64,000 bases of DNA from an uncultured Planctomycetaceae bacterium (GTDB taxonomy: Bacteria > Planctomycetota > Phycisphaerae > SM23-33): contig CAYQJH010000002.1 in assembly GCA_964417755.1 (NCBI GenBank), positions 2,693 through 66,692 of the forward strand. Direction: 5' to 3'. How positions within the stretch are numbered: position 1 is the first letter of the stretch; every line of letters starts with the position of its first letter. A model generated the notes under the pieces. The model searched no databases. It was not told the origin of the DNA and saw only the letters and a program-made list of their open reading frames with translations. Of the stretch, positions 1 through 64,000 are shown one piece after another. Made by a program: the position numbers and the translations under genes.

Positions 1-94
1 ATAGATGAAGTCTCCTTGCGTTTGTCGTTCACTTCGATATTGGGAGTTCCCTGTTGGATATTCTGCGGTTCGTCGTGCATCCTTTGTTCTTGAC

Positions 95-1123
95 CTAATA
101 CAGCCCCGCTGTCTCATCGAGGCCGAACATCAGGTTCATATTCTGCACCGCCTGGCCGGATGCGCCCTTGATTAGATTGTCGATGGCGGCGAAGACGACC
201 ACCCGGCCTTTGGTTACGCGGACGGCCAGGTCGCAGAAGTTCGTGTATGCCACGTACTTCGTCGCCGGCAGCACGTCGGTGCGGACGCGGACGAATGGCT
301 TGTCCGCATAGGCGTCCTGCAGAACCTTGGTCAGGCTTTCGGTCGTCACTTCGCGCGTGGGCTTGGCATAGATGCTCGAGAGGATTCCGCGGTCCATCGG
401 GCAAAGGTGCGGCTGGAAGAGCACGTCAACCTCTTTGCCGCTGATGGCCTTGAGATTCTGCTCGATCTCGGGCATGTGGCGGTGCGAGCCGACGCCGTAA
501 GGCTCGAAGTTCTCGTTCCGCTCGGGGTAGTGGAACTTCAGGCTGGGCGTGCGGCCGGCCCCGCTGACGCCGCTGATGGAATTGCAGATAATGCCCGTCG
601 GCTCGATGAACCCGCCGAGCAGCAGGGGGGCCAGTGCCAGCGTCGCACTGGTGGGGTAGCAGCCGGGATTGGCGATAAGCCCCGCTGACTTGATCTGCGG
701 TGCGAAGTACTCCGGCAGGCCATAGACAGCCTCCGACAGGCCCTTGGCGTCCATGTGCGGGCAGTACCATTTTTCGTAGACCGCGGCGTCCTTCAGGCGG
801 TAGTCCGCAGACCAGTCGATGCAGCGGATGCCATTGGCGCGAAGCTTGGGGACATAGTCCATCGCCACCTTGTGCGGCACGCAGAGCATGGCCAGCTCGG
901 CGCCGCTGGCGACGACCTTGTCAACGTCGAAGAGTTCCTGGCTAAGCAGCACCTGCTTGGACAGCAGCGGGTAGAACTGCTCCATCGGGCCAAGTTCCTT
1001 CTCCGGGCCGTAAACGCCCACAAGCTGCGCATTGGGATGACGCAGCAGGATACGGATGACCTCAAACCCGGCATAGCCGCTGCCGCCGATCAGTACGACC
1101 TTCACTTTGCGTGTACTGCACAT
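95..1123 (-). CDS. argC: N-acetyl-gamma-glutamyl-phosphate reductase
   Basis: 342 aa. N-terminal GGSGYAG Rossmann motif and catalytic-Cys motif NPGCYPT typical of ArgC. Confidence 0.9.
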   Translation of the reverse strand: MCSTRKVKVVLIGGSGYAGFEVIRILLRHPNAQLVGVYGPEKELGPMEQFYPLLSKQVLLSQELFDVDKVVASGAELAMLCVPHKVAMDYVPKLRANGIRCIDWSADYRLKDAAVYEKWYCPHMDAKGLSEAVYGLPEYFAPQIKSAGLIANPGCYPTSATLALAPLLLGGFIEPTGIICNSISGVSGAGRTPSLKFHYPERNENFEPYGVGSHRHMPEIEQNLKAISGKEVDVLFQPHLCPMDRGILSSIYAKPTREVTTESLTKVLQDAYADKPFVRVRTDVLPATKYVAYTNFCDLAVRVTKGRVVVFAAIDNLIKGASGQAVQNMNLMFGLDETAGLY

Positions 1124-1246
1124 CTTGTTGCCTTTCTAAGAGTCAATGACGAATGACGATTCGCCATTCGGATTTTCCGTAAAGACAAGCCCCAGCGCTG
1201 CGGTAGCGCCGGGGCTTGGTTTTCGCTCTCGTTTGAATCTTGCGGC

Positions 1247-1774
1247 TTAACGCTTGGAGAACTGGAACCGCTTGCGGGCGCCTTTCTGCCCGTACTTCTT
1301 GCGTTCCTTCATCCTGGCGTCGCGGGTGAGCAGGCCATTATCGCGAAGGGCAGCCTCGGCGTCCGGGGCAGCCTTGACCAGCGCGCGGGCCAGGCCCAGG
1401 CACACGGCGCCGGCCTGTCCGACATTGCCGCCGCCGTTGACGTTCGCGAAGACGTCCCAGCTCTTGAGCATGTTGACCGTCGTCAGGGGCAGGGCTGCTG
1501 CATTCTGGTCGCGAATGTCCACGAAGTATGCGTCCTTTTCGCGGTCGTTGACCAGGAACTTGCCGCTGCCGGGGCGGACGCGAACGCGGGCGATGGCCTT
1601 CTTGCGACGCCCGGTGCCCCAGATGAACAGCACGCCCGGCGGAAGCGCCGGGGCGGTGATGGTTTTTTGCTCAGCCGGCGCGGCTGCCTGCGCCTCTGCG
1701 GCCGGGGAAACCCCGCCCAGCGTCAAGGCCGGCTCCTGCTGCGACGATTCGGATTTGTTTGTGTCTTCTGCCAT
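1247..1774 (-). CDS. rpsI: 30S ribosomal protein S9 with ~45-aa N-terminal extension
   Basis: C-terminus GGGxxGQAGA...LTRDARxKERKKYGxKxARKRFQFSKR matches S9. Sits immediately downstream of rplM on the same strand. Confidence 0.85.
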   Translation of the reverse strand: MAEDTNKSESSQQEPALTLGGVSPAAEAQAAAPAEQKTITAPALPPGVLFIWGTGRRKKAIARVRVRPGSGKFLVNDREKDAYFVDIRDQNAAALPLTTVNMLKSWDVFANVNGGGNVGQAGAVCLGLARALVKAAPDAEAALRDNGLLTRDARMKERKKYGQKGARKRFQFSKR

Positions 1775-1789
1775 CGAATGACTTCCTGA

Positions 1790-2224
1790 CTAGATCTCCA
1801 AGGTTTCAGGCTGCTGCGCCTGGTGATGATGCTCGCTGCCGGCATAGACCTTGAGCTTCTTCAGCATGGCCATGCCGAGCTTGTTCTTGGGCAGCATACG
1901 GCGGACGGCCTCGGTTATGACATCTTTGGGCTTCTTGGCCAGCATGGTGTCGAGATTGACGATCTTCTGCCCGCCGGGATACTTGCTGTAGGTCTGGTAG
2001 TCCCGCTGCTGGCCCTTGTGGGCGCCGGTGAACTTGATCTTCTTGGCGTTGATGACGATGACAAAGTCACCCGTATCAACGTGAGGCGTATACTCCGGCC
2101 GATGCTTGCCCATCAGGATCGTAGCGATCCGCGAGGCCGCCCGGCCGAGGATCTTGTCCGAAACGTCCACGACGAACCACTTCTGCGTCAGTTCGCCTTT
2201 CTTGGCCATATAAGTCGTATTCAT
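1790..2224 (-). CDS. rplM: 50S ribosomal protein L13
   Basis: WFVVDxxxKxLGRxAS...GKHxPEYTPHVDTGDFVIVINA matches L13. Start is either M at 2224 or 2209; the ORF as given runs to 2242. Confidence 0.85.
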   Translation of the reverse strand: MNTTYMAKKGELTQKWFVVDVSDKILGRAASRIATILMGKHRPEYTPHVDTGDFVIVINAKKIKFTGAHKGQQRDYQTYSKYPGGQKIVNLDTMLAKKPKDVITEAVRRMLPKNKLGMAMLKKLKVYAGSEHHHQAQQPETLEI

Positions 2225-2362
2225 TCTCGTCTCACCTGTCAAAACCAGGGCAATGACATAAAGAGCCGCGCATTATGACATCCTGTGCGCAAGAGTCAAC
2301 CTCTTTTTATCGCGCCGTTGCCGTTTTTGTGGTGCACGCCTCCGGCCCGGCAGCGATGCCCA

Positions 2363-2926
2363 TTAGAACTTTACGCTCGGCGCCTGGCGATGCTGAGTTT
2401 CCTCGACTTCAAAGAACTCAGCCGGCTGGAAGTTGAACATGCCCGCAATGATATTGTTGGGGAATATCTGCCTGGCTGTATTGTACACGGCCACAGCATC
2501 GTTATATGCCTGCCGGCTGAAGGCGATGCGGTTCTCCGTACCGGCCAGCTCCTCCTGAAGTTGTGCAAAATTCTCATTGGCCTTGAGAGTCGGGTAGGCT
2601 TCGGCCACAGCCAGCAGCTGTCGCAAAGCGCCGGTGAGCATATTCTCAGCCTCCGCGTGCTCCTTGACGCTCTTGGCGGATACGGCGGCGGCGCGGGCAT
2701 TGATGACGGCCTCCAGCGTGCCGCGCTCATGCGCGGCGTAGCCCTTGACCGTTTCGACGAGGTTGGGAATCAGGTCGTACCGCCGCTTGAGCTGCACGTC
2801 GATCTGCGACCAGCCCTCCTGCGTGCGAATCCGCTTCTGCACCAGGCTGTTGTAGATGGACACAACCGCCAGGCCCAGCAGGCCTGCGATCACGAGGATG
2901 ATTATCAGCGGCACCAGCGTGGTCAT
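2363..2926 (-). CDS. lemA: LemA family membrane protein
   Basis: N-terminal TM helix followed by the LemA-like helical region ([32 protein letters not shown]). Confidence 0.8.
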
Positions 2927-2944
2927 GGTGTTCCCTTTCAAACG

Positions 2945-3290
2945 ACAGGCTAGAGGCTACAGACTTCAGGCTACAGGAGCGGCAACGATAACGGCAGGCT
3001 CCGGGCTTCGGGCTTCAGGCGCGGCAACAACAACAACGGCAACAACGGCAACGGCAATGACGGCCGAACAGCAAAACAACAAAACGGCAACGGCTGCAGG
3101 CGGGACGCCTGCACCACAAGAACGGCAACGGCAACAGCAACGCAACAGCAAGAAGGCCTGCGGAGCCATGGCGATAGCAGACAATGGCTGGCAATGATTT
3201 GTCAATAGCTTCTCTTTGCGTTCTCTGTGGCTCTGTGAGTCTGTGGCTCTGTGGCTCTGTAGTTCTGTGCTCAGCTGTTCTGAGACTCAG
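2945..3290. repeat. Complex repeat-rich divergent intergenic region: C-family element (GGCTACAGACTTCAGG...), (GGCAAC/AACGGC)n hexamer tracts, and 8-mer (GCTCTGTG)n tandem
   Basis: Direct reading. Hexamer tracts span about 3010-3178 and five or more 8-mer copies sit at 3216-3262. Related copies at 32547-32637 and 47120-47212. Confidence 0.7.
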
Positions 3291-3336
3291 CGGCGGATGT
3301 TTGTGTTATAATGCCAGCGTTGTCACGAGGAACATC

Positions 3337-4302
3337 ATGAGAACTATCATCATCGGCGGCAGCGGGCATATCGGCAGCTATCTCGTGCCGATGCTCCTGG
3401 AGGCTGGCCATCACGTCATCAATGTCAGTCGCCAGACGTCCCGTCCTTACCGTGCGGCTGCAATGTGGCGCGAGGTAGAGTCCATCGTCCTGGACCGCCG
3501 CAGCGAGGACCAGGCTGGCACGTTTGGCCGGACTATTGCCAAGCTCCAGGCTGATATCGTCATCGATAATATTTGTTTCACGCCGGAAAGTTGCCGGCTG
3601 ATCGTGGAGGCGCTGGCTGGGAGTGTGCGGCATTTCCTGATGACCGGCACCGTCTGGGTGCACGGCCCGGCGGAGTCCATCCCTACGAAAGAAGATGCCG
3701 TCCGCAAGCCCATCGGCGAGTACGGAATCAATAAGAACGCCATCGAGCAGTACCTGATAGACTTCTCCTGCCGCACGGGCTTCCCAGCCACGGTGCTTCA
3801 TCCTGGGCACATCGTCGGGCCGGGCTGGGTGTGCATCAATCCGCAGGGCGGCGCGAACCTGGAGGTCTTCCAGACCATTGCCGGCGGCAGGGAACTGACG
3901 TTGCCCAACTTCGGCCTGGAGACGCTGCACCACGTGCATGCCGAGGATGTTGCGCAAGGCTTCATTAAGGCCATCCAGCGGCCTAGCGCTTCCATTGGTG
4001 AATCGTTCCACGTGGTCTCGGAGGCAGCACTGACGCTTCGCGGCTATGCGGAGGCTGCCTATCGCTGGTTTGGCCACCAGCCGCGACTGAGGTTCATGCC
4101 GGCAGGCGAACTGGCGAAGCTGCTTACAGAGACAGACGCGACCGACATGATGGAACACATCAGCCGAAGCCCGTGTGCCAGCATCGAAAAGGCCCGCCGC
4201 CTGCTGGACTACCAGCCCAGGCACACTTCTCTTCAGGCCTGCCGCGAGGCGGTGGCCTGGATGATTCAGCACGGAAAGATTCGTGGGCAGATGGTGGATT
4301 AG
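3337..4302 (+). CDS. NAD-dependent epimerase/dehydratase (SDR family)
   Basis: ATG at 3337 gives MRTIIIGGSGHIGSYLV, a Rossmann GxxGxxG start. The ORF 5' extension runs through the tandem-repeat region and is not coding. Confidence 0.75.
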   Translation: MRTIIIGGSGHIGSYLVPMLLEAGHHVINVSRQTSRPYRAAAMWREVESIVLDRRSEDQAGTFGRTIAKLQADIVIDNICFTPESCRLIVEALAGSVRHFLMTGTVWVHGPAESIPTKEDAVRKPIGEYGINKNAIEQYLIDFSCRTGFPATVLHPGHIVGPGWVCINPQGGANLEVFQTIAGGRELTLPNFGLETLHHVHAEDVAQGFIKAIQRPSASIGESFHVVSEAALTLRGYAEAAYRWFGHQPRLRFMPAGELAKLLTETDATDMMEHISRSPCASIEKARRLLDYQPRHTSLQACREAVAWMIQHGKIRGQMVD

Positions 4303-4329
4303 ACATTTGAGCGGTACCACCGAGAATTG

Positions 4330-4432
4330 GTGCCACCCCCAAGCGCCGTTGCCGTTTGCTTGGGGATATTGGCCAAATCAGGCGAACACCCCAAGAGTAC
4401 TTGGGGGTGGCACCACTGATAACGTACTTGGG
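4330..4432. repeat. Inverted repeat / structured element (GGTGCCACCCCCAAG ... CTTGGGGGTGGCACC plus a third degenerate arm)
   Basis: 15-nt perfectly complementary arms at 4337-4351 and 4403-4417. The spacer contains CCCCAAG / CTTGGGG sub-repeats. Confidence 0.6.
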
Positions 4433-4484
4433 AGTGGCACCCATATGGAGTCCGAACAGTAACGGAACATAAGGTTGATTTGAC

Positions 4485-7214
4485 TTGGATTCTTTCACGC
4501 TGAACAAGATCGAGTTCAATGAGCTTCGCCGCATCCTGAGCGGCTATTGCAGTTGTTCATTGGGCAAAGACCTGGCCGTCCGCATCGGCCCCAGCCGCAA
4601 CCCCACTATCATCAAAAAGTGGCTGGGCCAGGTCAGCCAGATGGTCTATGCGATCCGCGACAACGGCCTGCCGCCTTTTGGCGGCGTGAGCGACATCGCC
4701 GGTCCGATGGAGCGCGCCAGGCCCGGCGGCGGGGCCATCGGCGACGATTATGCCACTATCGCCGCCTGCCTTGAGGGGGCCGACAACGTCAAGGCGTACC
4801 TCGGAAAGCTGGACGAGCAATTCGACCTGCTGCACGAATTGATATCGGGCATCGCCGACTTCAGCGAAGAACTGACAGCCATCTGGGCCATCATCGGCCC
4901 TGATGGCTTGGTTCTCGATTCCGCCTCGGTTCGCCTGGCGGAGCTTCGCTCGAGGATCCAGTCCACCGCCCGGCAGATTCACGACGTGATCTACGGCTAT
5001 CTCCGCGACAGCGAGGTTTCCCGGCTATTGCAGAACGCGACCGTCACGCTTCACGGCGACCGCTACGTGCTGCCGGTCAAGCAGGAGAACCGCGGGCGAT
5101 TGCCCGGCGTGGTGCATCGCGAGTCGAACACGGGCGCAACGGTTTTCGTCGAGCCAAACCAGTGCGTCGAGCTCAACAACCTGCTGAGCGACCTGTACGA
5201 GGACGAACGCAACGAGGTCCGCCGCCTGCTGAACACACTGGCCATCCGCATCACTGCCAAGGCCGCGGAGATCGAATCGACGCTGAGGGTTCTGGCACAG
5301 GTGGATTTGATCTCGGCCAAGGCCCAGTACGCCTATCAGAACCAGATGGTCTGCCCGGAGATCCTCGAGCGCGGAGCGCTGCAATTGGTGCAGGCTCGCC
5401 ACCCGCTGCTGATAGATCAGGCCGTCGAACAACGGCGCGCAGGCCAGGCGCCTGCACCGCAAAACAGCCAGCCGGCACGCGAGGTCGTGCCGATCGACGT
5501 CCGGCTGGGCCAGGACTTCGACCTGCTGGTGATAACCGGCTCAAACACCGGCGGCAAGACGGTTGCCCTGAAGACGGTGGCGATGCTGGTGCTCATGGCG
5601 CAGTCGGGCATGCACATCCCAGCGCAGCGGGGCTCGAGCGTGCCGGTGTTCCACGACGTGTTCATCGACATCGGCGACGAACAGTCGCTGCAGCAGTCGC
5701 TCAGCACGTTCGGGGCGCATATCAAGCGGGTGAAGTACATCCTGAGCAAGGCCGACCGCAACAGCATGGTCCTGCTGGATGAACTGGGCAGCGGCACCGA
5801 TCCCGACGAGGGTGGCGCCATCGGCCAGGCGATTTTGGACGAACTTCGCCGCATCGGCTGCCTGGGCATGGTAACCACGCACCTGAGCATACTGAAGGCC
5901 TACGCCTTCAGCAACGAGCGGGTCGATAACGCCTCGGTGGAATTCGACACCGCGACGCTAAGTCCTACTTATCATCTAACCATCGGCCGGCCCGGCGAGA
6001 GCCACGCCATCACGGTTGCCCAGAAGCTGGGCCTGCCCAAGCGAATTGTCAGCGCAGCAAGGGGGCACCTGGGCTCAGCCGGCAAGCAGTTCCGCCGGGC
6101 GATCAGCGCCACCAATGCGGTGCGGGCATCCGCGGAGGTCGCAAGGGCTGAAGCGCAGGCGGCGGCTGTCCAGGCCCGCAGCCAGCAGGAAGTATACGAG
6201 GCCAAGCTGGCTGACCTGCACCGCTTGCAGGAGGAGTTTGAGACGTGGCTGGCGAGGCTAGGGGAGATGAAGAGCGGCGAGGCGATCTTCGTGCCGTCGC
6301 TCAAGAAGACCGGCCACCTGGTGCGGCTGGAACTGCACAGGCAGATTGCGCTGGTCGATGCGGACAACGTGCAGGTGGAAGTGCCACTTTCGGAATTGAT
6401 GCCCAGCTTGGGGCAGGATGCCGTCCGCGAGCAGATCGCCTCGCTGCGCCAGCAGATCATGCAGCAGGCCAAGGCCAGCCAGGAGGCATCTGAGGCAGCC
6501 CGGCGGACGCAGGAGCAGTACCATCGCAGCCTGCAGCAGCAGAAGGAGCGGGCGCGGCAGTTCGACCACTGGCTAGGCGCGATAGCGCGGATGAAGGTGG
6601 GCGACGAGATCACGATCTCGTGCCGGCCCGGCAGGGGCACGCTCACGAAGGTGGACCTGCCCGGCCTGCGGGCCAGCGTCAAGGCAGGCCAGCAGGAGAT
6701 GGAATTGCCGCTATCGGAGCTTTTCCCGCAGACCGGGCCATTCGCCCGCCTGAGCAGCACGGGGGCTGAAGTTGCCCGTCATGACCACGGGCGGCATGGC
6801 CAGCAGCAAGTCGGCCAGCCCCGGCAGGGGCAAGGCGTCTATCGAGATCATTATCAGCGGCCGCACTCGGCTGGGGAAATGCGGCAAAGTCAAAGTGTTC
6901 AAGAAGAGCCTGTCGAAGTAGTGGACAATCGCCCGATGCATCGCCGCAGTGGCCAGTCGCGCGCCGCCCAAGACAACAAAGCAGCCCTGCTAGGCATCGA
7001 GCCCGGCCAGCAGGTCTTCGTCGTGCCGTTCAACAAGCGGGCAACGCTGATTCGCATCCTGGCTGAAAAAGGCCAAGCTATCGTGCAAAGCGGGATCTTC
7101 GAGATGCAGTTGCCGCTGGCTGATCTTGAGCCGATCCGCGAGCCGCCGCCGCAGCAGAAAAAGCACAAGCCCAGCAAGCCGCCCAAGGCTCAAGGCCAAT
7201 CGCAGGAAATCTGA
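4485..7214 (+). CDS. mutS2: Endonuclease MutS2-like ATPase, Smr-less, with three C-terminal KOW-like modules
   Basis: MutS family Walker A LVITGSNTGGKTVALKT and MutS2-type N-terminal region. TTG start. The C-terminus has three repeats of the pattern Gx(I/V)xVxxxxxxGxLxxxxxxxxAxVxxGxxExxLPLS(E/D)LxP and no recognisable Smr motifs. Confidence 0.75.
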   Translation: MDSFTLNKIEFNELRRILSGYCSCSLGKDLAVRIGPSRNPTIIKKWLGQVSQMVYAIRDNGLPPFGGVSDIAGPMERARPGGGAIGDDYATIAACLEGADNVKAYLGKLDEQFDLLHELISGIADFSEELTAIWAIIGPDGLVLDSASVRLAELRSRIQSTARQIHDVIYGYLRDSEVSRLLQNATVTLHGDRYVLPVKQENRGRLPGVVHRESNTGATVFVEPNQCVELNNLLSDLYEDERNEVRRLLNTLAIRITAKAAEIESTLRVLAQVDLISAKAQYAYQNQMVCPEILERGALQLVQARHPLLIDQAVEQRRAGQAPAPQNSQPAREVVPIDVRLGQDFDLLVITGSNTGGKTVALKTVAMLVLMAQSGMHIPAQRGSSVPVFHDVFIDIGDEQSLQQSLSTFGAHIKRVKYILSKADRNSMVLLDELGSGTDPDEGGAIGQAILDELRRIGCLGMVTTHLSILKAYAFSNERVDNASVEFDTATLSPTYHLTIGRPGESHAITVAQKLGLPKRIVSAARGHLGSAGKQFRRAISATNAVRASAEVARAEAQAAAVQARSQQEVYEAKLADLHRLQEEFETWLARLGEMKSGEAIFVPSLKKTGHLVRLELHRQIALVDADNVQVEVPLSELMPSLGQDAVREQIASLRQQIMQQAKASQEASEAARRTQEQYHRSLQQQKERARQFDHWLGAIARMKVGDEITISCRPGRGTLTKVDLPGLRASVKAGQQEMELPLSELFPQTGPFARLSSTGAEVARHDHGRHGQQQVGQPRQGQGVYRDHYQRPHSAGEMRQSQSVQEEPVEVVDNRPMHRRSGQSRAAQDNKAALLGIEPGQQVFVVPFNKRATLIRILAEKGQAIVQSGIFEMQLPLADLEPIREPPPQQKKHKPSKPPKAQGQSQEI

Positions 7215-7372
7215 GTTACGCGATTGTGAGGCACAGCCTCCCGGGCTGTGCAATGCCATGGCGGACCGACAAAAAACAGCATGCCCGAGGGCGGGCTTCG
7301 CCTGAAGATACTGACAATGCCAACAGCATGCAGGCGAGACGCCTGCACCACAAAACAGCGACCGCCGTTCGA

Positions 7373-8758
7373 TTACTTAGCTGACGGATATTGGCCAGCG
7401 TCATCGTGGCGGTGCTTGGCGCCAGCCTGCCCGGTTGCGGCGGACTTTTCCGCCGCGACGGCCTTGATCGCCCGCGCCAGCCTGGCCACGCCTTCGGATA
7501 TGTCCTTCATTCCGGCAACGCCGAACGTCAGGCGAATGCGATTCGTCGGGATCTTCCTGGCCGGGTCGGGGCCGTAGCAGAATTCGCCGGGCAGATACAG
7601 CACGCCTTCATCCAGCGCCTTCTTGAACAGATCGCTCTTTAGCCCTGTGTCGATGTGCTGCGGCAGCGTGAGGTACACGTACAGGCCGCCCATCGGGATG
7701 GTCCACTTCGTCTGGCCGGGGAAGAAATCGCCCAGGTGCTTCTTGAGGGCCTCCAGCATCGTGTGGGCCTTCTTGTGGTAATTCTTCCGCAACTTCTCGA
7801 CGTGCTTGTAGTACAGGCCCTTCTGCAAGGCCGTCAGCAGCATGTGCTGACAGAGATTGGCTGAACCGAAATCCTGGTTGCCCTTTTGGTTCAGCACCGC
7901 ATCGACCAGGTCGCCAGGCAGCAGGCCATAGCCGGTCTTGAAGCCCGGCGCGAACGGCTTGCTGAAGGTCTGGAGCAGCGCGACGTACTGGTTGTCGCGG
8001 TCGTACTTCTTTATCGACGGCGGCGTATCGCCCTCGAAGGTCAACTCGCGGTAGGCGGCATCCTCGATCAGCAGGATGCGATGGTGCCTGGAGTACTTCT
8101 TGACGATCTCCAGCATGCGCTCGCGGCGGTCGGCTGACAGCGTGATGCCGGTGGGGTTCTGGTGATAGCTGGTGACGTAGACGACCTTGACCTTGGGCAG
8201 TTGGCCGGTTCTGTCCAGCTCGGCCAGCAGGGCCTCCAGGCTGTCGGGGATGATGCCATTGTCGTCCATCTCCAGGCAGCGGATAGTCGCGCCTAGCGAC
8301 TCCAGCACGCACGTATAGACGAAGTAGCTCGGCCAGGCTGTGATGATGATATCGCCCGGGTCGATCAGCACGTCGGCCAGAATGAATAGCAACTGCTGGC
8401 TGCCGTTGGTCACGACGATGTTGTCGGGTGTGGCCTTCCAATGGCTGGTCGGTACGCCGTCCAGGCTGGCCAGGTGCTGGAGGAGCATTTGTCGCAATTG
8501 CGTCAGGCCCTCGGTCGAGCCGTATTGCAGGGCGGTCTGGGCGGACTTGGGCGTCTTGGTCAACTCGCCGACCAACTCGGCAACGTGATCCGTTGGCAGC
8601 GTCTCGTAATCGACCAGGCCGGCGGCCAGGGAAATCAGGTTGGGTTTATCCAGCACGACGCTGAGCATGTAATTGATCGGCTGCGGCCGGGAGCGCCTGG
8701 CCCGTGCCGATAGACCAAAGCCCAGAGCCTTCTGAGCACTTCCACCTTTATTATCCAT
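7373..8758 (-). CDS. PLP-dependent aminotransferase (class I/II fold)
   Basis: SYHQNPTG motif and SKPFAPGFKTGY with the candidate PLP-lysine. The true start may lie downstream of the ORF start. Confidence 0.7.
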   Translation of the reverse strand: MDNKGGSAQKALGFGLSARARRSRPQPINYMLSVVLDKPNLISLAAGLVDYETLPTDHVAELVGELTKTPKSAQTALQYGSTEGLTQLRQMLLQHLASLDGVPTSHWKATPDNIVVTNGSQQLLFILADVLIDPGDIIITAWPSYFVYTCVLESLGATIRCLEMDDNGIIPDSLEALLAELDRTGQLPKVKVVYVTSYHQNPTGITLSADRRERMLEIVKKYSRHHRILLIEDAAYRELTFEGDTPPSIKKYDRDNQYVALLQTFSKPFAPGFKTGYGLLPGDLVDAVLNQKGNQDFGSANLCQHMLLTALQKGLYYKHVEKLRKNYHKKAHTMLEALKKHLGDFFPGQTKWTIPMGGLYVYLTLPQHIDTGLKSDLFKKALDEGVLYLPGEFCYGPDPARKIPTNRIRLTFGVAGMKDISEGVARLARAIKAVAAEKSAATGQAGAKHRHDDAGQYPSAK

Positions 8759-8858
8759 ACGCTGCTGCCTTCTTTCAGTGTGGTGGCCGTCGCGATCTTA
8801 AACGCTGCGACCACTGCGCCCGCGCTTGGTACACAACCTTTCCAGGCTGTGTCGCGCC

Positions 8859-8887
8859 TTGACGGGCCTGCGGACACGCTGTAATTT
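8859..8887 (+). promoter_or_regulatory. Candidate sigma-70-like promoter for galK giving a near-leaderless transcript
   Basis: TTGACG (8859-8864), 17-nt spacer, TAATTT (8882-8887). The galK ATG is at 8894. Confidence 0.35.
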
Positions 8888-8893
8888 CCAGCA

Positions 8894-10060
8894 ATGACGA
8901 CCATTGAGATTCTATCAGAGTTCCATCGATTTTACCAGCGCCCAGCCGACGGCCTTTCTCAAGCGCCCGGGCGGGTGAACCTCATCGGCGAACACACCGA
9001 CTATAACGGCGGTTTCGTGCTGCCCATCGCCATCGAGAAGAACACCCAGGCAGCCTTCGCGAGCCGAACCGATCGCATGGTTCGTTTGGCCTCGCTTCAG
9101 GCGGCCGGTCAGGCGGTGGAAGTGCCGCTGGATAAGAGCGTGCAACTGGGCGAGCCTAAGTGGGGCAATTACTGCAAAGGCGTCGTTGCTGAACTGCTTA
9201 AGGCCGGCATTGAACTTTGCGGCGCGGACATCCTCATCTCAAGCGATGTGCCGCTGGGCGGGGGCCTGTCGTCCTCAGCTTCGCTGGAGGTGGCGCTGGC
9301 GATGGCCTTGCTGGAACTTGCCGGCCGGGCCGGCAGCTTGCCGCCGAACGAATTGGCCCTTCTGTGCCAGCGGGCGGAAAACCTCTATGCGATGGCTCCG
9401 TGCGGCATAATGGACCAGTCGATAGCGGCGATGGCGCGCCCCGGCCATGCGCTGCTGATGGATTGCCGCTCCGGCCAGACGCAGCAGATTCCCTTCGACG
9501 ATCCGCGGGTGGTGCTGCTGGTGGCTGACACGCAGGTCAAGCACGCCATCGGCGACGGCGGGTATGGCGCGCGCCGCAGGCAATGCGCGGAGGCAGCCGA
9601 GATTCTTGGCTTATCTTCCCTTCGCGATGCTACGCCGCAGATGCTGGCCAAAGCGCAGGCAGACAGGCTGCTGGATGACAAGCAACTCATGCGGGCGCGG
9701 CACGTTATCGGCGAGATTCAGCGGACGCAGCAGGCCGTCGAGGCCCTTCAGGCCGGCCGATATGATGAGTTTGGCCAGTTGATGTATCAATCGCACAAGT
9801 CTCTGGCAAATGACTTCGAGGTCAGTTGCGTTGAATTGGATTGTATTGTTGAATTGGCTAGCCAGTTGCCGGGCGTATACGGCGCGAGGATGACCGGCGG
9901 CGGCTTCGGCGGCTGCGCGATCGTTCTCGCGCAGGCCGGACAGTCCCAGGGCATCGCTGATGCGGTTGCGGGAGGATTTGCATTGCGTTTTGGCCGGCGC
10001 TGCCCGATCTTCGCCACGCGAGCGGCGACGGGGGCATCGGCTGAGCGAATTGGCGGATAG
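8894..10060 (+). CDS. galK: Galactokinase
   Basis: GalK signature PGRVNLIGEHTDYNGG and GHMP motif PLGGGLSSSASLEVA. Confidence 0.85.
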   Translation: MTTIEILSEFHRFYQRPADGLSQAPGRVNLIGEHTDYNGGFVLPIAIEKNTQAAFASRTDRMVRLASLQAAGQAVEVPLDKSVQLGEPKWGNYCKGVVAELLKAGIELCGADILISSDVPLGGGLSSSASLEVALAMALLELAGRAGSLPPNELALLCQRAENLYAMAPCGIMDQSIAAMARPGHALLMDCRSGQTQQIPFDDPRVVLLVADTQVKHAIGDGGYGARRRQCAEAAEILGLSSLRDATPQMLAKAQADRLLDDKQLMRARHVIGEIQRTQQAVEALQAGRYDEFGQLMYQSHKSLANDFEVSCVELDCIVELASQLPGVYGARMTGGGFGGCAIVLAQAGQSQGIADAVAGGFALRFGRRCPIFATRAATGASAERIGG

Positions 10061-10084
10061 GGCGGTATGGCGGCGTCATCGCCG

Positions 10085-10205
10085 GCGCCGTGGTTTGGAA
10101 GCCTGGTGCCGTGGTTTGCGAAGCCGGAGGCGAAGCAACCACGTCTTCGGGATTGTGCAGGCCAGCGTGGTTGCTCCCGCTGCGCGTCCGCAAACCACGG
10201 CACAA
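10085..10205. repeat. Dispersed repeat, CCGTGGTTTGCG...CAAACCACGGC subfamily, with an internal tandem duplication
   Basis: Near-identical copy at 12215-12332 and a partial copy at about 50120-50200. Confidence 0.75.
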
Positions 10206-10327
10206 GCTATTCGCAACACTGGCAAGCAGCAGTTGCTATGCCGAAATAGGCTCCCTGATATTGTGGTTGCAGGCGCGGCCGCTATACTTCTTCAGTTGTT
10301 GACGCGCATCAAGAGAAAGGAAGACAC

Positions 10328-10981
10328 ATGGGCCTGAAACCTTCTCCACTTGGGCCGCAAATACTTGCTCTCAGCCTGGCCATCCTTGCAGTGGCGATCT
10401 GCATATTGCCGGCGGGCTGTGATCGCGGCGGCAATAATGATGATCAAAACGGGTCGGCGGCGGGCGTCTCAGGTGTCACCACCAAGCCGACCACGGCGAC
10501 CACCCAGGCAGGCAGGGCACTTGATGTCGATGCGCTTCTGGCAAAGGCCCTGCCTAACCTTGATGATGAAGCCAAGCCGCTTTCCCGCTACATGGGCGGC
10601 GGCGGGCTGATGCTGATGTTCGTGGATACCTCCTGCCCGTTCTGCGCCGCGGCAATGAAGGAAATGCCTGTGGTCGCGCAGGTTCTGGAGGAGCAGAAAA
10701 TCGCGGCTGTCATCATAAACAATGATGACTCAAGAGAGCGCGTGAAGGCCTTCTACGCCAAGAACCAGCCGGCGACGAAGGTGGTTTACGATTCTGGTCC
10801 CGCCACGCGTGAAGCATGGAATGTCAATGCGGTTCCGACGGTTATCTACATCACGCCGGGCAGGAACATCAGCTACCAGGGCAAGGCACTCTGGGCTGAC
10901 ATGGGCCTGGCTATCGAGAAATCGCTTTCCCTACCGGCTGGCAGCATCAAGTTCACCTCCGGCGGCACGAGCTATGGCTGA
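10328..10981 (+). CDS. Thioredoxin-fold (TlpA/redoxin-like) lipoprotein
   Basis: Lipobox LPAGC and a CPFC CxxC motif in a thioredoxin-like context. Confidence 0.65.
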   Translation: MGLKPSPLGPQILALSLAILAVAICILPAGCDRGGNNDDQNGSAAGVSGVTTKPTTATTQAGRALDVDALLAKALPNLDDEAKPLSRYMGGGGLMLMFVDTSCPFCAAAMKEMPVVAQVLEEQKIAAVIINNDDSRERVKAFYAKNQPATKVVYDSGPATREAWNVNAVPTVIYITPGRNISYQGKALWADMGLAIEKSLSLPAGSIKFTSGGTSYG

Positions 10982-11060
10982 GGCAAGGGCTGATCTCGCA
11001 CCGCCCGTGCGGCGGCGCAACTAACTGTTTGAAGAAAGCGAGACTCTCGAAGGGGAAAAC

Positions 11061-11729
11061 ATGATACGCACACCATGGATGGTGATTCTGCTTTTAGTCG
11101 GGCTTGCCGGGTTGGCCAACTGCTCAACGAAGACACAGGACAAGGCGACGACGAAGCCGGCCTCGCAGCCGGCTACAAGGAGCACATCTGACGCGCCGGC
11201 TGTGGATGCGGAACATGCGATTGTTGCCGCAGCCCGAAATCAGATCGGCAAGACGCTAAGCTATGACCCCTCCTATACGAGCCTGTCCTACCCCAATGGT
11301 GATGTGCCAATCGAGAAGGGCGTATGCACTGATGTGGTGATCCGGGCACTGAGAAGTGCTTTGCGCATGGATCTGCAGAGGCTGGTTCACGAGGACATGA
11401 AGGTCGCCTTCGACAAGTATCCGCAGCAATGGGGCCTGAAGTCGCCCGACAGCAACATCGACCATCGCCGCGTGCCAAACCTCAGGCGATTCTTTGAGCG
11501 CCAAGGCTGGTCGCTTCCGGTGACGCAAAAGAATGAAGACTATCTCCCAGGCGACCTGGTCACATGCACAGTGGCAGGCAAGTTGCCGCACATAATGGTG
11601 GTCAGCGGCCGCAAGAGTATTGACGGCATGCCGCTGGTCATCCACAACATTGGCCGGGGCGTCCAGGAAGAGCCTCGCCTCTTCGAGTTTCCCCTCACCG
11701 GCCATTACCGCGTCGGAATGAGAAGATAG
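11061..11729 (+). CDS. Hypothetical lipoprotein (possibly DUF1287-like)
   Basis: Signal peptide plus lipobox (GLANCS). No catalytic motifs recognised. Confidence 0.5.
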   Translation: MIRTPWMVILLLVGLAGLANCSTKTQDKATTKPASQPATRSTSDAPAVDAEHAIVAAARNQIGKTLSYDPSYTSLSYPNGDVPIEKGVCTDVVIRALRSALRMDLQRLVHEDMKVAFDKYPQQWGLKSPDSNIDHRRVPNLRRFFERQGWSLPVTQKNEDYLPGDLVTCTVAGKLPHIMVVSGRKSIDGMPLVIHNIGRGVQEEPRLFEFPLTGHYRVGMRR

Positions 11730-11745
11730 TTGCCTCTGCGCGCGC

Positions 11746-12159
11746 CTATCCCACGTATTGGATCACGTAATACCAGTTGCCTGCCGCCAGCAGCAGGGCG
11801 ATTGTCCAAAGGATCTTCCGCTCCATCTTGCTGGCCTGCAGGACGACCCGCCTGCCAGCCAGCATTCGCACCGTCAGCAGGGCAGAGGCGATTGCCGCGC
11901 ACGCCATCACCAGTGGGTTGAAGCGGATGGCCAGCAGGATATCCCCCTGCAGCAGCGCCAGTGCCGCCCTTGTGCAGCCGCACGTCGGGCAGGGCAATGT
12001 CGTGATGTTCTTGAACAGGCACAGGTTTACCGCCTGGCCGCTGTGCCGGCTAAGCCCAAGCGAAACCAGCACCACGCCCGCCCAGAGGGCCGCGAAGGCC
12101 AGCGCCAACCAGGGCCAACGCGGAATGCGAGCGGCAGGTTGAAGATAGAGCCTCATCAA
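11746..12159 (-). CDS. DUF2752-like membrane protein
   Basis: CPTCGCTRA motif (the CPxCGxTR motif characteristic of DUF2752) flanked by TM helices. Confidence 0.55.
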   Translation of the reverse strand: MMRLYLQPAARIPRWPWLALAFAALWAGVVLVSLGLSRHSGQAVNLCLFKNITTLPCPTCGCTRAALALLQGDILLAIRFNPLVMACAAIASALLTVRMLAGRRVVLQASKMERKILWTIALLLAAGNWYYVIQYVG

Positions 12160-12214
12160 GCAACATGATAATCCACGCCGTTCTCTTTGTCAGGCAAAGA
12201 AGACTTCTTGGTGG

Positions 12215-12332
12215 CCGTCGTGGTTGGCGAAGTTGGCGCCGTGGTTTGCGAAGCCGGAGGCTAAGCAACCACGTCTTTGGCATATGCAGGTCACCGTGGT
12301 TGCTTCCGCTGTGCGTCCGCAAACCACGGCAC
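12215..12332. repeat. Dispersed repeat (copy of the 10085-10205 element)
   Basis: GCCGTGGTTTGCGAAGCCGGAGGCtAAGCAACCACG...CCGCTGtGCGTCCGCAAACCACGGCAC. Confidence 0.75.
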
Positions 12333-12417
12333 CGGCAGGACGAAAATGTGGACACGCGCACGGCAGGAGAGTTACTCTGGCAGCGAGTCGGCGAATCTGG
12401 TAGACTCTGGAAGCCCT

Positions 12418-12462
12418 CTGCGTAAGCAGGGGGATCCCCGCCTTCCGGCGGGGGCTTCCAGT
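12418..12462. repeat. B-family hairpin repeat (CCCGCCTTCCGGCGGGGGCTTCC)
   Basis: Other copies at 21934-21985, 31127-31180, 43842-43900 and 59031-59092. Confidence 0.7.
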
Positions 12463-12532
12463 TGTTGCTTTTCAGGCCGGACGTGTTGGTCCGCAGGTCT
12501 GGAACCTGCGCCACAACTATCGGAGACGAAAC

Positions 12533-13666
12533 ATGGCGGAAGTATTGCTCAAAGGCGTTACCAAGGAGTTTCCCGGCGGCGTCCAGGCTGTCAAAAGCAT
12601 GGACCTCAAGATCGCCGATTCGGAATTCATCGTGCTGGTCGGGCCGAGCGGCTGCGGCAAGACGACCACGCTGCGAATGGTGGCCGGCCTGGAAGAAATC
12701 AGCAGCGGCACCATCAGCATCGGCGACCGCATCGTCAATGACGTGCCCCCCAAGGACCGCGATATCGCCATGGTCTTCCAGAACTACGCCCTCTACCCGC
12801 ACATGAGCGTGTACAAGAACATGGCCTTTGCGCTTAAGCTCCGCAAGTACCCCAAGAAGGAGATCGACCAGCGCGTCCGCGAGGCGGCCAAGATCCTCGG
12901 CATCGAGGCCCTGCTGGATCGCAAGCCCAAGGCCCTTTCGGGCGGGCAGAGACAGCGCGTAGCCGTCGGGCGGGCGATTGTCCGCAAGCCCAAGGCGTTC
13001 CTCTTCGACGAGCCGCTGTCGAACCTCGACGCCAAGCTCCGCGTTGAGACTCGCGCGGAACTGAAGCGCCTGCATCATCAGCTTAGAACAACCACCATCT
13101 ACGTCACGCACGACCAGGAAGAGGCCATGACCCTGGGCGATCGCATCGTGGTGATGAAGGATGGCATCATGCAGCAGTGCGGCAGCCCGCTGGAGGTCTA
13201 CCACGCGCCATCTAACCAGTTCGTGGCTGAGTTCGTCGGCACGCCGCCGATGAATTTCTTCAAGGGCAGCCTGGAGGCGGCCAATGGCGGACTGTATTTC
13301 GGCGAAGGCACGGCCCGGCTGAGGCTGCCGGAGGATAAGGCCCAGGTCCTGCGCGGCAAGAACGTTGTCGGCAAAGAGGTCTGGCTGGGTGTTCGTCCCG
13401 AGGCCATCGCCGTCGTCAGCGAAGGCCGATTCGCCGGGCAAGACAACTCGCTGCCGGTTCAACTATCAGTGATCGAACCCCTCGGCGAGAAGATGGACCT
13501 GTTTACTTCGACGGCCAAGACTCCGCACATTGTTGCCCGCGTGGACGCCCAGCGAGGCCTGAAGCCCAACATGGCCGTCACGCTGCACCTGGACATGCGA
13601 AAGGTCCACGTTTTCGAGCCGTCCAAGGGCGGAGCGAATTTGACGGTGGAAGTCGCAACGTTGTAA
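12533..13666 (+). CDS. Sugar ABC transporter ATP-binding protein (MalK/MsmX/UgpC family), orphan ATPase
   Basis: Walker [18 protein letters not shown] signature, and a C-terminal MalK-type regulatory/TOBE-like domain. No adjacent permease genes. Confidence 0.85.
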
Positions 13667-13840
13667 TGACGAATGACGAAGCCCGAATGATGGGCCCTGC
13701 TCTGCGAAGCCCGCTTCGCAGGGCGAAGCAGAGTCAATGGCGAATGCCTGGAAATGACGAAGTGAACTTGTTCGTCACTCGTCATTCAGGTATTGATTCG
13801 ACATTCTGGTTTCGTCATTCGTCATTCTTTAGCAGAAATA
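13667..13840. repeat. Cluster of GAATG(A/G)CGAA / TTCGTCATTC half-sites around a hairpin
   Basis: At least four copies in both orientations. Related clusters at 1141-1170 and 35512-35561. Confidence 0.6.
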
Positions 13841-13858
13841 ACAAGAATCAGAACCATT

Positions 13859-15748
13859 ATGAACAATGAGAACATCCCCGTCCGCATCTATTCCGATTCA
13901 CAAGCAGCATCCAGGGCGGTGGCAGAGGCCATCGCTGAACTGATTCGCGCCCGCCAGGCAGCCGGCAAGACGGTGGTGCTGGGCCTGGCAACCGGCCATA
14001 CGCCGGTCAATGTTTACCGCGAACTGATCCGCATGCATCGCCAGGAGAAGCTGGACTTCTCCAACGTCATTACGTTCAACCTGGACGAATATTGGCCCAT
14101 AGCGCACAACGCATTCCAGGCCTACCACGTCTGGATGCATGAGAATTTCTTCAAGCACGTAAACATCCCGGCCGCCAATATCCACATGCCATCAGGCGAG
14201 GTTGCAGCCAAGGACGTCGAGGCCTCGTGCCGGGCGTACGACCAGGCCATCGCCAAGGCCGGAGGGATCGACTTCCAGATCCTGGGCATCGGGCGAAGCG
14301 GGCATGTTGGCTTCAACGAGCCCGGCTCGCCATACGACAGCGCGACCCGCCGCGTCCACCTGGACGCCCTGACCCGCAAGGACGCCGCGAGCGATTTCTT
14401 CGGCGAAGACAACGTGCCGGAGATGGCCATCACAATGGGCCTGGGCACCATTCTGCAAGCCAGGCGGATCGTCCTGCTGGCCTTCGGCGAGCACAAGGCC
14501 CCGATCATCCGGCGGGCGGTCGAGGGTGAAGTCTCGATCAATGTGCCAGCCAGCTTCCTGCAGGAACATCCCGGCGCAACGATGTATCTCGACTGTGCAG
14601 CTGCCGCCGACCTGACCCGCGTGGCAACCCCTTGGCTGCTGGGGCCATGCCAGTGGGACGACATGCTGCAACGGCAGGCTGTCATCTGGCTGGCAAAGAA
14701 ACTCGCCAAGCCCATCCTCAAGCTCACCGACGAAGACTACAACGAGAACGGCCTGAGCGAGCTGACGCACGCATGCGGCGGGGCGTACCAGCTGAACATC
14801 CGGATATTCCGCCGGATGATGGAGACCATCACCGGCTGGCCAGGCGGAAAGAAGAAGAAATACCGCGTGCTGGTCTTCAGCCCCCACCCGGACGACGACG
14901 TGATTTGCATGGCCGGCACGATGACAAGGCTGGTCGAGCAGGGCCACCAGGTGCATGCCGCCTACATGGTCAGCGGGTATCTCAGCGTGTTCGACCACGA
15001 CGTCTCGCGATTCGCGGAATTTGTCCGTGAGTTCAATCGCATCTTCGGGCTGACACCGGACCAGACCGCAGCCATCGAGGATCATATAGAGAAGTTCCTG
15101 CGACAGAAGAGGCCGGGCGATATCGACTCCGCCGAGGTTCAGCAGATCAAGGCGCTGATTCGCCGCACGGAGGCCGTCGCGGCGGCGAAGTATTGCGGCC
15201 TGAAGGAAGAGCACTGCCACTTCCTGGACATGCCTTTCTACAACACGGGCAAGGTCGAGAAGCTCTCGATTGCCGAGGAAGATATCGCTGCCGTCGGCCG
15301 TAGTCTCGATGCGGTGCGCCCGGAGATCATCTTTGCCGCCGGCGACATGTCCGACCCGCACGGCACGCACCGCCTGTGCCTTGATGCCGCCCTGGCGGCC
15401 ATCGAACGGTACGCAAAGGCCGGCAACCCTAGGCCGGAGGTTTGGCTGTATCGCGGGGCCTGGCAGGAATGGCCCGGCGAGCAGATAGAGATGGCTGTGC
15501 CGCTCTCGCCTGACGAACTGCGGCGCAAACGCTACGCAATCTTTCGCCATCAGAGCCAGAAGGACCGGGCGATGTTCCCGGGCGCATACGACACGCGTGA
15601 ATTCTGGCAGCGGGCTGAAGACCGCAACATGGGCACAGCCAAGCTCTTCGACCAGATGGGCCTGCCGGAATACCACGCCCTGGAAGCATTCGCCCGGCAT
15701 CCGGTCAGACCATCGGCGCACGTGGCGTCGCTGATTACCCCTGCATAA
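13859..15748 (+). CDS. nagB: Glucosamine-6-phosphate deaminase (NagB) fused to a PIG-L/LmbE-like deacetylase domain
   Basis: N-terminal domain LGLATGHTP...FNLDEYW is NagB-like. C-terminal domain VLVFSPHPDDDVIC is the LmbE/PIG-L zinc-deacetylase motif. ATG at 13859. Confidence 0.8.
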   Translation: MNNENIPVRIYSDSQAASRAVAEAIAELIRARQAAGKTVVLGLATGHTPVNVYRELIRMHRQEKLDFSNVITFNLDEYWPIAHNAFQAYHVWMHENFFKHVNIPAANIHMPSGEVAAKDVEASCRAYDQAIAKAGGIDFQILGIGRSGHVGFNEPGSPYDSATRRVHLDALTRKDAASDFFGEDNVPEMAITMGLGTILQARRIVLLAFGEHKAPIIRRAVEGEVSINVPASFLQEHPGATMYLDCAAAADLTRVATPWLLGPCQWDDMLQRQAVIWLAKKLAKPILKLTDEDYNENGLSELTHACGGAYQLNIRIFRRMMETITGWPGGKKKKYRVLVFSPHPDDDVICMAGTMTRLVEQGHQVHAAYMVSGYLSVFDHDVSRFAEFVREFNRIFGLTPDQTAAIEDHIEKFLRQKRPGDIDSAEVQQIKALIRRTEAVAAAKYCGLKEEHCHFLDMPFYNTGKVEKLSIAEEDIAAVGRSLDAVRPEIIFAAGDMSDPHGTHRLCLDAALAAIERYAKAGNPRPEVWLYRGAWQEWPGEQIEMAVPLSPDELRRKRYAIFRHQSQKDRAMFPGAYDTREFWQRAEDRNMGTAKLFDQMGLPEYHALEAFARHPVRPSAHVASLITPA

Positions 15749-15754
15749 AGAGGT

Positions 15755-15868
15755 GCCGTTTCCTTCGATATTGCGGTTTCTTGTTGGACATTCGCTATTC
15801 AACTGTCGGCCCTTAACCGCAGAATATCCAACAATAGAACCGCAGAATATCGAAGTGAAAGAGACCGC
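15755..15868. repeat. D-family repeat, inverted pair (TTCCTTCGATATTCTGCGGTTCTATTGTTGGATATTCGATATTC)
   Basis: Forward copy at 15755-15800 and reverse copy at 15815-15868. Further copies at 1-80, 15996-16055 and 63115-63290. Confidence 0.75.
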
Positions 15869-15995
15869 CATTGATTCAGGAAACAGATGAATTGATCGCC
15901 ATATTTGTGGCCAGCACAAGGACGGCGTCCAAAGCCAAAGCATAATCCATGTCCGACGCAGCCCGCTTTGCCGAGGGACGTGACGGGAGCGTTGC

Positions 15996-16055
15996 TATGC
16001 CGTTTCCTTCGATATTCTGCGGTTCTATTGTTGGATATTCGATATTCTCTGTTCC
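15996..16055. repeat. D-family repeat (forward copy)
   Basis: Near-identical to the 15755-15800 copy. Confidence 0.75.
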
Positions 16056-16120
16056 ATTGTTTTGGTTGCTCTTGTCGGCCAGCTTGCACTAATATCTGCT
16101 CCGAAAGGATAAGAACGATT

Positions 16121-16930
16121 ATGGACAAAGCTGTAATTCTGGCGCGTGGCCTGGGCACGCGGATGCGTAAGCAGGATGGCTCGGCCAACTTGACGCAGCA
16201 GCAGGCAGCCATCGCCGAGACTGGCGTCAAGGCCCTCATTCCCGTCGCCGGCGGGACGTTCCTGGACTATGTGCTGGCTGCCCTGGCCGAGGCCGGCTAT
16301 AGCCAGGTCTGCCTGGTGATTGGCCCCGAGCACGTCGAGACGCGCGATTACTACAGCCGCCTGCAAACTAGCCGGCTTAAGATCAGCTTTGCCATCCAGG
16401 AAAAGCCGCTGGGCACCGCCGACGCGGTGGCGGCCGCAGCGGGCTTCACCGGCAAGGACCACTTCCTGGTGATCAACTCCGACAATTACTATCCGCCGGT
16501 GGCACTGAAGGGCCTGCGACAGCTTAAGGGCCCGGGCCTGGCTGGGTTCGAGAAGAACGGAATGCTGGCCGGCAGCAACATCCCCGCCGACCGGATCGCC
16601 AAGTTCGCCGTCGTCCAAGTCAATGACAGCGGCAACATGGTCCGCATAATTGAAAAGCCCGATCCCGCTGTGCTGGCCGGTATGAAGGAGCCGGTCCTGG
16701 TCAGCATGAACTGCTGGCGGTTCAACGATTCGATCTACGAAGCCTGCCGAAACATCAAGCCCTCCCCACGCAACGAACTCGAGATCACCGACGCCGTGCA
16801 GTACACCATCGACAAGCTCGGCCAGAAATACGCCATCGTCGATGTCAAGGCGCCAGTTCTGGATCTCTCCAGCCGCAGCGACGTCGAGGCCGTCGTCGCC
16901 AAACTCAACGGCCTGGAGATCAGACTGTGA
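16121..16930 (+). CDS. Sugar-1-phosphate nucleotidyltransferase (GlmU-N/RmlA-like NTP-transferase)
   Basis: ILARGLGTRM matches the G-x-G-T-R nucleotide-binding motif, with a ~15-aa insert after it. RBS AAAGGATAAG. The ORF 5' extension is repeat DNA. Confidence 0.7.
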   Translation: MDKAVILARGLGTRMRKQDGSANLTQQQAAIAETGVKALIPVAGGTFLDYVLAALAEAGYSQVCLVIGPEHVETRDYYSRLQTSRLKISFAIQEKPLGTADAVAAAAGFTGKDHFLVINSDNYYPPVALKGLRQLKGPGLAGFEKNGMLAGSNIPADRIAKFAVVQVNDSGNMVRIIEKPDPAVLAGMKEPVLVSMNCWRFNDSIYEACRNIKPSPRNELEITDAVQYTIDKLGQKYAIVDVKAPVLDLSSRSDVEAVVAKLNGLEIRL

Positions 16931-18303
16931 TGCAGTTACAGGAGTTGTCCGACCGTAAGTCCACCACGCAGCGACTTTCCGCCGGCGGTCTCAGTGCGGC
17001 GGCCGCCGCCGACAAGGCACAACTATTTTGTCAGTGCGCCGCTGTGGCGACGAAGCATGGCCTGAGCGACTCCGCCGGCGTGCATGCTCTTTATGTGCCA
17101 GGCCGCATCGAGGTGCTCGGCAAGCACACAGACTACGCCGGCGGGCGCAGCATGCTCACCGTGCCGGAAAAGGGCTTCTGCATCATCGTCGCGCCGCGCC
17201 AGGACAAGACGGTGCGGATGATCCGCGCTGATGGCCTGGACGCACCGGCCATCTACGCGGTCGATCCCGACCTGACGCCGATCATGGGGCACTGGTCGAA
17301 TTACCCGATGACGGTCGCGCGGCGCGTGGCCCGCAATTTCGCGGCCCCGCTGCACGGGGCGGACATTATCTTCCTGAGCGATTTGCCTCTGGCGGCAGGC
17401 ATGAGCAGTTCCAGCGCGCTGGTTATCGTTTCCTTCCTGGCCCTTTCTGCCGCCAACGATCTGCCCGCACGGCCGGAGTACCAGGCCAATATCCGCAGCA
17501 TCGAAGACCTGGCGGGCTATCTCGGCTGCAACGAGAACGGCCAGAGCTTCGGCCCGCTGGTTGGCGACAAGGGCGTGGGCACCTTCGGCGGAAGTGAGGA
17601 CCACACAGCCATCCTCACCTGCCGCAACGGCATGCTCAACCAGTATTCATACTGTCCGGTGAAGTTCGAGCGGCGGATCGCTCTGCCGGAGGGCTATGTC
17701 TTCGCCATCGCCTCCAGCGGCGTGGAGGCAGAGAAGACCGGCCAGGCCCGCGAGAAATACAACCGGGCATCGCTGCTCAGCCGGGCGGTCGTCGAAACAT
17801 GGAACAAGGCCACCGGGCGAAGCGAGCCCCACATGGCCGCCGCCAGCCAAAGCAGCCCCGACGCGCCTGCTCGCATGCGAGAAATCCCCCTCAGAGCCAA
17901 GCACGATCACTTCCAGCCGGCTGAAATGCTCAGCCGGTTCGATCATTTCTATGGCGAGAGCGCCGAGATCATTCCCGCGGCCGGCGATGCCCTTTCACGC
18001 GGCGACATGGTGGAATTCGGCCGGCATGTCTGGCGTTCGCAGGAGGCGGGAACAAGGCTCCTGGGCAACCAGATACCCGAGACGGTCTTTCTGGCCAAGG
18101 CAGCGTGCGACAATGGCGCGGCGGCTGCGTCGGCCTTCGGCGCTGGTTTCGGCGGAGCGGTCTGGGCGCTGGTCGAGCGAAACGATGCGGAGAGTTTGCT
18201 GAAAGCATGGGAAGCAGCCTATGCCAAGGCATTCCCCGCCCCAGCTGGCAAGGCGGTGTACTTCGTCACCGAAGCCGGCCCCGCGGCGTTCGAGTTGAAG
18301 TGA
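16930..18303 (+). CDS. GHMP-family sugar-1-kinase (galactokinase-like)
   Basis: PGRIEVLGKHTDYAGG (GalK-like motif 1), PLAAGMSSSSALVIV (motif 2) and GAGFGG (motif 3). Its start overlaps the stop of the upstream gene (GTGATG). Confidence 0.75.
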   Translation: MQLQELSDRKSTTQRLSAGGLSAAAAADKAQLFCQCAAVATKHGLSDSAGVHALYVPGRIEVLGKHTDYAGGRSMLTVPEKGFCIIVAPRQDKTVRMIRADGLDAPAIYAVDPDLTPIMGHWSNYPMTVARRVARNFAAPLHGADIIFLSDLPLAAGMSSSSALVIVSFLALSAANDLPARPEYQANIRSIEDLAGYLGCNENGQSFGPLVGDKGVGTFGGSEDHTAILTCRNGMLNQYSYCPVKFERRIALPEGYVFAIASSGVEAEKTGQAREKYNRASLLSRAVVETWNKATGRSEPHMAAASQSSPDAPARMREIPLRAKHDHFQPAEMLSRFDHFYGESAEIIPAAGDALSRGDMVEFGRHVWRSQEAGTRLLGNQIPETVFLAKAACDNGAAAASAFGAGFGGAVWALVERNDAESLLKAWEAAYAKAFPAPAGKAVYFVTEAGPAAFELK

Positions 18304-18474
18304 CTGCCCCTGACCGGAAGACGGATACCGAAAGATCGTTAGGCCGGAAGGCAGTGAAGAAGCTGACATGGCTGAAGGTATCTGATAAAGCGACAGCCAC
18401 GAGTTAACGAGTCAACCAGTTAACGCCGTTTGTCGTTAGGCCGTTGCCGTTACGCCGTTCCAAAGGGTGGAGAC

Positions 18475-21400
18475 ATGGCAGAGAACGATCACGTCAAGGC
18501 GTTGCAGGAAGTCCAGTCGAGGTTGGATGAGCTTTCGCGGCGGATGGATGGTTTCGAGAGCCGGCTGCAAAGCGTTCAGGCGCAACTGCCGCAGACGGCA
18601 GAGCCGGCCAAACCGCCTCCGCTGCCAGCGGACTATGTTCGGGGTGAAGATGCTCAGGCCGCCGCCAAGGCATTCGATGCTGCAGCCGATTGGACGCCTG
18701 TCGCCTGGCCGCCGCCTCCTGCCATTCCAGCGGAACAGAACGTTCCGTTGCCCTCACGGTCAGTTTCAGACATTGTGTCGCCGCCGACGGCAGTTGACGA
18801 GATCGGCCGGCTCATAGGCGCCACTGCGGAAGAAGCAGCCAAGCCGTCCGCAGCCGCATCCGCAACCGCACCCGCGGGGCGGACGCTGTCCATCGAACAG
18901 GTCATTGGAGCGCGATGGATGCTCATCGCCGGCGTTGTGGCGCTCATCGCAGCCGGCGGATACTTCTTCAAGCTCGCCTACGACAAGGGCTGGATCACGC
19001 CGATGCACCGCCTGGTGATGGGCGGCGTGTTTGGCCTGGTGCTTATTGCCGGCGGCTGCTGGATGCTTCGCAAAAAGCTCAACGCTTTCGCCGGGGCGAT
19101 GATGGGCGTGGGCATCGTCTGGATGTACCAGTCCATCTACGTCGCCAGCCCGAGCGGCCTGTGGCAGGGCCTGCACGCCGTCAGCACGCCCACGTCGTTT
19201 GCGCTCATGTGCGCGGTGACGATCCTGGGCATGACGCTGGCTGCCGCAACGAAGATGCAACTGACAGCCGTCATCTCGCTGGCCGGCGCCATCGCCACGC
19301 CGATGCTGCTCTCCACGGGCGAGAACCGCTTTGTCACGCTGATGGTGTACCTGCTGGCTGTCAACGTCGGCTTTGCCGCACTGGGCCTGCGGAAGCGTTG
19401 GCAGGTGCTCGCCCCGCTGGCAATGGCCGGCACGGCCATCCTCTTTGGCCTGTGGTTCGAGCGGCACTACCAGGCCGCCGCTTACGCGCAAACTATTGCC
19501 TTCGCATGGGCATTCGCCATCCTCTATGCCGCGACGGGCATCTGGGCACAGCGAAGCAGCCGGCATGATCCGCGCCTCTGCGCCGCAATGGTCTTCGCCC
19601 CAGCCATCCTGCTGGCATGGCTGCTGATCGTCGCCAATCCACCGGGCCAGCACCACCCGTTTGCTCTTCAGTTGCTGGTTCTCGCCGCAGCCGTGTTCAT
19701 GTACAGTCTGGTCAATCAGCTCAAGATGGCATCTGTCCTCACGCTGACGGCCAGCTGCGCGATGATGACGGGGCAGTTCATTGCCTCCAACCAGGACGCC
19801 CTGCGCTTGTGGTGCTGTCTGTACAGTTGGTTGATGCTGGCCTTGCCGTGCGTGGCACTTGCCCGCCCGGCCAGCAGAAGGTGGGATCGCACCAATATCG
19901 CTCTCTGGGCGATAGCGGGATTGTTCCACCTTTTCAACGTGACAATGCTTATCAATTCGGAGCGCCATCATCTCGTGCTGACACAGGTGATGCTTTTCGA
20001 CGCTCTTGTGCTGGTGATAGCACAGTGGCGCAGATGGCGATGGATCAGGATGGAATTGCTGCTGCTGACGGCAATCTGCGTCGTCGCTGCGGTGGAGTTG
20101 CCACGCCCCCAGCTCAGCGTCTGGCCGGCCTTGTCCTGGACGTGGAGCTTCTTCGCCCTGTTCATGGCTGATATCGTTCGCCGGGCATTCTGGCAGAGCA
20201 ATCGCAGGCAGATCGTGCTGGAGTGCATCCTGTCGCTGCTGGCCAGCGCCGGTATGTTTGCGTTGACGTACACCATTATGTCTGCGGCCTATCCATACTG
20301 GACCGGCCTGTACGCTGTCGTCATCTCCGCTGTGCTGGCGGGCGTGGTGTATGTGCTGCATCGCTGGCCCAAAGACAAGACCCTTGCCTCATGCATCCTT
20401 GTGCAGGCGCTGCTGCTGCTTGCCCTGGCTGCGCCGATCCAGTACGACCACACAGCCGTCACTATCGCATGGATGCTGCAGGCGCTGGCCGGCATGATTG
20501 TCGCCCGCCTGCTGAAGAAGCCCTTCCATAGCCTGCTCTGGCTGTTCTCGCCGCTGACGGTCGGCGCCGCACTGCTTCACTGGTTCATCGACGTGCAAGA
20601 GGATGGCTGGCTGGGCGGGATACTATTCAGCCCGCTCGGAGTGAACATCACTATCGGCCTGGCTGTTGGCGTCGCGATCTCGCTGACGATCCTGGCCATC
20701 GTGTGGGTGCTGCGGTTGAACCAGCCGATTCGCAGTGAAGACGAAGATCGATCTCTTGCGGCGGTGCTAACCATCGTCGCCTCGATGCTATTCGTCATTG
20801 AAGTCATATACCTGCTGCCGCCGCTGAGCCAGGCCTATTGGCTGCTGGCGTGGACAGCCCTGCTGGCCGGTGCAGCAGTGAGGGCGCGCAGCGGCTATCT
20901 GAGCATCCTGGCGACAGTTATACTCGCGCTGACCATCCTGAAATGGCTTTTCGTTGATTCCGTCGGCAATTGGCGCGACCAGGCCTTCGCAGCCATGCCG
21001 GTTGCAGCCAATTGGCACGGCCTGGCCGGCCTGCTGCTGGCGGTGGCGGCGATCGCCTGGGCCAAGGTGCTTGCTTCCCGCAAGATCCTCCAGCCGGCTG
21101 CTCTGGTTGATGCGCTGGGCCTGCTTGGGCCGGTTGTGTTGGTTTGGGCAGGCAGCGTGGAGATCGTCCGCTTCTTCCAGGCAAGCGCCCAAACCTGGAG
21201 CGGCGACGCCACGCAGGCCACCCATACCGCGCTTTCTATCTGGTGGGGCTTGTCTGCAACGGCTGCCTTGGCGGTGGGCTTCATAATCCGCAAGGCGCCG
21301 CTGCGATACCTGGCCATCGCGATCTTCGCCGTCACCATCGGGAAGATCTTCTGGGCTGACCTCTCGAAGGTCGAGATGCCGTATCGCGTGCTGAGCCTTC

Positions 21401-21504
21401 TTGGCCTGGGCATGCTGCTGCTAAGCGGCTCGTGGCTGTACCATAGAGCGGCTGCCTCGAAGGAGAAGGATCATCCGCAAGACGAAATTCCAGGGCAGGG
21501 CTGA
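18475..21504 (+). CDS. Large polytopic membrane protein (DUF2339-like) with N-terminal coiled-coil
   Basis: ATG at 18475 with RBS AGGGTGGAG. About 60 aa of coiled-coil followed by more than 20 predicted TM helices across roughly 1000 aa. Confidence 0.55.
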   Translation: MAENDHVKALQEVQSRLDELSRRMDGFESRLQSVQAQLPQTAEPAKPPPLPADYVRGEDAQAAAKAFDAAADWTPVAWPPPPAIPAEQNVPLPSRSVSDIVSPPTAVDEIGRLIGATAEEAAKPSAAASATAPAGRTLSIEQVIGARWMLIAGVVALIAAGGYFFKLAYDKGWITPMHRLVMGGVFGLVLIAGGCWMLRKKLNAFAGAMMGVGIVWMYQSIYVASPSGLWQGLHAVSTPTSFALMCAVTILGMTLAAATKMQLTAVISLAGAIATPMLLSTGENRFVTLMVYLLAVNVGFAALGLRKRWQVLAPLAMAGTAILFGLWFERHYQAAAYAQTIAFAWAFAILYAATGIWAQRSSRHDPRLCAAMVFAPAILLAWLLIVANPPGQHHPFALQLLVLAAAVFMYSLVNQLKMASVLTLTASCAMMTGQFIASNQDALRLWCCLYSWLMLALPCVALARPASRRWDRTNIALWAIAGLFHLFNVTMLINSERHHLVLTQVMLFDALVLVIAQWRRWRWIRMELLLLTAICVVAAVELPRPQLSVWPALSWTWSFFALFMADIVRRAFWQSNRRQIVLECILSLLASAGMFALTYTIMSAAYPYWTGLYAVVISAVLAGVVYVLHRWPKDKTLASCILVQALLLLALAAPIQYDHTAVTIAWMLQALAGMIVARLLKKPFHSLLWLFSPLTVGAALLHWFIDVQEDGWLGGILFSPLGVNITIGLAVGVAISLTILAIVWVLRLNQPIRSEDEDRSLAAVLTIVASMLFVIEVIYLLPPLSQAYWLLAWTALLAGAAVRARSGYLSILATVILALTILKWLFVDSVGNWRDQAFAAMPVAANWHGLAGLLLAVAAIAWAKVLASRKILQPAALVDALGLLGPVVLVWAGSVEIVRFFQASAQTWSGDATQATHTALSIWWGLSATAALAVGFIIRKAPLRYLAIAIFAVTIGKIFWADLSKVEMPYRVLSLLGLGMLLLSGSWLYHRAAASKEKDHPQDEIPGQG

Positions 21505-22148
21505 CACGCGAGCACAAAAAAAAGACCACAAGGCCATCAAGGTTCCCGTCAGTTTTCCGGACCCTTTCGGATCCTTCGGTTTCCGGTGTCCCTGATGACC
21601 CTTGTGATCTTAATCTAGTCTAGGCAGGCACCGCCCAAATTTCTTCTGCAACTGGAATTTTCTGCACTTTTTCTTCCACTGCTGCCATTTGAGACCGTCT
21701 GAATAACCTGCCGCAGAGACGCACAGGCCGCTGAGAACGTCAAGATCATTGATCTCTTCTCTCTGGCATGTTGATGCCGCCAAGACGGAGGATGCCATCC
21801 TCGCGCCGTTCTGGCTGTCCCATTTGTCGCAGGCGGCTCTCCATGGCTGAGGGCCCGCTCGTTATTGTGCTTGCCGTTGGCCCCATGGGGTAAACGCACC
21901 CTGGGCGACCAGCCGATCTTTGCTTTGAAGTCCCCTGCGTAAGCAGCGGGCCCCGCGCCTTCCGGCGGGGGCTTCCACTTGGTTCAACCAGTAAAAAAAA
22001 AACCACAGAGGCCTTTAAGGTTGTCGTATAGAGCTAATTGCTCTTTTCGATTTCCTTAATTGCCTCTGTGGCTTCTGAATTAACTATAGGCCGGCCCACG
22101 TGCGTTTTCATCTTTTCCTGGTGATTCATGTATTTCTTTCCCGCACTG

Positions 22149-22177
22149 TTGCCGCGGGGCGGCTGGGCGAGTATAAA
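22149..22177 (+). promoter_or_regulatory. Sigma-70-like promoter of the SRP RNA gene
   Basis: TTGCCG (22149-22154), 17-nt spacer, TATAAA (22172-22177). The RNA 5' end is about 6 nt downstream. Confidence 0.5.
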
Positions 22178-22183
22178 GACTAT

Positions 22184-22469
22184 GCCGTGCTAAGCGGGGC
22201 GCTAGCGGTGCCCTGACGGCCGAAAGGCCTGACCCGCAATCCGCTACAGCGGGGCTGAACGGTCCGCCGAGGGCCGCTGTTTGCAGGTTCCCTCGTCATG
22301 CGGGCGGTGTTGAAGGTTGGGTCCTCTGCAACGTTACGCCGTGAACCTGGTCAGGTCCGGAAGGAAGCAGCCATAAGCGACTTGTAACGTGTGCCGGAGG
22401 GTCACCTGGCTGGAGCCGTCTTCATGGCGATCCCTGTGAGCACGCGATTCGAAGCGGATCTGCACGGCT
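22184..22469 (+). ncRNA. ffs: Signal recognition particle RNA, long (Alu-domain, Bacillus-type) form
   Basis: Universal helix-8 sequence CCTGGTCAGGTCCGGAAGGAAGCAGCCATAAG at about 22345-22378. A 5' GCCGTGCTAAGCGGGG...GGTGCCCTG...CAATCCGCTACAGC Alu-like region. The 3' CGATTCGAAGCGGATCTGCACGGC pairs with the 5' GCCGTGC. A U-rich tract follows. Confidence 0.75.
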
Positions 22470-22522
22470 TTTCTTCACTCACGCACCAGAGTCCGACTTA
22501 CCGCGAACCAAAGGGGCCAATC

Positions 22523-24019
22523 ATGAACAGGCCGTTTACTCGGATGTATCTTCTGTCCATAGTTCTGGTCTGCGTACAAGCAGCCGATGCTGCCTCGCCG
22601 GCGACCGCAGCCGCCCCCACGGGCAGTCAATCGGCACAGACCGTCTACCCGACGCTGGAGGAGGCCGCCATCGCCGCCTGGCAATTCAGTGATCCTGATT
22701 TGCCTGCCGAATATTATGTCCACGGTCCGACAGAGGGCATGTTTGATCGGCCTGCGACTCTGAAGTTGATGAAGTCCAACGCATACGAGATATACAAGAC
22801 GCACGCCGATCTCAACGGCGACGGGGTTGACGAGGTGCTGATGGCCAATGGCCACTTCGTGAACAAGACTGGCAGAGAGTCGAGCTTCGATGGCGCTCAG
22901 AATCGCACTTGGGCAGTCCTTCAGAACACCCGGGGAGGTTGGCTTATCGTCGGAGCTGGTTTCGGTTCTCCCTGTCCGCCGGAGGTGCTCAAGGAATTAA
23001 CCAACGGCTGGAAGAACATTCGGAGCGGGCACCACCTGAGCGCCAGCAGTGGTGCCACATATCTATATGAATTCAATGGAATTCGATACAAACTGGTCAA
23101 GGAAACCGAGTATGGCCATTTGCCTACACGTCCTACCACCGGCCCTGCAACGCAGACGAGTAGTTCCCCAGCGAGCGTGCGATGGTCAAATGCCACAAAT
23201 GGCCTGAGGGCTCGAATTGAGGCAGGGCCATATCTTGCAAAGAGGTTGGGCAACCGAGTCGACGTGTATTTCGAGAACGTTTCTGATGAACCTTTTAGCC
23301 TTGATTTCGGCGAACTACAGGCGCTGTCATGGGCGGTCTTCGATGCCACAGGAAAGGACGTCAAACCCATAGCTGTGCAAAAGGCCGAGGCAGTCCCTGA
23401 CTGGCATTCGATTGCGCCCGGCCAGCAACTCGGTATGGTCCTGGGCAAGTCGGTGCAAAACCGCGACGGTCGCCTGCAGATCGGCGTCCACGAATGGAAA
23501 CTCCAGCCGGGCCGATATTCGATCCATTGCATGTTGGAGCTGCGATCAGACGCAGCGTCGAGGCCGGCTGGGCAAACACCGTGGAGCGGCCGGGTGGAAC
23601 TGCCGCCTGCGGAGTTTGAGGTCGTGGGGGAAGTCAGCGACGAGAACTTGATTGAAGCTGGTGAGCAAGTCCGCGCCGCCCATCCTGCCGGCGGTCTGGC
23701 CATGTGGCAGGCCCTGGCGGAACTGGTGCGTCCCGGCATGACGGTGCGGCAGATGTTCTTGGTTCTGCCAGCAAAGAAGATGACGCTGGAGGAAATGGGA
23801 GGGGCAGGCATCCTTTGGATGGGCGGCATCTTCTCGCTCAACTATCGGGTTGACGCTCTATGGTGCGTTGAAGCTGTCGGCGTGGGAGAAACTTCGGCCG
23901 GTTTGACCAACCCGTCCACGCAATCCCAGGCCATTGGCTTCGAGAATATGATCTTGACCCGTAAACCAGCAATAAAACCGGCGAAGGCTTCCATCGTTCC
24001 CGCCACGCAACCTGGCTAA
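22523..24019 (+). CDS. Secreted hypothetical protein
   Basis: ATG at 22523 gives a signal peptide MNRPFTRMYLLSIVLVCVQAADA. The upstream part of the track ORF overlaps the SRP RNA and is not coding. Confidence 0.55.
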   Translation: MNRPFTRMYLLSIVLVCVQAADAASPATAAAPTGSQSAQTVYPTLEEAAIAAWQFSDPDLPAEYYVHGPTEGMFDRPATLKLMKSNAYEIYKTHADLNGDGVDEVLMANGHFVNKTGRESSFDGAQNRTWAVLQNTRGGWLIVGAGFGSPCPPEVLKELTNGWKNIRSGHHLSASSGATYLYEFNGIRYKLVKETEYGHLPTRPTTGPATQTSSSPASVRWSNATNGLRARIEAGPYLAKRLGNRVDVYFENVSDEPFSLDFGELQALSWAVFDATGKDVKPIAVQKAEAVPDWHSIAPGQQLGMVLGKSVQNRDGRLQIGVHEWKLQPGRYSIHCMLELRSDAASRPAGQTPWSGRVELPPAEFEVVGEVSDENLIEAGEQVRAAHPAGGLAMWQALAELVRPGMTVRQMFLVLPAKKMTLEEMGGAGILWMGGIFSLNYRVDALWCVEAVGVGETSAGLTNPSTQSQAIGFENMILTRKPAIKPAKASIVPATQPG

Positions 24020-24207
24020 TTCACGATCTCCAGCAATCGCTCAATGAGTCGGATATGTCGTTGCTTGTCTTTGCGGAGTTGCAGGAGTTTCTGGCTGACG
24101 TTGGGGTCGCTGGCGGCCATCGATAGCTGCGTGTAGTGTTGCTGGGCCTGCTCGGTCATTCGCAGGAGCGTCTGGAATTGCTCGGCGACTTGGGCTTGCT
24201 CAAGCAT
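24016..24207 (-). CDS. Small helical hypothetical protein (63 aa)
   Basis: Starts MLEQAQVAEQF. Its start overlaps the stop of the upstream small gene by 8 nt, indicating translational coupling. Confidence 0.45.
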   Translation of the reverse strand: MLEQAQVAEQFQTLLRMTEQAQQHYTQLSMAASDPNVSQKLLQLRKDKQRHIRLIERLLEIVN

Positions 24208-24439
24208 GGCAGCACGCTTGGGTGCATGACTGGGGTAGTTGCGAGACGATCTGCCGATGCACTTCCACGTCGGTCTGAATCGCCCCAAGGATGGCATATA
24301 CCTCGGCCCGCTGTTCCTCATCGAGGCTTTCCAGCCGGGCCACTTCGTCGGCTGCCGAGGCCAGCACGTCGGCGAGTTGTGCTTCCAGTCCAGCCGTCGC
24401 AGACACGCTCATTGAAGGGTCGATTTGCATGCCAGTCAT
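24200..24439 (-). CDS. Small acidic hypothetical protein (~79 aa)
   Basis: Starts MTGMQIDPS. First gene of a two-gene mini-operon. Coordinates are approximate. Confidence 0.4.
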   Translation of the reverse strand: MTGMQIDPSMSVSATAGLEAQLADVLASAADEVARLESLDEEQRAEVYAILGAIQTDVEVHRQIVSQLPQSCTQACCHA

Positions 24440-24902
24440 CGCGGACGCTCCGTCTGGCCGACTCGAAGCAATCAGCCGGGAAAGATTATCGCATAGATCG
24501 CGTTCTGAGGCAAGAAACAAAGGCCCAAAACGACAGGAAGTCGTGGCTGCACATGTCCGCTTGGAGCAGTCGGCAGGGCGTTTGGGGGCAAATACGCCTG
24601 AGCCGGTCGCAAGACATTTTGCCCAGTGCAACTGAAATCGGAATTCCTTGATTCGCCGTTCCCCATGTCACGAAGCGCTAGTCCAGTACACAAAGCAACT
24701 TGTGCAGGTTCATCCTCAGCGAACCAGGCCGGTTTGCGGACGGAAACCCCCAAGCGGCAATCCTCTGCGCAATTCAACACCCTGCCCATGGCGTCCGATA
24801 GAAGGGAAAGCCCCTCGTGCCGCGCTGCGGCTGAGGCGCTTTGATGGTGCCTTTTTGTAACGTAAGTTTCAAGATGAGCCGCAAAATCAGTGGAGCTTTC
24901 GC

Positions 24903-25994
24903 ATGCCAATAAAGATGGTCAAGAACCAGGTCCTGCCCATCGGGGTGGACCTTGGCGCCAGCATGGTCAAAGTAGCCCAGCTTCGAAACGCCGGTGAGAC
25001 AGTGGAGCTCTTGGCTGCCGCCATTATCGAGATCAACAAGGAGCAGCGGCAGGCAAACCCTGCGCAGCGATTGGATAATCTCAGCGATTCCCTGCGCCAG
25101 GTCGTGAAGGCCAATCCCTTCCGCGGGCGCAAGTGCATCCTCTCTCTGCCGACCGAATTCGTCTTTGTGCATCATCTGAAGGTGCCCAAGATGCTTGAGA
25201 AGGAGCTGGCGGCTTCGCTGAGCATGGAGTTGCAGGGCAAGGCGCCGTTCAACGTCGACGACGCCGTGGTTCGCTACGTACTGGCCGGCGAGGTCTTCAA
25301 TGACGGCCAGCCGCGGCAGGAAGTCATCGTGGTCGCCGCCTCGCGCGACATCATCGAAAGCCACATCCGCATGGCCAACCGCGCGGGCCTGGAAGTGATC
25401 GGGATGAACATCGATGCCTGCGCAGTGGTGGAATGCTTCTCGCGGCTCTTCCGCCGAGCCAGCGATTCAGCCCGCACGATCCTGTACGTGGACATTGGCT
25501 CGGCCAGCACGCAGGTGGCGCTGTCGCATGGCAACCGGCTGGTCTTTGCCCGGAACCTGGCCATCGGCGGCGAGCAGTTGGACCAGGCCGTCGCCGAGGG
25601 CCTTGGCATTCCGCTGGACCACGCCCGCGTTCTGCGAAGAGACCCGCAGAACGCTCAGCAGGATTCGGCTGCTGTCAATGAGCTTTATCACCTGATGGAT
25701 AAACCGCTGGGCAATTTGGCTGATGAACTTACCCAGTGCCTTCATTACTACGAATCGGTATTTCGCAACCAGGGCGTAGAACGCGCGATATTCGTGGGCG
25801 GGCAGGCGTACGACAAGCGGCTGTGCCAGACACTGGCGCAGCGGCTGAACTTGCCGGCCCAGATCGGCGACCCGCTGATGCGGATCAAGCGGATCGCCGG
25901 CGCGGGGCTGCCTCTGGGCATGGATCGGCGCGAGCCGCAGCCTGACTGGGCGGTGGCGGTGGGGTTGTCCGTGGGTGCAGCAGAGGCTGCATAA
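24903..25994 (+). CDS. pilM: Type IV pilus assembly protein PilM
   Basis: Actin-like ATPase fold, IGVDLGASMVKVAQL N-terminus. First gene of the pilMNOP block. Confidence 0.8.
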   Translation: MPIKMVKNQVLPIGVDLGASMVKVAQLRNAGETVELLAAAIIEINKEQRQANPAQRLDNLSDSLRQVVKANPFRGRKCILSLPTEFVFVHHLKVPKMLEKELAASLSMELQGKAPFNVDDAVVRYVLAGEVFNDGQPRQEVIVVAASRDIIESHIRMANRAGLEVIGMNIDACAVVECFSRLFRRASDSARTILYVDIGSASTQVALSHGNRLVFARNLAIGGEQLDQAVAEGLGIPLDHARVLRRDPQNAQQDSAAVNELYHLMDKPLGNLADELTQCLHYYESVFRNQGVERAIFVGGQAYDKRLCQTLAQRLNLPAQIGDPLMRIKRIAGAGLPLGMDRREPQPDWAVAVGLSVGAAEAA

Positions 25995-26005
25995 ATGGAG
26001 CAAAC

Positions 26006-26728
26006 ATGAGCACGATTAACCTGCTGCCCGACGACTATATCCAGCGCAGCTGCCAGCGGCGCGCCAACGTGATGTGCCTTATCCTTTTTGCCGTGACGAT
26101 GATCGCGGTGGTTGCCGCCGTGGTCATCAGCGAGCGGCGCACCAGCGGCACGAGGCTGCTTGCCGACCAGGTAGACACCGCCTATGAGCACGCCCTGGCG
26201 GACATCGCGAAGATGAGGGAGATGGAGGCCCGCAGGCAGGACATGCTCGTCAAGGCCTCCGCAGCCTCGGCACTGCTTGAGCGCGTGCCTCGCAGCCATC
26301 TGCTGGGCATCATCGCCAATGCGCTTCCGAACAACACGTCCATCTACAAGCTTGAGTTGGACACCAAGCGAATCCTTGCGGCGCCGGCGGCGACGGCCAA
26401 GCCGGCGGCAAACAAGTTCGAGGCCATTGCAACCGCCAGAGAGGCCCAAAGCGCCGGCACGGTTGTGGCAATGGAGATGCTTGGGCTGGCTGGGACGGAC
26501 GTTGAGGTTGCGCGGCTGATCACCAACCTGGCCCGTAACCCGCTGATAGCCAGTGTCGACCTGGTCTACAGCCAGGAGCGATTGATCGAGAAGACGCCGG
26601 TACGGGAATTCCAGGTGCACCTGGAACTCAAGAGCAATGCTGATGCGCTCGATGACACGCAAGTGGCAGCCGCCGGCGCGGTTGAGGCACCCTCGACCGC
26701 TGACGGCGCCGCAGGAGTCAAGCAATGA
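26006..26728 (+). CDS. pilN: Type IV pilus assembly protein PilN
   Basis: Short cytoplasmic N-terminus (NLLPDDY) followed by a single TM, in PilN position. Confidence 0.7.
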   Translation: MSTINLLPDDYIQRSCQRRANVMCLILFAVTMIAVVAAVVISERRTSGTRLLADQVDTAYEHALADIAKMREMEARRQDMLVKASAASALLERVPRSHLLGIIANALPNNTSIYKLELDTKRILAAPAATAKPAANKFEAIATAREAQSAGTVVAMEMLGLAGTDVEVARLITNLARNPLIASVDLVYSQERLIEKTPVREFQVHLELKSNADALDDTQVAAAGAVEAPSTADGAAGVKQ

Positions 26729-27294
26729 AATTCGGCCTGAGAGAATTGATATTCCTGTTGATGCTGATGGCCATTCCACTGGGCAGCTATGTGATGATCT
26801 TCCGCCCGCAGGATCGCCGCCAACAGGCGATGGCGAAGGAGATCGAGGCCAAGAAGGCGAACTTGGCGCAGTTGACCCAGACGACGGCGAGGATCGGCAA
26901 CATCGAAACCGAGGTACAGGCCCTGGAGAAGGGCATCGAAAGCCTGCAGGCCAAGTTGCCCAGCGAGAAGGAAATTGACAAGGTGCTGCAGGAGGTCTGG
27001 CGCCTGGCTGAGGCCAACAAGCTGACCACCAAGAGCATCCGCACGCTGGACAAGACGCCGGATATGACGTTCGCTTCCGCCAGCGGCCCGCACGCCGAAC
27101 AGCCGATCATGATGAAGCTTGAAGGCGATTTTATGGGATTCTATGCGTTCATGCTGGCCCTGGAAGACCAGCCTCGCATCATGCGGATACGCAAGATGAC
27201 ACTGACCAAGCCTGACAAGGCCCCCGATGGGTTCATGCAGGCTGCGGTCGAAATGACCATCTTCTTCGAGCAATTCGCGAAGGACCAGATATGA
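26725..27294 (+). CDS. pilO: Type IV pilus assembly protein PilO
   Basis: N-terminal TM plus coiled-coil. 4-nt overlap with pilN. Confidence 0.65.
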   Translation: MKFGLRELIFLLMLMAIPLGSYVMIFRPQDRRQQAMAKEIEAKKANLAQLTQTTARIGNIETEVQALEKGIESLQAKLPSEKEIDKVLQEVWRLAEANKLTTKSIRTLDKTPDMTFASASGPHAEQPIMMKLEGDFMGFYAFMLALEDQPRIMRIRKMTLTKPDKAPDGFMQAAVEMTIFFEQFAKDQI

Positions 27295-27947
27295 CTACGC
27301 AGAGCGTCAATGACGCGAGCAATCCATTCGATGCGCCTCCAAGCCCGGCAGAGCTTCCGCAGGCATCTGCCTGCAGCTCGCGCAGCCGCCAGGCCAGCGC
27401 AATCATTCGCGGCAACATGCTGCTGATCGCGCTTTTTGCCGCAGGCCTGCTGGGCGTCTATTTGCTGAGCCTCCGAGGCGGGCCAGCCAAGGCGTCGGCT
27501 GAGCAACTCCAGGCCCAGCAGCAGGTGGATGAGGCCCTGAGGAGCATGTACGCGGTCGCCACTGGCGACGATCGTTCCGCCAAGAGCATCGTCGACACGT
27601 TCTACCAGGAGGCCAAGCTGCGGCAGATCCCTCTCAAGAAGCTCAAGGTCAACCCGTTTGTATTTCGCCTGAACGTGATGAACGTCTCGGTGACGCCCAC
27701 GCCGGCCAATCCTTCGGGCCTGTCGGTGCCGACGTTAGACGACCCATCATCCGTCATAGAGGCTGTCAAGCAGTTGTCGCTGCAGACGATCCTCAGCGGC
27801 GCCGACGGCAAGGCCAAGGCCATGATCTCGAACAATCTGCTCTCGGAGGGCCAGGGCATCGCCGGCTGGACAATCAGCAAGATCAATCCCAGAGACGTTG
27901 TGCTGACGTGGAAGGATCAGACATACACGCTTAAGTTGCCGGATTGA
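27291..27947 (+). CDS. PilP-like pilus assembly protein
   Basis: Called by position between pilO and pilB. 4-nt overlaps on both sides. Confidence 0.5.
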   Translation: MTTQSVNDASNPFDAPPSPAELPQASACSSRSRQASAIIRGNMLLIALFAAGLLGVYLLSLRGGPAKASAEQLQAQQQVDEALRSMYAVATGDDRSAKSIVDTFYQEAKLRQIPLKKLKVNPFVFRLNVMNVSVTPTPANPSGLSVPTLDDPSSVIEAVKQLSLQTILSGADGKAKAMISNNLLSEGQGIAGWTISKINPRDVVLTWKDQTYTLKLPD

Positions 27948-29761
27948 ACCAGGCGGCGTGGAGGAAGGCTGTCTTGTCGCGGACTCAACAAGATGTCGTT
28001 GCACCCGCTGGCGGCGCGGCCGCTGCCGAGGTGGAATTCGCCGAACTCTGGCGGCCATCCGGCGACGCGCAATTGCCGCGCGGCCCGGAGCGCATCCTCC
28101 TCCAGAAGGGCTACATCACTCAGCAGCAACTGGACCAGGCAGTGGCCCGCCAGCGCGAGAACCCCCGGCTGAGCGTCTTGCAGGCGCTTGTGCAGGCTGA
28201 GGCAATCAATGAAGTACTCGCCCTTCAGGCGGTGGCGGCATTTTTCAAGCTGCCCTTCAAGCGCATCAAGACAGCCGACGTTGACGCCAAACAACTGGAC
28301 CTGCTCGGCATCGAATTCCTCAAGGCCAAGCAGATCCTGCCTATCTGCAAGAACGAGCATGGGCTGCTGGTGGGCATAAGCGACCCGGCTGACATATTCC
28401 TCATCGACGACCTCAAGCGCCGCGTGCGATGCCAGCTTCGCCTGGTGGTCGTGCCGCCGGCGGATATCCTACAGGTCATCGAGGAACTTTCCAGCACGCC
28501 GGTTCAGCAGGTCGACGAGATCATCAAGGACATCACCGAAGACGCCGTTGAAGTGGTGGACAAGAAGGCGGAGGAAGTCGCCGACCTGGAGAAGATCGCC
28601 GGCGAAAGCCCAGTTATCCGCTACGTGAATTATCTCATCGCCTTCGCCGTCAAGGAAGGCGCCAGCGATATTCACATCGAGCCGGGCGAGGAGCGACTGC
28701 GCATCCGCCTGCGAATCGACGGCGTGCTCTTCGAGCAGCAGGCGCCGCCGCTGCAGATGCATGCAGCCATTATCTCGCGGCTGAAGATCATGGCCAATCT
28801 CGACATATCAGAGCGTCGTCTGCCCCAGGATGGGCGCATCCGCGCTGCAGTGCACGGGCGCAACGTCGATCTTCGCGTCAGTACGCTGCCGATTACGCAC
28901 GGCGAGAAATGCGTTATTCGTATTCTTGACAACCGCTCGATCCTCGTAGGCCTGGAAAACCTGGGCATGTGGAGCGACTGCCTTGCAGCCTTCCGCGAGC
29001 AGATCGTCCAGCCGCACGGCATCGTGCTGGTCACCGGACCGACCGGCAGCGGCAAGACGACGACGCTGTACTCGGCATTGCAGGTTATGGATGGCGACAA
29101 GCTCAACATCTCCACCGTGGAAGACCCGGTGGAATATGAACTGGGCTTCACCAACCAGGTCAACGTGCATGAGAGCATAGGCATGACCTTCGCAGCTGCC
29201 CTGCGCAGCCTGCTGCGCCAGGACCCTGATGTGGTCATGATCGGCGAGATTCGCGACGCCGAGACGGCGCGGATCGCCATCCAGGCCTCGCTGACCGGCC
29301 ACCTGGTGTTATCGACGCTGCACACGAATGATGCGCCCAGCAGCATCACGCGGCTGATCAATATCGGCGTGGAGCCTTATCTTATCAGTGCATCGCTGAA
29401 CGCCGTGGTTGCGCAGAGACTGGTGCGGAAGATATGTGAGAACTGCAAGGCGCCGATGACGAATCGCCGCGAGACCATCGCCGCCTACCTGCGGAAGTTC
29501 AATGCCGAGGGTATCAAGACGTTCCAAGGGGCCGGCTGCGACAAATGCCGCCAGACCGGCTACAAGGGCCGCCTGGGCATCTACGAACTGCTGCTGCTAA
29601 ACGACGATCTGCGCGACGTTGTGACCAGCAACCCGACATTGACGGAGATGCGCCGCAAGGCCTATGAAGCCGGCATGCGGTCCTTGCGAGAAGACGGCCT
29701 GCTGAAGGTTTCCGAAGGCCTGACGACGGTCGATGAGATCATGCGAGTGACGGAGACATAG
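27944..29761 (+). CDS. pilB: Type IV pilus assembly ATPase PilB (GspE family)
   Basis: Walker A GPTGSGKTTT, GspE N-terminal domain, tetracysteine motif CxxC...CxxC. TTG start overlaps the pilP-like stop. Confidence 0.85.
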   Translation: MNQAAWRKAVLSRTQQDVVAPAGGAAAAEVEFAELWRPSGDAQLPRGPERILLQKGYITQQQLDQAVARQRENPRLSVLQALVQAEAINEVLALQAVAAFFKLPFKRIKTADVDAKQLDLLGIEFLKAKQILPICKNEHGLLVGISDPADIFLIDDLKRRVRCQLRLVVVPPADILQVIEELSSTPVQQVDEIIKDITEDAVEVVDKKAEEVADLEKIAGESPVIRYVNYLIAFAVKEGASDIHIEPGEERLRIRLRIDGVLFEQQAPPLQMHAAIISRLKIMANLDISERRLPQDGRIRAAVHGRNVDLRVSTLPITHGEKCVIRILDNRSILVGLENLGMWSDCLAAFREQIVQPHGIVLVTGPTGSGKTTTLYSALQVMDGDKLNISTVEDPVEYELGFTNQVNVHESIGMTFAAALRSLLRQDPDVVMIGEIRDAETARIAIQASLTGHLVLSTLHTNDAPSSITRLINIGVEPYLISASLNAVVAQRLVRKICENCKAPMTNRRETIAAYLRKFNAEGIKTFQGAGCDKCRQTGYKGRLGIYELLLLNDDLRDVVTSNPTLTEMRRKAYEAGMRSLREDGLLKVSEGLTTVDEIMRVTET

Positions 29762-29782
29762 GAAGGCCCCAGGCTCTTTTGT

Positions 29783-29895
29783 GTGTCGCGGGCGTCTCGC
29801 CCGCGTGTACCGAGGGCATCCTGCCCTCGCTGCCTCCGACAATCCGCAGGCAAGACGCCTGCGGCACACGCGGGCAAGATGCCTGCGACACATGA
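29783..29895. repeat. A-family composite hairpin repeat (TGTCGCGGGCGTCTCGCCCGCG / GTACCGAGGGCATCCTGCCCTCG / CGGGCAAGATGCCCGCGACAC modules)
   Basis: Lies between pilB and pilT inside the pilus operon. More than 12 related copies across the window. Confidence 0.8.
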
Positions 29896-29961
29896 TTGCG
29901 CCGCAGGTTCGGGACCGGATGTTAGCGATATGCTTTCGCCGAACGAGACAAGCAAAGGAAT

Positions 29962-31116
29962 ATGACAATGTCAAACGCGATAATCGATCTGCCTGCCAAC
30001 GAACTGGGCCAGGAGCCTGAACTGCGGACGCCGCCGGTCAGTGATTCCTACCTCATGGACCTGCTGACCAAGGCCCTCAAGTCCAACGCCAGCGACGTGC
30101 ACATCATGGCCGGCCTGCCGCCGCTGTTCCGCACGCATACCGTGCTTGAGCCGGCGCCAGGCTATGGCCTGCTGTCGGCTGAGCAGGTCGAGCAGTTCGT
30201 CAAGGACATGGTCGGCCCCAAACGCTTCGCCCTGCTGCTGGAGAAGCGGGACATCGATTTCTCGACGAAGGTGCCGACGTTCGGGCCATCCCTTGGCCGA
30301 TTCCGCGTCAACGCGCACTTCCAGCGCGACACCATCGCGATAGCCTTCCGAGCCATCAGCGACAAGGTTCCGGAACTGTCCAGCCTGAGCCTGCCGCCGA
30401 TTGTCGAGCGAATGGTTGACCTGCCGCGCGGGCTGATCCTGGTGACCGGTCCGACCGGCTCGGGCAAGAGCACGACGCTGGCGTCGATGATCGACGCGAT
30501 GAACAAGCGATACAACTGCCATGTGATAACGATCGAAGACCCCATCGAGTACATGCTGCACAGCAACAAGTGCATCATTGAGCAGCGCGAGCTTGGCAGC
30601 GACGTGCCAAGCTTCGCCAGCGGCCTGCGGCATGCGCTGCGGCAGGACCCGGACATCATCCTGGTGGGCGAAATGCGCGACCTGGAGACGACCTCGGCTG
30701 CCATCACCGCCGCTGAGACAGGCCACCTCGTGCTCTCGACGCTGCACACGCAGAACGCCTCGCAGACCATCGAGCGTATCATCGACATCTATCCGGCTGA
30801 GCAGCAGAATCAGATCCGTGCAATGCTGTCCAACACGTTGCAGGCGGTCGTCAGCCAAGTGCTCTTCAAGCGCGTGGACGTGCCGGGCATGGTCCCCGCC
30901 TGCGAGGTGATGGTCTGCACGCCGGCGGTGCGCAACTGCATTCGCGAGAACCGCATTCACGAGATTCCCAACATCATCGAGACCAATCGCGCCAGCGGCA
31001 TGTGCACGCTGGATGAATCGATCAAGGCGCTGTACTTCAACGGCCGCATCAGCCGGCAGCAGGCGATTGCCGAGGCCGCCCGGCCTGATGCGCTCAGCAA
31101 GGCGCTGTGCACGTAG
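29962..31116 (+). CDS. pilT: Twitching-motility ATPase PilT
   Basis: Walker A GPTGSGKSTT. PilT-type length (384 aa). Confidence 0.85.
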   Translation: MTMSNAIIDLPANELGQEPELRTPPVSDSYLMDLLTKALKSNASDVHIMAGLPPLFRTHTVLEPAPGYGLLSAEQVEQFVKDMVGPKRFALLLEKRDIDFSTKVPTFGPSLGRFRVNAHFQRDTIAIAFRAISDKVPELSSLSLPPIVERMVDLPRGLILVTGPTGSGKSTTLASMIDAMNKRYNCHVITIEDPIEYMLHSNKCIIEQRELGSDVPSFASGLRHALRQDPDIILVGEMRDLETTSAAITAAETGHLVLSTLHTQNASQTIERIIDIYPAEQQNQIRAMLSNTLQAVVSQVLFKRVDVPGMVPACEVMVCTPAVRNCIRENRIHEIPNIIETNRASGMCTLDESIKALYFNGRISRQQAIAEAARPDALSKALCT

Positions 31117-31314
31117 TTGCTGAAAGCCCCCACCGGAAGGTGGGGGACCCCCGCCTTCCGGCGAGGGCTTTCTGGGTGGCATGGCGGGCGATTTTCCCCG
31201 CCATGCTAGGCGAGTGTGCGACATGGCGGCAGCCGTCTCCCGCTACGCTCGCCGTGCCAAGAACGACGGCCGCCATGCCACCCGAACATGGGTGCAATTG
31301 CAGGATGCAAGACT

Positions 31315-32544
31315 ATGACGACATTAAGTTACAAGTATGAAGTTCGCGATTCATCCGGGCATGTCAACACCGGCGTGATCGAGGCAAGCTCCGCCGCCGA
31401 GGCCAGCCAGCGACTAAAGAGCCAGGGCGGCTATCTGCTGAATATCGCGCCGGTCGCCTCGCCAGCCAGGAACGTGCTGGAGAAACTTCGAAGCGTCCAG
31501 GTGCAGTTGGGCCCCGGCCTGAAGGATATCCAGAGCTTCACCAATCAACTGGCCGTGATGATCAAGGCTGGCATCAGCATCCGCAATGCCGTCAGCGGCA
31601 TCGCCGAGCAGGTGGAGAATCCCAAGTTCCGCGGGATCATCGAGAAGATTCGCTCGGATGTCGAGTCCGGCCAGCCGTTCTCCGACGCCTTGGCCCGCCA
31701 CCCGAAGGTCTTCAGCCCGCTGTACATCAACATGGTTCGGGCGTCGGAACTGTCCGGCAATTTCGGCACGATGCTCGAGCGAATTTCGGCCTACCTGGCC
31801 CAGCAGGTCGAGACGCGCAGCATGGTCCGCGGCGCGATGATCTATCCCGGCATCATCGCCACGATGGCTATATCGACGACCATCTTTCTGCTGACCTTCG
31901 TCCTGCCGAAATTCCAGGCCCTCTTTGCCGGCAAGGAAGACCTCCTGCCGCTGCCTACGAAGGTATTGGTCGGCACCAGCGCGTTCATCCGCGGGTACTG
32001 GCCGGCCATCCTGGGAGTGCTGACGATCCTGGTCATGGGCTTCTTCTACGCGATCCAGACGCCCGTCGGGCGGCGCTACTGGGATATCGTCAAGCTCAAG
32101 ATGCCGCTGTTCAAGAAGATGTTCCGCGCTCTGTATATCACGCGCGGCCTGCACACGATGGGCGAACTCGTGAACGCGGGCGTACCCATGCTCGAGACGC
32201 TCAACATCACGGCTGAGGTCAGCGGCAACACGCTGTATCGATCGATGTGGCAGGACGTGCATAACGGCGTGCAGCAGGGCAGCAAGATCGCCGACCCGCT
32301 AGGCCGGCAGAGAATGCTGCCGCGCAATGTCGTACAGATGATCTCCGCGGGCGAAGAATCCGGCAAACTCGGCGAGGTCATGCGCGACGTGGCTGAATTC
32401 TACGCCCGCGAGCTGCGCAGCACGATCAAGACGGTTACAGCCATGATCGAGCCGATCATGATCGTGGCGATGGGCGGCATCGTTGGCTTTATCGCGATGA
32501 GCATCATCCTGCCGATCTTCAAGATGTCGAGCCTGGTGAAATAG
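31315..32544 (+). CDS. pilC: Type IV pilus platform protein PilC (GspF family)
   Basis: Two GspF repeats with 3+3 TM helices. ATG at 31315. Confidence 0.8.
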   Translation: MTTLSYKYEVRDSSGHVNTGVIEASSAAEASQRLKSQGGYLLNIAPVASPARNVLEKLRSVQVQLGPGLKDIQSFTNQLAVMIKAGISIRNAVSGIAEQVENPKFRGIIEKIRSDVESGQPFSDALARHPKVFSPLYINMVRASELSGNFGTMLERISAYLAQQVETRSMVRGAMIYPGIIATMAISTTIFLLTFVLPKFQALFAGKEDLLPLPTKVLVGTSAFIRGYWPAILGVLTILVMGFFYAIQTPVGRRYWDIVKLKMPLFKKMFRALYITRGLHTMGELVNAGVPMLETLNITAEVSGNTLYRSMWQDVHNGVQQGSKIADPLGRQRMLPRNVVQMISAGEESGKLGEVMRDVAEFYARELRSTIKTVTAMIEPIMIVAMGGIVGFIAMSIILPIFKMSSLVK

Positions 32545-32546
32545 CA

Positions 32547-32637
32547 GCAGGCTACAGGCTATAGGCTACAGACTTCAGGGACGGCAACGACAACGACAAC
32601 GGCAACAGCAGGCTCCCGGCTCCAGGAGCGGCAATGA
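32547..32637. repeat. C-family repeat with (GGCAAC)n tract
   Basis: GCAGGCTACAGGCTATAGGCTACAGACTTCAGGGACGGCAACGACAACGACAACGGCAAC. Homolog of the 2945-3180 element. Confidence 0.7.
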
Positions 32638-32777
32638 GAATGGCCAATCAGGAACATTCATGTTCTGACTCTTCAGGTCGTTCTTCGTGTCTTCGTGTCG
32701 TTGTGGTGAAAGTCGTTCAATCCGCAATCGCCGCAGAAGAATCTTATATTTCATGCAGTGGAACAAAGAGGTAGTTG

Positions 32778-33329
32778 ATGATGCGTTTTAGAAGTCTCAG
32801 GCCACGCTGCTCGTGCAAAGGCAGGAAAGCTGCTGCCAAGGGCTTTTCCCTGGTCGAGGTCGCGGTGGCCACTGCCATTGTTGGAGTCGGAATTGCCGCC
32901 TTGATGACGAGCATCAGCTCGGGCACCATCGTCAATTCATCCGGGCAGAAACTTACGCAGGCCAACTTCCTCGCGCAGGAAATCCGCGAGTGGACGCTGC
33001 GCTTGCCATTTAAGGACCCCGACGTCGGCGATGCGAGTAATCCGCCCGGACCCGATGGAACAAACCCGCAGACGTTTGTCGATGACTTCGATGATCTATA
33101 TGACATCAACGGCCTGACCTTCAACCCGCCACGCGATGGCACGGGGACGGCCATCTCCAACCTATCGGGCTGGTCGCAGACCATCAAACTCTCCTGGCGC
33201 GATGGCAGCAATCTAAGATCCACCGTCTCGCCGGGCTCGAGCGACTTCATCTACGTAGAGGTCATCGTGTCCTTGCAGAATCAGCCGGTCCTGACCACCG
33301 GCTGGCTGGTCTCCAGGAGGACAACATGA
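32778..33329 (+). CDS. Prepilin-type N-terminal cleavage/methylation domain protein (pseudopilin)
   Basis: KGFSLVEVAVATAIVGV class-III signal peptide (G|FSLVE). Confidence 0.7.
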   Translation: MMRFRSLRPRCSCKGRKAAAKGFSLVEVAVATAIVGVGIAALMTSISSGTIVNSSGQKLTQANFLAQEIREWTLRLPFKDPDVGDASNPPGPDGTNPQTFVDDFDDLYDINGLTFNPPRDGTGTAISNLSGWSQTIKLSWRDGSNLRSTVSPGSSDFIYVEVIVSLQNQPVLTTGWLVSRRTT

Positions 33330-33862
33330 TGACTTCAGGAAGGCGTCAGCCTCGCCGACGTGCGGGTCTTAGCCTGGTGGAAGTGCTCCTGAGCCTGGCC
33401 ATCACCGGCATGCTGCTGGGCGCGGTGGCCTTCGCGATGCAGGGCTCGTTCGACAGCTATCGCGAGAATGACGAGATATCGGCTGTCACAGCCACCGCCC
33501 GATCGATCCTGAGCAAGATGGCCCACGAGATTCGCGCCAGCGATGAGACAAGTTGCACCGGCACGAGCGTGTCGATCTTGCCGGTGGCTGACGGCAGCGG
33601 CCTGACGAGGATCGACTACACCTATAGCAACGGCAATCTCAATTACGTCAAGACGGTCGGCGGCACAGCCACCACCTATCCGCTGATCGTCAGCACGGAG
33701 AAGGTAAAGCTGACTTCGTTCACTCCCAGCGCAACTGCCGGCCTTGACGTTGCCAACAACAACTGCAACAAGGTCATCAGGCTGAGCCTCACTTTTACGG
33801 TAGGGGATCAAACCTTCAACGTTACCACCAGCGCCGCGCCAAGACGAAACCAGTTGTGGTAG
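33326..33862 (+). CDS. Prepilin-type N-terminal cleavage/methylation domain protein (pseudopilin)
   Basis: AGLSLVEVLLSLAITGMLLG prepilin N-terminus. 4-nt overlap with the upstream pseudopilin gene. Confidence 0.7.
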   Translation: MMTSGRRQPRRRAGLSLVEVLLSLAITGMLLGAVAFAMQGSFDSYRENDEISAVTATARSILSKMAHEIRASDETSCTGTSVSILPVADGSGLTRIDYTYSNGNLNYVKTVGGTATTYPLIVSTEKVKLTSFTPSATAGLDVANNNCNKVIRLSLTFTVGDQTFNVTTSAAPRRNQLW

Positions 33863-34034
33863 GCAGTACTTTGGAGTGCGGCGGCATAGACGCCGCTTTT
33901 GCCTCAAGTGCCGCTGGGCTTAACCTTCTGCCGTCCCACGTCAGTCAAAGCGGTGCCGCCGCCCTTCGGGCTCTGTCACCGCACTCCAAGGCCCATGATT
34001 GCTTCATCCAAGCCCAGGCGGTAGAATTTCCGCC

Positions 34035-35510
34035 ATGCATCAGCTTCTGCAAAAACTGAATGCGTTCCAGCCGGTACGCGTTGCCTTGGTGGGCGACTTC
34101 ATCCTCGACCGCTATGTCTATGGCGACGTCGAGCGGATCAACCAGGAGGCGCCCGTGCCGGTTCTGCAGATCGTCCGCAGCGCCAGCAGTGTTGGTGGGG
34201 CGGGCAACGTGGCGGCGGCTGTGCCGGCCCTTGACTCGAAGGTCTCCTGCCTGGGCGTCATCGGCTATGACGCCGGCGGAGAGGAACTTAGGCAATTGCT
34301 TGTTGCCGCCGGCGCTGATACGTCGTCGCTGCTGGCCCTGAGAGATCGGCCCACGTCGATCAAGACGCGGTTCGTCGGCCTGGCGCAGCATCGCCATCCG
34401 CAGCAGATGCTCCGCGTGGATCACGAGAATTCGCACGTGCTGGATGCCGCGACGCAGACGCAGCTGCGGCTGGCCTTCGGAAACCTGCTGGCCGGCAGCG
34501 ATATCGTCGTTTTGGAAGACTACAACAAGGGCGTCCTGAGCGACGCCAACACGCCGCACCTGATCGCCGACGCGACGGCCGCCGGCAAGAAGGTCATGGT
34601 CGATCCCGCCTTGGTGAGTGACTACTCGCGATATCGCGGCTGCACGGTTATCAAGCCCAACCGCTACGAGGCTGCCCTGGCCAGCGGAATCAAGATCACG
34701 GATGATGCCTCGCTGGAGGCCGCCGCCCGCAGGATTATCAATATCACAGCCTGCCAGGCCGTCGTCATCTCGCTCGACAAGGAAGGCATGTACCTCTGCA
34801 TCGCCGATGGCAAGGCTGCCCGCATTCCGCATCGCCGGCCTCGCAATGTTTACGATGTAACCGGCGCGGGCGATGAGACGCTTGCGGTGCTGGCGGTGGC
34901 GCTGGCGCAAGGCTGCGATTACCAGCAGGCGGTGGAGTTGTCCAACGTGGCCGGCGGGCTGGAGGTCGAGCGATTCGGCTTTGTGCCTGTTACACGCGCG
35001 GAGATGGCGGCGGAGATAGAAATAATGGTGGGCCTGCGAAGCGCCAAGGTGGTGGATCGCTTCACGCTGGCGCAGGAGCTGCGCCGCAGGCGCGGGCAGG
35101 GGCAGGCGATTGTCTTCACCAACGGCTGTTTCGATCTCTTGCACATGGGGCACGTTCGATATCTCAAGCAGGCACGCGAAATGGGCGACTGCCTCGTGGT
35201 TGCGATCAACTCCGACGCCAGTGTCAGCCGGCTGAAGGGTCCTTCGCGCCCGGTGATATCGCAGCAGGAGCGGGCGGAGATGCTCGGCTCGCTGGAATGC
35301 GTGGATTATGTAACCGTCTTCGACGAGGACACGCCGATTCCACTGCTGGAGATGTTCCGCCCGGACGTGCTGGCCAAGGGCGGCACCACGCCGGTTGTTG
35401 TCGGCAGGGAAATGGTGGAAGCTTACGGCGGCAAGGTGATGACGCTGGACAAGGTTGATGGCCTGAGCACCACGCAGATCATCGAGCGGATAGCTGGCGG
35501 CGGGCAATGA
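34035..35510 (+). CDS. hldE: Bifunctional D-beta-D-heptose 7-phosphate kinase / heptose 1-phosphate adenylyltransferase
   Basis: N-terminal PfkB-type kinase domain. C-terminal cytidylyltransferase motif [13 protein letters not shown]. Confidence 0.85.
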
Positions 35511-35561
35511 TGAACGACAGAATCCGAATGCCGAATCAATGACGAAATCAGAATGACGAAT

Positions 35562-36140
35562 ATGGCAACCAAGGCTGTGTTTGTCGACCGCGATCACACG
35601 TTGATCGACGACCCGGGCTATCTCGATAACCCGGACCTGGTGAAACTGCTTCCGGGCGTCGGCGGCGCACTGAAGGCCTTGTCGACAGCTGGGTACAAGA
35701 TCGTAATGGTTACAAACCAGTCCGGCATCGCCAGGGGGCTTCTCACCGAGCAGACGCTGGCGAAGATTCACGAGGAGCTTGGGCGGCAACTGGCTGAGCA
35801 TGGCGCCAGCCTGGACGCCATATATTATTGTCCGTTCCACCCGGAAGGCTCGATCCCGCGATACGCGATGGAGTCGGATCTCCGCAAGCCCAAACCTGGA
35901 ATGCTGTTGCAGGCAGCCAAGGATATGGCCATTGATCTGCCCGCAAGCTGGATGGTTGGCGACGGCGCCCGCGACATCGAGGCGGGCCAGCGGGCCGGCT
36001 GCAGGACTATTCGCCTGCGCCATCCCCAGGCGGACGCGGACTTGCGATGCGAAGATGAGGATGTTCAGGCCGATTTTACCGTTAGGAATCTGGCTGAGGC
36101 GGCCAAGATCATCCTTCGCGAAGACGTGGGACTTCATTAA
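35562..36140 (+). CDS. gmhB: D,D-heptose 1,7-bisphosphate phosphatase (HAD family)
   Basis: FVDRDHTL (DxDxT HAD motif I) and GmhB-like length. Confidence 0.8.
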   Translation: MATKAVFVDRDHTLIDDPGYLDNPDLVKLLPGVGGALKALSTAGYKIVMVTNQSGIARGLLTEQTLAKIHEELGRQLAEHGASLDAIYYCPFHPEGSIPRYAMESDLRKPKPGMLLQAAKDMAIDLPASWMVGDGARDIEAGQRAGCRTIRLRHPQADADLRCEDEDVQADFTVRNLAEAAKIILREDVGLH

Positions 36141-36199
36141 ATTTGCGGTTTATTTGAAATAGGTCTTGCTTTCATGACCGTTGCGGGCATAATCGTATC

Positions 36200-36367
36200 C
36201 GAATCCACCACTTGCCTATTTGCCGATCAAGCTTGTGCGTGTCTCCCGCACTTGCTTGGCCGTCAAGGTCGCCTCGGCGAGGGGGATCGCAGGTATTATT
36301 CTTCATCCTACGTCTGAAGCGGCAAACGTGGTGGCGCGGCGGGCCAAACCCGCCGCGAGTTTTTTAT
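36200..36367 (+). ncRNA. Candidate small RNA with its own promoter and intrinsic terminator
   Basis: TTGCTT (36166-36171), 16/17-nt spacer, CATAAT (36188-36193). A closing stem between 36206-36217 and 36321-36334. No ORF. Terminator at 36335-36367. Confidence 0.4.
36335..36367 (+). terminator. Rho-independent terminator
   Basis: CGCGGCGGG-CCAAA-CCCGCCGCG followed by AGTTTTTTAT. Confidence 0.7.
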
Positions 36368-36476
36368 GAGCCCGGGGCTGAGGAACCACCTGCCGGAGAG
36401 ACACATGCCGCACAGCCAAAGCGAGATCCTTTTCGTATAATGCCAAGGCGTTGCTACTACCTCCAAGGAGCCTGCC

Positions 36477-37658
36477 ATGAGAACGATCATGTTCGCATTC
36501 GTCCTGTGCGTGTCGCTGATTTACCAAGGAACACCTTGCTATTCGCAAAGCGCCACGACGGCTGCCTCCACCGGCGCGGCTGCCGCGGCGGCGATTGACG
36601 CTGCCCATCGCGATGCCGCGCGGAAGATGATCGACGGCGGCATTGCTTATCTGCTGTCCAAGCGCGATGCCGACGGCGGCTGGAGCGTCGGGCCAAACAA
36701 CGCATTCAAGCCCGCAGCCACCGCCCTGGCCCTGAAGGCCTTGCTGGGCGAGCAGAAATACTCGGCCCAGAGCCCGGAGGTCAAGCAGGCGCTGGGCGTC
36801 CTGCTGGGCTTCCGTCAGAAGGACGGCGGCATATATGGCAAGGACGGCCAGTCGGCCTACACTACCGCGGTAGCCGTCATGGCCCTGAAGGCGGCCAACG
36901 ATCCGCAATATAATGATGTCATTCGCGAGGCGGTGACCTACCTCAAAGGCCTGCAGGTTCTGCCCGGGCAGGAGTCGCCCGATGCCAAGCCGGTGGCCGT
37001 CGATGACCCGCGAGTTGGCGGGGTTGGCTATGGCAAGCCGCCCGCCTATCAGCCTAACCTCAGCGTGCTGGGGTTTGTAATGGAAGGCTGGGAGTCTGCC
37101 GGAGTGGCTGCGGATGACCCAGCCGTTCAGAAGGCAGCCGAGTTTCTGACCCGCCTGCAGAATCGCAGTGAGTCCAATCCTCAGGCGGTGGCAGCCAAGG
37201 GCAGCAATGACGGCGGATTCTACTATGCATTAGATGAATCCAAGGCCGGCAGTGAAGACGGCGGCCTGCGTAGTTACGGCAGCATGACATACGTTGGCTT
37301 CAAGAGCATGCTGTACGCCGGGCTGAGCAAGGACGACCCGCGCGTGCAGGCGGCCTACAGTTGGATCCGCCGGTACTGGGGCCTGGACAGCAACCCCAAC
37401 ATGCCCGACAAGCAGTCGCAGCAGGGGCTGTTCTATTATTACCAGGTCCTTGCCAAGGCGCTGCGGGCCTATGGCCAGCCGATCATCAAGGACGCAAAGA
37501 ACCAGGAGCACAACTGGCGGCAGGAACTTATCGATGCCCTGGCCAAGCGCGTGCAGCCTGACGGCTCGTGGAAGAACGACGCCGACCGATGGGAGGAAGG
37601 CAGCCCCATCCTGGTTACAGTCTACTGCGTGACGGCGTTGCAGGAGGCGATGAAGTAA
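36477..37658 (+). CDS. Secreted prenyltransferase/squalene-oxidase-repeat protein
   Basis: Signal peptide and recurring DGGW / QxxDGGxxxxG repeats of the terpenoid-cyclase alpha-alpha toroid fold. Confidence 0.65.
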   Translation: MRTIMFAFVLCVSLIYQGTPCYSQSATTAASTGAAAAAAIDAAHRDAARKMIDGGIAYLLSKRDADGGWSVGPNNAFKPAATALALKALLGEQKYSAQSPEVKQALGVLLGFRQKDGGIYGKDGQSAYTTAVAVMALKAANDPQYNDVIREAVTYLKGLQVLPGQESPDAKPVAVDDPRVGGVGYGKPPAYQPNLSVLGFVMEGWESAGVAADDPAVQKAAEFLTRLQNRSESNPQAVAAKGSNDGGFYYALDESKAGSEDGGLRSYGSMTYVGFKSMLYAGLSKDDPRVQAAYSWIRRYWGLDSNPNMPDKQSQQGLFYYYQVLAKALRAYGQPIIKDAKNQEHNWRQELIDALAKRVQPDGSWKNDADRWEEGSPILVTVYCVTALQEAMK

Positions 37659-37678
37659 AACCTGTAGCCGTTGCCATT

Positions 37679-37748
37679 TGTGGTGCGGACGTCTCGCCTG
37701 CACATGCTGGGCATTGCCGGGATCTGCGGCGGGACGCCTGCACCACAA
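37679..37748. repeat. A-family repeat arranged as an inverted pair
   Basis: GTGGTGCGGACGTCTCGCCTGCA ... GCGGCGGGACGCCTGCACCAC. Confidence 0.75.
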
Positions 37749-37761
37749 TTTCACATCGGCC

Positions 37762-38493
37762 TCAGGCCAGGCGGCAGCCGGCAGCCTCGAAGGCCTCCTT
37801 CGCCAGGCGTACATGCTCATCAGTAGCGCCGTCTTTGACCATCGCCGACATGAACCGCCGCAGGCTCTTTGCCTGTTTGACTTGCCGATTGAACCTGGGG
37901 CGATGCAGGCGCTCAAGGTCGATCAACGCCACGCCCGCACCCTTGCCGTTCTGCCCAAAGACGTGTCTTGGCAGCAGGTCAGGCCAGCACCAGCCGGCCT
38001 GAAACACCTTCACCATCGCGCCGGCCAGCTTCCGCAGCACATCCTTTATTAACGGCTGTTGAGCATCGGCAAGAAGCTCATTCAGAGGCGTTCCCTCTAC
38101 CGGCAGGGCCACCATTACGCCCTGCGTGGGCAGATTCAGAAAATGTCGCTGGCCGAAGGCAATGACCTCCGCAACGCCAATGCCGAAGCCGGCCACAACC
38201 TGCATGGCTGCATGTTCCTTGTGGATCATCGAACATGGCCGCCGGCCGGCAAGCATGTCACGAAGCATCTCGGTCCGCTCGGTGGCCAGGGCCTTCTTGA
38301 CGAAGACCATCTGGCCGCACGGCAGGACCGTGCTGCGCGTTTCACTTCTGCCGGCGTGCCAACTGAGGCATTGGCCGCCATCGAATCGCATCAGGTCTTC
38401 GAACGAGGCCAGGCCCGAAGCATTCAGACGCTGGCCCCAGCCCTCGGCTATCTCCAGGTGCAGGTTACTTTCAGTTTTCAAATCGCTCACCAC
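37762..38493 (-). CDS. Lipopolysaccharide kinase (Kdo/WaaP/InaA-like) family protein, divergent
   Basis: Protein-kinase-like fold remnants (ALIDLERLH, DLLPRHVF). Small size and motif spacing resemble Kdo/WaaP kinases. The assignment is tentative. Confidence 0.45.
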   Translation of the reverse strand: MVSDLKTESNLHLEIAEGWGQRLNASGLASFEDLMRFDGGQCLSWHAGRSETRSTVLPCGQMVFVKKALATERTEMLRDMLAGRRPCSMIHKEHAAMQVVAGFGIGVAEVIAFGQRHFLNLPTQGVMVALPVEGTPLNELLADAQQPLIKDVLRKLAGAMVKVFQAGWCWPDLLPRHVFGQNGKGAGVALIDLERLHRPRFNRQVKQAKSLRRFMSAMVKDGATDEHVRLAKEAFEAAGCRLA

Positions 38494-40138
38494 TGACTAC
38501 ATAGACAATGAACGCCCTGCCCGCAGCCGCTTCGGCAGAGCCTGTCCGCTTAAGTTTGGAAGCAACCGGGGTAGTGGATTTTGTCTTACCCATCGCAAAG
38601 AACGCGCCCAAGTCGGAAACCGCATAGGCCTTGTCCGCTCCTCCGCCATCAACCATCGCGTCGATCTTGCCCGCGACGAACTGCACCAGTCTTCCATCTT
38701 CGCTTATGACCGGCCCAGCCGCCTCGCCCGGCAGCGTCCTGAGCGTCGGGGTGATCGTGATTGCGGAATCACTGGCCAGGACCCGGCTGGAGCGGGTCTG
38801 CATGCCGCCCATTTCCTCGATGACCGGCGCGCTGTAGAGCGTGACGCTCTTGCCGGACAGCTCCGGCCCCTGGCCCTGCTCAAGCGGCGTGAATGCATAG
38901 CCCGGTACACTGATGACGGCCAGCGGCAGGTTGGCGGGCTTTCCGGGCACCGGCTTGACGACCGCACCGGCGATCGTCTTGTCATTGATTCTTACAAAGA
39001 TGTCGGCTGCGTCTGTCAGCGGCTTGCCGTCGAATTCCAGGTTGTCCACCAGCAACAGCGTGTCGGATATCGGTACCGCGACAGCCTGGCGGAAGACGAG
39101 GCGGTCGAACGTCGGCAGCGGCAAGGCATCATCTCGATGGGACCATCCCTTGCCAGCCGCGGAGGGCTTCTGACCCATCAACGGCATCGACCAGTTGAAT
39201 GATCGCGCAGCCGTCGTGCCGCTGAGATTGTTTGAAGTATCCTCGTATTGCCCCAGCAGGTCTTGTGCTTCCAGAAGGGCCGGCTGTTTTATCGATGCGC
39301 CGGGGGCCTTGGCAATGGCCCTCTTTAGCAGCATGAATGCCTCGAGCGAATCGCTTCGCATGCGGAGGAAGTCGCTGGCGGGAGTCACAGCCTCCAGGCC
39401 CTTGTTCTGGGCCAGCAGAACCAGCGCCTTGGCCTGAGCGAAGGCCGGCACCTGGGGGCACTTGCGAGCGCAGTTCTGCAACGACATCTGGGCGCCTGTG
39501 AGGTTATCGCCCTCGAGTTCCGCAATCCCGATCAGGAACTCCCGCAGCAGGGGATCTTGCCAGGTTGCAGCCGCTTCTCGGAGCTTGGCATACAGGGCCG
39601 GCCCCTTCGCATTCTTGTTCTTGCGGAGCAAGTCACTGGCCTCCGTGAGCAACTCCTGATATCGCGTCCGCCGCGCAACAAACTCCTTGGGCGAAAGCCA
39701 ATCAACGCCAATCTTCCGCTTCTTATCATGGACGGCGGCGCGCCACTTCTCGATGTCCTGCCGGAGGTTGACTGATTCGCTGCCGGGCAACGTGCTGCCG
39801 AGCCGGCGCATCAGCAGGAAGGCCATGCTCTCAGGCTCCGTCAGGGCCTCGATGTTGATGGCTCCGCCGCCGGAGGATGAAAGGCTTACCGGCCGGCTGC
39901 TGGCCACCGGCGACGCCGGAGAGGTGCTTGATGGGCCATAGCGGACATAAACCACGTCGGCGGCACTGAACTCGGTGGTCTTGCCGGCTTTCTCCAGGAA
40001 ATACTTATCGTCCTTGAGCGTAACCGTCCCTTCGTGCTTGGACTCGTCGCGAAGGTACAGCGTGTCAGCGATGGATGAGCCGGCAGAGGCCATCACGACA
40101 ACGCCGGCCAGGAGCGTCAGGCCCAGGATTCGCTTCAT
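38471..40138 (-). CDS. Secreted hypothetical protein with TPR-like middle region and degenerate trypsin-like C-terminal domain
   Basis: Signal peptide MKRILGLTLLAGVVVMASAGSSIA. C-terminal GEAAGPVI sits where GDSGGP would be expected. 23-nt overlap with the downstream kinase-like gene. Confidence 0.55.
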   Translation of the reverse strand: MKRILGLTLLAGVVVMASAGSSIADTLYLRDESKHEGTVTLKDDKYFLEKAGKTTEFSAADVVYVRYGPSSTSPASPVASSRPVSLSSSGGGAINIEALTEPESMAFLLMRRLGSTLPGSESVNLRQDIEKWRAAVHDKKRKIGVDWLSPKEFVARRTRYQELLTEASDLLRKNKNAKGPALYAKLREAAATWQDPLLREFLIGIAELEGDNLTGAQMSLQNCARKCPQVPAFAQAKALVLLAQNKGLEAVTPASDFLRMRSDSLEAFMLLKRAIAKAPGASIKQPALLEAQDLLGQYEDTSNNLSGTTAARSFNWSMPLMGQKPSAAGKGWSHRDDALPLPTFDRLVFRQAVAVPISDTLLLVDNLEFDGKPLTDAADIFVRINDKTIAGAVVKPVPGKPANLPLAVISVPGYAFTPLEQGQGPELSGKSVTLYSAPVIEEMGGMQTRSSRVLASDSAITITPTLRTLPGEAAGPVISEDGRLVQFVAGKIDAMVDGGGADKAYAVSDLGAFFAMGKTKSTTPVASKLKRTGSAEAAAGRAFIVYVVSGERFEN

Positions 40139-40752
40139 GTCGTAGCTCCACCTTTGTTGAGGGTCCCAGAGGCACTCACCTTCCGAACTATAATACCATC
40201 CCGCGCCTCAAGCACAATCATCGTCCACCCATACTCGCCCGGAAGGACACAGCCGGAGAATGATGGCATACCCCCGGCGTGATTCCTTCTGCTTCTGTCC
40301 GTGAAGCATGGCTCTCGACCTGAGCTGCATCTGCTTGCATGCAAAAACATAATCTTTGTGGCGTCAAGGGCTTGTGGTTTAGGCACCTGTTCAGTTCTGT
40401 TCAGTTCTGTACGATTCCATTCGATTTTGCCCCGGTTTTTGCGCATCTGAGCCGTCTTTGTTGTCATTCTTATTGCTCCGAGCGAACCATGAATATCCAC
40501 GTCTGCGCCGTGGCGACTGCATGGCCAGCGAACTCTCCGCGCACCCCATTAGCGCATCGCGCCCTCTCTTGTGCGCGCAAAGATGGTCAAGAAACGCGCA
40601 GGCTGGCCATAAGTCCTTGGCTGGAGCAAAGAAGAATATTATCGCAAGAGCTATTTCATGTTCCTAAATGGGATCGATATTTGCGCAGCAAGTGGGTCAA
40701 AGGCGTGCTAAGAATGCCTGGAACTGCATCAGCACAAGTTGGCTGCTTTTCG

Positions 40753-40910
40753 TGTCGCGGGCGTCTCGCCCGCGTGTACCGAGGGCATCCTGCCCTCGCG
40801 TTTCTCAACGAACCGCAGGCCAGACGCCTGCGGCGCGTGGGCAAGCTCGTGCTACGTAGCGAGCCACTTCGCGGAGTAGCAATGCCCGCGAAATGTAGCA
40901 GCCCGCGGGA
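40753..40910. repeat. A-family composite repeat, long copy including the GCTACGTAGCGAGC hairpin module
   Basis: Nearly identical over ~70 nt to the 29783 copy. Confidence 0.8.
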
Positions 40911-40957
40911 AGTCTCCCACGGGCTGCGGATATCTCGACCAGCTATGCAAGCATCTA

Positions 40958-42547
40958 TTAAGGCTTCTCTTCCTTTGAGTCCTTCTCTGCCTCGGGCTTT
41001 TCAGGCTTGAGGAAGAAATATCGCGACCCGCCGGAGCGGTCCGTTGCACGCACGCGGATGCCGTCGGAGGCCACCTTTGCCGAGGCGGCCTCGGCGAACT
41101 CCTCAGCCGACGCGACCGCCTTGCCGTTGACGCTCGTAATGACCATCCCGGGACGAAGGCCTTGTTCGTCGGCGTTGCTGCCGGGGACCACTTCGGTAAT
41201 CAGTGCGCCCTTTACCGGCCGGGTGAACCCGTACTGCCTGGCCATCTCGGCGGACATCGTTGAGACCTGGATTCCGAAGCTTGACGCACTGTTTGGCTCG
41301 GGCATCGCGCCCTCGGGCCCGATGACAGCAGTCATGTCCGCCGGCTGGGGTTCGAGCTTGACCTTGATCTTCATCTCCTTGCCGTCGCGGTAGAGCGTGA
41401 CTTCGATTTCCTTGCCCGGCTGGTATTCAGCCACCAGGCCACGGAGCTCCTCCACGTCGGCGACCTCTTTGCCCTCGATCGCGGTGATGAAGTCGCCTTC
41501 CTTGATGTCGGCCTTGGCTGCCGGCGTATCCGGCATTATCTGGCCAACAAGCGCCCCCCTGGTCGAGGGCAGATTGAAACTCTTCGCAAGGTCTTCGTTA
41601 ACCGGCTGGATCTGAACGCCCAGGTAGCCGCGAGTCACCTTGCCCTTCTCGATAAGCTGCGCCATGATCGACTTGACCATCTTGGACGGGATCGACAGGC
41701 CGATGCCCTCATTCACGCCGGTCTGCGAGACGATGGCAGTGTTTATGCCGATGACCTCGCCCTTCATGTTCACCAGCGGCCCGCCGCTATTGCCGTGATT
41801 GATCGAGGCGTCGGTCTGAATGAAGCTCTGGTATGTGTTGGGCTCCCCGGTAGAGCGTTTCATCGCGGAGATAATGCCGGCTGTCACCGTCTGCTCCAGG
41901 CCTTCGGGCGAGCCGATGGCCAGCACCCAGTCGCCGACCTGCATGGCATCGCTATCGCCAAGCGGGGCGTCGATCAGGCCCTGGGCCTCGACCTTCAGGA
42001 CCGCCAGGTCGGTCTGCTTGTCGGTGCGAATCCAGGTGGTCTTGAGGCTCTTGCCGCCGGGCAGAACCACCTGCGTCTCGTCGGCGCCGGCTACCACGTG
42101 GTAGTTCGTCAGGACGTACCCATTCTTGGCATCGACGATGACGCCGCTGCCCAGGCCGCGGCGGAGGAATTCGCGAGGCTGGCGCGGCTGAGGCTGGGGC
42201 ATTCGGGGCCTGATGCCGGGGGCCTCGTCGCCGAAGAAGCGGCGGAAGAATTCGTCCATATCGCCGCCCATGTCGGGCGTCATCATGCGAACCTTCTTTG
42301 TGACCTTGACCTCGACGACGGCAGGCTTGAGCACCTTGGCCACCTGCGCGAACAGCGCTGACATGTGGTCCTGCTTGGACATCTCGGCCAATTGGTCGCG
42401 GGCTGCTTCATTGGATGCCTTCGTCGCGGCGTCCTTGGCGGCGGCGTAAGCAATGTTGTAAACCAGGCTTGTGCCGTCCACCACGACGTAGCCAATCATC
42501 GCCAGCACCGCAACGACAAACAACGACACCCATAGCTTGGATCGCAT
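40958..42547 (-). CDS. HtrA/DegP-family periplasmic serine protease with two PDZ domains
   Basis: Catalytic GNSGGPLVN serine motif, trypsin-like domain and two PDZ-like regions. Confidence 0.85.
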   Translation of the reverse strand: MRSKLWVSLFVVAVLAMIGYVVVDGTSLVYNIAYAAAKDAATKASNEAARDQLAEMSKQDHMSALFAQVAKVLKPAVVEVKVTKKVRMMTPDMGGDMDEFFRRFFGDEAPGIRPRMPQPQPRQPREFLRRGLGSGVIVDAKNGYVLTNYHVVAGADETQVVLPGGKSLKTTWIRTDKQTDLAVLKVEAQGLIDAPLGDSDAMQVGDWVLAIGSPEGLEQTVTAGIISAMKRSTGEPNTYQSFIQTDASINHGNSGGPLVNMKGEVIGINTAIVSQTGVNEGIGLSIPSKMVKSIMAQLIEKGKVTRGYLGVQIQPVNEDLAKSFNLPSTRGALVGQIMPDTPAAKADIKEGDFITAIEGKEVADVEELRGLVAEYQPGKEIEVTLYRDGKEMKIKVKLEPQPADMTAVIGPEGAMPEPNSASSFGIQVSTMSAEMARQYGFTRPVKGALITEVVPGSNADEQGLRPGMVITSVNGKAVASAEEFAEAASAKVASDGIRVRATDRSGGSRYFFLKPEKPEAEKDSKEEKP

Positions 42548-42687
42548 GTTCTTCTCCTTTAGTCGATGAGGAACCGTAGCTTAAATGGTTGTTGCCATTT
42601 CTACGGCCCGTATTTTGAAAAGTTTGCGCAAGTCATTCAAGACCCTTAATGATAGGCGGTTGAAGGTGGACGCTAGAGCAGTGCCGC

Positions 42688-42790
42688 AGTTTTGTGCAGC
42701 GGGCGTCTCGCCTGCACATCCTTGGCATGTCAAAATCTGCAGGCACGTGGCGTGGCTTACGGAGCGAAGCGGAGTAACTACGCTTGACCG
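42688..42790. repeat. A-family repeat
   Basis: TGTGCAGCGGGCGTCTCGCCTGCACATC...GGAGCGAAGCGGAGTAACTACGC. Confidence 0.7.
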
Positions 42791-42919
42791 GCAGCATGGT
42801 CGCTCCATGCCTGCGGGACTTCACAGGCCAGGGCAGCCATCGGTCCGGTCTGGTGCAATTACGGGCAAGTATCTACTTATGCGTATATGTTGAGCGTGAG
42901 TGGGGGCGAACCCGCGTCT

Positions 42920-43090
42920 TCATCGCTGGCTGGCGCCTTTATCGATGGCACGAATTTCCTTCTCGATCAGGCGGCAGTTTTCCGAAGGGCGGCTGACGCC
43001 GGCAAAGACGCCGGTGCACTTGCTGATGTACGCGAACGTCGCAATCATCGACAATGCAATGATTAAGGCAACAAATCTTGGTGCAGTCAT
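42920..43090 (-). CDS. Candidate small membrane-anchored protein (56 aa)
   Basis: Strong SD AGGAGAatcc then ATG. N-terminal TM helix FVALIIALSMIATFAYI. Below the track's ORF length cutoff. Confidence 0.35.
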   Translation of the reverse strand: MTAPRFVALIIALSMIATFAYISKCTGVFAGVSRPSENCRLIEKEIRAIDKGASQR

Positions 43091-43381
43091 GGATTCTCCT
43101 GTTAAAACCTCCGGCGGAAAGAAACATACGATTCAGCAAACCAGGATGCGAAATGACCAATAAAATCAGGCCTTTACAGCGGTGGGGGCCTGAATCGAAG
43201 ACGCCGCGGGGAGGCGGCTGTGGCGGCAGGTCTTGAATGTCACTGAATTTGTGGAAATTTCTCTGGCAAAACGCCGGGCGGGACAGTAACCTACTGCCCC
43301 TTGTGGTGGTCCGGAAGTGTTTTCCGGCCCTGCCTTTGTAGGCAACCACGTAAAGATCACAGTTTCATGGGAGAGATTCCG

Positions 43382-43522
43382 ATGAAGAAGATCATTGCCA
43401 GCCTGCTGCTGGGAACGGCCTTCCTGGTTGTCAACGCGGTCGCCGCTGATGCACCGGCCACCAAAGCAACCACCAAGCCCGCAACCGCTACGGCCACCGC
43501 AACCGCGCCGGCCACCAAGTAG
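43382..43522 (+). CDS. Small secreted peptide precursor (46 aa; Thr/Ala/Pro/Lys-rich mature part)
   Basis: SD GGGAGAG 6 nt before the ATG. Signal peptide MKKIIASLLLGTAFLVVNAVAADA followed by PATKATTKPATATATATAPATK. A strong hairpin sits downstream. Confidence 0.4.
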   Translation: MKKIIASLLLGTAFLVVNAVAADAPATKATTKPATATATATAPATK

Positions 43523-43924
43523 TCCGAACTCAAGACAGAATCTTGAACGTTCAAGCTTCGTAGGGGCGGCCGTAAACAGCGGCCGCTCCTACGTAAAAGC
43601 TTCCAAACCACGCAGTTCCCATTTTCTCGCAGATATTTCCCCGCTCCTGAAATGCCCCGCGGCAGCATGGTTGCTCCATCCTCCGGATTTCGTAAACCAT
43701 GGCCGGCTTATCGGCCTGGACAATAATCAAGCCCCGCGGCGCCGGAATCTTGCGCAATCGCGGGGCTTTGACTCAAAGCTATTCGTTGTCGCGGCGCATG
43801 CCAGGACGAAGCGCCCGCCCCTATCTTGACGACGACATCCCCCGGCTCCCGCCGGGGGCCTCCTAACGGCTTCCAGCAGCGCCGCCGCCGGGGGCTTCCT
43901 CGGCGCGCATCAAGTCTCTCAGCA

Positions 43925-44008
43925 CTGTGTCGCGGGCGCGTGCGCCCGCGCGGGCAAGCTCGTGCTACGTAGCGAGCTACTTCGCTAAGTGGCAATGCCC
44001 GCGACACG
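43925..44008. repeat. A-family repeat
   Basis: TGTCGCGGGCGCGTGCGCCCGCGCGGGCAAGCTCGTGCTACGTAGCGAGCTACTTCGC...GCCCGCGACACG. Confidence 0.75.
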
Positions 44009-44032
44009 TTTTCATACAGGCTCTTACGGAAG

Positions 44033-44683
44033 TTACGCCTGGTTCTGCGGCTGGGGCGGTTTGGGCGCTGCGGGCTGGGCTGCCGGGGCCTGCGACGAGG
44101 CCACCTGGGTCGGCGCCGCCTTGGCCGCTTGACCCGCCGGCTTGGCCGGTGATCCCGCCGCTTCTTTTGGTTTGCCGCCTGGGGCCAGCAGCATCGTCAT
44201 GCGCTTGCCTTCGTAGCGGAAGTCCTGCTCGACCTTGGCGATCTCGGACAGGTCAGCCTTGATCTTCGCGAAAACCTTCTTGCCCTCGTCCACGTGAGCC
44301 AGCTCGCGGCCGCGGAAGCGGAGCGTGAACTGCACGCGGTCGCCCCGGCCAAGGAATTCCTTGGCGTGCATGATCTTGATTTCCAGGTCATGGTCGCCGA
44401 TCTTCGGCGTCTTGATCCGGATTTCCTTCAGCTCGGTCTCGTGGCGCCGGCCCTTGGACTTCTGCTCCTTCTTCCGCTGAGCATATTTCCACTTGCCGTA
44501 ATCCATGATCCGGCAAACCGGCGGCCGCGAGTGCGGATCGACCTCCACCAGGTCCAGCCCGACCGCTCGGGCCTTGGCGATGGATTCCTTGACGTCCACG
44601 ATTCCCAACTGGTTGTTCTCGTCGTCAATCAGACGAATCGGGGAGATGCGAATCTGCTCGTTGCATCTAAGATCTTTTGCGAT
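44033..44683 (-). CDS. infC: Translation initiation factor IF-3, non-AUG (AUC) start
   Basis: C-terminal region aligns with E. coli IF3 (GIVxxxEAxxxAxxxGLDLVEVxPxxxPPVCRIMDYGK). The homologous N-terminus (NEQIRISPIRLIDDENNQLG) lies upstream of the first TTG/ATG with no in-frame AUG/GUG. SD TAGGAGT is followed 7 nt later by ATC at 44683-44681. Confidence 0.7.
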   Translation of the reverse strand: MAKDLRCNEQIRISPIRLIDDENNQLGIVDVKESIAKARAVGLDLVEVDPHSRPPVCRIMDYGKWKYAQRKKEQKSKGRRHETELKEIRIKTPKIGDHDLEIKIMHAKEFLGRGDRVQFTLRFRGRELAHVDEGKKVFAKIKADLSEIAKVEQDFRYEGKRMTMLLAPGGKPKEAAGSPAKPAGQAAKAAPTQVASSQAPAAQPAAPKPPQPQNQA

Positions 44684-44742
44684 GGCCGTTACTCCTAAAT
44701 AGAAATAGCTGGTTCGTTTTGGCTGGCCCGCCTTGGGCCGGC

Positions 44743-46743
44743 TTAATCCTTCTTACCTTTGCTTCGGATTTCCTGCTGCAAGGCAGCCAGGAAATCCGCA
44801 ACGCTCGTAGCGCCGCGGTCGCCCTCGGTGCGATGCCGCACCGCCACGGTTTGGCTTTCCTGCTCCCGCTGGCCGATGACGGCCATGTAGGGCACCTTGT
44901 CCAGCGTGCAGCGGCGAATCTTGGCGCCGATCTTCTCGCTGGACTCATCCAACTCGATACGGATGCCGGCGGCCTTGAGTTCCGCAGCCACCTTGCGGGC
45001 ATAATCATTGAACTTCTCGCTGACGCTCAGCACAGCCACCTGCACCGGCGACAGCCACAGCGGAAACGCCCCCGCAAAGTGCTCGATCAGCACGCCGATG
45101 AATCGCTCGAGCGATCCAAACGGCGCGCGGTGCACCATGACCGGCTGATGGGGGCGATTGTCTGCGCCGATATACTCCAGGCCGAAACGCTGCGGCAAAT
45201 TATAGTCAACCTGCACCGTGCCAAGCTGCCACTGCCGGCCGATGCAGTCGTTTACAACGAAGTCGATCTTGGGCCCGTAAAAGGCAGCCTCGCCAGGGGC
45301 CTCGATGTAATTCATGCCAAGCTTCTTGACGACCGAGCGAATGTTGGCCTCGGCCATGTCCCAGTTGCGGGCCTCGCCCACGTACTTGTCGCTGGATGGG
45401 TCTCGCAGGCTCACGCGGACGTGATAGTCACGCAGGTTCAGGGCCTCCAGCACCATCTTGGCCAGGCCCACGCACGATTCCAGTTCTGCCTCGACCTGCT
45501 CTGGCGTGCAGAAGATATGCGCGTCGTCCTGGGTAAAGCCTCGCACTCGCGTCAGCCCGCCAAGTTCGCCGGACTGCTCGTAACGGTACACGGTTCCGAA
45601 CTCCGCCAGGCGCACGGGCAGGTCACGGTACGACCGCTGGGCAGCCTTGTATATCTGTATGTGGTGCGGGCAGTTCATCGGCTTGAGGAGATAGCCCTCT
45701 TCCATGCCGGCATTGGCAGCCTCGGCGCAGCAGGGGCCCTCAGCCATCAGGATCGGCGGGAATTGGCTTTCCTTGTAATACGGGTAATGGCCGCTGGTGC
45801 GGTACATGTCCAGCTTGCCGATGTGCGGCGTGAAGACGATCTGGTAGCCGCGGGCTGAAAGCTCGCTTCGCAGCCAGTTCTCCAGTTCCAGGCGGACGGT
45901 CGCACCCTTGGGCAGCCATAGCGGCAGGCCCGGGCCGACGGCGTCGCTGATGAGGAACAAGCCCAGTTGCTTGCCGATGACGCGATGGTCGCGCTTCTTG
46001 GCCTCCTCCACGCGGGCCAAGTGCTCAGCCAGCGTTTTTTCCTCGAAGAAGGCGGTGCCATAGATGCGGGTCAGCATGGCGTTCTTCTCATCGCCGCGCC
46101 AGTACGCCCCAGCCGTGGTTATCAGCCTGAAGGCCTTGAGCCTGCCGGTATCGGCCAGGTGAGGCCCGCGACACATATCAAGAAACTCGCCCTGGCGATA
46201 GAAGCTGACCTGCGAGACGCCTTCGTTGCGGACGAGGTCGTTGATCATCTCGACCTTGTACTTCTGGCCGAGGTCAGCCATCTGCTTTATCGCCTGCTCG
46301 ACGCTCAGCTCGATCCGCTCGATGGGCAGCTTCTCGGCGACGATTTTGGCCATCTCTTTTTCGATGGCCGGCAGGTCTTCGCTCTTGATCGGCGAGGGCA
46401 GGTCGAAATCGTAATAGAAGCCGTATTGGAAGTCGTCCGTCAGCGCCGGGCCGATGGTGTACTGGACGCCCCGGCCGTAGATGCGCACCATCGCCTGTGC
46501 CAGCACGTGGGCGGCTGTATGGCGAACGATCTCCATCGAGCGACCGTCGCGGTCAGTGAGGATCTTAATCTCGTGCCGGCCGGCGGCCAGCGTGGTGCTC
46601 AGGTCGCAAAGCCGGCCATCGACTTCAGCGGCAATGGCAGCCTTGGCCAGGCGCGGGGAGATATCGCTGGCGACCTGCAAAACGCTGACAGCCGCCGGAT
46701 AATTGCGACAACTGCCATCAGGCAAAACGATAGTAACGCTCAT
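44743..46743 (-). CDS. thrS: Threonyl-tRNA synthetase
   Basis: TGS domain, class II aaRS core and anticodon-binding domain. Start MSVTIVLPDGS. The ORF 5' extension runs through repeat 46779-46832. Confidence 0.85.
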   Translation of the reverse strand: MSVTIVLPDGSCRNYPAAVSVLQVASDISPRLAKAAIAAEVDGRLCDLSTTLAAGRHEIKILTDRDGRSMEIVRHTAAHVLAQAMVRIYGRGVQYTIGPALTDDFQYGFYYDFDLPSPIKSEDLPAIEKEMAKIVAEKLPIERIELSVEQAIKQMADLGQKYKVEMINDLVRNEGVSQVSFYRQGEFLDMCRGPHLADTGRLKAFRLITTAGAYWRGDEKNAMLTRIYGTAFFEEKTLAEHLARVEEAKKRDHRVIGKQLGLFLISDAVGPGLPLWLPKGATVRLELENWLRSELSARGYQIVFTPHIGKLDMYRTSGHYPYYKESQFPPILMAEGPCCAEAANAGMEEGYLLKPMNCPHHIQIYKAAQRSYRDLPVRLAEFGTVYRYEQSGELGGLTRVRGFTQDDAHIFCTPEQVEAELESCVGLAKMVLEALNLRDYHVRVSLRDPSSDKYVGEARNWDMAEANIRSVVKKLGMNYIEAPGEAAFYGPKIDFVVNDCIGRQWQLGTVQVDYNLPQRFGLEYIGADNRPHQPVMVHRAPFGSLERFIGVLIEHFAGAFPLWLSPVQVAVLSVSEKFNDYARKVAAELKAAGIRIELDESSEKIGAKIRRCTLDKVPYMAVIGQREQESQTVAVRHRTEGDRGATSVADFLAALQQEIRSKGKKD

Positions 46744-46778
46744 TGCAGTACCTTTACCGGCATGTTCCTTTGTTTCAC

Positions 46779-46832
46779 CTGTCGCGGGCGAGACGCCCGC
46801 GGTACGCGCGGGCGAGATGCCCGCGACACAGG
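46779..46832. repeat. A-family repeat in the thrS 5' leader
   Basis: TGTCGCGGGCGAGACGCCCGCGGTACGCGCGGGCGAGATGCCCGCGACAC. Confidence 0.75.
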
Positions 46833-47119
46833 TGCACGCACAAAAAGAAAACCGGCACATGACGTTGCCCAGGACTCGCCTGCTCTTGCAGGCGCACGAC
46901 GACGGCCACCGCGGGATATGCCGCAGCGGCCTAACATGTCGTCGTAGTCAAACGAGTCTTTGGCATCGCTCATGCACCGGCTGAACTACACTTCGGCTTA
47001 ATGTTACCAGTATAGCCTATCGGCAAAGTGCCCAAAGTCAATGCAATTTGAGAGTAAACAAATCGCCGCTGAGCCGCTGAGGTCGCAGAGAGAAGCATCG
47101 CTTCTGATCAGTAATCTGA

Positions 47120-47212
47120 TCCTCTCTCTGCGTTCTCAGCGTCTCAGCGGCCGCTGTTGTTGCTTCTTCTGTCGTTCCTGAAGCCTGAAGTCCGGAGCCT
47201 GAAACCCGCCGC
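47120..47212. repeat. C-family repeat (reverse orientation) 3' of glgP
   Basis: Reverse complement is GCGGCGGGTTTCAGGCTCCGGACTTCAGGCTTCAGGAACGACAGAAGAAGCAACAACAGCGGC. Confidence 0.6.
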
Positions 47213-47214
47213 TT

Positions 47215-49779
47215 TCACGACCACCGAATCAGCGCCAAGTCCCGCATCTCGCCCAGCGTCTCGTGGCATGGCATGACGCGAACGGTGTAGCCCGTCAGGC
47301 CGCTGCGATTGCAGGGCATGTTCACGGCATAGCGAACCTTATGCTCGCCGTCGGCGCCCACCTGCTGCATCGGCAACGCCAGGCCGTCGCTCAGTTGCCC
47401 GTCATCGTCCAGCCGGCCGTAATACAGTTCAACCATCACATCACGGGCGGTCAGTTGCTGACCCAGGTCGACCAGGGCCTCCACGCGAATGTCTTTGCCG
47501 ACCTTCGCGCCGCCCTCAGCCATCATGTTGTCGCCGACATTTTCAATCCGCACGCTGCTGAAATTTGCGACGATCTTGCGCTTCCAGTTGGCCAGTTCCT
47601 TCGCCTTGGTCATCTCGCCGGCCATCAGCATCTCGAATCGCTTTGCCGCCGGTGCATAGAACATTTCGGCATACTGCCGCACCATGCGATTGGTGTTGAA
47701 CATGGGAGCCAGGTAATTCATCGCCGACTTCATCTTGCTGATCCAGCCGCGAGGCAGCTTGTCGCTCCCTCGCTCGTAGAACAGCGGAACGACTTCCTTT
47801 TCAAGCAGATCATACAAGGCCTGCGACTCGACCGTGTTCTGGTACTCCAGGTCGTCGTAGCTTTCGCCCGAGCCTATCGCCCAGCCGACGCTGGTGTCGT
47901 ATCCTTCTTCCCACCAGCCGTCCAGAATCGAGACGTTCAGCCCGCCGTTGGCAGCCACCTTCATGCCGCTGGTGCCCGAGGCCTCCATCGGCCGCAACGG
48001 CGTGTTGAGCCACACGTCCACGCCCTGAACAAGATAGCGGGCGACGTTCATGTCGTAGTCTTCCAGGAAGACCACGGATCGCCTGAACGGTTCCTGCCGG
48101 CAGATGTGGATGATCTGGCGAATCAGGTCCTTGCCGGGGTTGTCGCGCGGATGAGCCTTGCCGGCAAAGATGATCTGCACGCGGCGCTGTGAGTTGCCCA
48201 GGAGCTTGGCCAGGCGTTCGGGCTCGGACAAGATCAGGTTTGCCCGCTTGTACGTGGCGAATCGCCGGGCAAAGCCGATGGTCAGGGCCTCGGGGTCGAG
48301 AATCTCCTCAGCCATCGCCAGTTCGCTCGCCCCGGCGCCTCGCTTGGCCAACTGCTGATGCAGGTGTCGCCGCGCGAAGGCCACCAGCCGTTCGCGCCGC
48401 CGCTCGTGCGTCCGCCATAGTTCGGTATCGGGAATCTGGTCGACGCCTTTCCAGGCAGACATTTCCGCCGGCTTTTCGTGCCAGTTGGGGCCCAGGTAGC
48501 GGTCGTAAAGCTCGGCCAGGTCGTGGCTGAGCCATGTCCGCGTGTGCACGCCGTTGGTGATGTGCGTTATGGGCACCTCGTTGACCGGCACGCCCGGCCA
48601 GACATTGGACCACAGCTTGCGGCTGACGGCTCCGTGCAGCTTGCTGACGCCGTTGCGGTAATTGCTCAGCCGCAATGCCAACACGGTGAGGTTCATCGGC
48701 TCGTCTTTGTTGTTAGGTTCCTGCCGGCCCAGGGCCAGGAATTGATCGCGCGTCAGGCCCAGTTGCGACCAGTAGTTTGAGAAGTACTTGTCGATGAGCC
48801 ATGGCTCGAAGGCATCGTTGCCAGCCGGCACGGGCGTGTGCGTGGTGAAGATGCTCGATGCGACGACGGCTTCGCGGGCATCATCGAACGAGACGCCCTG
48901 TTTGGCCATCATCTGGCGGATTCGCTCCAGGCCCAGGAAGGCTGAGTGCCCTTCATTCATGTGGTAGGCGCGTGGCGAAAGGCCAAGTGCCATCAGCATA
49001 CGGACGCCGCCGATGCCCAGGATGATCTCCTGGCGGATGCGCATTTCCTGGTCGCCGCCGTAGAGCTGGGCGGTGATGTGCCGGTCCTCCGGTGAATTCT
49101 CCGGGACGTTGGTGTCCAGCAGGTAAAGCTGGATTCTTCCGATGGTGGCCCGCCAGACTTGCGCGCGGATAGTCCGCTGCGGCAGCTCGACCTCGATGGT
49201 TAGCGGCGCCTTGTCGGCGGTGTGCATCGGCGTGACAGGCATGTTGTGGAAGTCATTGCGAGGGAAGAGCTCCAACTGCCAGCCATCCGCGTTAAGCCGC
49301 TGACGGAAGTAGCCCTGCTGGTACAGCAGGCCCACAGCCACCAGGGGCACGTCCAGTTCCGATGCGCTCTTGAGGTGATCGCCCGCGAGCATGCCCAGGC
49401 CGCCGGAGTAGATCGGCACGCACTCGCTGATGCCGTATTCGGCGCAGAAGTATGCCACCTGCGGCTGTCGGTCGCCGCCGTAGGTCTTGGTATACCAGCC
49501 GGCCCGCTGGACATAGAACTGGAGGTCTTTCTGCACTCGCTGAAGGTGTGCCAGGAAACCTTCGTCAGCGGCCATCTCCAACAGGCGCTTCTGATCGATC
49601 CGCCCGAGCATGGCCACCGGGTTGTGATAGCATTCCTCCCAGCCCTTGGGGTCCAGGCGGCGGAAGAGGTCTTGTGCATCGCCATGCCACGACCACCAGA
49701 GGTTATGGGCGATCTCGACTAAGCCCTGCAAAGCTTCGGGCAAATACGGCTCGACCGTGAACGTTCGTAAAGGGCGCAT
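47215..49779 (-). CDS. glgP: Alpha-glucan (glycogen/maltodextrin) phosphorylase, GT35 family
   Basis: PLP-region motif HMNEGHSAF and ~850-aa length. Confidence 0.85.
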   Translation of the reverse strand: MRPLRTFTVEPYLPEALQGLVEIAHNLWWSWHGDAQDLFRRLDPKGWEECYHNPVAMLGRIDQKRLLEMAADEGFLAHLQRVQKDLQFYVQRAGWYTKTYGGDRQPQVAYFCAEYGISECVPIYSGGLGMLAGDHLKSASELDVPLVAVGLLYQQGYFRQRLNADGWQLELFPRNDFHNMPVTPMHTADKAPLTIEVELPQRTIRAQVWRATIGRIQLYLLDTNVPENSPEDRHITAQLYGGDQEMRIRQEIILGIGGVRMLMALGLSPRAYHMNEGHSAFLGLERIRQMMAKQGVSFDDAREAVVASSIFTTHTPVPAGNDAFEPWLIDKYFSNYWSQLGLTRDQFLALGRQEPNNKDEPMNLTVLALRLSNYRNGVSKLHGAVSRKLWSNVWPGVPVNEVPITHITNGVHTRTWLSHDLAELYDRYLGPNWHEKPAEMSAWKGVDQIPDTELWRTHERRRERLVAFARRHLHQQLAKRGAGASELAMAEEILDPEALTIGFARRFATYKRANLILSEPERLAKLLGNSQRRVQIIFAGKAHPRDNPGKDLIRQIIHICRQEPFRRSVVFLEDYDMNVARYLVQGVDVWLNTPLRPMEASGTSGMKVAANGGLNVSILDGWWEEGYDTSVGWAIGSGESYDDLEYQNTVESQALYDLLEKEVVPLFYERGSDKLPRGWISKMKSAMNYLAPMFNTNRMVRQYAEMFYAPAAKRFEMLMAGEMTKAKELANWKRKIVANFSSVRIENVGDNMMAEGGAKVGKDIRVEALVDLGQQLTARDVMVELYYGRLDDDGQLSDGLALPMQQVGADGEHKVRYAVNMPCNRSGLTGYTVRVMPCHETLGEMRDLALIRWS

Positions 49780-50021
49780 AGACTTCCTTGCTTATTGACG
49801 GGCGTATGACTTCCTGGCCGGCAGCGCGGGCCTTCTGCCCCAAAGGCAGATGTTGTCTCTGATGTCATCGGCATTTCGCGATGGGCGGATTATCTTTTCC
49901 TGATTGCACGCTTTGGCAAGTTGCGAATTCCCGACGCGGTATTTTAGCGCTCATGCCGACGCAATTTCAGTTTGGGGAGACTAATGCCCCGGTCTGGCAA
50001 AGAGCAACGGGCGGCGCAGGA

Positions 50022-50268
50022 GTGGCGCGGGCATCCCGCCCGCGAATATCGCGGACCTCTCGTGCGCAGGTCGTTCCAGCAGGCAGTTTCGTGCTGGTAG
50101 CGAATGCCGCGGTTTGCGAAACCCGAAGGGATGAAGCCACGCTGCGGCCAAGCGTGGTTACTTCGCTTCGCTCCGTAAACCACGGCACCCCGCCTGCGGT
50201 TTGTTGTGAAGACGCGAGGGCAGGATGCCCTCGGTACGCGCGGGCAAGACGCCCGCGACACGCAAAGC
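50022..50268. repeat. A-family composite repeat (long copy, includes the CCGTGGTTTGCG module)
   Basis: GCGCGGGCATCCCGCCCGCG ... GTAAACCACGGCAC ... GAGGGCAGGATGCCCTCGGTACGCGCGGGCAAGACGCCCGCGACACG. Confidence 0.75.
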
Positions 50269-50599
50269 GGCCGCCGTTCCATCGATAACGAAGCTCAAGC
50301 GTAGAATGAATGAGGCAGGCGAATCAGGCCGATAAGAGTCTGTAAGGCTTGCCGTTAGTGAGAGCCAAATGCAAAGGCGGAATATGTTTGCCAGAAAATC
50401 GTCGTCTCGGGCATCTTCGGTTCGCCGGGCGCGAAGGCGCCCGCGAGGAGCGTCGTTCGCGCAAGCGCTATGGAGAAAGCTGCCTCGAACCGATAAAATA
50501 GAGGACTGTGGGAAAGAACCCCGCAACCCAGCAAGGTAAGGGCGGGCTGCACACGGTTAGTGCGTGGCGCCGGCCTGGCTCCAAAGAGGTGCGAGCAGA

Positions 50600-52282
50600 A
50601 TGAGACCCCGTCAAGTATCTTCATCGATGTTCATATGTCTAGCCGCATTGGCCATCACGTTGCCGGCCTACGCGCAGGTGCAGCAGTTGCAGGTCGGGCA
50701 GAGCCTGGACGCCAACTACCAGGTCGGCAGCGGAGGATACAACACGGTTACCGGCGGCGTAGGCGGGGTCAACAGCCAACTCTACGTTAACGGCCAGGTG
50801 ACGGGCCTGGGCAGCTTCCACGGCCGTCGAAACGCCGTCGCCGACCAGCTTCAAACAAATGTGCCTACTAACGGCCTTAGCACGTTTCAACAGCAATCGG
50901 TCGGCATGAACGATGCGATTAATAGAAGCACTTATCAGGCTGCTCCGTATTATTCTCCTTCGGCGTCGGTGAGCAATATCCGGTCTTCCGTGGCGTCGGG
51001 CGCAGGCGGCCTGCCGGGGGGCGGCTTTGCACCCAGCCGATACATCGAGAGTTCTGTCGGTCGGCAATTGTTCATCGATGCTACGGCGGATTATCGCCCG
51101 CTCATGTCGCCATCCGGCTCGGGGGCAACAGCCAGCCCGATGGTTTCCTCATCCGACAATGTCTATCTGCCGGCTGTTCCGACTTCGCCGCAGCGAATCG
51201 AGAACTTGCGGCCTGGCGCATCGGCCCTGTTCAACTCTCCGGTGGCGGCCAGCCGAGACGACCTTGCCCGTGAGCTGCGGGAAATTGATAGTCGGATAGA
51301 TAACCGCCTGGACGGGCTTGTCTCGGCGAAAGTGGAACAAGACGCCGATCCGAACAAGCTGACCGGCAGGAATGACTTGATCACGAGCGGCACGTTTGAA
51401 AAGGAAGCAAAGCCAAAGGACATGCAGCTTACGCGAACGCCGCCAGCCCCCATTCAGCCGGACAAGCCCGACGTGCCACCTAAGAAGGAAGTACCGGTTA
51501 TCTCCGCCAACCAGGATATCTTCGTGGACATGCTCGTCGCGCTGCGTCAGGCCAAGACAGGGCCTGGCTCGGCGGCCCCAACAGCGGCATCGCCGCTGGA
51601 ATCGCCGGCGGCTGATTTGAGGCTCGCGGGCACGGCGTCGTCGCTGAAGCGCCCTGGAGCTTGGAAAGCTCAGGAGCAGCCCGCTCTGCCCAGGCCGGAG
51701 CTTTTCACCTACGGGCCGGCGCAGGGCAAGGCCCGCGTGGAGTATGTGCAGGGCAAGGGCATAGTGATTCACGGCCTGGCAGGCCAGAGCAGCGACCTGT
51801 TCAACGGACAGATGGCCAAGGCTGAAGAAAACCTCAAGAAGGGCGAGTTTTACGATGCCGCATCGCAGTTTCACACGGCGGCTGTGCTCAGTCCGGGCAA
51901 TCCGCTGGCGTGGGTGGGGCAGGGCCTGGCGCTGTTCATGGCGCACGAGCCTTCCAGTGCCGCCTTGAGCTTCCAGCATGCAATGCAGGCATTCCCGCCG
52001 CTGATGGAGACGCGGCTGGATGTGGCGTCAATCATCGACATCGATAAGTTCAAGACGCAGTTGTCGATGCTCGACCAGCGGCTGGACAGAGAGGCCTGGG
52101 AGAATGACGCTCCGATGGCCTACCTTGCCGCCTACCTGCACTACTGCGTTGGCGAGGATGATGTCGCCAAGAACTATGCCCGCCTTCTGAAAGTCAAGGG
52201 CATCAAGGCGCCGGTGATGGAGTCCTTCGTCGAGTTCATGCTCTCAGGCAACAAGCCCGCCAGCCAGTCTGCAAAGCAATAA
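50600..52282 (+). CDS. Secreted protein with C-terminal TPR-like region
   Basis: Signal peptide ...MFICLAALAITLPAYAQ. TPR-like helices near the C-terminus. Confidence 0.55.
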   Translation: MRPRQVSSSMFICLAALAITLPAYAQVQQLQVGQSLDANYQVGSGGYNTVTGGVGGVNSQLYVNGQVTGLGSFHGRRNAVADQLQTNVPTNGLSTFQQQSVGMNDAINRSTYQAAPYYSPSASVSNIRSSVASGAGGLPGGGFAPSRYIESSVGRQLFIDATADYRPLMSPSGSGATASPMVSSSDNVYLPAVPTSPQRIENLRPGASALFNSPVAASRDDLARELREIDSRIDNRLDGLVSAKVEQDADPNKLTGRNDLITSGTFEKEAKPKDMQLTRTPPAPIQPDKPDVPPKKEVPVISANQDIFVDMLVALRQAKTGPGSAAPTAASPLESPAADLRLAGTASSLKRPGAWKAQEQPALPRPELFTYGPAQGKARVEYVQGKGIVIHGLAGQSSDLFNGQMAKAEENLKKGEFYDAASQFHTAAVLSPGNPLAWVGQGLALFMAHEPSSAALSFQHAMQAFPPLMETRLDVASIIDIDKFKTQLSMLDQRLDREAWENDAPMAYLAAYLHYCVGEDDVAKNYARLLKVKGIKAPVMESFVEFMLSGNKPASQSAKQ

Positions 52283-52518
52283 GACGTGGCACAGCCGCCC
52301 TTGGCTGAGCCGTTTACATGCTTCCGCAAACGACCCTTCGACGTACTCAGGGCAAGCAATGACACTGAAGCATGGCGCCACGCTGTGCAGTTGCCATCTT
52401 ACCGGAGGCGTTGAAGGCGCCGCCGCGGGAATGTATAACCCTCGACATGGCATCTCACGGGCAGGCCCGCCACGGCCCTGGCGAAGGCGGGCGGACATCT
52501 TCGTTGGGCAGCAGCGGC

Positions 52519-53268
52519 ATGCGTCGAACATCCGCAGCGCAGCCTGAGCGCCGAAGCTTTAACGGGGGACAGTTCGCAGCCACGCGATGGAGCGTCGTCC
52601 TGGCGGCCAATGAATGGCGGGCTGGGACGGCTGCTCGGCGGGCCATGGGCGATCTGGTGCAGACGTACTGGTTCCCGCTGTACGCCTATCTGCGCCGCCG
52701 CGGCCATGCGCCGGCACAAGCCGAAGACCTGGTCCAGGGCTTTTTCGCACAATTGCTGGAAAAGGATGCCCTGGCCCGCGTGGATCGCGAGCGAGGGAAA
52801 TTTCGCTCCTTCCTTCTGGCGTCCTTGCAGAACTTCCTGGCCAATGAGTGGGACAAGAGCCACGCCGCCAAGCGAGGCGGAGGCGCGGAAATCGTTGCAC
52901 TCGATGCCCTGGAGGCAGAGGCACGCTATGCGGCTGAGCCAGTGGACTCGATGACGGCGGAGCGGGTGTTCCAGCGGCGCTGGGCGCTGGCTGTGCTTGA
53001 GCAGGTGCTGGCGCGGCTGCGGGAGGATTACGCCGGGCGGAAGCAGGCTGAAATTTTTGCGGCGTTGGAGCATGTGCTGACGGCCGGCGACGGCGAAAGT
53101 TACGGTGCAATCGGCGCGCGATTAGGCATGACCGAGGCAGCCGTCAAGGTGGCTGCCCATCGCCTGCGCCGACGGTATCGAGAGCTTCTGCGAGAGGAAA
53201 TTGCCCAGACGGTCTCGCAGGATTCCCTGGTGGAGGATGAAATCCGTCAATTATTGGCCTGCCTGTAA
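52519..53268 (+). CDS. ECF-type RNA polymerase sigma-70 factor
   Basis: Region 2 (DLVQTYWFPLYAYLRRRGHAPAQAEDLVQGFFAQLLEK) and region 4 (GMTEAAVKVAAHRLRRRYRELL). Start inferred at ATG 52519. Confidence 0.75.
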   Translation: MRRTSAAQPERRSFNGGQFAATRWSVVLAANEWRAGTAARRAMGDLVQTYWFPLYAYLRRRGHAPAQAEDLVQGFFAQLLEKDALARVDRERGKFRSFLLASLQNFLANEWDKSHAAKRGGGAEIVALDALEAEARYAAEPVDSMTAERVFQRRWALAVLEQVLARLREDYAGRKQAEIFAALEHVLTAGDGESYGAIGARLGMTEAAVKVAAHRLRRRYRELLREEIAQTVSQDSLVEDEIRQLLACL

Positions 53269-53293
53269 CCTTTCTTTCCGTTTGCTTTTGTAA

Positions 53294-54889
<1,596 letters not shown>

Positions 54890-54898
54890 GGAACGAAC

Positions 54899-57664
54899 AT
54901 GAACGTATTGGTGATACTCCTATCGCCCTTGATCCTGATTGCAGCCTCAGCGCCCATAGGAGCGACGGTCTGCGGAGCAATGGCAATCTCGAGGATTCGC
55001 CGTTCTGGAGGCCGAATCTATGGCCTGGGCCTGGCTATCTTTGATGCACTCGTATTCCCGCTGTTGGCTTTGGACGGCTTGATTGCTTACGCCTGCATCA
55101 CGCTGGCTCGTCTCATCCATTTCAGCGCGATCGAATCAGACAATCTTGCCATCGGAATTCTGGCTGCTGTCGCCATCTCTGCCCTGGCCGACTTCTTCAT
55201 TATTCGCTGGGTGTGGCGAGCGAGCAAGCCCACGATTCACGCCAGCACTCAGCCGCCACCGCAAGCAAGCCAAAGCGGCGGCGATGCCGCCGCACTCCAA
55301 GACGCCCGCCAGGCTGTGAAGGCTCCGGCCTGGGCACTTATTATCGTGGCTGCCTCGCATGTCGGGTTCGCTATTTTTGCAAGCGTTGCAGCAATCACCT
55401 CCGTCCCGAGAATCGTGCCTACGAACTTTTCGTTTCCCTTTGTGGTGGTATTGGGATCGCTTTTCCTTGCCGGAAATCTGTTCGCACTGCATGCAGCCAG
55501 CGGAATGAAGCAACTGAAGAACCGTCAGGCAGCCGTGGCTGCTTGCGTAATAGTCATGCTCCCGTTTTCTGTCTTTGGCCTTATTGCTGGCATTTGGGCG
55601 CTGGTGGTCCTCAGCCGGCGGGAGGTCGTGGAGGCATTCAAGATATCTGAAAGGGGTAAGACTGTGAGTAAATCAAGGACTTTCATGTGGCTGCTGTTGG
55701 GTGTTGTCGCGATCCTAACGCCCGTGGCGCTTTGGGCGGCATCAAATACCGGGCCAGCATCCTCGCAACTGCAATCGCAAGCGAGCAGCCAATTTCCCAG
55801 CGCAGCGCATTCTGGCAATGACAAACGTTCTGCGTATGTTGTGCATGCTGGAGGAGAGGTTCATTATGTGTTCTTCTATCCAGGGCGCTTTACCTCAAAC
55901 ACCAGTGGATCGCAGAATGCCCATTCTCTGACATGGATAGATAATGGTTCTGTCAAGCTGACAAATGGGCAAACCTTCGGCTTCCTCCGAGAATCCGCAG
56001 ACCCGCTACACCTGAGCGTCAACGGAAAGGAGTATGACCTGCGGCAAGGGCGGGTACTCGTGTTGCGGGATGATGGCTCTGCCCAGCAGGTGAAGTTGTT
56101 CCCAACGTTGGCCGTGGCGCGAGATGCTGGCACATTGGCCAAGGCTGTTGACTCGGCTACGGTCACTGCACGGCCTGTTTTTGGGGCAGTGGTCGAGCGG
56201 ACGATTAACGACCTCGACGAAGGTAAAGGCAGCGAGGGGTTGAAACTAGCCACAGGTGAGGTAGTGAGCCTGCCGGCGGAGTTCGAGCGCATGTCCAATC
56301 AACAGCGTTCGAAGTGGATTGAAGACCAAGGCATCGACCTGTTCGTCGAGTACGTATCGGACCGCAACACATATGTATCGAACCGTTGGGCGCTCATGTC
56401 GTGCGGTCTTCGGTTGAGCACGCTTAATGCGACATTTGAGGCAGCGTCGCCCGAGGATGCGCAGGCATCTCTTGCTTCGACTGCCGCGTCGGGTCTCGAT
56501 GTGCTTGAGCGTAATGGCCTAAAGTTCTACCTGATGCCTAGGCTCTCCATGCCGCCGTTAGTATTCGCTTTCCAGACGCGCGAGGGTGGCGTTGGTTTGC
56601 TGGAGGTCACCAGCTATACGAACAATCCTAAGGGGATGAAGATTCGCTACAAGATGCTGCCGGGTGCCGTGGCCGCGGAGTCTGCGGCCACGCAGCCAGC
56701 CACGCAGGCCGTTACTGATCTTGCACTGAAAGTCCTTCGGGCCATGAAAGAAGAAGACTTCGATACGCTCAAGAGCCTTTCGGCGGGATCGGAACAGGGC
56801 TGGCTGGAAGTCGACTTGCGAACGGCAACCAGATATTCGGGTGTTGCAGGCGAGCTGCCGGTCGGCTGGAGCCAGAACAAGCTCAGGAATGCCATTCGCG
56901 AGATTCGCACGGATGTCTTCTCAAAACATCCTGAAGCGTCTACGAAGGTGCTCGATACGATGATTCATGGTGATTGGGCGGCCGCGCTGTCTCCGGTCAC
57001 CTCATCGCAGTACCTGGTCATGGTCTTCGTTCGAACGGCAGGCGGATGGCGATTTGCCACGCTCGACGACTCAAAAGGAAGACTCGCCGATGACGTGGCC
57101 AAGCACAGCGAGAACATCCCGAAGAATCTCAAGCTTCTGCGGAGCCTATCCTCCGCTGCCTCAACTCGGTCTGTGTCCCAATCGACGAACGGGTCGGTTA
57201 TAGACGTTCAGGCAACAGCCGGAGCGTTCCTCGTGGCGCTTCGCAATAAAGATGTGGATGGGATGAAGGCTCTCTCGCTTGGCTCGGTTCGCGGTTGGGT
57301 CAGCGACGAGCAGAGCCGTCAGCCTGGAATTGGGCAGCTGGCCGGCATGAGTGTCCGCTGGTTGGGGAAGGTGATCCGCGAGATGCACGAGAAGGTCTAC
57401 AAAGCCGACCTCGACCTGATGACGAAGATCCATGAAACCGCCGTCGATGGCGATTGGGCAGCCGTCAGGATAGACATGCCTATGCCAACAGTAACCACCG
57501 GTCCCACGGACTACCTAGTCCTCTTCTTCCTCAGGACTTCAGACGGCTGGCGCTTCGTCACCATTGATGACGCCGAGGGCCCGCTGGCTGAGGGACTTGC
57601 TGCCCGAGCGCCTCGTCTACAGGGACTCCTGGCTTCGCCGTCCAGCCAACCCGCGACGCACTAA
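54899..57664 (+). CDS. Membrane protein (921 aa) with N-terminal TM bundle and two tandem ~140-aa duplicated domains
   Basis: 9 nt after the kinase stop. Two C-terminal modules align with each other (...YLV(M/L)(V/F)F(V/L)RT(A/S)(G/D)GWRF(A/V)T(L/I)DD...). Confidence 0.6.
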   Translation: MNVLVILLSPLILIAASAPIGATVCGAMAISRIRRSGGRIYGLGLAIFDALVFPLLALDGLIAYACITLARLIHFSAIESDNLAIGILAAVAISALADFFIIRWVWRASKPTIHASTQPPPQASQSGGDAAALQDARQAVKAPAWALIIVAASHVGFAIFASVAAITSVPRIVPTNFSFPFVVVLGSLFLAGNLFALHAASGMKQLKNRQAAVAACVIVMLPFSVFGLIAGIWALVVLSRREVVEAFKISERGKTVSKSRTFMWLLLGVVAILTPVALWAASNTGPASSQLQSQASSQFPSAAHSGNDKRSAYVVHAGGEVHYVFFYPGRFTSNTSGSQNAHSLTWIDNGSVKLTNGQTFGFLRESADPLHLSVNGKEYDLRQGRVLVLRDDGSAQQVKLFPTLAVARDAGTLAKAVDSATVTARPVFGAVVERTINDLDEGKGSEGLKLATGEVVSLPAEFERMSNQQRSKWIEDQGIDLFVEYVSDRNTYVSNRWALMSCGLRLSTLNATFEAASPEDAQASLASTAASGLDVLERNGLKFYLMPRLSMPPLVFAFQTREGGVGLLEVTSYTNNPKGMKIRYKMLPGAVAAESAATQPATQAVTDLALKVLRAMKEEDFDTLKSLSAGSEQGWLEVDLRTATRYSGVAGELPVGWSQNKLRNAIREIRTDVFSKHPEASTKVLDTMIHGDWAAALSPVTSSQYLVMVFVRTAGGWRFATLDDSKGRLADDVAKHSENIPKNLKLLRSLSSAASTRSVSQSTNGSVIDVQATAGAFLVALRNKDVDGMKALSLGSVRGWVSDEQSRQPGIGQLAGMSVRWLGKVIREMHEKVYKADLDLMTKIHETAVDGDWAAVRIDMPMPTVTTGPTDYLVLFFLRTSDGWRFVTIDDAEGPLAEGLAARAPRLQGLLASPSSQPATH

Positions 57665-57702
57665 TGCCTCAGCTGCAGGGGGCAGATATGGAAAAAATCG
57701 TT

Positions 57703-57862
57703 GCAGTTTTGTGGTGCAGGCGTCTCGCCATCGTGTACCGAGGGCATTGCTACTGTGCGAAGTAGCTTCGCTACGTAGCACGAGCTTGCTCTCGCGATTT
57801 ACGAGCAGAACCGCAGGCGAGACGCCTGCGACACACGCGGGCAAGATGCCCGCGACACATAA
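57703..57862. repeat. A-family composite repeat
   Basis: GTGGTGCAGGCGTCTCGCC...GCTACGTAGCACGAGC...GCAGGCGAGACGCCTGCGACACACGCGGGCAAGATGCCCGCGACAC. Confidence 0.8.
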
Positions 57863-57895
57863 CTGCGGCGTGCTGCTGGCGAAGCTCGCGGTGCT

Positions 57896-58867
57896 TCAGG
57901 CCACTCGCAGGGCTATCTTGCCCAGGTAGTGGCTCTCCAGCGCGCGTTGGGCGTCGGCGGCCTGCTCCAGCGGAAAGACGCGAGCAATGTGCACCTCGAA
58001 CGGCCCAGCCTCGATGAGGCGGCTTAGCCTCTGGAATATCTCTGAATCGGGCATGCCGTCGTAGCTGCGGATCATCAGTCCGGGCCCTTGCGGCTCGGGC
58101 TCGACGCCGTTGGGGTAGGCCACCCGCCCGCCTTCGCGCACGGCTGAGAGGGCCTTATTGGTCGCCTCGCCGCCGGCGGTCACCAGCGCGGCGTCCAGGC
58201 CGTCCGGTGCAAACTTGCGGGCTGCGGACACGATGTCATCCTTGTGTCCATCCACGGCTGCGTCGGCGCCCAGCCGCCTGGCCAGCGCCACGCCGTCATC
58301 GCCCGACGCTACCGCAAACACTCGTGCGCCCATGCGCTTGGCAAGTTGTATGGCCATGTGGCCGATGCCGCCGCTGGCGCCGAAGATCATCAGCGATTCG
58401 CCGGCCTTCAGGCCCAGAACATCGTCCAGGCCGCGCAGGCCCGTAATTGCGTCGGCTGCCATCGCGCCTGCCTGTTCGATGGACAGCTTGTTGGGGATGT
58501 GTGCGGCATTGTCCGCCTTGACGGCTGCGAATTGGGCATAGAATCCGCCCTTGGGGCCGGCGACGCTCATGGCAAAGACGCGGTCGCCTTCCTTGAAGCG
58601 GGTGACGTTGCTGCCGACATCCACGACCGTCCCCGCGCCATCGGTGCCCAGGACGTATGGGAACTTGGGCTTGGTTCCGAACATCCCCGCAAAGCCGCCT
58701 TCGCGCTCGAAGGGGTCCCACTCAGCCACGCCAGCTGACTCGACACGCATCAGTATTTCATCCGGGCCAGCCTCTGGAACCGGAAGCGACTGCATCGAAA
58801 TCGACTCCAGGCCGCCAAAGCTGTTGATTGCCGCTGCCTGCATGGTCTTCTGCACGGTTGCCTTCAT
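57896..58867 (-). CDS. Zinc-independent medium-chain dehydrogenase/reductase (quinone oxidoreductase-like)
   Basis: MDR fold, with a GxGxxG-like nucleotide-binding region (IFGASGGIGHMAIQLAK). Confidence 0.7.
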   Translation of the reverse strand: MKATVQKTMQAAAINSFGGLESISMQSLPVPEAGPDEILMRVESAGVAEWDPFEREGGFAGMFGTKPKFPYVLGTDGAGTVVDVGSNVTRFKEGDRVFAMSVAGPKGGFYAQFAAVKADNAAHIPNKLSIEQAGAMAADAITGLRGLDDVLGLKAGESLMIFGASGGIGHMAIQLAKRMGARVFAVASGDDGVALARRLGADAAVDGHKDDIVSAARKFAPDGLDAALVTAGGEATNKALSAVREGGRVAYPNGVEPEPQGPGLMIRSYDGMPDSEIFQRLSRLIEAGPFEVHIARVFPLEQAADAQRALESHYLGKIALRVA

Positions 58868-58932
58868 GATTGCTCCCTTGTCTTCACGCCCTTGTCCCCT
58901 GAATGGTCTTTTCATTCTATGCAGATTCTGAC

Positions 58933-59092
58933 ACTGTGGTGCAGGCATTGTGGCGCAGGCATTGTGGTGCAGGCGTCTCGCCTGAATTGTGGTGCAGGCG
59001 TCTCGCCTGCATCTCGGATCACTTCGTGTTGGAAGGCCCCCACCAGAATGTGGGGAATCCCGCGTGCTTCCGCAGGGGGCTTCCTATCTGGT
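58933..59092. repeat. Tandem 14-mer (TGTGGTGCAGGCAT)n, A-family hairpins and a B-family copy
   Basis: TGTGGTGCAGGCATTGTGGCGCAGGCATTGTGGTGCAGGCGTCTCGCCTGAATTGTGGTGCAGGCGTCTCGCCTGCA, then GGGGAATCCCGCGTGCTTCCGCAGGGGGCTTCC. Confidence 0.75.
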
Positions 59093-59105
59093 ACCATGGC
59101 CAGCA

Positions 59106-61376
59106 ATGGAAGACCTGTTCCCACAACCGAGTACGCCTGATGGCGCTTCAGCGGCACGGCCGGCCGGCGGTCGGATCGTCGGCGTGGTGGTCAACAGCAA
59201 TCTTTGGCGGGTCCTGCACTATCTTTGGCCCGCCGAGATCGGCGAGCCGTCCCTGGGCCAGCGCGTCTGTGTGCCTCTGGGCAAGGGCAATCGAAAGACG
59301 CTCGCATTCCTGGTTGAAACACAACCAAAGACGGACGTGCGGCCTGGCTTTACCGGCAGACTCAAGAACGTGATCGAAGTTGTCGATGCCCAGTCGCAAT
59401 TCGATCCTTCACTCTGGCAATTGGGCCAGTGGATAAGCAATTATTACCTCACGCCGCTGGGCATGACGCTGTCTGCCATGGTGCCGTCAGCCGTCGGCAG
59501 GCACGCGCCAAAACAGGAAGCCGTTGTCTTCCTGGCCAAGGAGCGCCGCGACTGGCCGCGAAACCTGGGCCTGCGGCAGAAGAACGTGCTGGACGAACTG
59601 TACGAGGCCCGCAGGCAAGGCGTCGAACCTTTGCCGCTTGAACAAGTGATGCGTCACAGCGGGGCCAGTCGGCAGACTGTCCGCACGTTGATCGACCGGG
59701 AACTTGTCCGCATGGATCAGCGGCCGGTCAGCCTGCCGGAGCTTTCGCAGGAGCAGCAGGCCGATCCATTCGAGCTGAACGAGGAGCAGGCCTATGCGCT
59801 GCGGCAGATTCAGCCCAGGCTCGGCGAGGGGTTTTCGGTCAGCCTGCTGCACGGCGTGACCGGCAGCGGCAAGACGGAGGTCTACATCCGCGCCATCCGC
59901 CAGGTGGTGCAGGCGGGCAAGCAGGCGATATTGCTTGCCCCGGAGATCGCCCTTGCTACGCAGACATTGGCCCGGCTGATCCAGCGCCTGCCGCGGGTGG
60001 CTGTGCTGCACAGCGGCCTGACCAGTGCCCAGCGGGCTTTCTATTACCAGCAGATTCGCGACGGCCAGGCCGCCGTCGTCGTCGGCCCGCGAAGCGCCAT
60101 CTTCGCCCCGACGCGCAAGCTTGGCCTGATCGTCGTCGACGAAGAGCACGAGCCCAGCTACAAGCAGGACTCCTCCCCGCGCTACCACGCTCGCGACGTA
60201 GCCGTCATGCGCGGGCGAATCTGCGGAGCGCCCGTGATTCTTGGCTCGGCCACGCCATCGCTTGAATCGCTGCACAATGCTCAGCAGGGGCGGTATGACC
60301 TGGTTAGGCTGGGCCATCGGGTGCGGGGCCTGCCGATGCCCCGGCTGCAAGTCGTGCACCTGCGCCACGAGATGGAAGATGGGCGGATCGAGCTGCTTGG
60401 CAAGACGCTCACGGCAAAGATGGCCGGCGTGCTCGACCGCCGCGAGCAGATCATCCTGCTGATGAACCGCCGCGGCTATGCCAGCTATGTCTTTTGCCCG
60501 TCGTGCGGGTGGATTCTTACCTGCGAGCATTGCTCGCGGGCGATGGTCTTCCATCAGGCCAAGCAATTGGCGCAGTGCCATTATTGCGACGACATAGCCA
60601 TCCTGCCGGAGCAATGCCCAGCCTGCAAGAAGAAGCTGCTGCTGTTTGGCTACGGGATTCAGAGGATCGAGAACGAGCTGGCCCGCAAGTTTCCTTCTGC
60701 CCGCATCGCCCGGATGGACAGCGACACGATGACCACGCCGCGGCAGTTCCAGCAGGTCTTCGAGCAGTTCGGCAGCGGCGAGATCGACATCCTTCTGGGC
60801 ACGCAGATGGTGGCCAAGGGATTGGACTTTCCGAAGGTCTCGCTTGTGGGCGTGGTCTCCGCCGACACCTCGCTGGTGATTCCTGACTTTCGGGCAGCAG
60901 AGCGGACGTTTCAGTTGATCGTCCAGGTCGCCGGCAGGGCGGGACGAAGCGACCGGCCGGGCGAGGTGGTTGTGCAGACGCTGCATGCGGACGAGCCGGC
61001 CATTGTTTTTGCCACAACGCATGATTACGAGAGCTTTGCTGCCAACGAGCTGGCCCTGCGAAAGGAGATTCTCTACCCGCCTTTTGCCAGGATGATGCGG
61101 TTTGTCATCCGGCATGAGAACATCGACAAGGCCCGCGGCGGCGCGGATCAACTGGCGGCGGAGCTGCGGAAGCTGCTGCCGGCGGGCAAGGTTCGCCTCT
61201 TTGGCCCGCAGCCTGCCGGCGTGCTGAAGGTCAAGAACCAGTTCCGCTTCCAGGTGTTGATGCTGGCCGGTCGGGCTGGGGCCGTGCAGCAGACACTGGC
61301 TGGACGAATGGAGGAACTGACGAGGAATAACCCAGCCGAAGTCATCGCTGACATCGACCCGATGCAGTTGATGTAG
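59106..61376 (+). CDS. priA: Primosomal protein N' (replication restart helicase)
   Basis: Walker A GVTGSGKTEVY, DEEH box and a PriA-specific zinc-binding cysteine cluster. Confidence 0.85.
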   Translation: MEDLFPQPSTPDGASAARPAGGRIVGVVVNSNLWRVLHYLWPAEIGEPSLGQRVCVPLGKGNRKTLAFLVETQPKTDVRPGFTGRLKNVIEVVDAQSQFDPSLWQLGQWISNYYLTPLGMTLSAMVPSAVGRHAPKQEAVVFLAKERRDWPRNLGLRQKNVLDELYEARRQGVEPLPLEQVMRHSGASRQTVRTLIDRELVRMDQRPVSLPELSQEQQADPFELNEEQAYALRQIQPRLGEGFSVSLLHGVTGSGKTEVYIRAIRQVVQAGKQAILLAPEIALATQTLARLIQRLPRVAVLHSGLTSAQRAFYYQQIRDGQAAVVVGPRSAIFAPTRKLGLIVVDEEHEPSYKQDSSPRYHARDVAVMRGRICGAPVILGSATPSLESLHNAQQGRYDLVRLGHRVRGLPMPRLQVVHLRHEMEDGRIELLGKTLTAKMAGVLDRREQIILLMNRRGYASYVFCPSCGWILTCEHCSRAMVFHQAKQLAQCHYCDDIAILPEQCPACKKKLLLFGYGIQRIENELARKFPSARIARMDSDTMTTPRQFQQVFEQFGSGEIDILLGTQMVAKGLDFPKVSLVGVVSADTSLVIPDFRAAERTFQLIVQVAGRAGRSDRPGEVVVQTLHADEPAIVFATTHDYESFAANELALRKEILYPPFARMMRFVIRHENIDKARGGADQLAAELRKLLPAGKVRLFGPQPAGVLKVKNQFRFQVLMLAGRAGAVQQTLAGRMEELTRNNPAEVIADIDPMQLM

Positions 61377-61470
61377 GGCGTTGAACAAATGGGGATACGT
61401 TTCACTCGATAATTGGATTACACTGGCAGCACGCGCAATTATGCCTCGCGGTCATCTTGCCGGCATGTGC

Positions 61471-61545
61471 CAGACGTCTGGCCTGCGTATACGAGGGCAG
61501 GATGCCCTCGGTACACGCGGGCGAGACGCCCGCGACACATAAAAC
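61471..61545. repeat. A-family repeat
   Basis: CGTATACGAGGGCAGGATGCCCTCGGTACACGCGGGCGAGACGCCCGCGACAC. Confidence 0.8.
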
Positions 61546-61614
61546 AGCCAAGTTGCGATGTGACACTAGCCGATTAGTTTGAAGTCGCGCGCAAGTTCAA
61601 GGGTGAGCACTGAA

Positions 61615-63108
61615 ATGGGAAGAACGACGTTCATCGTCTTTCTGCTGCTGGCTGGGCTGGCTGGCTGCGGGCCTGCATCGTCGGACCTTCCAGCCGACAT
61701 GCAGGCCTATGAAGCCCTTCAGCGCTCCGGCGGGCAGGCATATTCTCAACACGTGATTCTGTTGCACAATCTTCAGCGCGTGCTCGACGGCGACCTCAAG
61801 CCCGCCCAGCGAACCGCGTCGCTGGAGGTGGTGGTCTTCCTCGGCGGCGACGCCCCCGGCATTCGCAGCCAGTTGGCGTCCATGCTTCGCGATCCAGCCG
61901 CTCCGCCGGAGGTGCGGCAGGGCATATTGAGTTTCCTGCTGCGGAAGGACTACCCCGACCTGGCCGGCCATGTCGTCCAGGCCATGCCGCAATTGCAGAG
62001 GGATTCTGCCCTGCATAATTCCGTGATGGAATGGCTTAATCGTCATCCCACCGGCAGCGTGCTGTCGGAAGTCGTAGCCTTGTGGGCGTCCGAGCCAGCC
62101 ATCACCGGTCCGGGCGAAGATCGCTATCGCATGGTCATCGAGAGGATGACCGGGCGGATGTGGCAGGACGCCTTGTTGAATGCCATCAACACGCCGGACT
62201 TCACCGCCAGCGGCCAGGCTGTCGAGGTGCTCTTCAGGCGATTGGGCAAGCAGGCGCTTCGCACGCAACTTGAGCGGCTGGCCCCGCAGGCGCAAAGCTT
62301 GCGGCTGCTGCAGATGTTCCTTTTGCGATTCGAGTACATGCCCGAGACGGCCCAGGAATATGAATGCATTGTTCAGGCCGCCGGCAGCGGCCCGGCTGCG
62401 GTGGACGACACAGCCCGCCTGGCCGTGGGATGGAACGAAGAGGGCTATCGCTTCAACATCCGCGACCTGCACCTGCTGAGCCGCCTGGCCGGCGACCCGC
62501 TGCGTCGGCCGATGCGGCGATCGCAACTGCTGGCAGAGGTCGGGCAGGCGATCAACCCGCTTCAGCACGCCAGATCGCAGGCTGCCGCGGGCCAGAAGGA
62601 CGACCGCTTCTGGATGCGGGTGGATGCCCTTAGCATGGCCGACCTTTGGAACCTCAAGCTGCTGCATGAGTTTCTCTCGCGCCAGCGGACGCACATCGCC
62701 CTGGGCAAGATTGCCGCGGAGGATCGCAAGGATACCTCCGCCGCCTATGGCGGGCTGATCTTCTATCGGGCCGGGCAGGCTGAAGGGACGCAATATCCGC
62801 CCCAATCGCAGTCGGGCAATGACCTGGCCTACGTGCCCAAGCTCAAGGGCAAGTACGGCAACAAGGAGTACGACTTCCTCAAGGAGCAGAGAAATTCGCT
62901 ATGCCGGTTCATCTGCCACTTTGAAAAAGCGGCCAACGCCACCAAGTGCGGGCCGACGGCTGAGGAACTCAAGGACGCCGAAGAAGGCAACTACTACGGC
63001 CTGGTGCTGACGAGCCTGGGCGAGGAAACGATGGCTGCGCACTACTTCAATCCCACCGGCGAGGTCATTTCGCTGGGGATATATCCGCTCGCGATATCGG
63101 GAAAGTAA
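61615..63108 (+). CDS. Hypothetical lipoprotein (~498 aa)
   Basis: Signal peptide plus lipobox MGRTTFIVFLLLAGLAGC. Confidence 0.5.
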   Translation: MGRTTFIVFLLLAGLAGCGPASSDLPADMQAYEALQRSGGQAYSQHVILLHNLQRVLDGDLKPAQRTASLEVVVFLGGDAPGIRSQLASMLRDPAAPPEVRQGILSFLLRKDYPDLAGHVVQAMPQLQRDSALHNSVMEWLNRHPTGSVLSEVVALWASEPAITGPGEDRYRMVIERMTGRMWQDALLNAINTPDFTASGQAVEVLFRRLGKQALRTQLERLAPQAQSLRLLQMFLLRFEYMPETAQEYECIVQAAGSGPAAVDDTARLAVGWNEEGYRFNIRDLHLLSRLAGDPLRRPMRRSQLLAEVGQAINPLQHARSQAAAGQKDDRFWMRVDALSMADLWNLKLLHEFLSRQRTHIALGKIAAEDRKDTSAAYGGLIFYRAGQAEGTQYPPQSQSGNDLAYVPKLKGKYGNKEYDFLKEQRNSLCRFICHFEKAANATKCGPTAEELKDAEEGNYYGLVLTSLGEETMAAHYFNPTGEVISLGIYPLAISGK

Positions 63109-63114
63109 GCGGCT

Positions 63115-63290
63115 ACGACGAACAGCAGAATATCGAACAAGGATCTACGAATCTCGAAGTGAACGACAGGGCATCCGTTGTTCATGCCTCTGTTGTTGTC
63201 GTGTGGTTCACTTGGATATTCTGCTGTGCGCGCGCGTGAATAGGCCTTTCTTGTTGGATATTCGATATTCGCTGTTTCGGCTGTCCTCAT
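63115..63290. repeat. D-family repeat cluster (inverted copies) in a convergent intergenic spacer
   Basis: GAACAGCAGAATATCGAACAAGG ... CACTTGGATATTCTGCTGTGCG ... CTTGTTGGATATTCGATATTCGCTGTTTCGG. Confidence 0.7.
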
Positions 63291-63893
63291 CTACCCCAGC
63301 TTCTTCAGCACGCGATCTATGGCCTCGAATTCGCGCTTCATTTCAGCCAGCTGGCGTCGATGGTCCTGGACGATGCTTTGCGAGGCCTGTGCGAGGAAGT
63401 CCTCGTCAGTCAATCGCTCGGAGATTTCGGCGATGGCCTCGGCCAGCATCTCCATTCGCCGCCGGAGAAGTTCGATGCGGTCTTCCTTGGTGGAGGCCTC
63501 GTTCAGTACGCTGTCCAGCACATGATTGCTGACGAAGATCGGCGTGTCGAAGGCCACGCCGAGGGCGATGGCGTCGCTGGGCCGGCTGTCGACGTGGAAG
63601 ACCTCCTCGCCGCGGCGAATGTAGAGAGTGGCGATGAAAGTATGGTCGCGAATGTCGTTGATGAGGATCTTGATCAGCTTGCCGCCAAGGGTGGAAATGA
63701 CGTTGGCCAGCAGGTCGTGCGTCATCGGCCGGGGCGTGGGCTTGCCCTTGAGGCGGCGGTCTATGGCGATGGCCTCGCTGATGCCGATCATGATGGGGAA
63801 CGTCCGCTCGCCGTTCTTTTCGCGCAGGAAGATCACCTGCTGGTCGCCCAGCTCGGTAATCAGGATGCGAGATAATTCCATCGGCACATCCAT
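63291..63893 (-). CDS. Bifunctional nuclease (BFN/DUF151) family protein
   Basis: Conserved RPSDAIALG motif and N-terminal domain FPIMIGISEAIAIDRRLKG typical of DUF151. Confidence 0.7.
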   Translation of the reverse strand: MDVPMELSRILITELGDQQVIFLREKNGERTFPIMIGISEAIAIDRRLKGKPTPRPMTHDLLANVISTLGGKLIKILINDIRDHTFIATLYIRRGEEVFHVDSRPSDAIALGVAFDTPIFVSNHVLDSVLNEASTKEDRIELLRRRMEMLAEAIAEISERLTDEDFLAQASQSIVQDHRRQLAEMKREFEAIDRVLKKLG

Positions 63894-63928
63894 TACACGC
63901 CTCGATCCTTCCTGAGTCATTCTAGCGT

Positions 63929-63975
63929 GGCACGGACATCCTGTCCGTGCGTCTCATGGGCGTCTCGCCCATGTT
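63929..63975. repeat. A-family hairpin pair
   Basis: GGCACGGACATCCTGTCCGTGC + GTCTCATGGGCGTCTCGCCCATG. Confidence 0.6.
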
Positions 63976-64000
63976 TCTTTTGCTGTCGTTGCCGTAGCCT

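Follow-up and report, generated by a model that had tools for sequence, protein, structure and literature searches.

The infC gene of the 64-kb window, by which we mean the whole stretch of DNA that was analyzed, appears to begin at a near-cognate AUC codon, ATC 44683–44681 on the minus strand, which would be set by an AGGAG core 8 nt upstream and would give a 216-residue IF3. On the evidence of the sequence, we put the probability of this reading at about 0.9. In the corrected gene model, infC runs on the minus strand (44683..44033) from this ATC. Four independent lines, namely protein models, solved IF3 structures, related loci, and existing annotation, agree on where it starts and bear out the initial annotation, which had proposed initiation at AUC. 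The gene is an ordinary infC of an uncultured Planctomycetota (Phycisphaerae-like) bacterium, and its AUC start, although apparently correct, is ordinary too, being already known from the literature and from the annotation of relatives.

The infC start site and its product

Translation of the window places the IF3 reading frame on the minus strand, from ATC 44683–44681 to TAA 44035–44033 (Table 1). The in-frame TAA that closes this frame upstream falls within the 3′ end of thrS, which has its own stop (44745–44743) in another frame. An in-frame stop upstream had been claimed by the initial annotation and does exist, but its distance is 24 codons, with 23 sense codons between, rather than 20. 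In the infC frame of the window, no ATG, GTG, or TTG occurs between this TAA and residue 26 as counted from the ATC; residue 26 is TTG 44608, the Leu of NNQLGIV, and the IF3-homologous N terminus does therefore extend upstream of the first canonical start, as had been noted. From the upstream stop down to the conserved Asn, the only near-cognate codons are the ATC and an ACG (44689–44687); the latter was rejected as a start, since it follows AGGAG by only 2 nt, which is too close. The Shine–Dalgarno sequence TAGGAGT, said to stand 7 nt before the ATC, was confirmed at 44697–44691, where it is followed by the 7 nt aacggcc and then by ATC. It is contained in a thrS–infC spacer of 59 nt (minus strand, after the thrS TAA) that reads ...ctatttctatttAGGAGtaacggccATCgcaaaagat.... 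The first residue, at ATC 44683, is presumably fMet.

Table 1. Features of the thrS–infC region, in window coordinates
Feature	Position	Strand	Remarks
thrS (threonyl-tRNA synthetase)	44743..46860	-	Pfam TGS, tRNA_SAD, tRNA-synt_2b, HGTP_anticodon; 59 nt upstream of infC
In-frame TAA closing the infC frame upstream	44753..44755	-	Frame translation
Shine–Dalgarno core AGGAG	44692..44696	-	Spacer to ATC 8 nt; direct reading of sequence
CC dinucleotide immediately 5′ of start codon	44684..44685	-	ACC is the consensus in relatives; window has GCC (44684–44686)
Proposed start codon ATC (AUC)	44681..44683	-	Sole near-cognate codon at a workable Shine–Dalgarno distance
infC coding sequence (proposed)	44033..44683	-	216 codons plus stop; IF3 with N-domain, linker, C-domain, low-complexity tail
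IF3 N-terminal domain, residues 8–75	44459..44662	-	PF05198 (IF3_N), E = 1.2e-27
First canonical start TTG	44606..44608	-	Pick of the mechanical ORF finder; would truncate IF3
IF3 C-terminal domain, residues 84–168	44180..44434	-	PF00707 (IF3_C), E = 4.3e-29
C-terminal tail, ~47 residues	44036..44176	-	Pro/Ala/Gln/Lys-rich; past the end of the TIGR00168 match (residue 169)

The protein encoded from this codon scores 184.3 bits with the infC equivalog model NCBIfam TIGR00168, for which the cutoff is 60. Residues 4–169 align with profile positions 4–168 of 170, which puts residue 1 opposite the first position of the profile. The two-domain architecture of IF3 is present, with IF3_N, a Lys-rich linker, and IF3_C in order, and R6, N8, I11, R12, P15, R17, L18, I19, and D20 are invariant or near-invariant in 59 homologues. 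Its nearest neighbors among database proteins belong to MAGs of Planctomycetota and Phycisphaerae. When the Protein Data Bank was searched with the infC frame translated from the upstream stop, IF3 chains matched at E ~1e-38, the alignment to the E. coli, G. stearothermophilus, and T. thermophilus chains covered both domains, and nothing upstream of the ATC aligned to the IF3 chains. In the best match, 5me0_Y (IF-3, 171 aa), the alignment begins two residues after the proposed ATC start, with KDFIINEQIR from chain residue 2 opposite KDLRCNEQIR of the window, and the third-ranked chain, 5lmn_X, also aligns from its own residue 2 (KEYLTNERIR). In alignment, a check that the initial annotation had proposed for the IF3 N termini of relatives, both the solved chains and TIGR00168 begin at most one or two residues away from the ATC. 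At the other end of the protein, the tail varies in length among relatives, whose proteins span 170–280 aa.

Start codons, start context, and annotation in related infC loci

Related infC loci were collected from species-representative genomes (80), from metagenome contigs (80), and by exact protein look-up (four), giving 155 unique loci. In each of these the invariant Asn of N-x-x-I-R was located, all in-frame ATG, GTG, TTG, CTG, ATT, ATC, and ATA codons were listed back to the upstream stop, and the candidate starts were scored by the best anti-Shine–Dalgarno match 4–10 nt in front, a heuristic that left a few loci ambiguous. By this measure, the best-supported start among the 155 is ATC in 86, ATT in 31, ATA in 16, CTG in 7, and a canonical codon in ~10, with no Shine–Dalgarno sequence in 5. 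Among the 44 loci with at least 65% protein identity the corresponding counts are 36, 1, 2, 4, and 1, and none is without a Shine–Dalgarno sequence. The single canonical case in this closer set (L082) has an upstream GTG with a longer Shine–Dalgarno-like match, and AGGAG-8nt-ATC is also there. Neither ATG nor TTG is ever the best-supported start at this level of identity. The commonest layout, shared with the window, has ATC exactly 7 codons before the Asn (53 loci); in other related loci the same codon is ATT (14), ATA (5), or CTG (6), and the AUU or AUC for which the initial annotation had proposed to check the homologous position of related genomes is thus found. AUC rather than AUU is the majority infC codon in the Phycisphaerae-like lineage. 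A canonical in-frame start 4 or more codons before the invariant Asn is altogether absent from 83 of the 155 loci.

AGGAG occurs 99 times in the window on both strands, and a lone copy before the ATC is therefore little proof of a start; that dozens of independent relatives have AGGAG followed after 7–8 nt by ATC, and this at the homologous codon, on the other hand, cannot be explained by chance. A search for AGGAG enrichment before long ORFs in the window gave no clear signal, being swamped by long spurious ORFs in GC-rich DNA.

The boundary of the coding sequence was examined in 48 non-identical relatives (57–91% identity) that were anchored on the start codon and scored for conservation at each position. 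Clean three-base periodicity sets in at +1 of the ATC codon, with codon positions 1 and 2 high and position 3 low, whereas within the upstream 40 nt conservation is near nil save for the Shine–Dalgarno block (-13 to -7) and for the three bases next to the codon, -3 to -1. The spacing from the Shine–Dalgarno sequence to the codon is 7 or 8 nt, depending on the locus, and since the frame is not kept, the block is conserved as nucleotides and not as codons. Positions -3, -2, and -1 carry 0.76, 1.26, and 1.07 bits of information, with the consensus ACC and a pattern that is not codon-like. Periodicity that begins at +1, combined with upstream conservation of a non-codon type, is the signature of a translation start and not of an internal Ile.

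Within a Phycisphaerae-like subclade, CTG occupies the homologous codon (L085, L089, L094, L096, L123, and L124), with (A)AGGAG 6–8 nt before it, which suggests, from sequence, that infC may be CUG-initiated in these six. In L085 a GTG two codons upstream of the CTG is an alternative start, and the NCBI protein P0036, which agrees with L096 in N-terminal sequence, apparently starts at an upstream GTG without a Shine–Dalgarno sequence.

The homologous ATC is already annotated as the infC start in public records of two related MAGs. The NCBI protein P0013 (MEKGLRCNEQ..) is encoded at L163:5001 and starts at ATC (...ataggagattagtcATCgaaaag...), and P0059 (MAKNLRCNER..) is encoded at L164:5001 and likewise starts at ATC (...aataaggagacacaaccATCgcgaag...). 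Elsewhere, the annotated N termini of related IF3 proteins are mixed, some truncated at an internal GTG, TTG, or ATG (VDVKES.., MGIVDVKES..), some over-extended owing to an upstream start chosen arbitrarily, and some beginning MAKNLRCNE.. or MEKGLRCNE..; in the over-extended proteins the residue before [AES][KQ][ND]LRCNE is nearly always Ile. Metagenome IF3 N termini (P0001–P0120) are very heterogeneous, with extensions of up to ~60 residues. This heterogeneity of IF3 N termini arises because gene callers disallow ATC, ATT, ATA, and CTG starts. The chief value of the present result lies in annotation: mechanical ORF finders, and several gene callers used on metagenomes, make this IF3 either too short or too long.

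Gene neighborhood and alternative readings of the locus

The genes around infC all lie on the minus strand, in the order glgP (47215–49779), thrS, infC, a gap of ~1.5 kb, and an HtrA-type protease (40958–42547). The mechanical thrS ORF, 705 aa from ATG 46860, has its TGS domain from residue 42, and the relatives are 653–675 aa long; the true thrS start is probably an ATG near 46743 (MSVTIVLPDG..), with 46741–46860 (minus strand) over-extended by 39 codons. The absence of rpmI and rplT from the locus, recorded by the initial annotation, is true, and tblastn with E. coli L35/L20 and with Planctomycetota L35/L20 found nothing significant in the whole 64-kb window; of the Planctomycetota relatives whose downstream sequence is long enough, however, about half are likewise without L35/L20 within 3 kb, a trait typical of the group. 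Because the gene order is only partial in these relatives too, the neighborhood is not a strict criterion for infC. In L164 the order is glgP-thrS-infC-rpmI-rplT-pheS, and in L081, which has 91% IF3 identity, it is glgP-thrS-infC-hemE. Since glgP-thrS-infC is common to the window, L081, and L164, the infC of the window is the orthologous gene at the ancestral locus, and the ribosomal protein genes have moved away within the lineage. The uncoupling of rpmI-rplT from infC is seen in the window and in its two closest relatives, L081 and L082, while other Planctomycetota loci retain thrS-infC-rpmI-rplT(-pheS), and what comes after infC differs among the window, L081, and L082: the HtrA protease past 1.5 kb in the window, URO-D in L081, and hypothetical proteins in L082.

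No convincing long ORF is present in the ~1.5 kb that separate infC from the HtrA-like gene (42548–44032). An ORF of 73 aa at 43301–43522 on the plus strand has a signal-peptide-like start followed by a Thr/Ala/Pro/Lys-rich repeat (..ATKATTKPATATATATAPATK) and has no Pfam match. About 25 nt past the infC stop there is a perfect 11-bp inverted repeat (window 43927–44007, minus strand), with arms GTGTCGCGGGC at 44007–43997 and GCCCGCGACAC at 43937–43927. It encloses further GC-rich palindromes and has no U-tract, and folding of the 3′ flank compared with shuffles is not significant (z = -1.3).

Two other readings of the gene were weighed. Were translation to begin at TTG 44608, or at GTG 44599 as in P0001, the product would be an IF3 of 188–191 residues without the N-terminal 25–28, and the similarity upstream would be a relic. 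Gene callers did pick such starts for this sequence and close relatives (P0001, P0009, P0023, P0028, P0044, and P0096), and TTG 44608 is what the mechanical ORF list gives. Neither codon is preceded by a Shine–Dalgarno sequence, however, and the stretch that would be lost comprises IF3_N profile positions 2–19 together with all nine of the invariant or near-invariant residues named above. In the 48 relatives, moreover, the stretch before TTG 44608 shows conservation of the codon type, with third positions free, from which it follows that the stretch is translated. We regard a truncated IF3 as extremely improbable. It is also very improbable that the window carries a second, diverged infC paralogue while a housekeeping infC with rpmI-rplT sits elsewhere in the genome. 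The missing rpmI and rplT would fit such a paralogue, as would the fact that the window shows 64 kb of the genome only. Against it stand the position of infC directly after thrS in glgP-thrS-infC, the same order being followed by rpmI-rplT-pheS in L164; the lack of downstream L35/L20 in about half of those Planctomycetota relatives whose sequence extends at least 1.5 kb past the gene; and a TIGR00168 score three times the equivalog cutoff. An orthologous infC that begins at AUC 44683–44681 is the reading that we retain.

Probable autoregulation by IF3 and relation to known systems

If infC begins at AUC, the gene may be under feedback control by its own product. By analogy with E. coli, the weak AUC start most likely makes infC translation respond to how much IF3 is present: IF3 would destabilize 30S initiation complexes on the noncanonical start, such that excess IF3 would lower its own synthesis and scarcity would raise it. 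A near-cognate start thus implies that infC translation would fall as free IF3 rises. Destabilization by IF3 of 30S initiation complexes on noncanonical starts is described in earlier work (Butler 1987, Brombach & Pon 1987, Sacerdot 1996, Sussman 1996, cited in PMC5499595), and infC is said to use AUU or AUC and to be autoregulated by IF3 (PMC5499595). On this analogy, IF3 feedback probably operates at the infC of the window as well. The initial annotation had held that AUC in a distant lineage would show the mechanism to be conserved; autoregulation is indeed made likely, but the observation is not new, and a near-cognate start does not in itself show autoregulation. The window adds one more lineage with a near-cognate infC start, is consistent with IF3 autoregulation, and opens no fresh question.

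The AUC start might instead only keep IF3 output low, or be a neutral habit of the lineage, with no IF3-dependent feedback. E. coli (AUU) is the one organism in which autoregulation by IF3 has been demonstrated, and the codon drifts among ATC, ATT, ATA, and CTG in the relatives, as if no single codon were required; a simple limiting of expression, for its part, is called into question by E. coli IF3, which is fairly abundant despite AUU (PMC5499595). Yet AUG, GUG, and UUG are the only codons that IF3 treats as canonical, every other start codon being rejected, and the codons found at the homologous position, CUG, AUU, AUC, and AUA, all stand in the list of noncanonical ones (PMC5499595). A single mutation turns ATC, ATT, or ATA into ATG, and still, among relatives with at least 65% identity, the canonical codons yield only the one GTG of L082, at a locus that also has AGGAG-ATC. 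A spread over AUC, AUU, AUA, and CUG, with AUG one mutation away and the canonical codons almost never the best start in close relatives, is the pattern predicted by selection for an IF3-sensitive start and not by neutral drift. We therefore consider a start without feedback unlikely and favor IF3-dependent control.

The conserved start context allows a further proposal, which we put forward as distinctly unlikely: that AGGAG, a spacer of 7–8 nt, (A)CC, and AUC form a lineage-specific infC context in which (A)CC and the choice among AUC, CUG, and AUA would set the level of IF3 feedback. If this is true, the AGGAG-(A)CC-AUC context would amount to a form of the autoregulatory switch peculiar to this lineage, and would act where infC is separated from rpmI-rplT and hence from L20-mediated control. 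Further RNA-level control found no support from Rfam or folding. The folding of the initiation-region RNA (the thrS–infC spacer plus the start) was no better than that of shuffled sequence (z = -0.8), and a predicted hairpin over the Shine–Dalgarno sequence and start was dropped on that account. An Rfam scan of 42400–47300 at permissive thresholds turned up neither an L20 leader nor a T-box nor any other known RNA element around thrS-infC; two matches to Rfam miRNA models near 47070–47150 were put down to chance. Over the same interval, a scan for σ70-like promoters found none, and terminator-like sites were no more frequent than in shuffles (8 versus 5.0 ± 2.6), none of them just downstream of infC.

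Near-cognate infC starts (AUU, AUC, AUA) are known from many bacteria, and the infC of the window can be set beside them. A C-terminal extension, for its part, has a precedent in Myxococcus xanthus Dsg, an IF3 with an extension of more than 60 residues (Cheng et al. 1994, Kalman et al. 1994, cited in PMC2241858). Like Dsg, the IF3 of the window is extended C-terminally past the core, with a tail that is of low complexity and varies in length among relatives. The M. xanthus dsg gene, too, reportedly starts at AUC. In Listeria monocytogenes genomes the ATT start of infC is fixed (PMC13068326). For Deinococcus and Thermus, ATA starts of infC have been proposed and the mechanism has been called widely conserved (PMC2830850), and in Flavobacterium johnsoniae an ATA start was established by mass spectrometry and mutagenesis (PMC7797042). 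These genes resemble that of the window in having an AUH start that was mis-annotated and was recovered by alignment of the N terminus; they differ in belonging to other phyla and in using another AUH codon, and Bacteroidetes do without Shine–Dalgarno use, whereas the infC of the window has a clear Shine–Dalgarno sequence. Closer to hand are the infC genes of two related MAGs (GCA_012729725.1, JAAYCO010000188.1, and GCA_034189755.1, JAXIHJ010000008.1), which at 70–71% identity share AGGAG, a spacing of 7–8 nt, and ATC but, unlike the window, keep infC-rpmI-rplT(-pheS). Finally, E. coli infC, which starts at AUU (Butler et al. 1987, Brombach & Pon 1987, Sacerdot et al. 1996, cited in PMC5499595 and PMC2830850), belongs to the same family, lies directly downstream of thrS, and has in common with the infC of the window a near-cognate AUH codon behind a good Shine–Dalgarno sequence as well as the lack of a canonical start upstream of the conserved N-domain. 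In contrast to E. coli infC, the gene of the window has AUC rather than AUU, is not followed by rpmI-rplT, and encodes a Pro/Ala/Gln-rich tail of ~47 residues.

Follow-up and report, generated by a model that had tools for sequence, protein, structure and literature searches.

An ECF-type sigma factor beside a putative receptor kinase in two polypeptides: a three-gene variant of a pairing common in Planctomycetota and Verrucomicrobiota

What kind of system is encoded where the gene for a sigma factor is closely followed by genes for a Ser/Thr kinase and a large membrane protein? The original prediction saw in such a cluster, from an uncultured planctomycete, a module of three partners: membrane sensor, kinase and sigma factor. 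The functional linkage has stood, with strongly conserved sigma-kinase adjacency, but the third gene does not represent an independent partner family. The cluster is a lineage-specific variant of a sigma/kinase pairing that has been described before and abounds in Planctomycetota and Verrucomicrobiota, and not a new kind of system; judged by its relatives, it appears to be the ordinary two-part design of sigma factor plus receptor kinase, here spread over three genes. Together these probably form a signalling pathway across the membrane that has two working components, a receptor kinase in two polypeptides and a sigma factor. The window (the whole 64-kb stretch of DNA that was analysed) holds the cluster as follows:

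52519..53268, + strand: gene for an ECF-type sigma factor of 249 aa (Sigma70_r2, TIGR02937; orthologs adjoin kinases)
53269..53293: spacer of 25 nt between the sigma factor and kinase genes
53294..54889, + strand: gene for a membrane-anchored Hanks-type Ser/Thr kinase of 531 aa (Pkinase, E 1.4e-49)
54899..57664, + strand: gene for the putative sensor subunit of 921 aa, with homologs that are mostly fused to kinases

The three open reading frames run in the same direction, and their coordinates bear out the predicted gaps of 25 nt and, between kinase and third gene, 9 nt. Neither ORF reading nor Pfam/NCBIfam gave a separate anti-sigma gene at the cluster, and there are no paralogous sigma factor or kinase copies elsewhere inside the window.

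By family models the first protein belongs to the ECF sigma factors (group 4), having only the sigma2 and sigma4 domains. Sigma70_r2 matches at 27.2 bits (cut-off 24) and TIGR02937 (sigma70-ECF) at 45.6 bits (cut-off 42.9), and the r4_2 match is below threshold at 18.1 bits. The protein falls outside TIGR02989, the Rhodopirellula/Verrucomicrobium sigma family, scoring 18.2 bits where the cut-off is 124.55. The start at 52519 agrees with the homologs, a longer ORF from 52372 is also possible, and with either start codon the protein has no entry in the protein collection. A linker of less than 50 aa between sigma2 and sigma4 is a listed ECF hallmark (PMC8103513). The linker in the window is longer, at about 75 aa (r2 ends at aa 111 and r4_2 begins at about aa 189), a stretch that is conserved across the sigma family, KRGGG motif included. 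Two further stretches stand out:

52573..52599, + strand: conserved N-terminal motif F-x-x-T-R-W-S-V-V, aa 19-27 (90-sequence family alignment)
52717..52737, + strand: sigma2.2 core-binding motif Q-A-E-D-L-V-Q, aa 67-73

Of the 90 aligned family members, 99% have Ser or Thr at position 22 and 98% have one of these at position 25; Thr231 is conserved as well. In sigma2.2, 73% of the family have Asp at position 67, where 84% have an acidic residue, and 100% have D70; the window protein keeps the acidic E69 and D70 and has no Ser or Thr there. Upstream of 86 sigma genes, no -35/-10 dyad or 6-mer rose above shuffled controls, and no conserved ECF-type promoter motif was found.

How constant is the kinase as a neighbour? 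At least 138 relatives of the sigma factor were confirmed in reference genomes, among the 600 candidate matches listed. Across 80 reference loci, a kinase follows immediately downstream of 65 sigma copies, and at 11 further loci it lies no more than a few kb away. Orthologs adjoining kinases also occur at further loci, with 58% (L007), 45% (L005) and 56% (L094) identity to the window protein. The order can vary: upstream of one fused kinase (P0006, locus L003) the gene is not a sigma factor, and the sigma factor is found downstream. On these comparisons members of the sigma family occur widely in PVC bacteria, as a rule beside a zinc-ribbon kinase, and the conservation of neighbourhood on which the original prediction depended holds for this pair.

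The kinase scores 169.3 bits with Pkinase, and all five Hanks-type motifs are intact: GRGGMGAV (90), VALK (109), HRDIKPEN (223), DFG (243) and APE (299). The C4 zinc ribbon at its N-terminus and TM helices at its C-terminus, both predicted earlier, are present, the latter three in number:

53342..53401, + strand: N-terminal C4 zinc ribbon, C17-x2-C20-x12-C33-x2-C36 (read from the sequence)
53546..54310, + strand: kinase catalytic domain, aa 85-339
54048..54163: clustered REP-like palindromic units, inserted in frame within the activation loop (aa ~252-290, DFG-APE interval)
54581..54886, + strand: three TM helices, aa ~430-452, 458-482 and 511-531 (hydropathy, junction alignment, loop charges)

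The ribbon is near-universal in the family, a CxxC...CxxC motif being found in 67 of 69 sigma-linked kinases and in 54 of the 61 N-terminally complete kinases that carry the sensor modules X, Y or S (see below). Such constancy could mean that the ribbon is an anti-sigma-like dock that holds the sigma factor at the membrane until autophosphorylation of the kinase releases it, the sigma factor itself not being a substrate. The missing anti-sigma gene would fit, as would the acidic sigma2.2, which looks functional, so that the sigma factor should bind core RNA polymerase intrinsically. However, the ribbon has the pattern CxxC-x12-CxxC and not the HxxxCxxC of a class I or ZAS anti-sigma domain, an assignment that was rejected on this ground and because Pfam/NCBIfam gave no anti-sigma match; and the conserved Thr22, Ser25 and Thr231 of the sigma factor fit phosphorylation equally well. 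Tethering of this sort is an unlikely account of the pair.

The activation loop contains three strict REP-like units. Its repeat families D1 and D2 are 80-83% identical to an intergenic copy at 50022-50268, a tblastn search matched the loop peptide to another intergenic cluster at ~29.8 kb, and the loops of relatives differ in sequence from that of the window kinase. This repeat-derived insertion of 39 aa could impair the kinase.

Where does the third gene come from? Twelve of the 20 closest homologs of its product are single-chain proteins of 1177-1577 aa, with a kinase at the N-terminus and, colinear with the window, the same TM, X, Y or S modules at the C-terminus. The fused form also occurs at 19 of the 25 metagenome loci that could be classified, and 15 of these 19 have an adjacent sigma factor of the window family. 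Kinase and sensor are thus joined in a Rosetta-stone fusion, which identifies the third gene as the C-terminal, sensor portion of a receptor kinase that is normally a single chain and that gene fission has split within a small clade. The break lies at the same point in four contigs (window, L001, L002 and L094), in the outer loop of a conserved RLSR-TM/TM-IRRSGG hairpin; the last TM helix of the kinase is the RLSR-TM half, while the single-chain proteins P0005 and P0006 hold both helices in one polypeptide.

54887..54901, + strand: fission junction TGA-GGAACGAAC-ATG; the stop overlaps an SD-like GAGGA, and the spacer is 9 nt, in frame

The corresponding junctions are TGAGGAATCGGCCATG in L001 and TGAGGGATAACGCATG in L002, each of 10 nt and out of frame, and the spacer in L094 is 533 nt. 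A tight junction of 9-10 nt has thus been kept in three contigs. Because neither length nor frame is constant among the spacers, the split represents a conserved gene fission rather than a nonsense mutation. One might still take the kinase-sensor gene of the window for a recent pseudogene, for the product of an assembly or sequencing error that left an in-frame TGA, or for a gene in which the TGA is read through to give a 1455-aa protein, given that only three sense codons, and no change of frame, separate the stop from the ATG that follows and that most relatives are single-chain. These readings are largely refuted, and were rejected, by the recurrence of the boundary with out-of-frame spacers: three further contigs, which come from different samples and are 51-64% identical at the protein level, share it, two of them with 10-nt out-of-frame spacers and one with 533 nt. 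Moreover, both halves are intact and conserved, and an SD-like GAGG stands ahead of each ATG. Any of the three is very improbable.

The split contigs are few. The 80 reference-genome loci include no split arrangement, so the fission must be rare; when reference genomes were scanned with nothing but the third protein, no relatives emerged, a result limited by the exact-peptide-pattern method. L094 carries all three genes: its kinase core is clearly orthologous, and its downstream ORF is 64% identical to the third protein in the N-terminal TM region, with a different and short periplasmic part. Production of the two receptor subunits is probably translationally coupled, because the stop overlaps the SD-like GAGG and the ATG lies 9-10 nt beyond. 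Most likely, packing of the hairpin helices would bring the two subunits together again in the membrane. A natural receptor split of this kind marks where catalytic and sensor halves separate, and could be used for reconstitution.

The sensor subunit has an exact entry in NCBI-derived data (P0001). It has the multi-TM N-terminal region, with about eight TM segments, and the two duplicated domains that had been described from the sequence:

54899..55750, + strand: polytopic membrane region, aa 1-284, opening with the TM-IRRSGG hairpin half (hydropathy)
55778..56158, + strand: module X, all-beta, predicted periplasmic, aa ~294-420 (AF2 pLDDT mostly >95)
56165..56710, + strand: module Y, alpha/beta, predicted periplasmic, aa ~423-604
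56711..57193, + strand: NTF2-like domain copy 1, aa 605-765
57194..57661, + strand: NTF2-like domain copy 2, aa 766-921

The Lys+Arg counts of the loops follow the positive-inside pattern and fit a predicted topology in which both N- and C-terminus lie outside, with X, Y and S in the periplasm. The predicted periplasmic region of ~640 aa comprises X, Y and the two NTF2-like domains. The latter are 37% identical to each other and were correctly recognised as NTF2-like: they have the alpha+beta cone fold of the NTF2-like/SnoaL superfamily, although Pfam SnoaL_2 (21.6 bits, gathering threshold 27) and SnoaL_3 (14.6, threshold 22) remain below threshold. Pfam has no family for X or Y, and a permissive Pfam scan of all 39 members of the X/Y alignment gave no recurrent family. 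A profile search with X/Y against PDB sequences produced only weak, LRR-like chance matches, and when the X/Y model was compared with the PDB by Foldseek, nothing came up at E <= 0.001. Among the proteins retrieved, 92 carry module X. Both X and Y are widespread: counted jointly with the NTF2 module, they amount to 958 representative clusters. X and Y, without a Pfam family, now have confident structure models.

Does such a protein need the kinase at all? X, Y and S are also found in non-kinase proteins, such as a BlaR1/M56 peptidase (P0070) and TPR and SLBB proteins, and the counterpart in L094 lies 533 nt away with its different periplasmic part. The third protein could then be a stand-alone membrane sensor, or related to transport, its position merely a remnant of the fission. 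Against this, its most conserved part is the N-terminal helix, with the invariant APxGATxCG...IRRSGG, which is the part that pairs with the last helix of the kinase in fused proteins; its longest predicted cytoplasmic loop is 39 aa, leaving no cytoplasmic output domain; and the 9-10-nt junction is conserved in three contigs. Independent action is doubtful, a little more so than the tethering discussed above. In the preferred reading, that of a receptor in two polypeptides whose catalytic subunit would have its zinc ribbon in the cytoplasm, a periplasmic signal would be bound by the X, Y and NTF2 modules and relayed through the TM bundle; the kinase would then autophosphorylate, and the sigma factor, phosphorylated or otherwise released, would direct transcription of a regulon.

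How does this compare with known systems? The origin of what are now the kinase-linked ECF groups of Planctomycetota and relatives reportedly lies in the ECFSTK groups of Jogler et al. in 2012. Kinase-linked ECF groups without anti-sigma factors were treated by Casas-Pastor et al. 2021 (PMC7826278), and the established status that the original prediction gave to this pairing agrees with the literature (PMC7826278, PMC8999054, PMC13147305). In ECF59, ECF61, ECF62 and ECF217 (PMC7826278), an ECF-type sigma factor likewise lies beside a Hanks-type kinase, without an anti-sigma gene, in the PVC superphylum. ECF283 is a further ECF group associated with kinases. The window differs from ECF59, ECF61, ECF62 and ECF217 in its long sigma factor (249 aa), with an N-terminal F-x-T-T-x-W-S motif and a conserved linker of ~75 aa, and in having the sensor half of the kinase as a gene of its own.

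Few signalling systems of Planctomycetota and Verrucomicrobiota are as expanded as the kinase-linked ECF sigma factors, and ECF43 alone has a demonstrated mechanism. In the pairs EcfP-PknT of Vibrio parahaemolyticus and EcfK-PknS of Xanthomonas citri, the sigma factor has been shown to undergo direct phosphorylation; the acidic DAED of sigma2.2 is replaced by uncharged QTTA or STTA, and phosphorylation of the Thr there leads to activation (PMC13147305, PMC8999054). The window locus resembles ECF43 in having the sigma gene beside that of a transmembrane Hanks kinase, encoded 25 nt downstream, and ECF43 serves as its working model. It lacks the uncharged sigma2.2 with a phospho-acceptor Thr, and the two ECF43 papers cited (PMC13147305, PMC8999054) do not mention a zinc ribbon or sensor modules of the window type. 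As the acidic motif is retained, the window sigma factor is not of the ECF43 type; with E69 and D70 kept and no Ser or Thr in sigma2.2, ECF43-style charge restoration does not apply, and the phosphorylation site cannot be the ECF43-type sigma2.2 threonine. The locus belongs instead to the much larger acidic-sigma2.2 set: a DAED-like motif is kept in the non-ECF43 kinase-linked groups, for which the mechanism is described as open (PMC8999054). That the cluster kinase phosphorylates the sigma factor is something we only infer; if it does, Thr22 and Ser25 would be the best candidates for the site, as phospho-acceptor or docking residues. The near-invariant Thr/Ser motif and the zinc ribbon that marks cognate kinases offer handles on the mechanism. 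Tentatively, one may imagine a second mode of kinase-sigma control, in which the F-x-T-T-x-W-S motif controls the acidic-sigma2.2 factor and is recognised or phosphorylated via the zinc ribbon, joined in the window clade by the split-hairpin receptor of two subunits. If true, the latter could allow sensor subunits to be exchanged.

Outside sigma regulation by kinases, the anti-sigma-I factor RsgI9 (PDB 7sjy) has an extracellular NTF2 domain of the same NTF2-like/SnoaL superfamily, whereas the window protein has two NTF2 domains in tandem with a long helix between them, and these belong to a kinase system instead of an anti-sigma factor. For the HmuY-family haem-binding lipoproteins of Bacteroidota (PDB 3h8t, 6r2h, 6eu8, 8b6a), the possible likeness is a HmuY-like fold at 11-14% identity with no significant Foldseek match in the PDB, and Pfam HmuY matched a single one of the 39 X/Y alignment members, at E 0.15. 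None of the features described here is unique to the window. Also among the closest systems are the single-chain zinc-ribbon receptor kinases of Verrucomicrobiota and Planctomycetota (for example P0005-P0013, L005, L007, L097-L112), which share with it the zinc ribbon, the RLSR/IRRSGG hairpin units and the X, Y and S modules, have the same sigma neighbour, and are up to 72% identical to the window kinase in their core. Each of these, however, is one polypeptide, whereas in the window, L001, L002 and L094 the chain is divided at the hairpin loop.

Three ORFs on the same strand make up the cluster, which is as the original prediction had described it, with gaps of 25 nt between sigma and kinase and 9 nt between the kinase and the third ORF. 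Read as ORFs, the features are:

52372/52519-53268, + strand, sigma factor ORF
53294-54889, + strand, kinase ORF
54899-57664, + strand, third ORF, encoding a 921-aa membrane protein

The sigma start at 52519 agrees with homolog N-termini; a 49-codon upstream extension to an ATG at 52372 (52372-52518) is possible. The protein collection contains neither the 249-aa nor the 298-aa form, and the start chosen in the deposited annotation is therefore presumably another one. Sigma70_r2 (27.2 bits; cut-off 24) and the ECF superfamily model TIGR02937 (45.6 bits; cut-off 42.9) both score above threshold on the sigma; its region 4 can be recognized, though below threshold, and no specific NCBIfam subfamily was matched. 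The sigma is atypically long, with a conserved linker of ~75 aa. The gene upstream of it (50564-52282, + strand) encodes 572 aa; the N-terminus looks like a signal peptide, and TPR matches are weak. Since it has no counterpart beside the cluster of L094, a 167-kb contig with all three genes, where a radical-SAM gene lies upstream instead, it probably does not belong to the module.

The kinase is Hanks-type (Pkinase E 1.4e-49), with intact P-loop, VALK, HRDIKPEN, DFG and APE motifs. The expected C4 zinc ribbon (C17-x2-C20-x12-C33-x2-C36) and C-terminal TM helices, three in number, were both found. In the third protein, the hydrophobic segments lie within aa 1-284, and the predicted tandem duplication occupies the last ~320 aa (copies 37% identical, E 7e-25). 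Because Lys+Arg counts per loop obey the positive-inside rule, the kinase is predicted to have its N-terminus in the cytoplasm and its C-terminus outside. The third protein would start outside, keep its Arg/Lys-rich loops (aa 28-41, 104-142, 201-211 and 242-261) inside and place aa 285-921 in the periplasm.

What, then, is the third gene? It codes for the kinase's sensor half. Twelve of 20 homologs of its product are single-chain kinases of 1177-1577 aa, in which an N-terminal zinc ribbon and kinase domain are followed, colinearly, by TM and periplasmic segments matching those of the third protein. Metagenomes were scanned as well: of the 25 loci that could be classified, 19 had the fused arrangement, and 15 of these 19 had an adjoining sigma of the window sigma's family. 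The sensor, kinase and sigma logic originally proposed stands, but the module is a common two-part design, sigma plus receptor kinase, that is already known; here the receptor has been divided by gene fission. When aa 290-921 were searched exhaustively with HMMER, 958 representative clusters matched, and the region could be divided into three modules that are shuffled independently of one another: X (aa ~294-420), Y (~423-604) and S, the duplicated unit. The start of Y (window 56165-56300) has a conserved "...aLdL.tGel.slP.ef..." stretch, weakly like a single leucine-rich-repeat unit; its matches to the LRR proteins 4u06 and 6lx0 (E 0.004-0.8) are probably due to chance. Of 165 retrieved carriers of these modules, 82 have a kinase domain; others include a BlaR1/M56 peptidase, TPR proteins and SLBB proteins. 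That the third protein functions independently of the kinase is quite unlikely.

The gene boundary recurs in three further contigs, which come from different samples. The upstream ORF of L001 closes with ...LLMVIA-TGA and, after a 10-nt spacer, MNIFVILLSPLILIAAAAPVGATVCG... follows; in L002 it ends ...RMSRLAIIAAIWAAIGLYGLLALA-TGA, again with a 10-nt spacer before MPFQSVLPSPLSLAVLSAPIGATVCG.... L094 encodes a 247-aa sigma and a 1145-aa kinase with a clearly orthologous core, ending ...RYSRLAIFGAIWAALGLLGLLLLATA at its stop; 533 nt further on lies a 270-aa membrane protein, which shows 64% identity to the TM region at the N-terminus of the window's third protein. In the window, the kinase stop and third-ORF ATG share a frame (...LSLIA-stop-GTNMNVLV...), and a pseudogene or read-through has to be weighed. 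However, the 10-nt spacers in L001 and L002 shift the third-gene frame relative to the upstream ORF, which rules out that the break is a fresh nonsense mutation or a sequencing error and also rules out conserved read-through; pseudogene and read-through readings are very improbable overall. The split is real and conserved. P0005 and P0006, which are fused, have the break-flanking helices in one chain, joined by a ~25-40-aa loop (PRLSR-TM-loop-TM-IRRSGG); the fission has therefore occurred in the outward-facing loop of a helical hairpin that is conserved. TM units are not arranged alike in L094 (5388-8825) and the window (54899-55750): the "QAVK...GIWALVVLSRREV" hairpin units belong to the kinase gene in the former and to the third gene in the latter. 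Even so, both have their gene break at the RLSR/IRRSGG hairpin. All three short-spacer junctions read TGAGG(A/G)A...ATG, the stop codon overlapping an SD-like GAGG, which suggests that the kinase and third gene may be translationally coupled.

When the sigma alignment was run against GTDB species-representative genomes, at least 138 relatives were confirmed among the 600 candidate matches listed, and 80 of their loci were fetched, most labeled as Verrucomicrobiota, Planctomycetota or Lentisphaerae MAGs. Across these loci, a kinase follows immediately after 65 sigma copies; in 11 further loci a kinase lies on the same strand at a distance of a few kb, and nine have none (three on short contigs). 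Over all loci, a minority have the order kinase-then-sigma, and several reference-genome loci carry two or three tandem pairs, indicating local paralog expansion:

Kinase-then-sigma order: L003 10598-11467; also L029, L047, L053, L077, L084, L098-L100, L106 and L109
Tandem sigma-kinase pairs, reference-genome loci: L011 (10001-20691), L017, L025, L028 and L012

The linked kinases range from ~490 to 1556 aa, which points to highly variable sensor regions. The N-terminal CxxC...CxxC ribbon is found in 67 of 69 of them, and in 54 of 61 kinase-domain carriers of X, Y or S with a complete N-terminus. The main rival reading, in which this ribbon tethers the sigma in the manner of an anti-sigma factor, is unlikely; a split receptor kinase with its cognate sigma is the best-supported model and a fairly probable one. 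None of the 80 reference-genome loci has a kinase split of the window's type, so the split is confined to a small clade.

The window also contains 19 copies of a 22-nt REP-like hairpin unit (consensus GCGGGCRAGAYGCCCGCGMCAC), compared to 0-4 in shuffled sequences, 11 of them between long ORFs. Units lie at:

29781-29869
43927
50022-50268
54048-54163 (inside the kinase gene, in frame; three strict units and one degenerate)
57711-57865
61517-61538
63927-63947

The kinase cluster accounts for aa ~252-290, in the activation loop, and shares 80-83% identity with the intergenic copy at 50022-50268; by tblastn, the activation-loop peptide matches the intergenic cluster at ~29.8 kb. The in-frame cluster brings to mind the palindromic elements that occur in frame in Rickettsia. 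At beta4-beta5 and the activation loop, the L094 kinase (5388-8825) carries insertions longer than those at the same loops of the window's kinase; they split its Pkinase match into three and include the peptides HHAGETPASRG and GILPACPEGVPPSAG. The adjoining radical-SAM (lipoyl-synthase-like) ORF (3383-4477) contains ...RHRRDARETHGQDARATHNAGETPASRERK.... Together, the insertions and this peptide suggest that the repeats may have invaded coding regions repeatedly in this lineage.

How might the kinase act on the sigma? Among ECF groups, ECF43, ECF59-62, ECF217, ECF267 and ECF283 are established as associated with kinases and lacking anti-sigma factors (PMC7826278). A mechanism has been demonstrated only for ECF43 (EcfP-PknT, EcfK-PknS), where the sigma2.2 DAED is replaced by an uncharged QTTA/STTA and Thr phosphorylation restores the charge needed for binding core RNA polymerase (PMC13147305, PMC8999054). 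In contrast, sigma2.2 in the window's sigma is acidic (QAEDLVQ), with no Ser/Thr from aa 63 to 73; the family motif is D-A-x-D-L-T-Q, with Asp at position 67 in 73% and D70 in 100%. The sigma is therefore not ECF43-type. The kinase would presumably phosphorylate it elsewhere, candidate sites being the near-invariant Thr22 and Ser25 (in the N-terminal F-x-T-T-x-W-S-x-V motif) and Thr231 of the family alignment. The sigma belongs with the remaining groups, for which the mechanism may differ from that of ECF43 (PMC8999054).

Follow-up and report, generated by a model that had tools for sequence, protein, structure and literature searches.

Paired intergenic repeats in a planctomycete genome as probable relics of small four-helix-bundle cassettes of the intervening-sequence type

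The window analyzed here, a 64,000-nucleotide stretch of an uncultured Planctomycetaceae genome, carries six copies of a repeat unit of ~45–55 nt, termed the D family, at three intergenic loci; all of the copies lie between genes. Aligning the six copies yielded 23 invariant columns and the consensus gTTCACTTCGATATTCTGCGGTTCcTTGTTGGATATTC, which is followed by either GATATTC or TGCGGTT. With up to two mismatches, TTGTTGGATATTC was matched six times compared to 0.5 expected matches, and 0 of 100 shuffles contained as many; GATATTCTGCGGTT with up to three mismatches gave ten matches (3.7 expected), and GATATTC occurs 21 times in the window (3.3 expected). The GC content of the units (40–48%) differs from that of the window (61%). 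The units show a 7-nt period of the form NNNNTTC, phase-7 TTC arrays are present in the window, and each arm can be described as about five degenerate heptamers. The copies that the initial annotation had placed at 1–80, 15755–15868, 15996–16055 and 63115–63290 all exist, comprise these six units and lie far above chance. Its statement that each copy carries two to three GATATTC repeats holds for units C, D and F, whereas A and E have one exact GATATTC each and B has none.

Unit A (23–76, plus strand) is one arm of a gene-less inverted pair located between the asd stop codon (95) and the following minus-strand gene. Its partner, A′, lies just past the left edge of the window and was seen at 1135–1190 of another contig (L023), which encodes an identical asd protein; the two arms align at about 79%. 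Unit B (15754–15803, plus strand), a solo arm of the right-arm type, directly follows the stop codon (15748) of a NagB/PIG-L gene and forms a hairpin with unit C (15812–15863, minus strand). C is the left (5′) arm of a decayed cassette and is homologous to the region around the Shine-Dalgarno sequence and ATG of four-helix-bundle (4HB) genes, with ATA at the position equivalent to the ATG. The right (3′) arm of the same cassette is unit D (16000–16050, plus strand), which ends 70 nt upstream of the ATG (16121) of an NTP-transferase gene and is 100% complementary to C over 34 nt. Unit E (63115–63168, minus strand) and unit F (63202–63280, plus strand) are the left and right arms of a gene-less pair between two convergent genes with stop codons at 63108 and 63291. 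E is 87% complementary to A over 54 nt and, once a ~20-nt GC-rich insert at about 63227–63246 is removed from F, ~75% identical to F in a local alignment of ~50 nt. The inverted pairs noted initially are confirmed, but they are of two kinds: B/C is arranged head-out (-> <-), whereas E/F, like A/A′ and C/D, has the opposite arrangement (<- ->). Across the pairs, arm-to-arm identity ranges from 75 to 97%.

A gene-less sister element, to which no strand is assigned, was found at 13667–13830, between the stop codon of a MalK-like gene (13666) and the true start of the NagB/PIG-L gene (13859). It was uncovered by the strict regular expression (TTC N4–5)x4, which matched at 13797–13827 and which missed the D units because of their central TTGTTGG. 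The left arm of the sister element consists of AATGACG/GAATGAC heptads, the right arm is of the GTCATTC type, and the two meet at an inner junction that reads ATGACGAAGTGAAC-ttg-GTTCGTCAC. A GC-rich hairpin is nested in the left arm at about 13696–13741; together with the insert in arm F (63227–63246), it suggests that the heptad arms are themselves targets of another small repeat. Overall, five elements of about 110–300 bp each, small, multi-copy and with inverted ends, are found within 64 kb.

Several open reading frames run into these elements, as the initial annotation had correctly recognized when it described artefactual 5′ extensions. ORF 15905–16930 crosses unit D and has its true start at 16121, and ORF 13793–15748 carries a spurious 5′ extension upstream of its true start at 13859; both starts were set by orthologues. 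Searching the whole window against Rfam at the gathering threshold left the repeats unmatched and returned an SRP RNA as the sole match, and a search of 15700–16130 with E-values up to 10 gave no match. A literature search with the repeat sequence strings returned nothing relevant.

The window also contains features of other kinds. The SRP RNA is of the bacterial large type (RF01854, 157 bits) and lies at 22185–22467 on the plus strand, where it overlaps the spurious start of ORF 22391–24019. A separate and abundant family of GC-rich double-hairpin repeats (GTGTCGCGGGCGTCTCGCCCGCGTGTACCGAGGGCATCCTGCCCTCG) occurs in both orientations at 29772–29903, 40741–40834, 46782–46841, 50214–50273, 54037–54168, 57707–57870, 61491–61560 and 63925–63978, with shorter relatives (TGCAGGCGAGACGCCTGCACCACAA) at 3095, 5438, 7329, 37724, 42691 and 58962. 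Three further families of intergenic hairpin repeats were observed: GAAGCCC..CTGCGTAAGCAGGGGG..CCGCCTTCCGGCGGGGGCTTC (12410–12464, 21927–21981 and 31123–31177), inverted sets of CGTGGTTTGCGAAGCCGGAGGCGAAGCAACCACG (10086–10206 and 12216–12333) and a 63-nt pair (40834–40896 and 43947–44009). Repeats of the CTACAGACTTCAGGCT type followed by GGCAAC/AACAAC runs are located at 2940–3140, 32562–32644 and 47170–47214, and an 8-nt tandem CTCTGTGG array at 3223–3269 coincides with the start of ORF 3184–4302.

Next, we compared the NagB/PIG-L to NTP-transferase spacer with that of relatives, whose synteny was taken via a protein database. By its NTP-transferase, the source organism is related to Phycisphaerae. 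In the window this spacer measures 372 nt and holds B, C, a gene remnant and D. In three relatives (NTP-transferase identity 71–73%) it measures 0–11 nt, so that the genes overlap or nearly do, and in the closest relative, L025 (79%), it measures about 140 nt and contains no D units. As the spacers of the relatives are short and free of units, the window elements are insertions, and one of them splits an operon junction. No D-family unit was present in about 55 kb of DNA from relatives, and scanning metagenome contigs for close relatives gave one locus only, which was 24% identical. The L025 spacer has a short heptad-like run, GATTTTCGATTTTCGTTTCGTTC, at about 9925–9950, which may be a relic in this very position that has decayed much further. 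Inspection of five elements by eye revealed no convincing target-site duplication; none is visible at the window elements or at two loci from other genomes (L030 and L040). No exact empty site by which the ends could be fixed was found.

The nature of the inserted material became apparent from a Thermoguttaceae sequence (L007), in which an array of units adjoins an ORF of 129 amino acids. The encoded protein belongs to PF05635 (“23S rRNA intervening-sequence protein”, E 6.8e-16) and to the four-helix-bundle family TIGR02436 (E 7.9e-26), and is related to PDB 2RLD. Using this protein as a tblastn query, we obtained a match in the window at 15859–15939, which falls between C and D; it shares 67% identity with the C-terminal 27 residues (95–121) of the query (E 2.8e-6). 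An hmmsearch with a profile of 120 family sequences detected the same remnant at profile positions 98–122 (E 1.8e-6). The remnant (15859–15945, plus strand) comprises the final 28 codons plus the stop codon of a PF05635/TIGR02436 gene, KRPPLIQETDELIAIFVASTRTASKAKA*, and, having no start codon, is a pseudogene. It is the only 4HB fragment of the window; of the five elements, just one retains 4HB sequence.

Intact cassettes of about 430–450 bp were found in Brocadia, in a member of the Desulfobacterales and in a groundwater planctomycete. In their left arm, GAATATCGAACAAGGAAnnnnGA-ATGTCGAAGG, lie the start codon and Shine-Dalgarno sequence of the PF05635/TIGR02436 (“S23p”) gene, and their right arm, TAA-TTCGAAATTCCTTGTTCGATATTCGATATTC, begins with its stop codon. 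The Desulfobacterales cassette reads GAATGTCCAATATCGAACAAGGAATAATGA-ATGTCGAAGG ... TAA-TTCGAAATTCTTTGTTCGATATTCGATATTC, and its left arm is made up of the heptamers GAATGTC CAATATC GAACAAG GAATAAT GAATGTC directly upstream of the ORF start. The units of the window match these gene flanks base for base: C, E and reverse-A correspond to the left arm and have a mutated ATG (ATA or ATC), and the right arm is matched by D, F, A′ and B. Considering five independent 4HB contexts (L030–39 from Brocadia, L040–49 from Desulfobacterales, L052–61, L062–71 and L050/51), a reversed D-type unit lies over the 4HB ATG in all five; a forward unit is located at the stop codon in three of them and about 35 nt past it in a fourth. 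Identity within this 4HB subfamily is 70–83% across Planctomycetota, Syntrophales and Desulfobacterales. In the contexts examined, the gene between homologous arms was always a 4HB gene and never a transposase.

Brocadia also provides a natural gene-less copy (L030, 2566–2640), in which the first ~6 and the last ~3 codons are kept between the arms. Since these terminal codons are retained, gene-less pairs arise from full cassettes by internal deletion and not the reverse. This copy and its full cassette are situated in a Candidatus Brocadia region (L030, 1865–3095) between cas2 and cas6/RT-cas1; the region has a periodic structure of 595 nt, each period being headed by a 36–42 nt sequence, GTCTGAAAGGACATTCCTAC.GGTAGGAACTGAAAC, that resembles a degenerate CRISPR repeat. 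Gene-less arm pairs were also observed in tandem arrays, with a period of about 125 nt in a contig labelled Owenweeksia (L005, 1–760) and of about 110 nt in the Thermoguttaceae sequence (L007, 4190–4560).

An exact 22-base motif of the family was present in 21 stretches from 20 genomes, whose MAG labels span at least eight phylum-level groups; the GC content of the DNA ranges from 37 to 66%. A species-specific repeat is thereby ruled out. The groups carrying the motif include Pirellulales, Phycisphaerae, Thermoguttaceae, Bacteroidota, Desulfobacterales, Nitrospiraceae and Rhodothermales. Near these 21 loci, tblastn detected a 4HB gene only at L007, so that the link to 4HB genes is made by arm homology alone for most copies. 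Ten candidate small ORFs near motif loci were read by eye; none was 4HB-like, and several were repeat-derived or low-complexity artefacts. The cassettes of Desulfobacterales and Brocadia are 78.6% identical at the nucleotide level, and the former has 38% GC within a context of 49% GC. This cross-group identity and GC contrast point to horizontal transfer. Viral contigs contained no copy of the D motif or of the 5′ arm/ATG motif, and there is consequently no evidence for a phage vector.

To assess the potential structures of the elements, we folded them in silico. The stretch 15749–16120 folds with −130.3 kcal/mol (z −5.0), and its C/D stem of 34 perfect pairs encloses the gene remnant. Comparable z-scores were obtained for B/C (−44.7 to −51.2 kcal/mol, z about −5) and A/A′ (−53.6 kcal/mol, z −4.6), while E/F was marginal (−61.3 kcal/mol, z −2.0). 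Single units of either strand folded no better than shuffles (z −0.4 to +0.3). A strand-specific G–U hairpin within one unit was rejected as well, as shuffles fold equally well. Scans for sigma-70-like promoter and intrinsic terminator consensus sequences at two loci yielded nothing, and in most contexts examined the 4HB gene is co-directional with its neighbours; the cassettes are therefore probably transcribed by read-through.

Taken together, we consider the D-family units to be the inverted terminal arms of small selfish 4HB cassettes of the intervening-sequence (IVS) type, all copies in the window being defective. We assign a probability of about 75% to this reading. C–remnant–D would be a cassette decayed to its last 28 codons; A/A′, E/F and the element at 13667–13830 would have lost the gene by internal deletion, and B would be a solo arm. 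A read-through transcript could fold the arms into a long stem, which, by analogy with rRNA intervening sequences, is a predicted RNase III substrate. The effect on the host would then be mRNA cleavage or altered stability and not operator control. The cassettes encode no transposase, and the 4HB protein, their sole product, is to our knowledge not a known recombinase; it is described as small, pentameric and Avd-like.

The closest parallel to such cassettes is found in S23p-type intervening sequences, which are known in Leptospira, Coxiella, Xanthomonas and Brucella (Warrier et al. 2016, PMC4990558). In Coxiella, the 23S rRNA IVS measures 428 nt and contains an S23p ORF; RNase III cuts the stem formed by its inverted repeats, and two to three heptameric GACAGAT repeats lie a short way upstream of the ATG (PMC4990558). 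The cassettes share with it the PF05635/TIGR02436 protein in the loop, the size (428 nt compared to about 430–450 bp), the inverted repeats forming a stem, the heptamers immediately upstream of the ATG, an ORF prone to decay and a sporadic occurrence that reflects horizontal transfer. In contrast, the elements of the window reside between protein-coding genes and so lack one of the defining traits of an IVS, a position within 23S rRNA at helix 25 or 45; their heptamers follow the degenerate form NNNNTTC instead of GACAGAT, four of the five are gene-less, and their processing by RNase III is only predicted. PF05635 has also been discussed for the Avd protein of diversity-generating retroelements (PMC10053308). 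The cassette protein falls into the same four-helix-bundle superfamily as Avd, but the cassettes examined have neither a reverse transcriptase nor a template/variable repeat pair. REP/BIME elements of proteobacteria resemble the window elements in being intergenic, in alternating orientation, in forming hairpins upon read-through and in often lying at gene 3′ ends or between the genes of an operon. However, the D unit is not a palindrome and lacks a GTAG head, and we saw no RAYT transposase associated with the elements.

Heptameric repeats of another kind are the cyanobacterial STRR sequences, CCCCAAT and others, reportedly described by Mazel in 1990, and CCCCAAT arrays were found to flank a 4HB gene (L074). 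STRR-like heptamers and the window units have in common the 7-nt period, the intergenic position, frequent convergent pairs and a patchy distribution across phyla, but the window units are not perfect head-to-tail tandem repeats. We extended the view to distant 4HB genes on plasmids of Nostoc, Planktothrix, Dolichospermum, Pseudanabaena, Aulosira and a member of the Chloroflexota (about 40% protein identity). All nine of these genes (9/9) are flanked by inverted tandem-heptamer arrays, with an array upstream and its reverse complement downstream, and at least six heptamer types occur: AAATTCA, GTAATTC, GGAGGTC, CCCCAAT/CGTAAAT, ATGAAGG and a TTCTTCC-like type. The lag-7 self-match of the flanks is 16–21 of 21; 400 random 129-nt samples of the window, in which unit loci were not scored directly, reached a maximum of 17 of 21. 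Scores of left arms against reverse-complemented right arms averaged 26 on the diagonal and 12.5 off the diagonal. High scores were confined to arms of one cassette type, and comparisons between types stayed at background; the two arms therefore co-vary, which speaks against a single host protein that would read one fixed sequence everywhere. The co-variation is better explained by selection for pairing or by a cassette protein that recognizes the arms of its own cassette. Plasmid cassettes (L073–L079) often lie inside defence or mobility islands: one is situated between DISARM drmD and BREX pglX (L074), two follow a helicase-related gene (L073 and L075), in L073 with an N6-methylase thereafter, and others neighbour cas1 (L076), XisH (L079) or an integrase (L078).

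Other explanations of the window repeats have to be weighed against the cassette reading. Heptameric intergenic repeats are abundant and often convergently paired in several groups, including Xanthomonas (GGGAATC), Nostoc (GGGGAYT; PMC4692102), Beggiatoaceae (TAACTGA), Cyanobacteria and Bacteroidetes (PMC4679880); these arrays occur without 4HB genes, and neither paper reports a 4HB link (PMC4692102, PMC4679880). We found no literature linking heptamer repeats to 4HB genes, although it may exist beyond the literature searched. The units could be heptamer repeats generated by slippage and spreading alone, with 4HB genes merely landing or being retained between arrays, and most D-type loci indeed have no 4HB gene. 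We consider this improbable: in independent phyla the left arm contains the Shine-Dalgarno sequence and ATG, and the right arm is at the stop codon; gene-less copies keep terminal gene codons, and the window units are degenerate, non-tandem and ~90% conserved across phyla, a pattern not expected from local slippage. The initial annotation had proposed a MITE-like family, and this stands in so far as the elements are short, inverted, gene-less, multi-copy and absent from relatives; they are, however, arms of 4HB cassettes with no transposase of their own. An ordinary MITE family, that is, a non-autonomous derivative of an insertion sequence moved in trans by a transposase recognizing the arms, would match the small, multi-copy, intergenic inverted pairs, the internal-deletion derivatives, the insertion polymorphism relative to relatives and the tandem gene-less arrays of L005 and L007. 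Against it, the parent 4HB element encodes no recognizable transposase, only 4HB genes and never a transposase were found between homologous arms, we saw no target-site duplication at the window elements, L030 and L040, and B/C has its arms the other way round from the other pairs, so that we hold it to be quite improbable.

The other initial proposal, a protein-binding array, finds no support as far as host regulation is concerned. In such a scheme the units would serve as tandem half-sites for a nucleoid protein or transcription factor with control over the genes on either side. The short direct sub-repeats, spaced 7 and 23 nt apart, are reminiscent of iterated operators such as the heptad arrays to which the omega repressor binds, and one gene starts 70 nt downstream of D. 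Yet the sites are not conserved at orthologous positions, as the corresponding spacers of the four relatives (L025–L028) lack units while the flanking proteins are 62–80% identical. The flanking genes are unrelated in function, orientation and distance to gene starts vary, with one pair between convergent genes, an operon junction is split, the scans at two loci gave no promoter or terminator signal, and the identical sequence recurs in at least eight phylum-level groups. Operator control by the host is thus very improbable. A Rho rut-site, a ladder of cold-shock-protein sites and an operator like that of the omega repressor were also considered, and were set aside in view of the cassette homology. 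That the repeats are coding, either as peptide modules (RYSAVLLLDIRYS...) or as fragments of one duplicated gene, has a negligible probability in our assessment. ORFs do run through units in several frames and one locus holds a gene fragment, but the period is 7 nt and not 3, the copies occupy either strand and various frames, orthologues place the true gene starts downstream of the units, and a protein-family match exists only at 15859–15945. With regard to the initial question of whether the copies are part of a gene that is coding in other genomes, this stretch is such a fragment and the left arm overlaps a start codon elsewhere, while the repeats are mostly non-coding flanks.

The repeats of the window are dead or gene-less relics of IVS-type 4HB cassettes outside rRNA, and in this sense MITE-type debris. 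In this genome, dead insertions explain four intergenic loci, and the starts of several genes were revised. For the host, the 372-nt insert has parted two genes whose counterparts in relatives are translationally coupled or close to it, and places a 34-bp perfect duplex into the transcript of a sugar-nucleotide operon, which may have changed the expression of this operon. More widely, 4HB genes between inverted heptamer arrays are found in at least six phylum-level groups, leaving gene-less hairpin relics behind. This ties together two puzzles that are decades old: where rRNA intervening sequences come from and how they move, and what the excess of heptamer repeats in bacteria signifies. As a speculative extension, which we regard as possible though on balance doubtful, there could be one widespread and so far unrecognized class of mobile cassettes, ranging from Planctomycetota to Cyanobacteria, Chloroflexota and Desulfobacterota, of which rRNA intervening sequences would be a special case and which would also explain many repeats of the STRR/GGGAATC type. 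The pentameric Avd-like 4HB protein might then bind its own arms with one protomer per heptamer (~5) and act in spread or RNA processing. If true, one protomer per heptamer would account for the co-variation of arm and reverse complement between cassette types.
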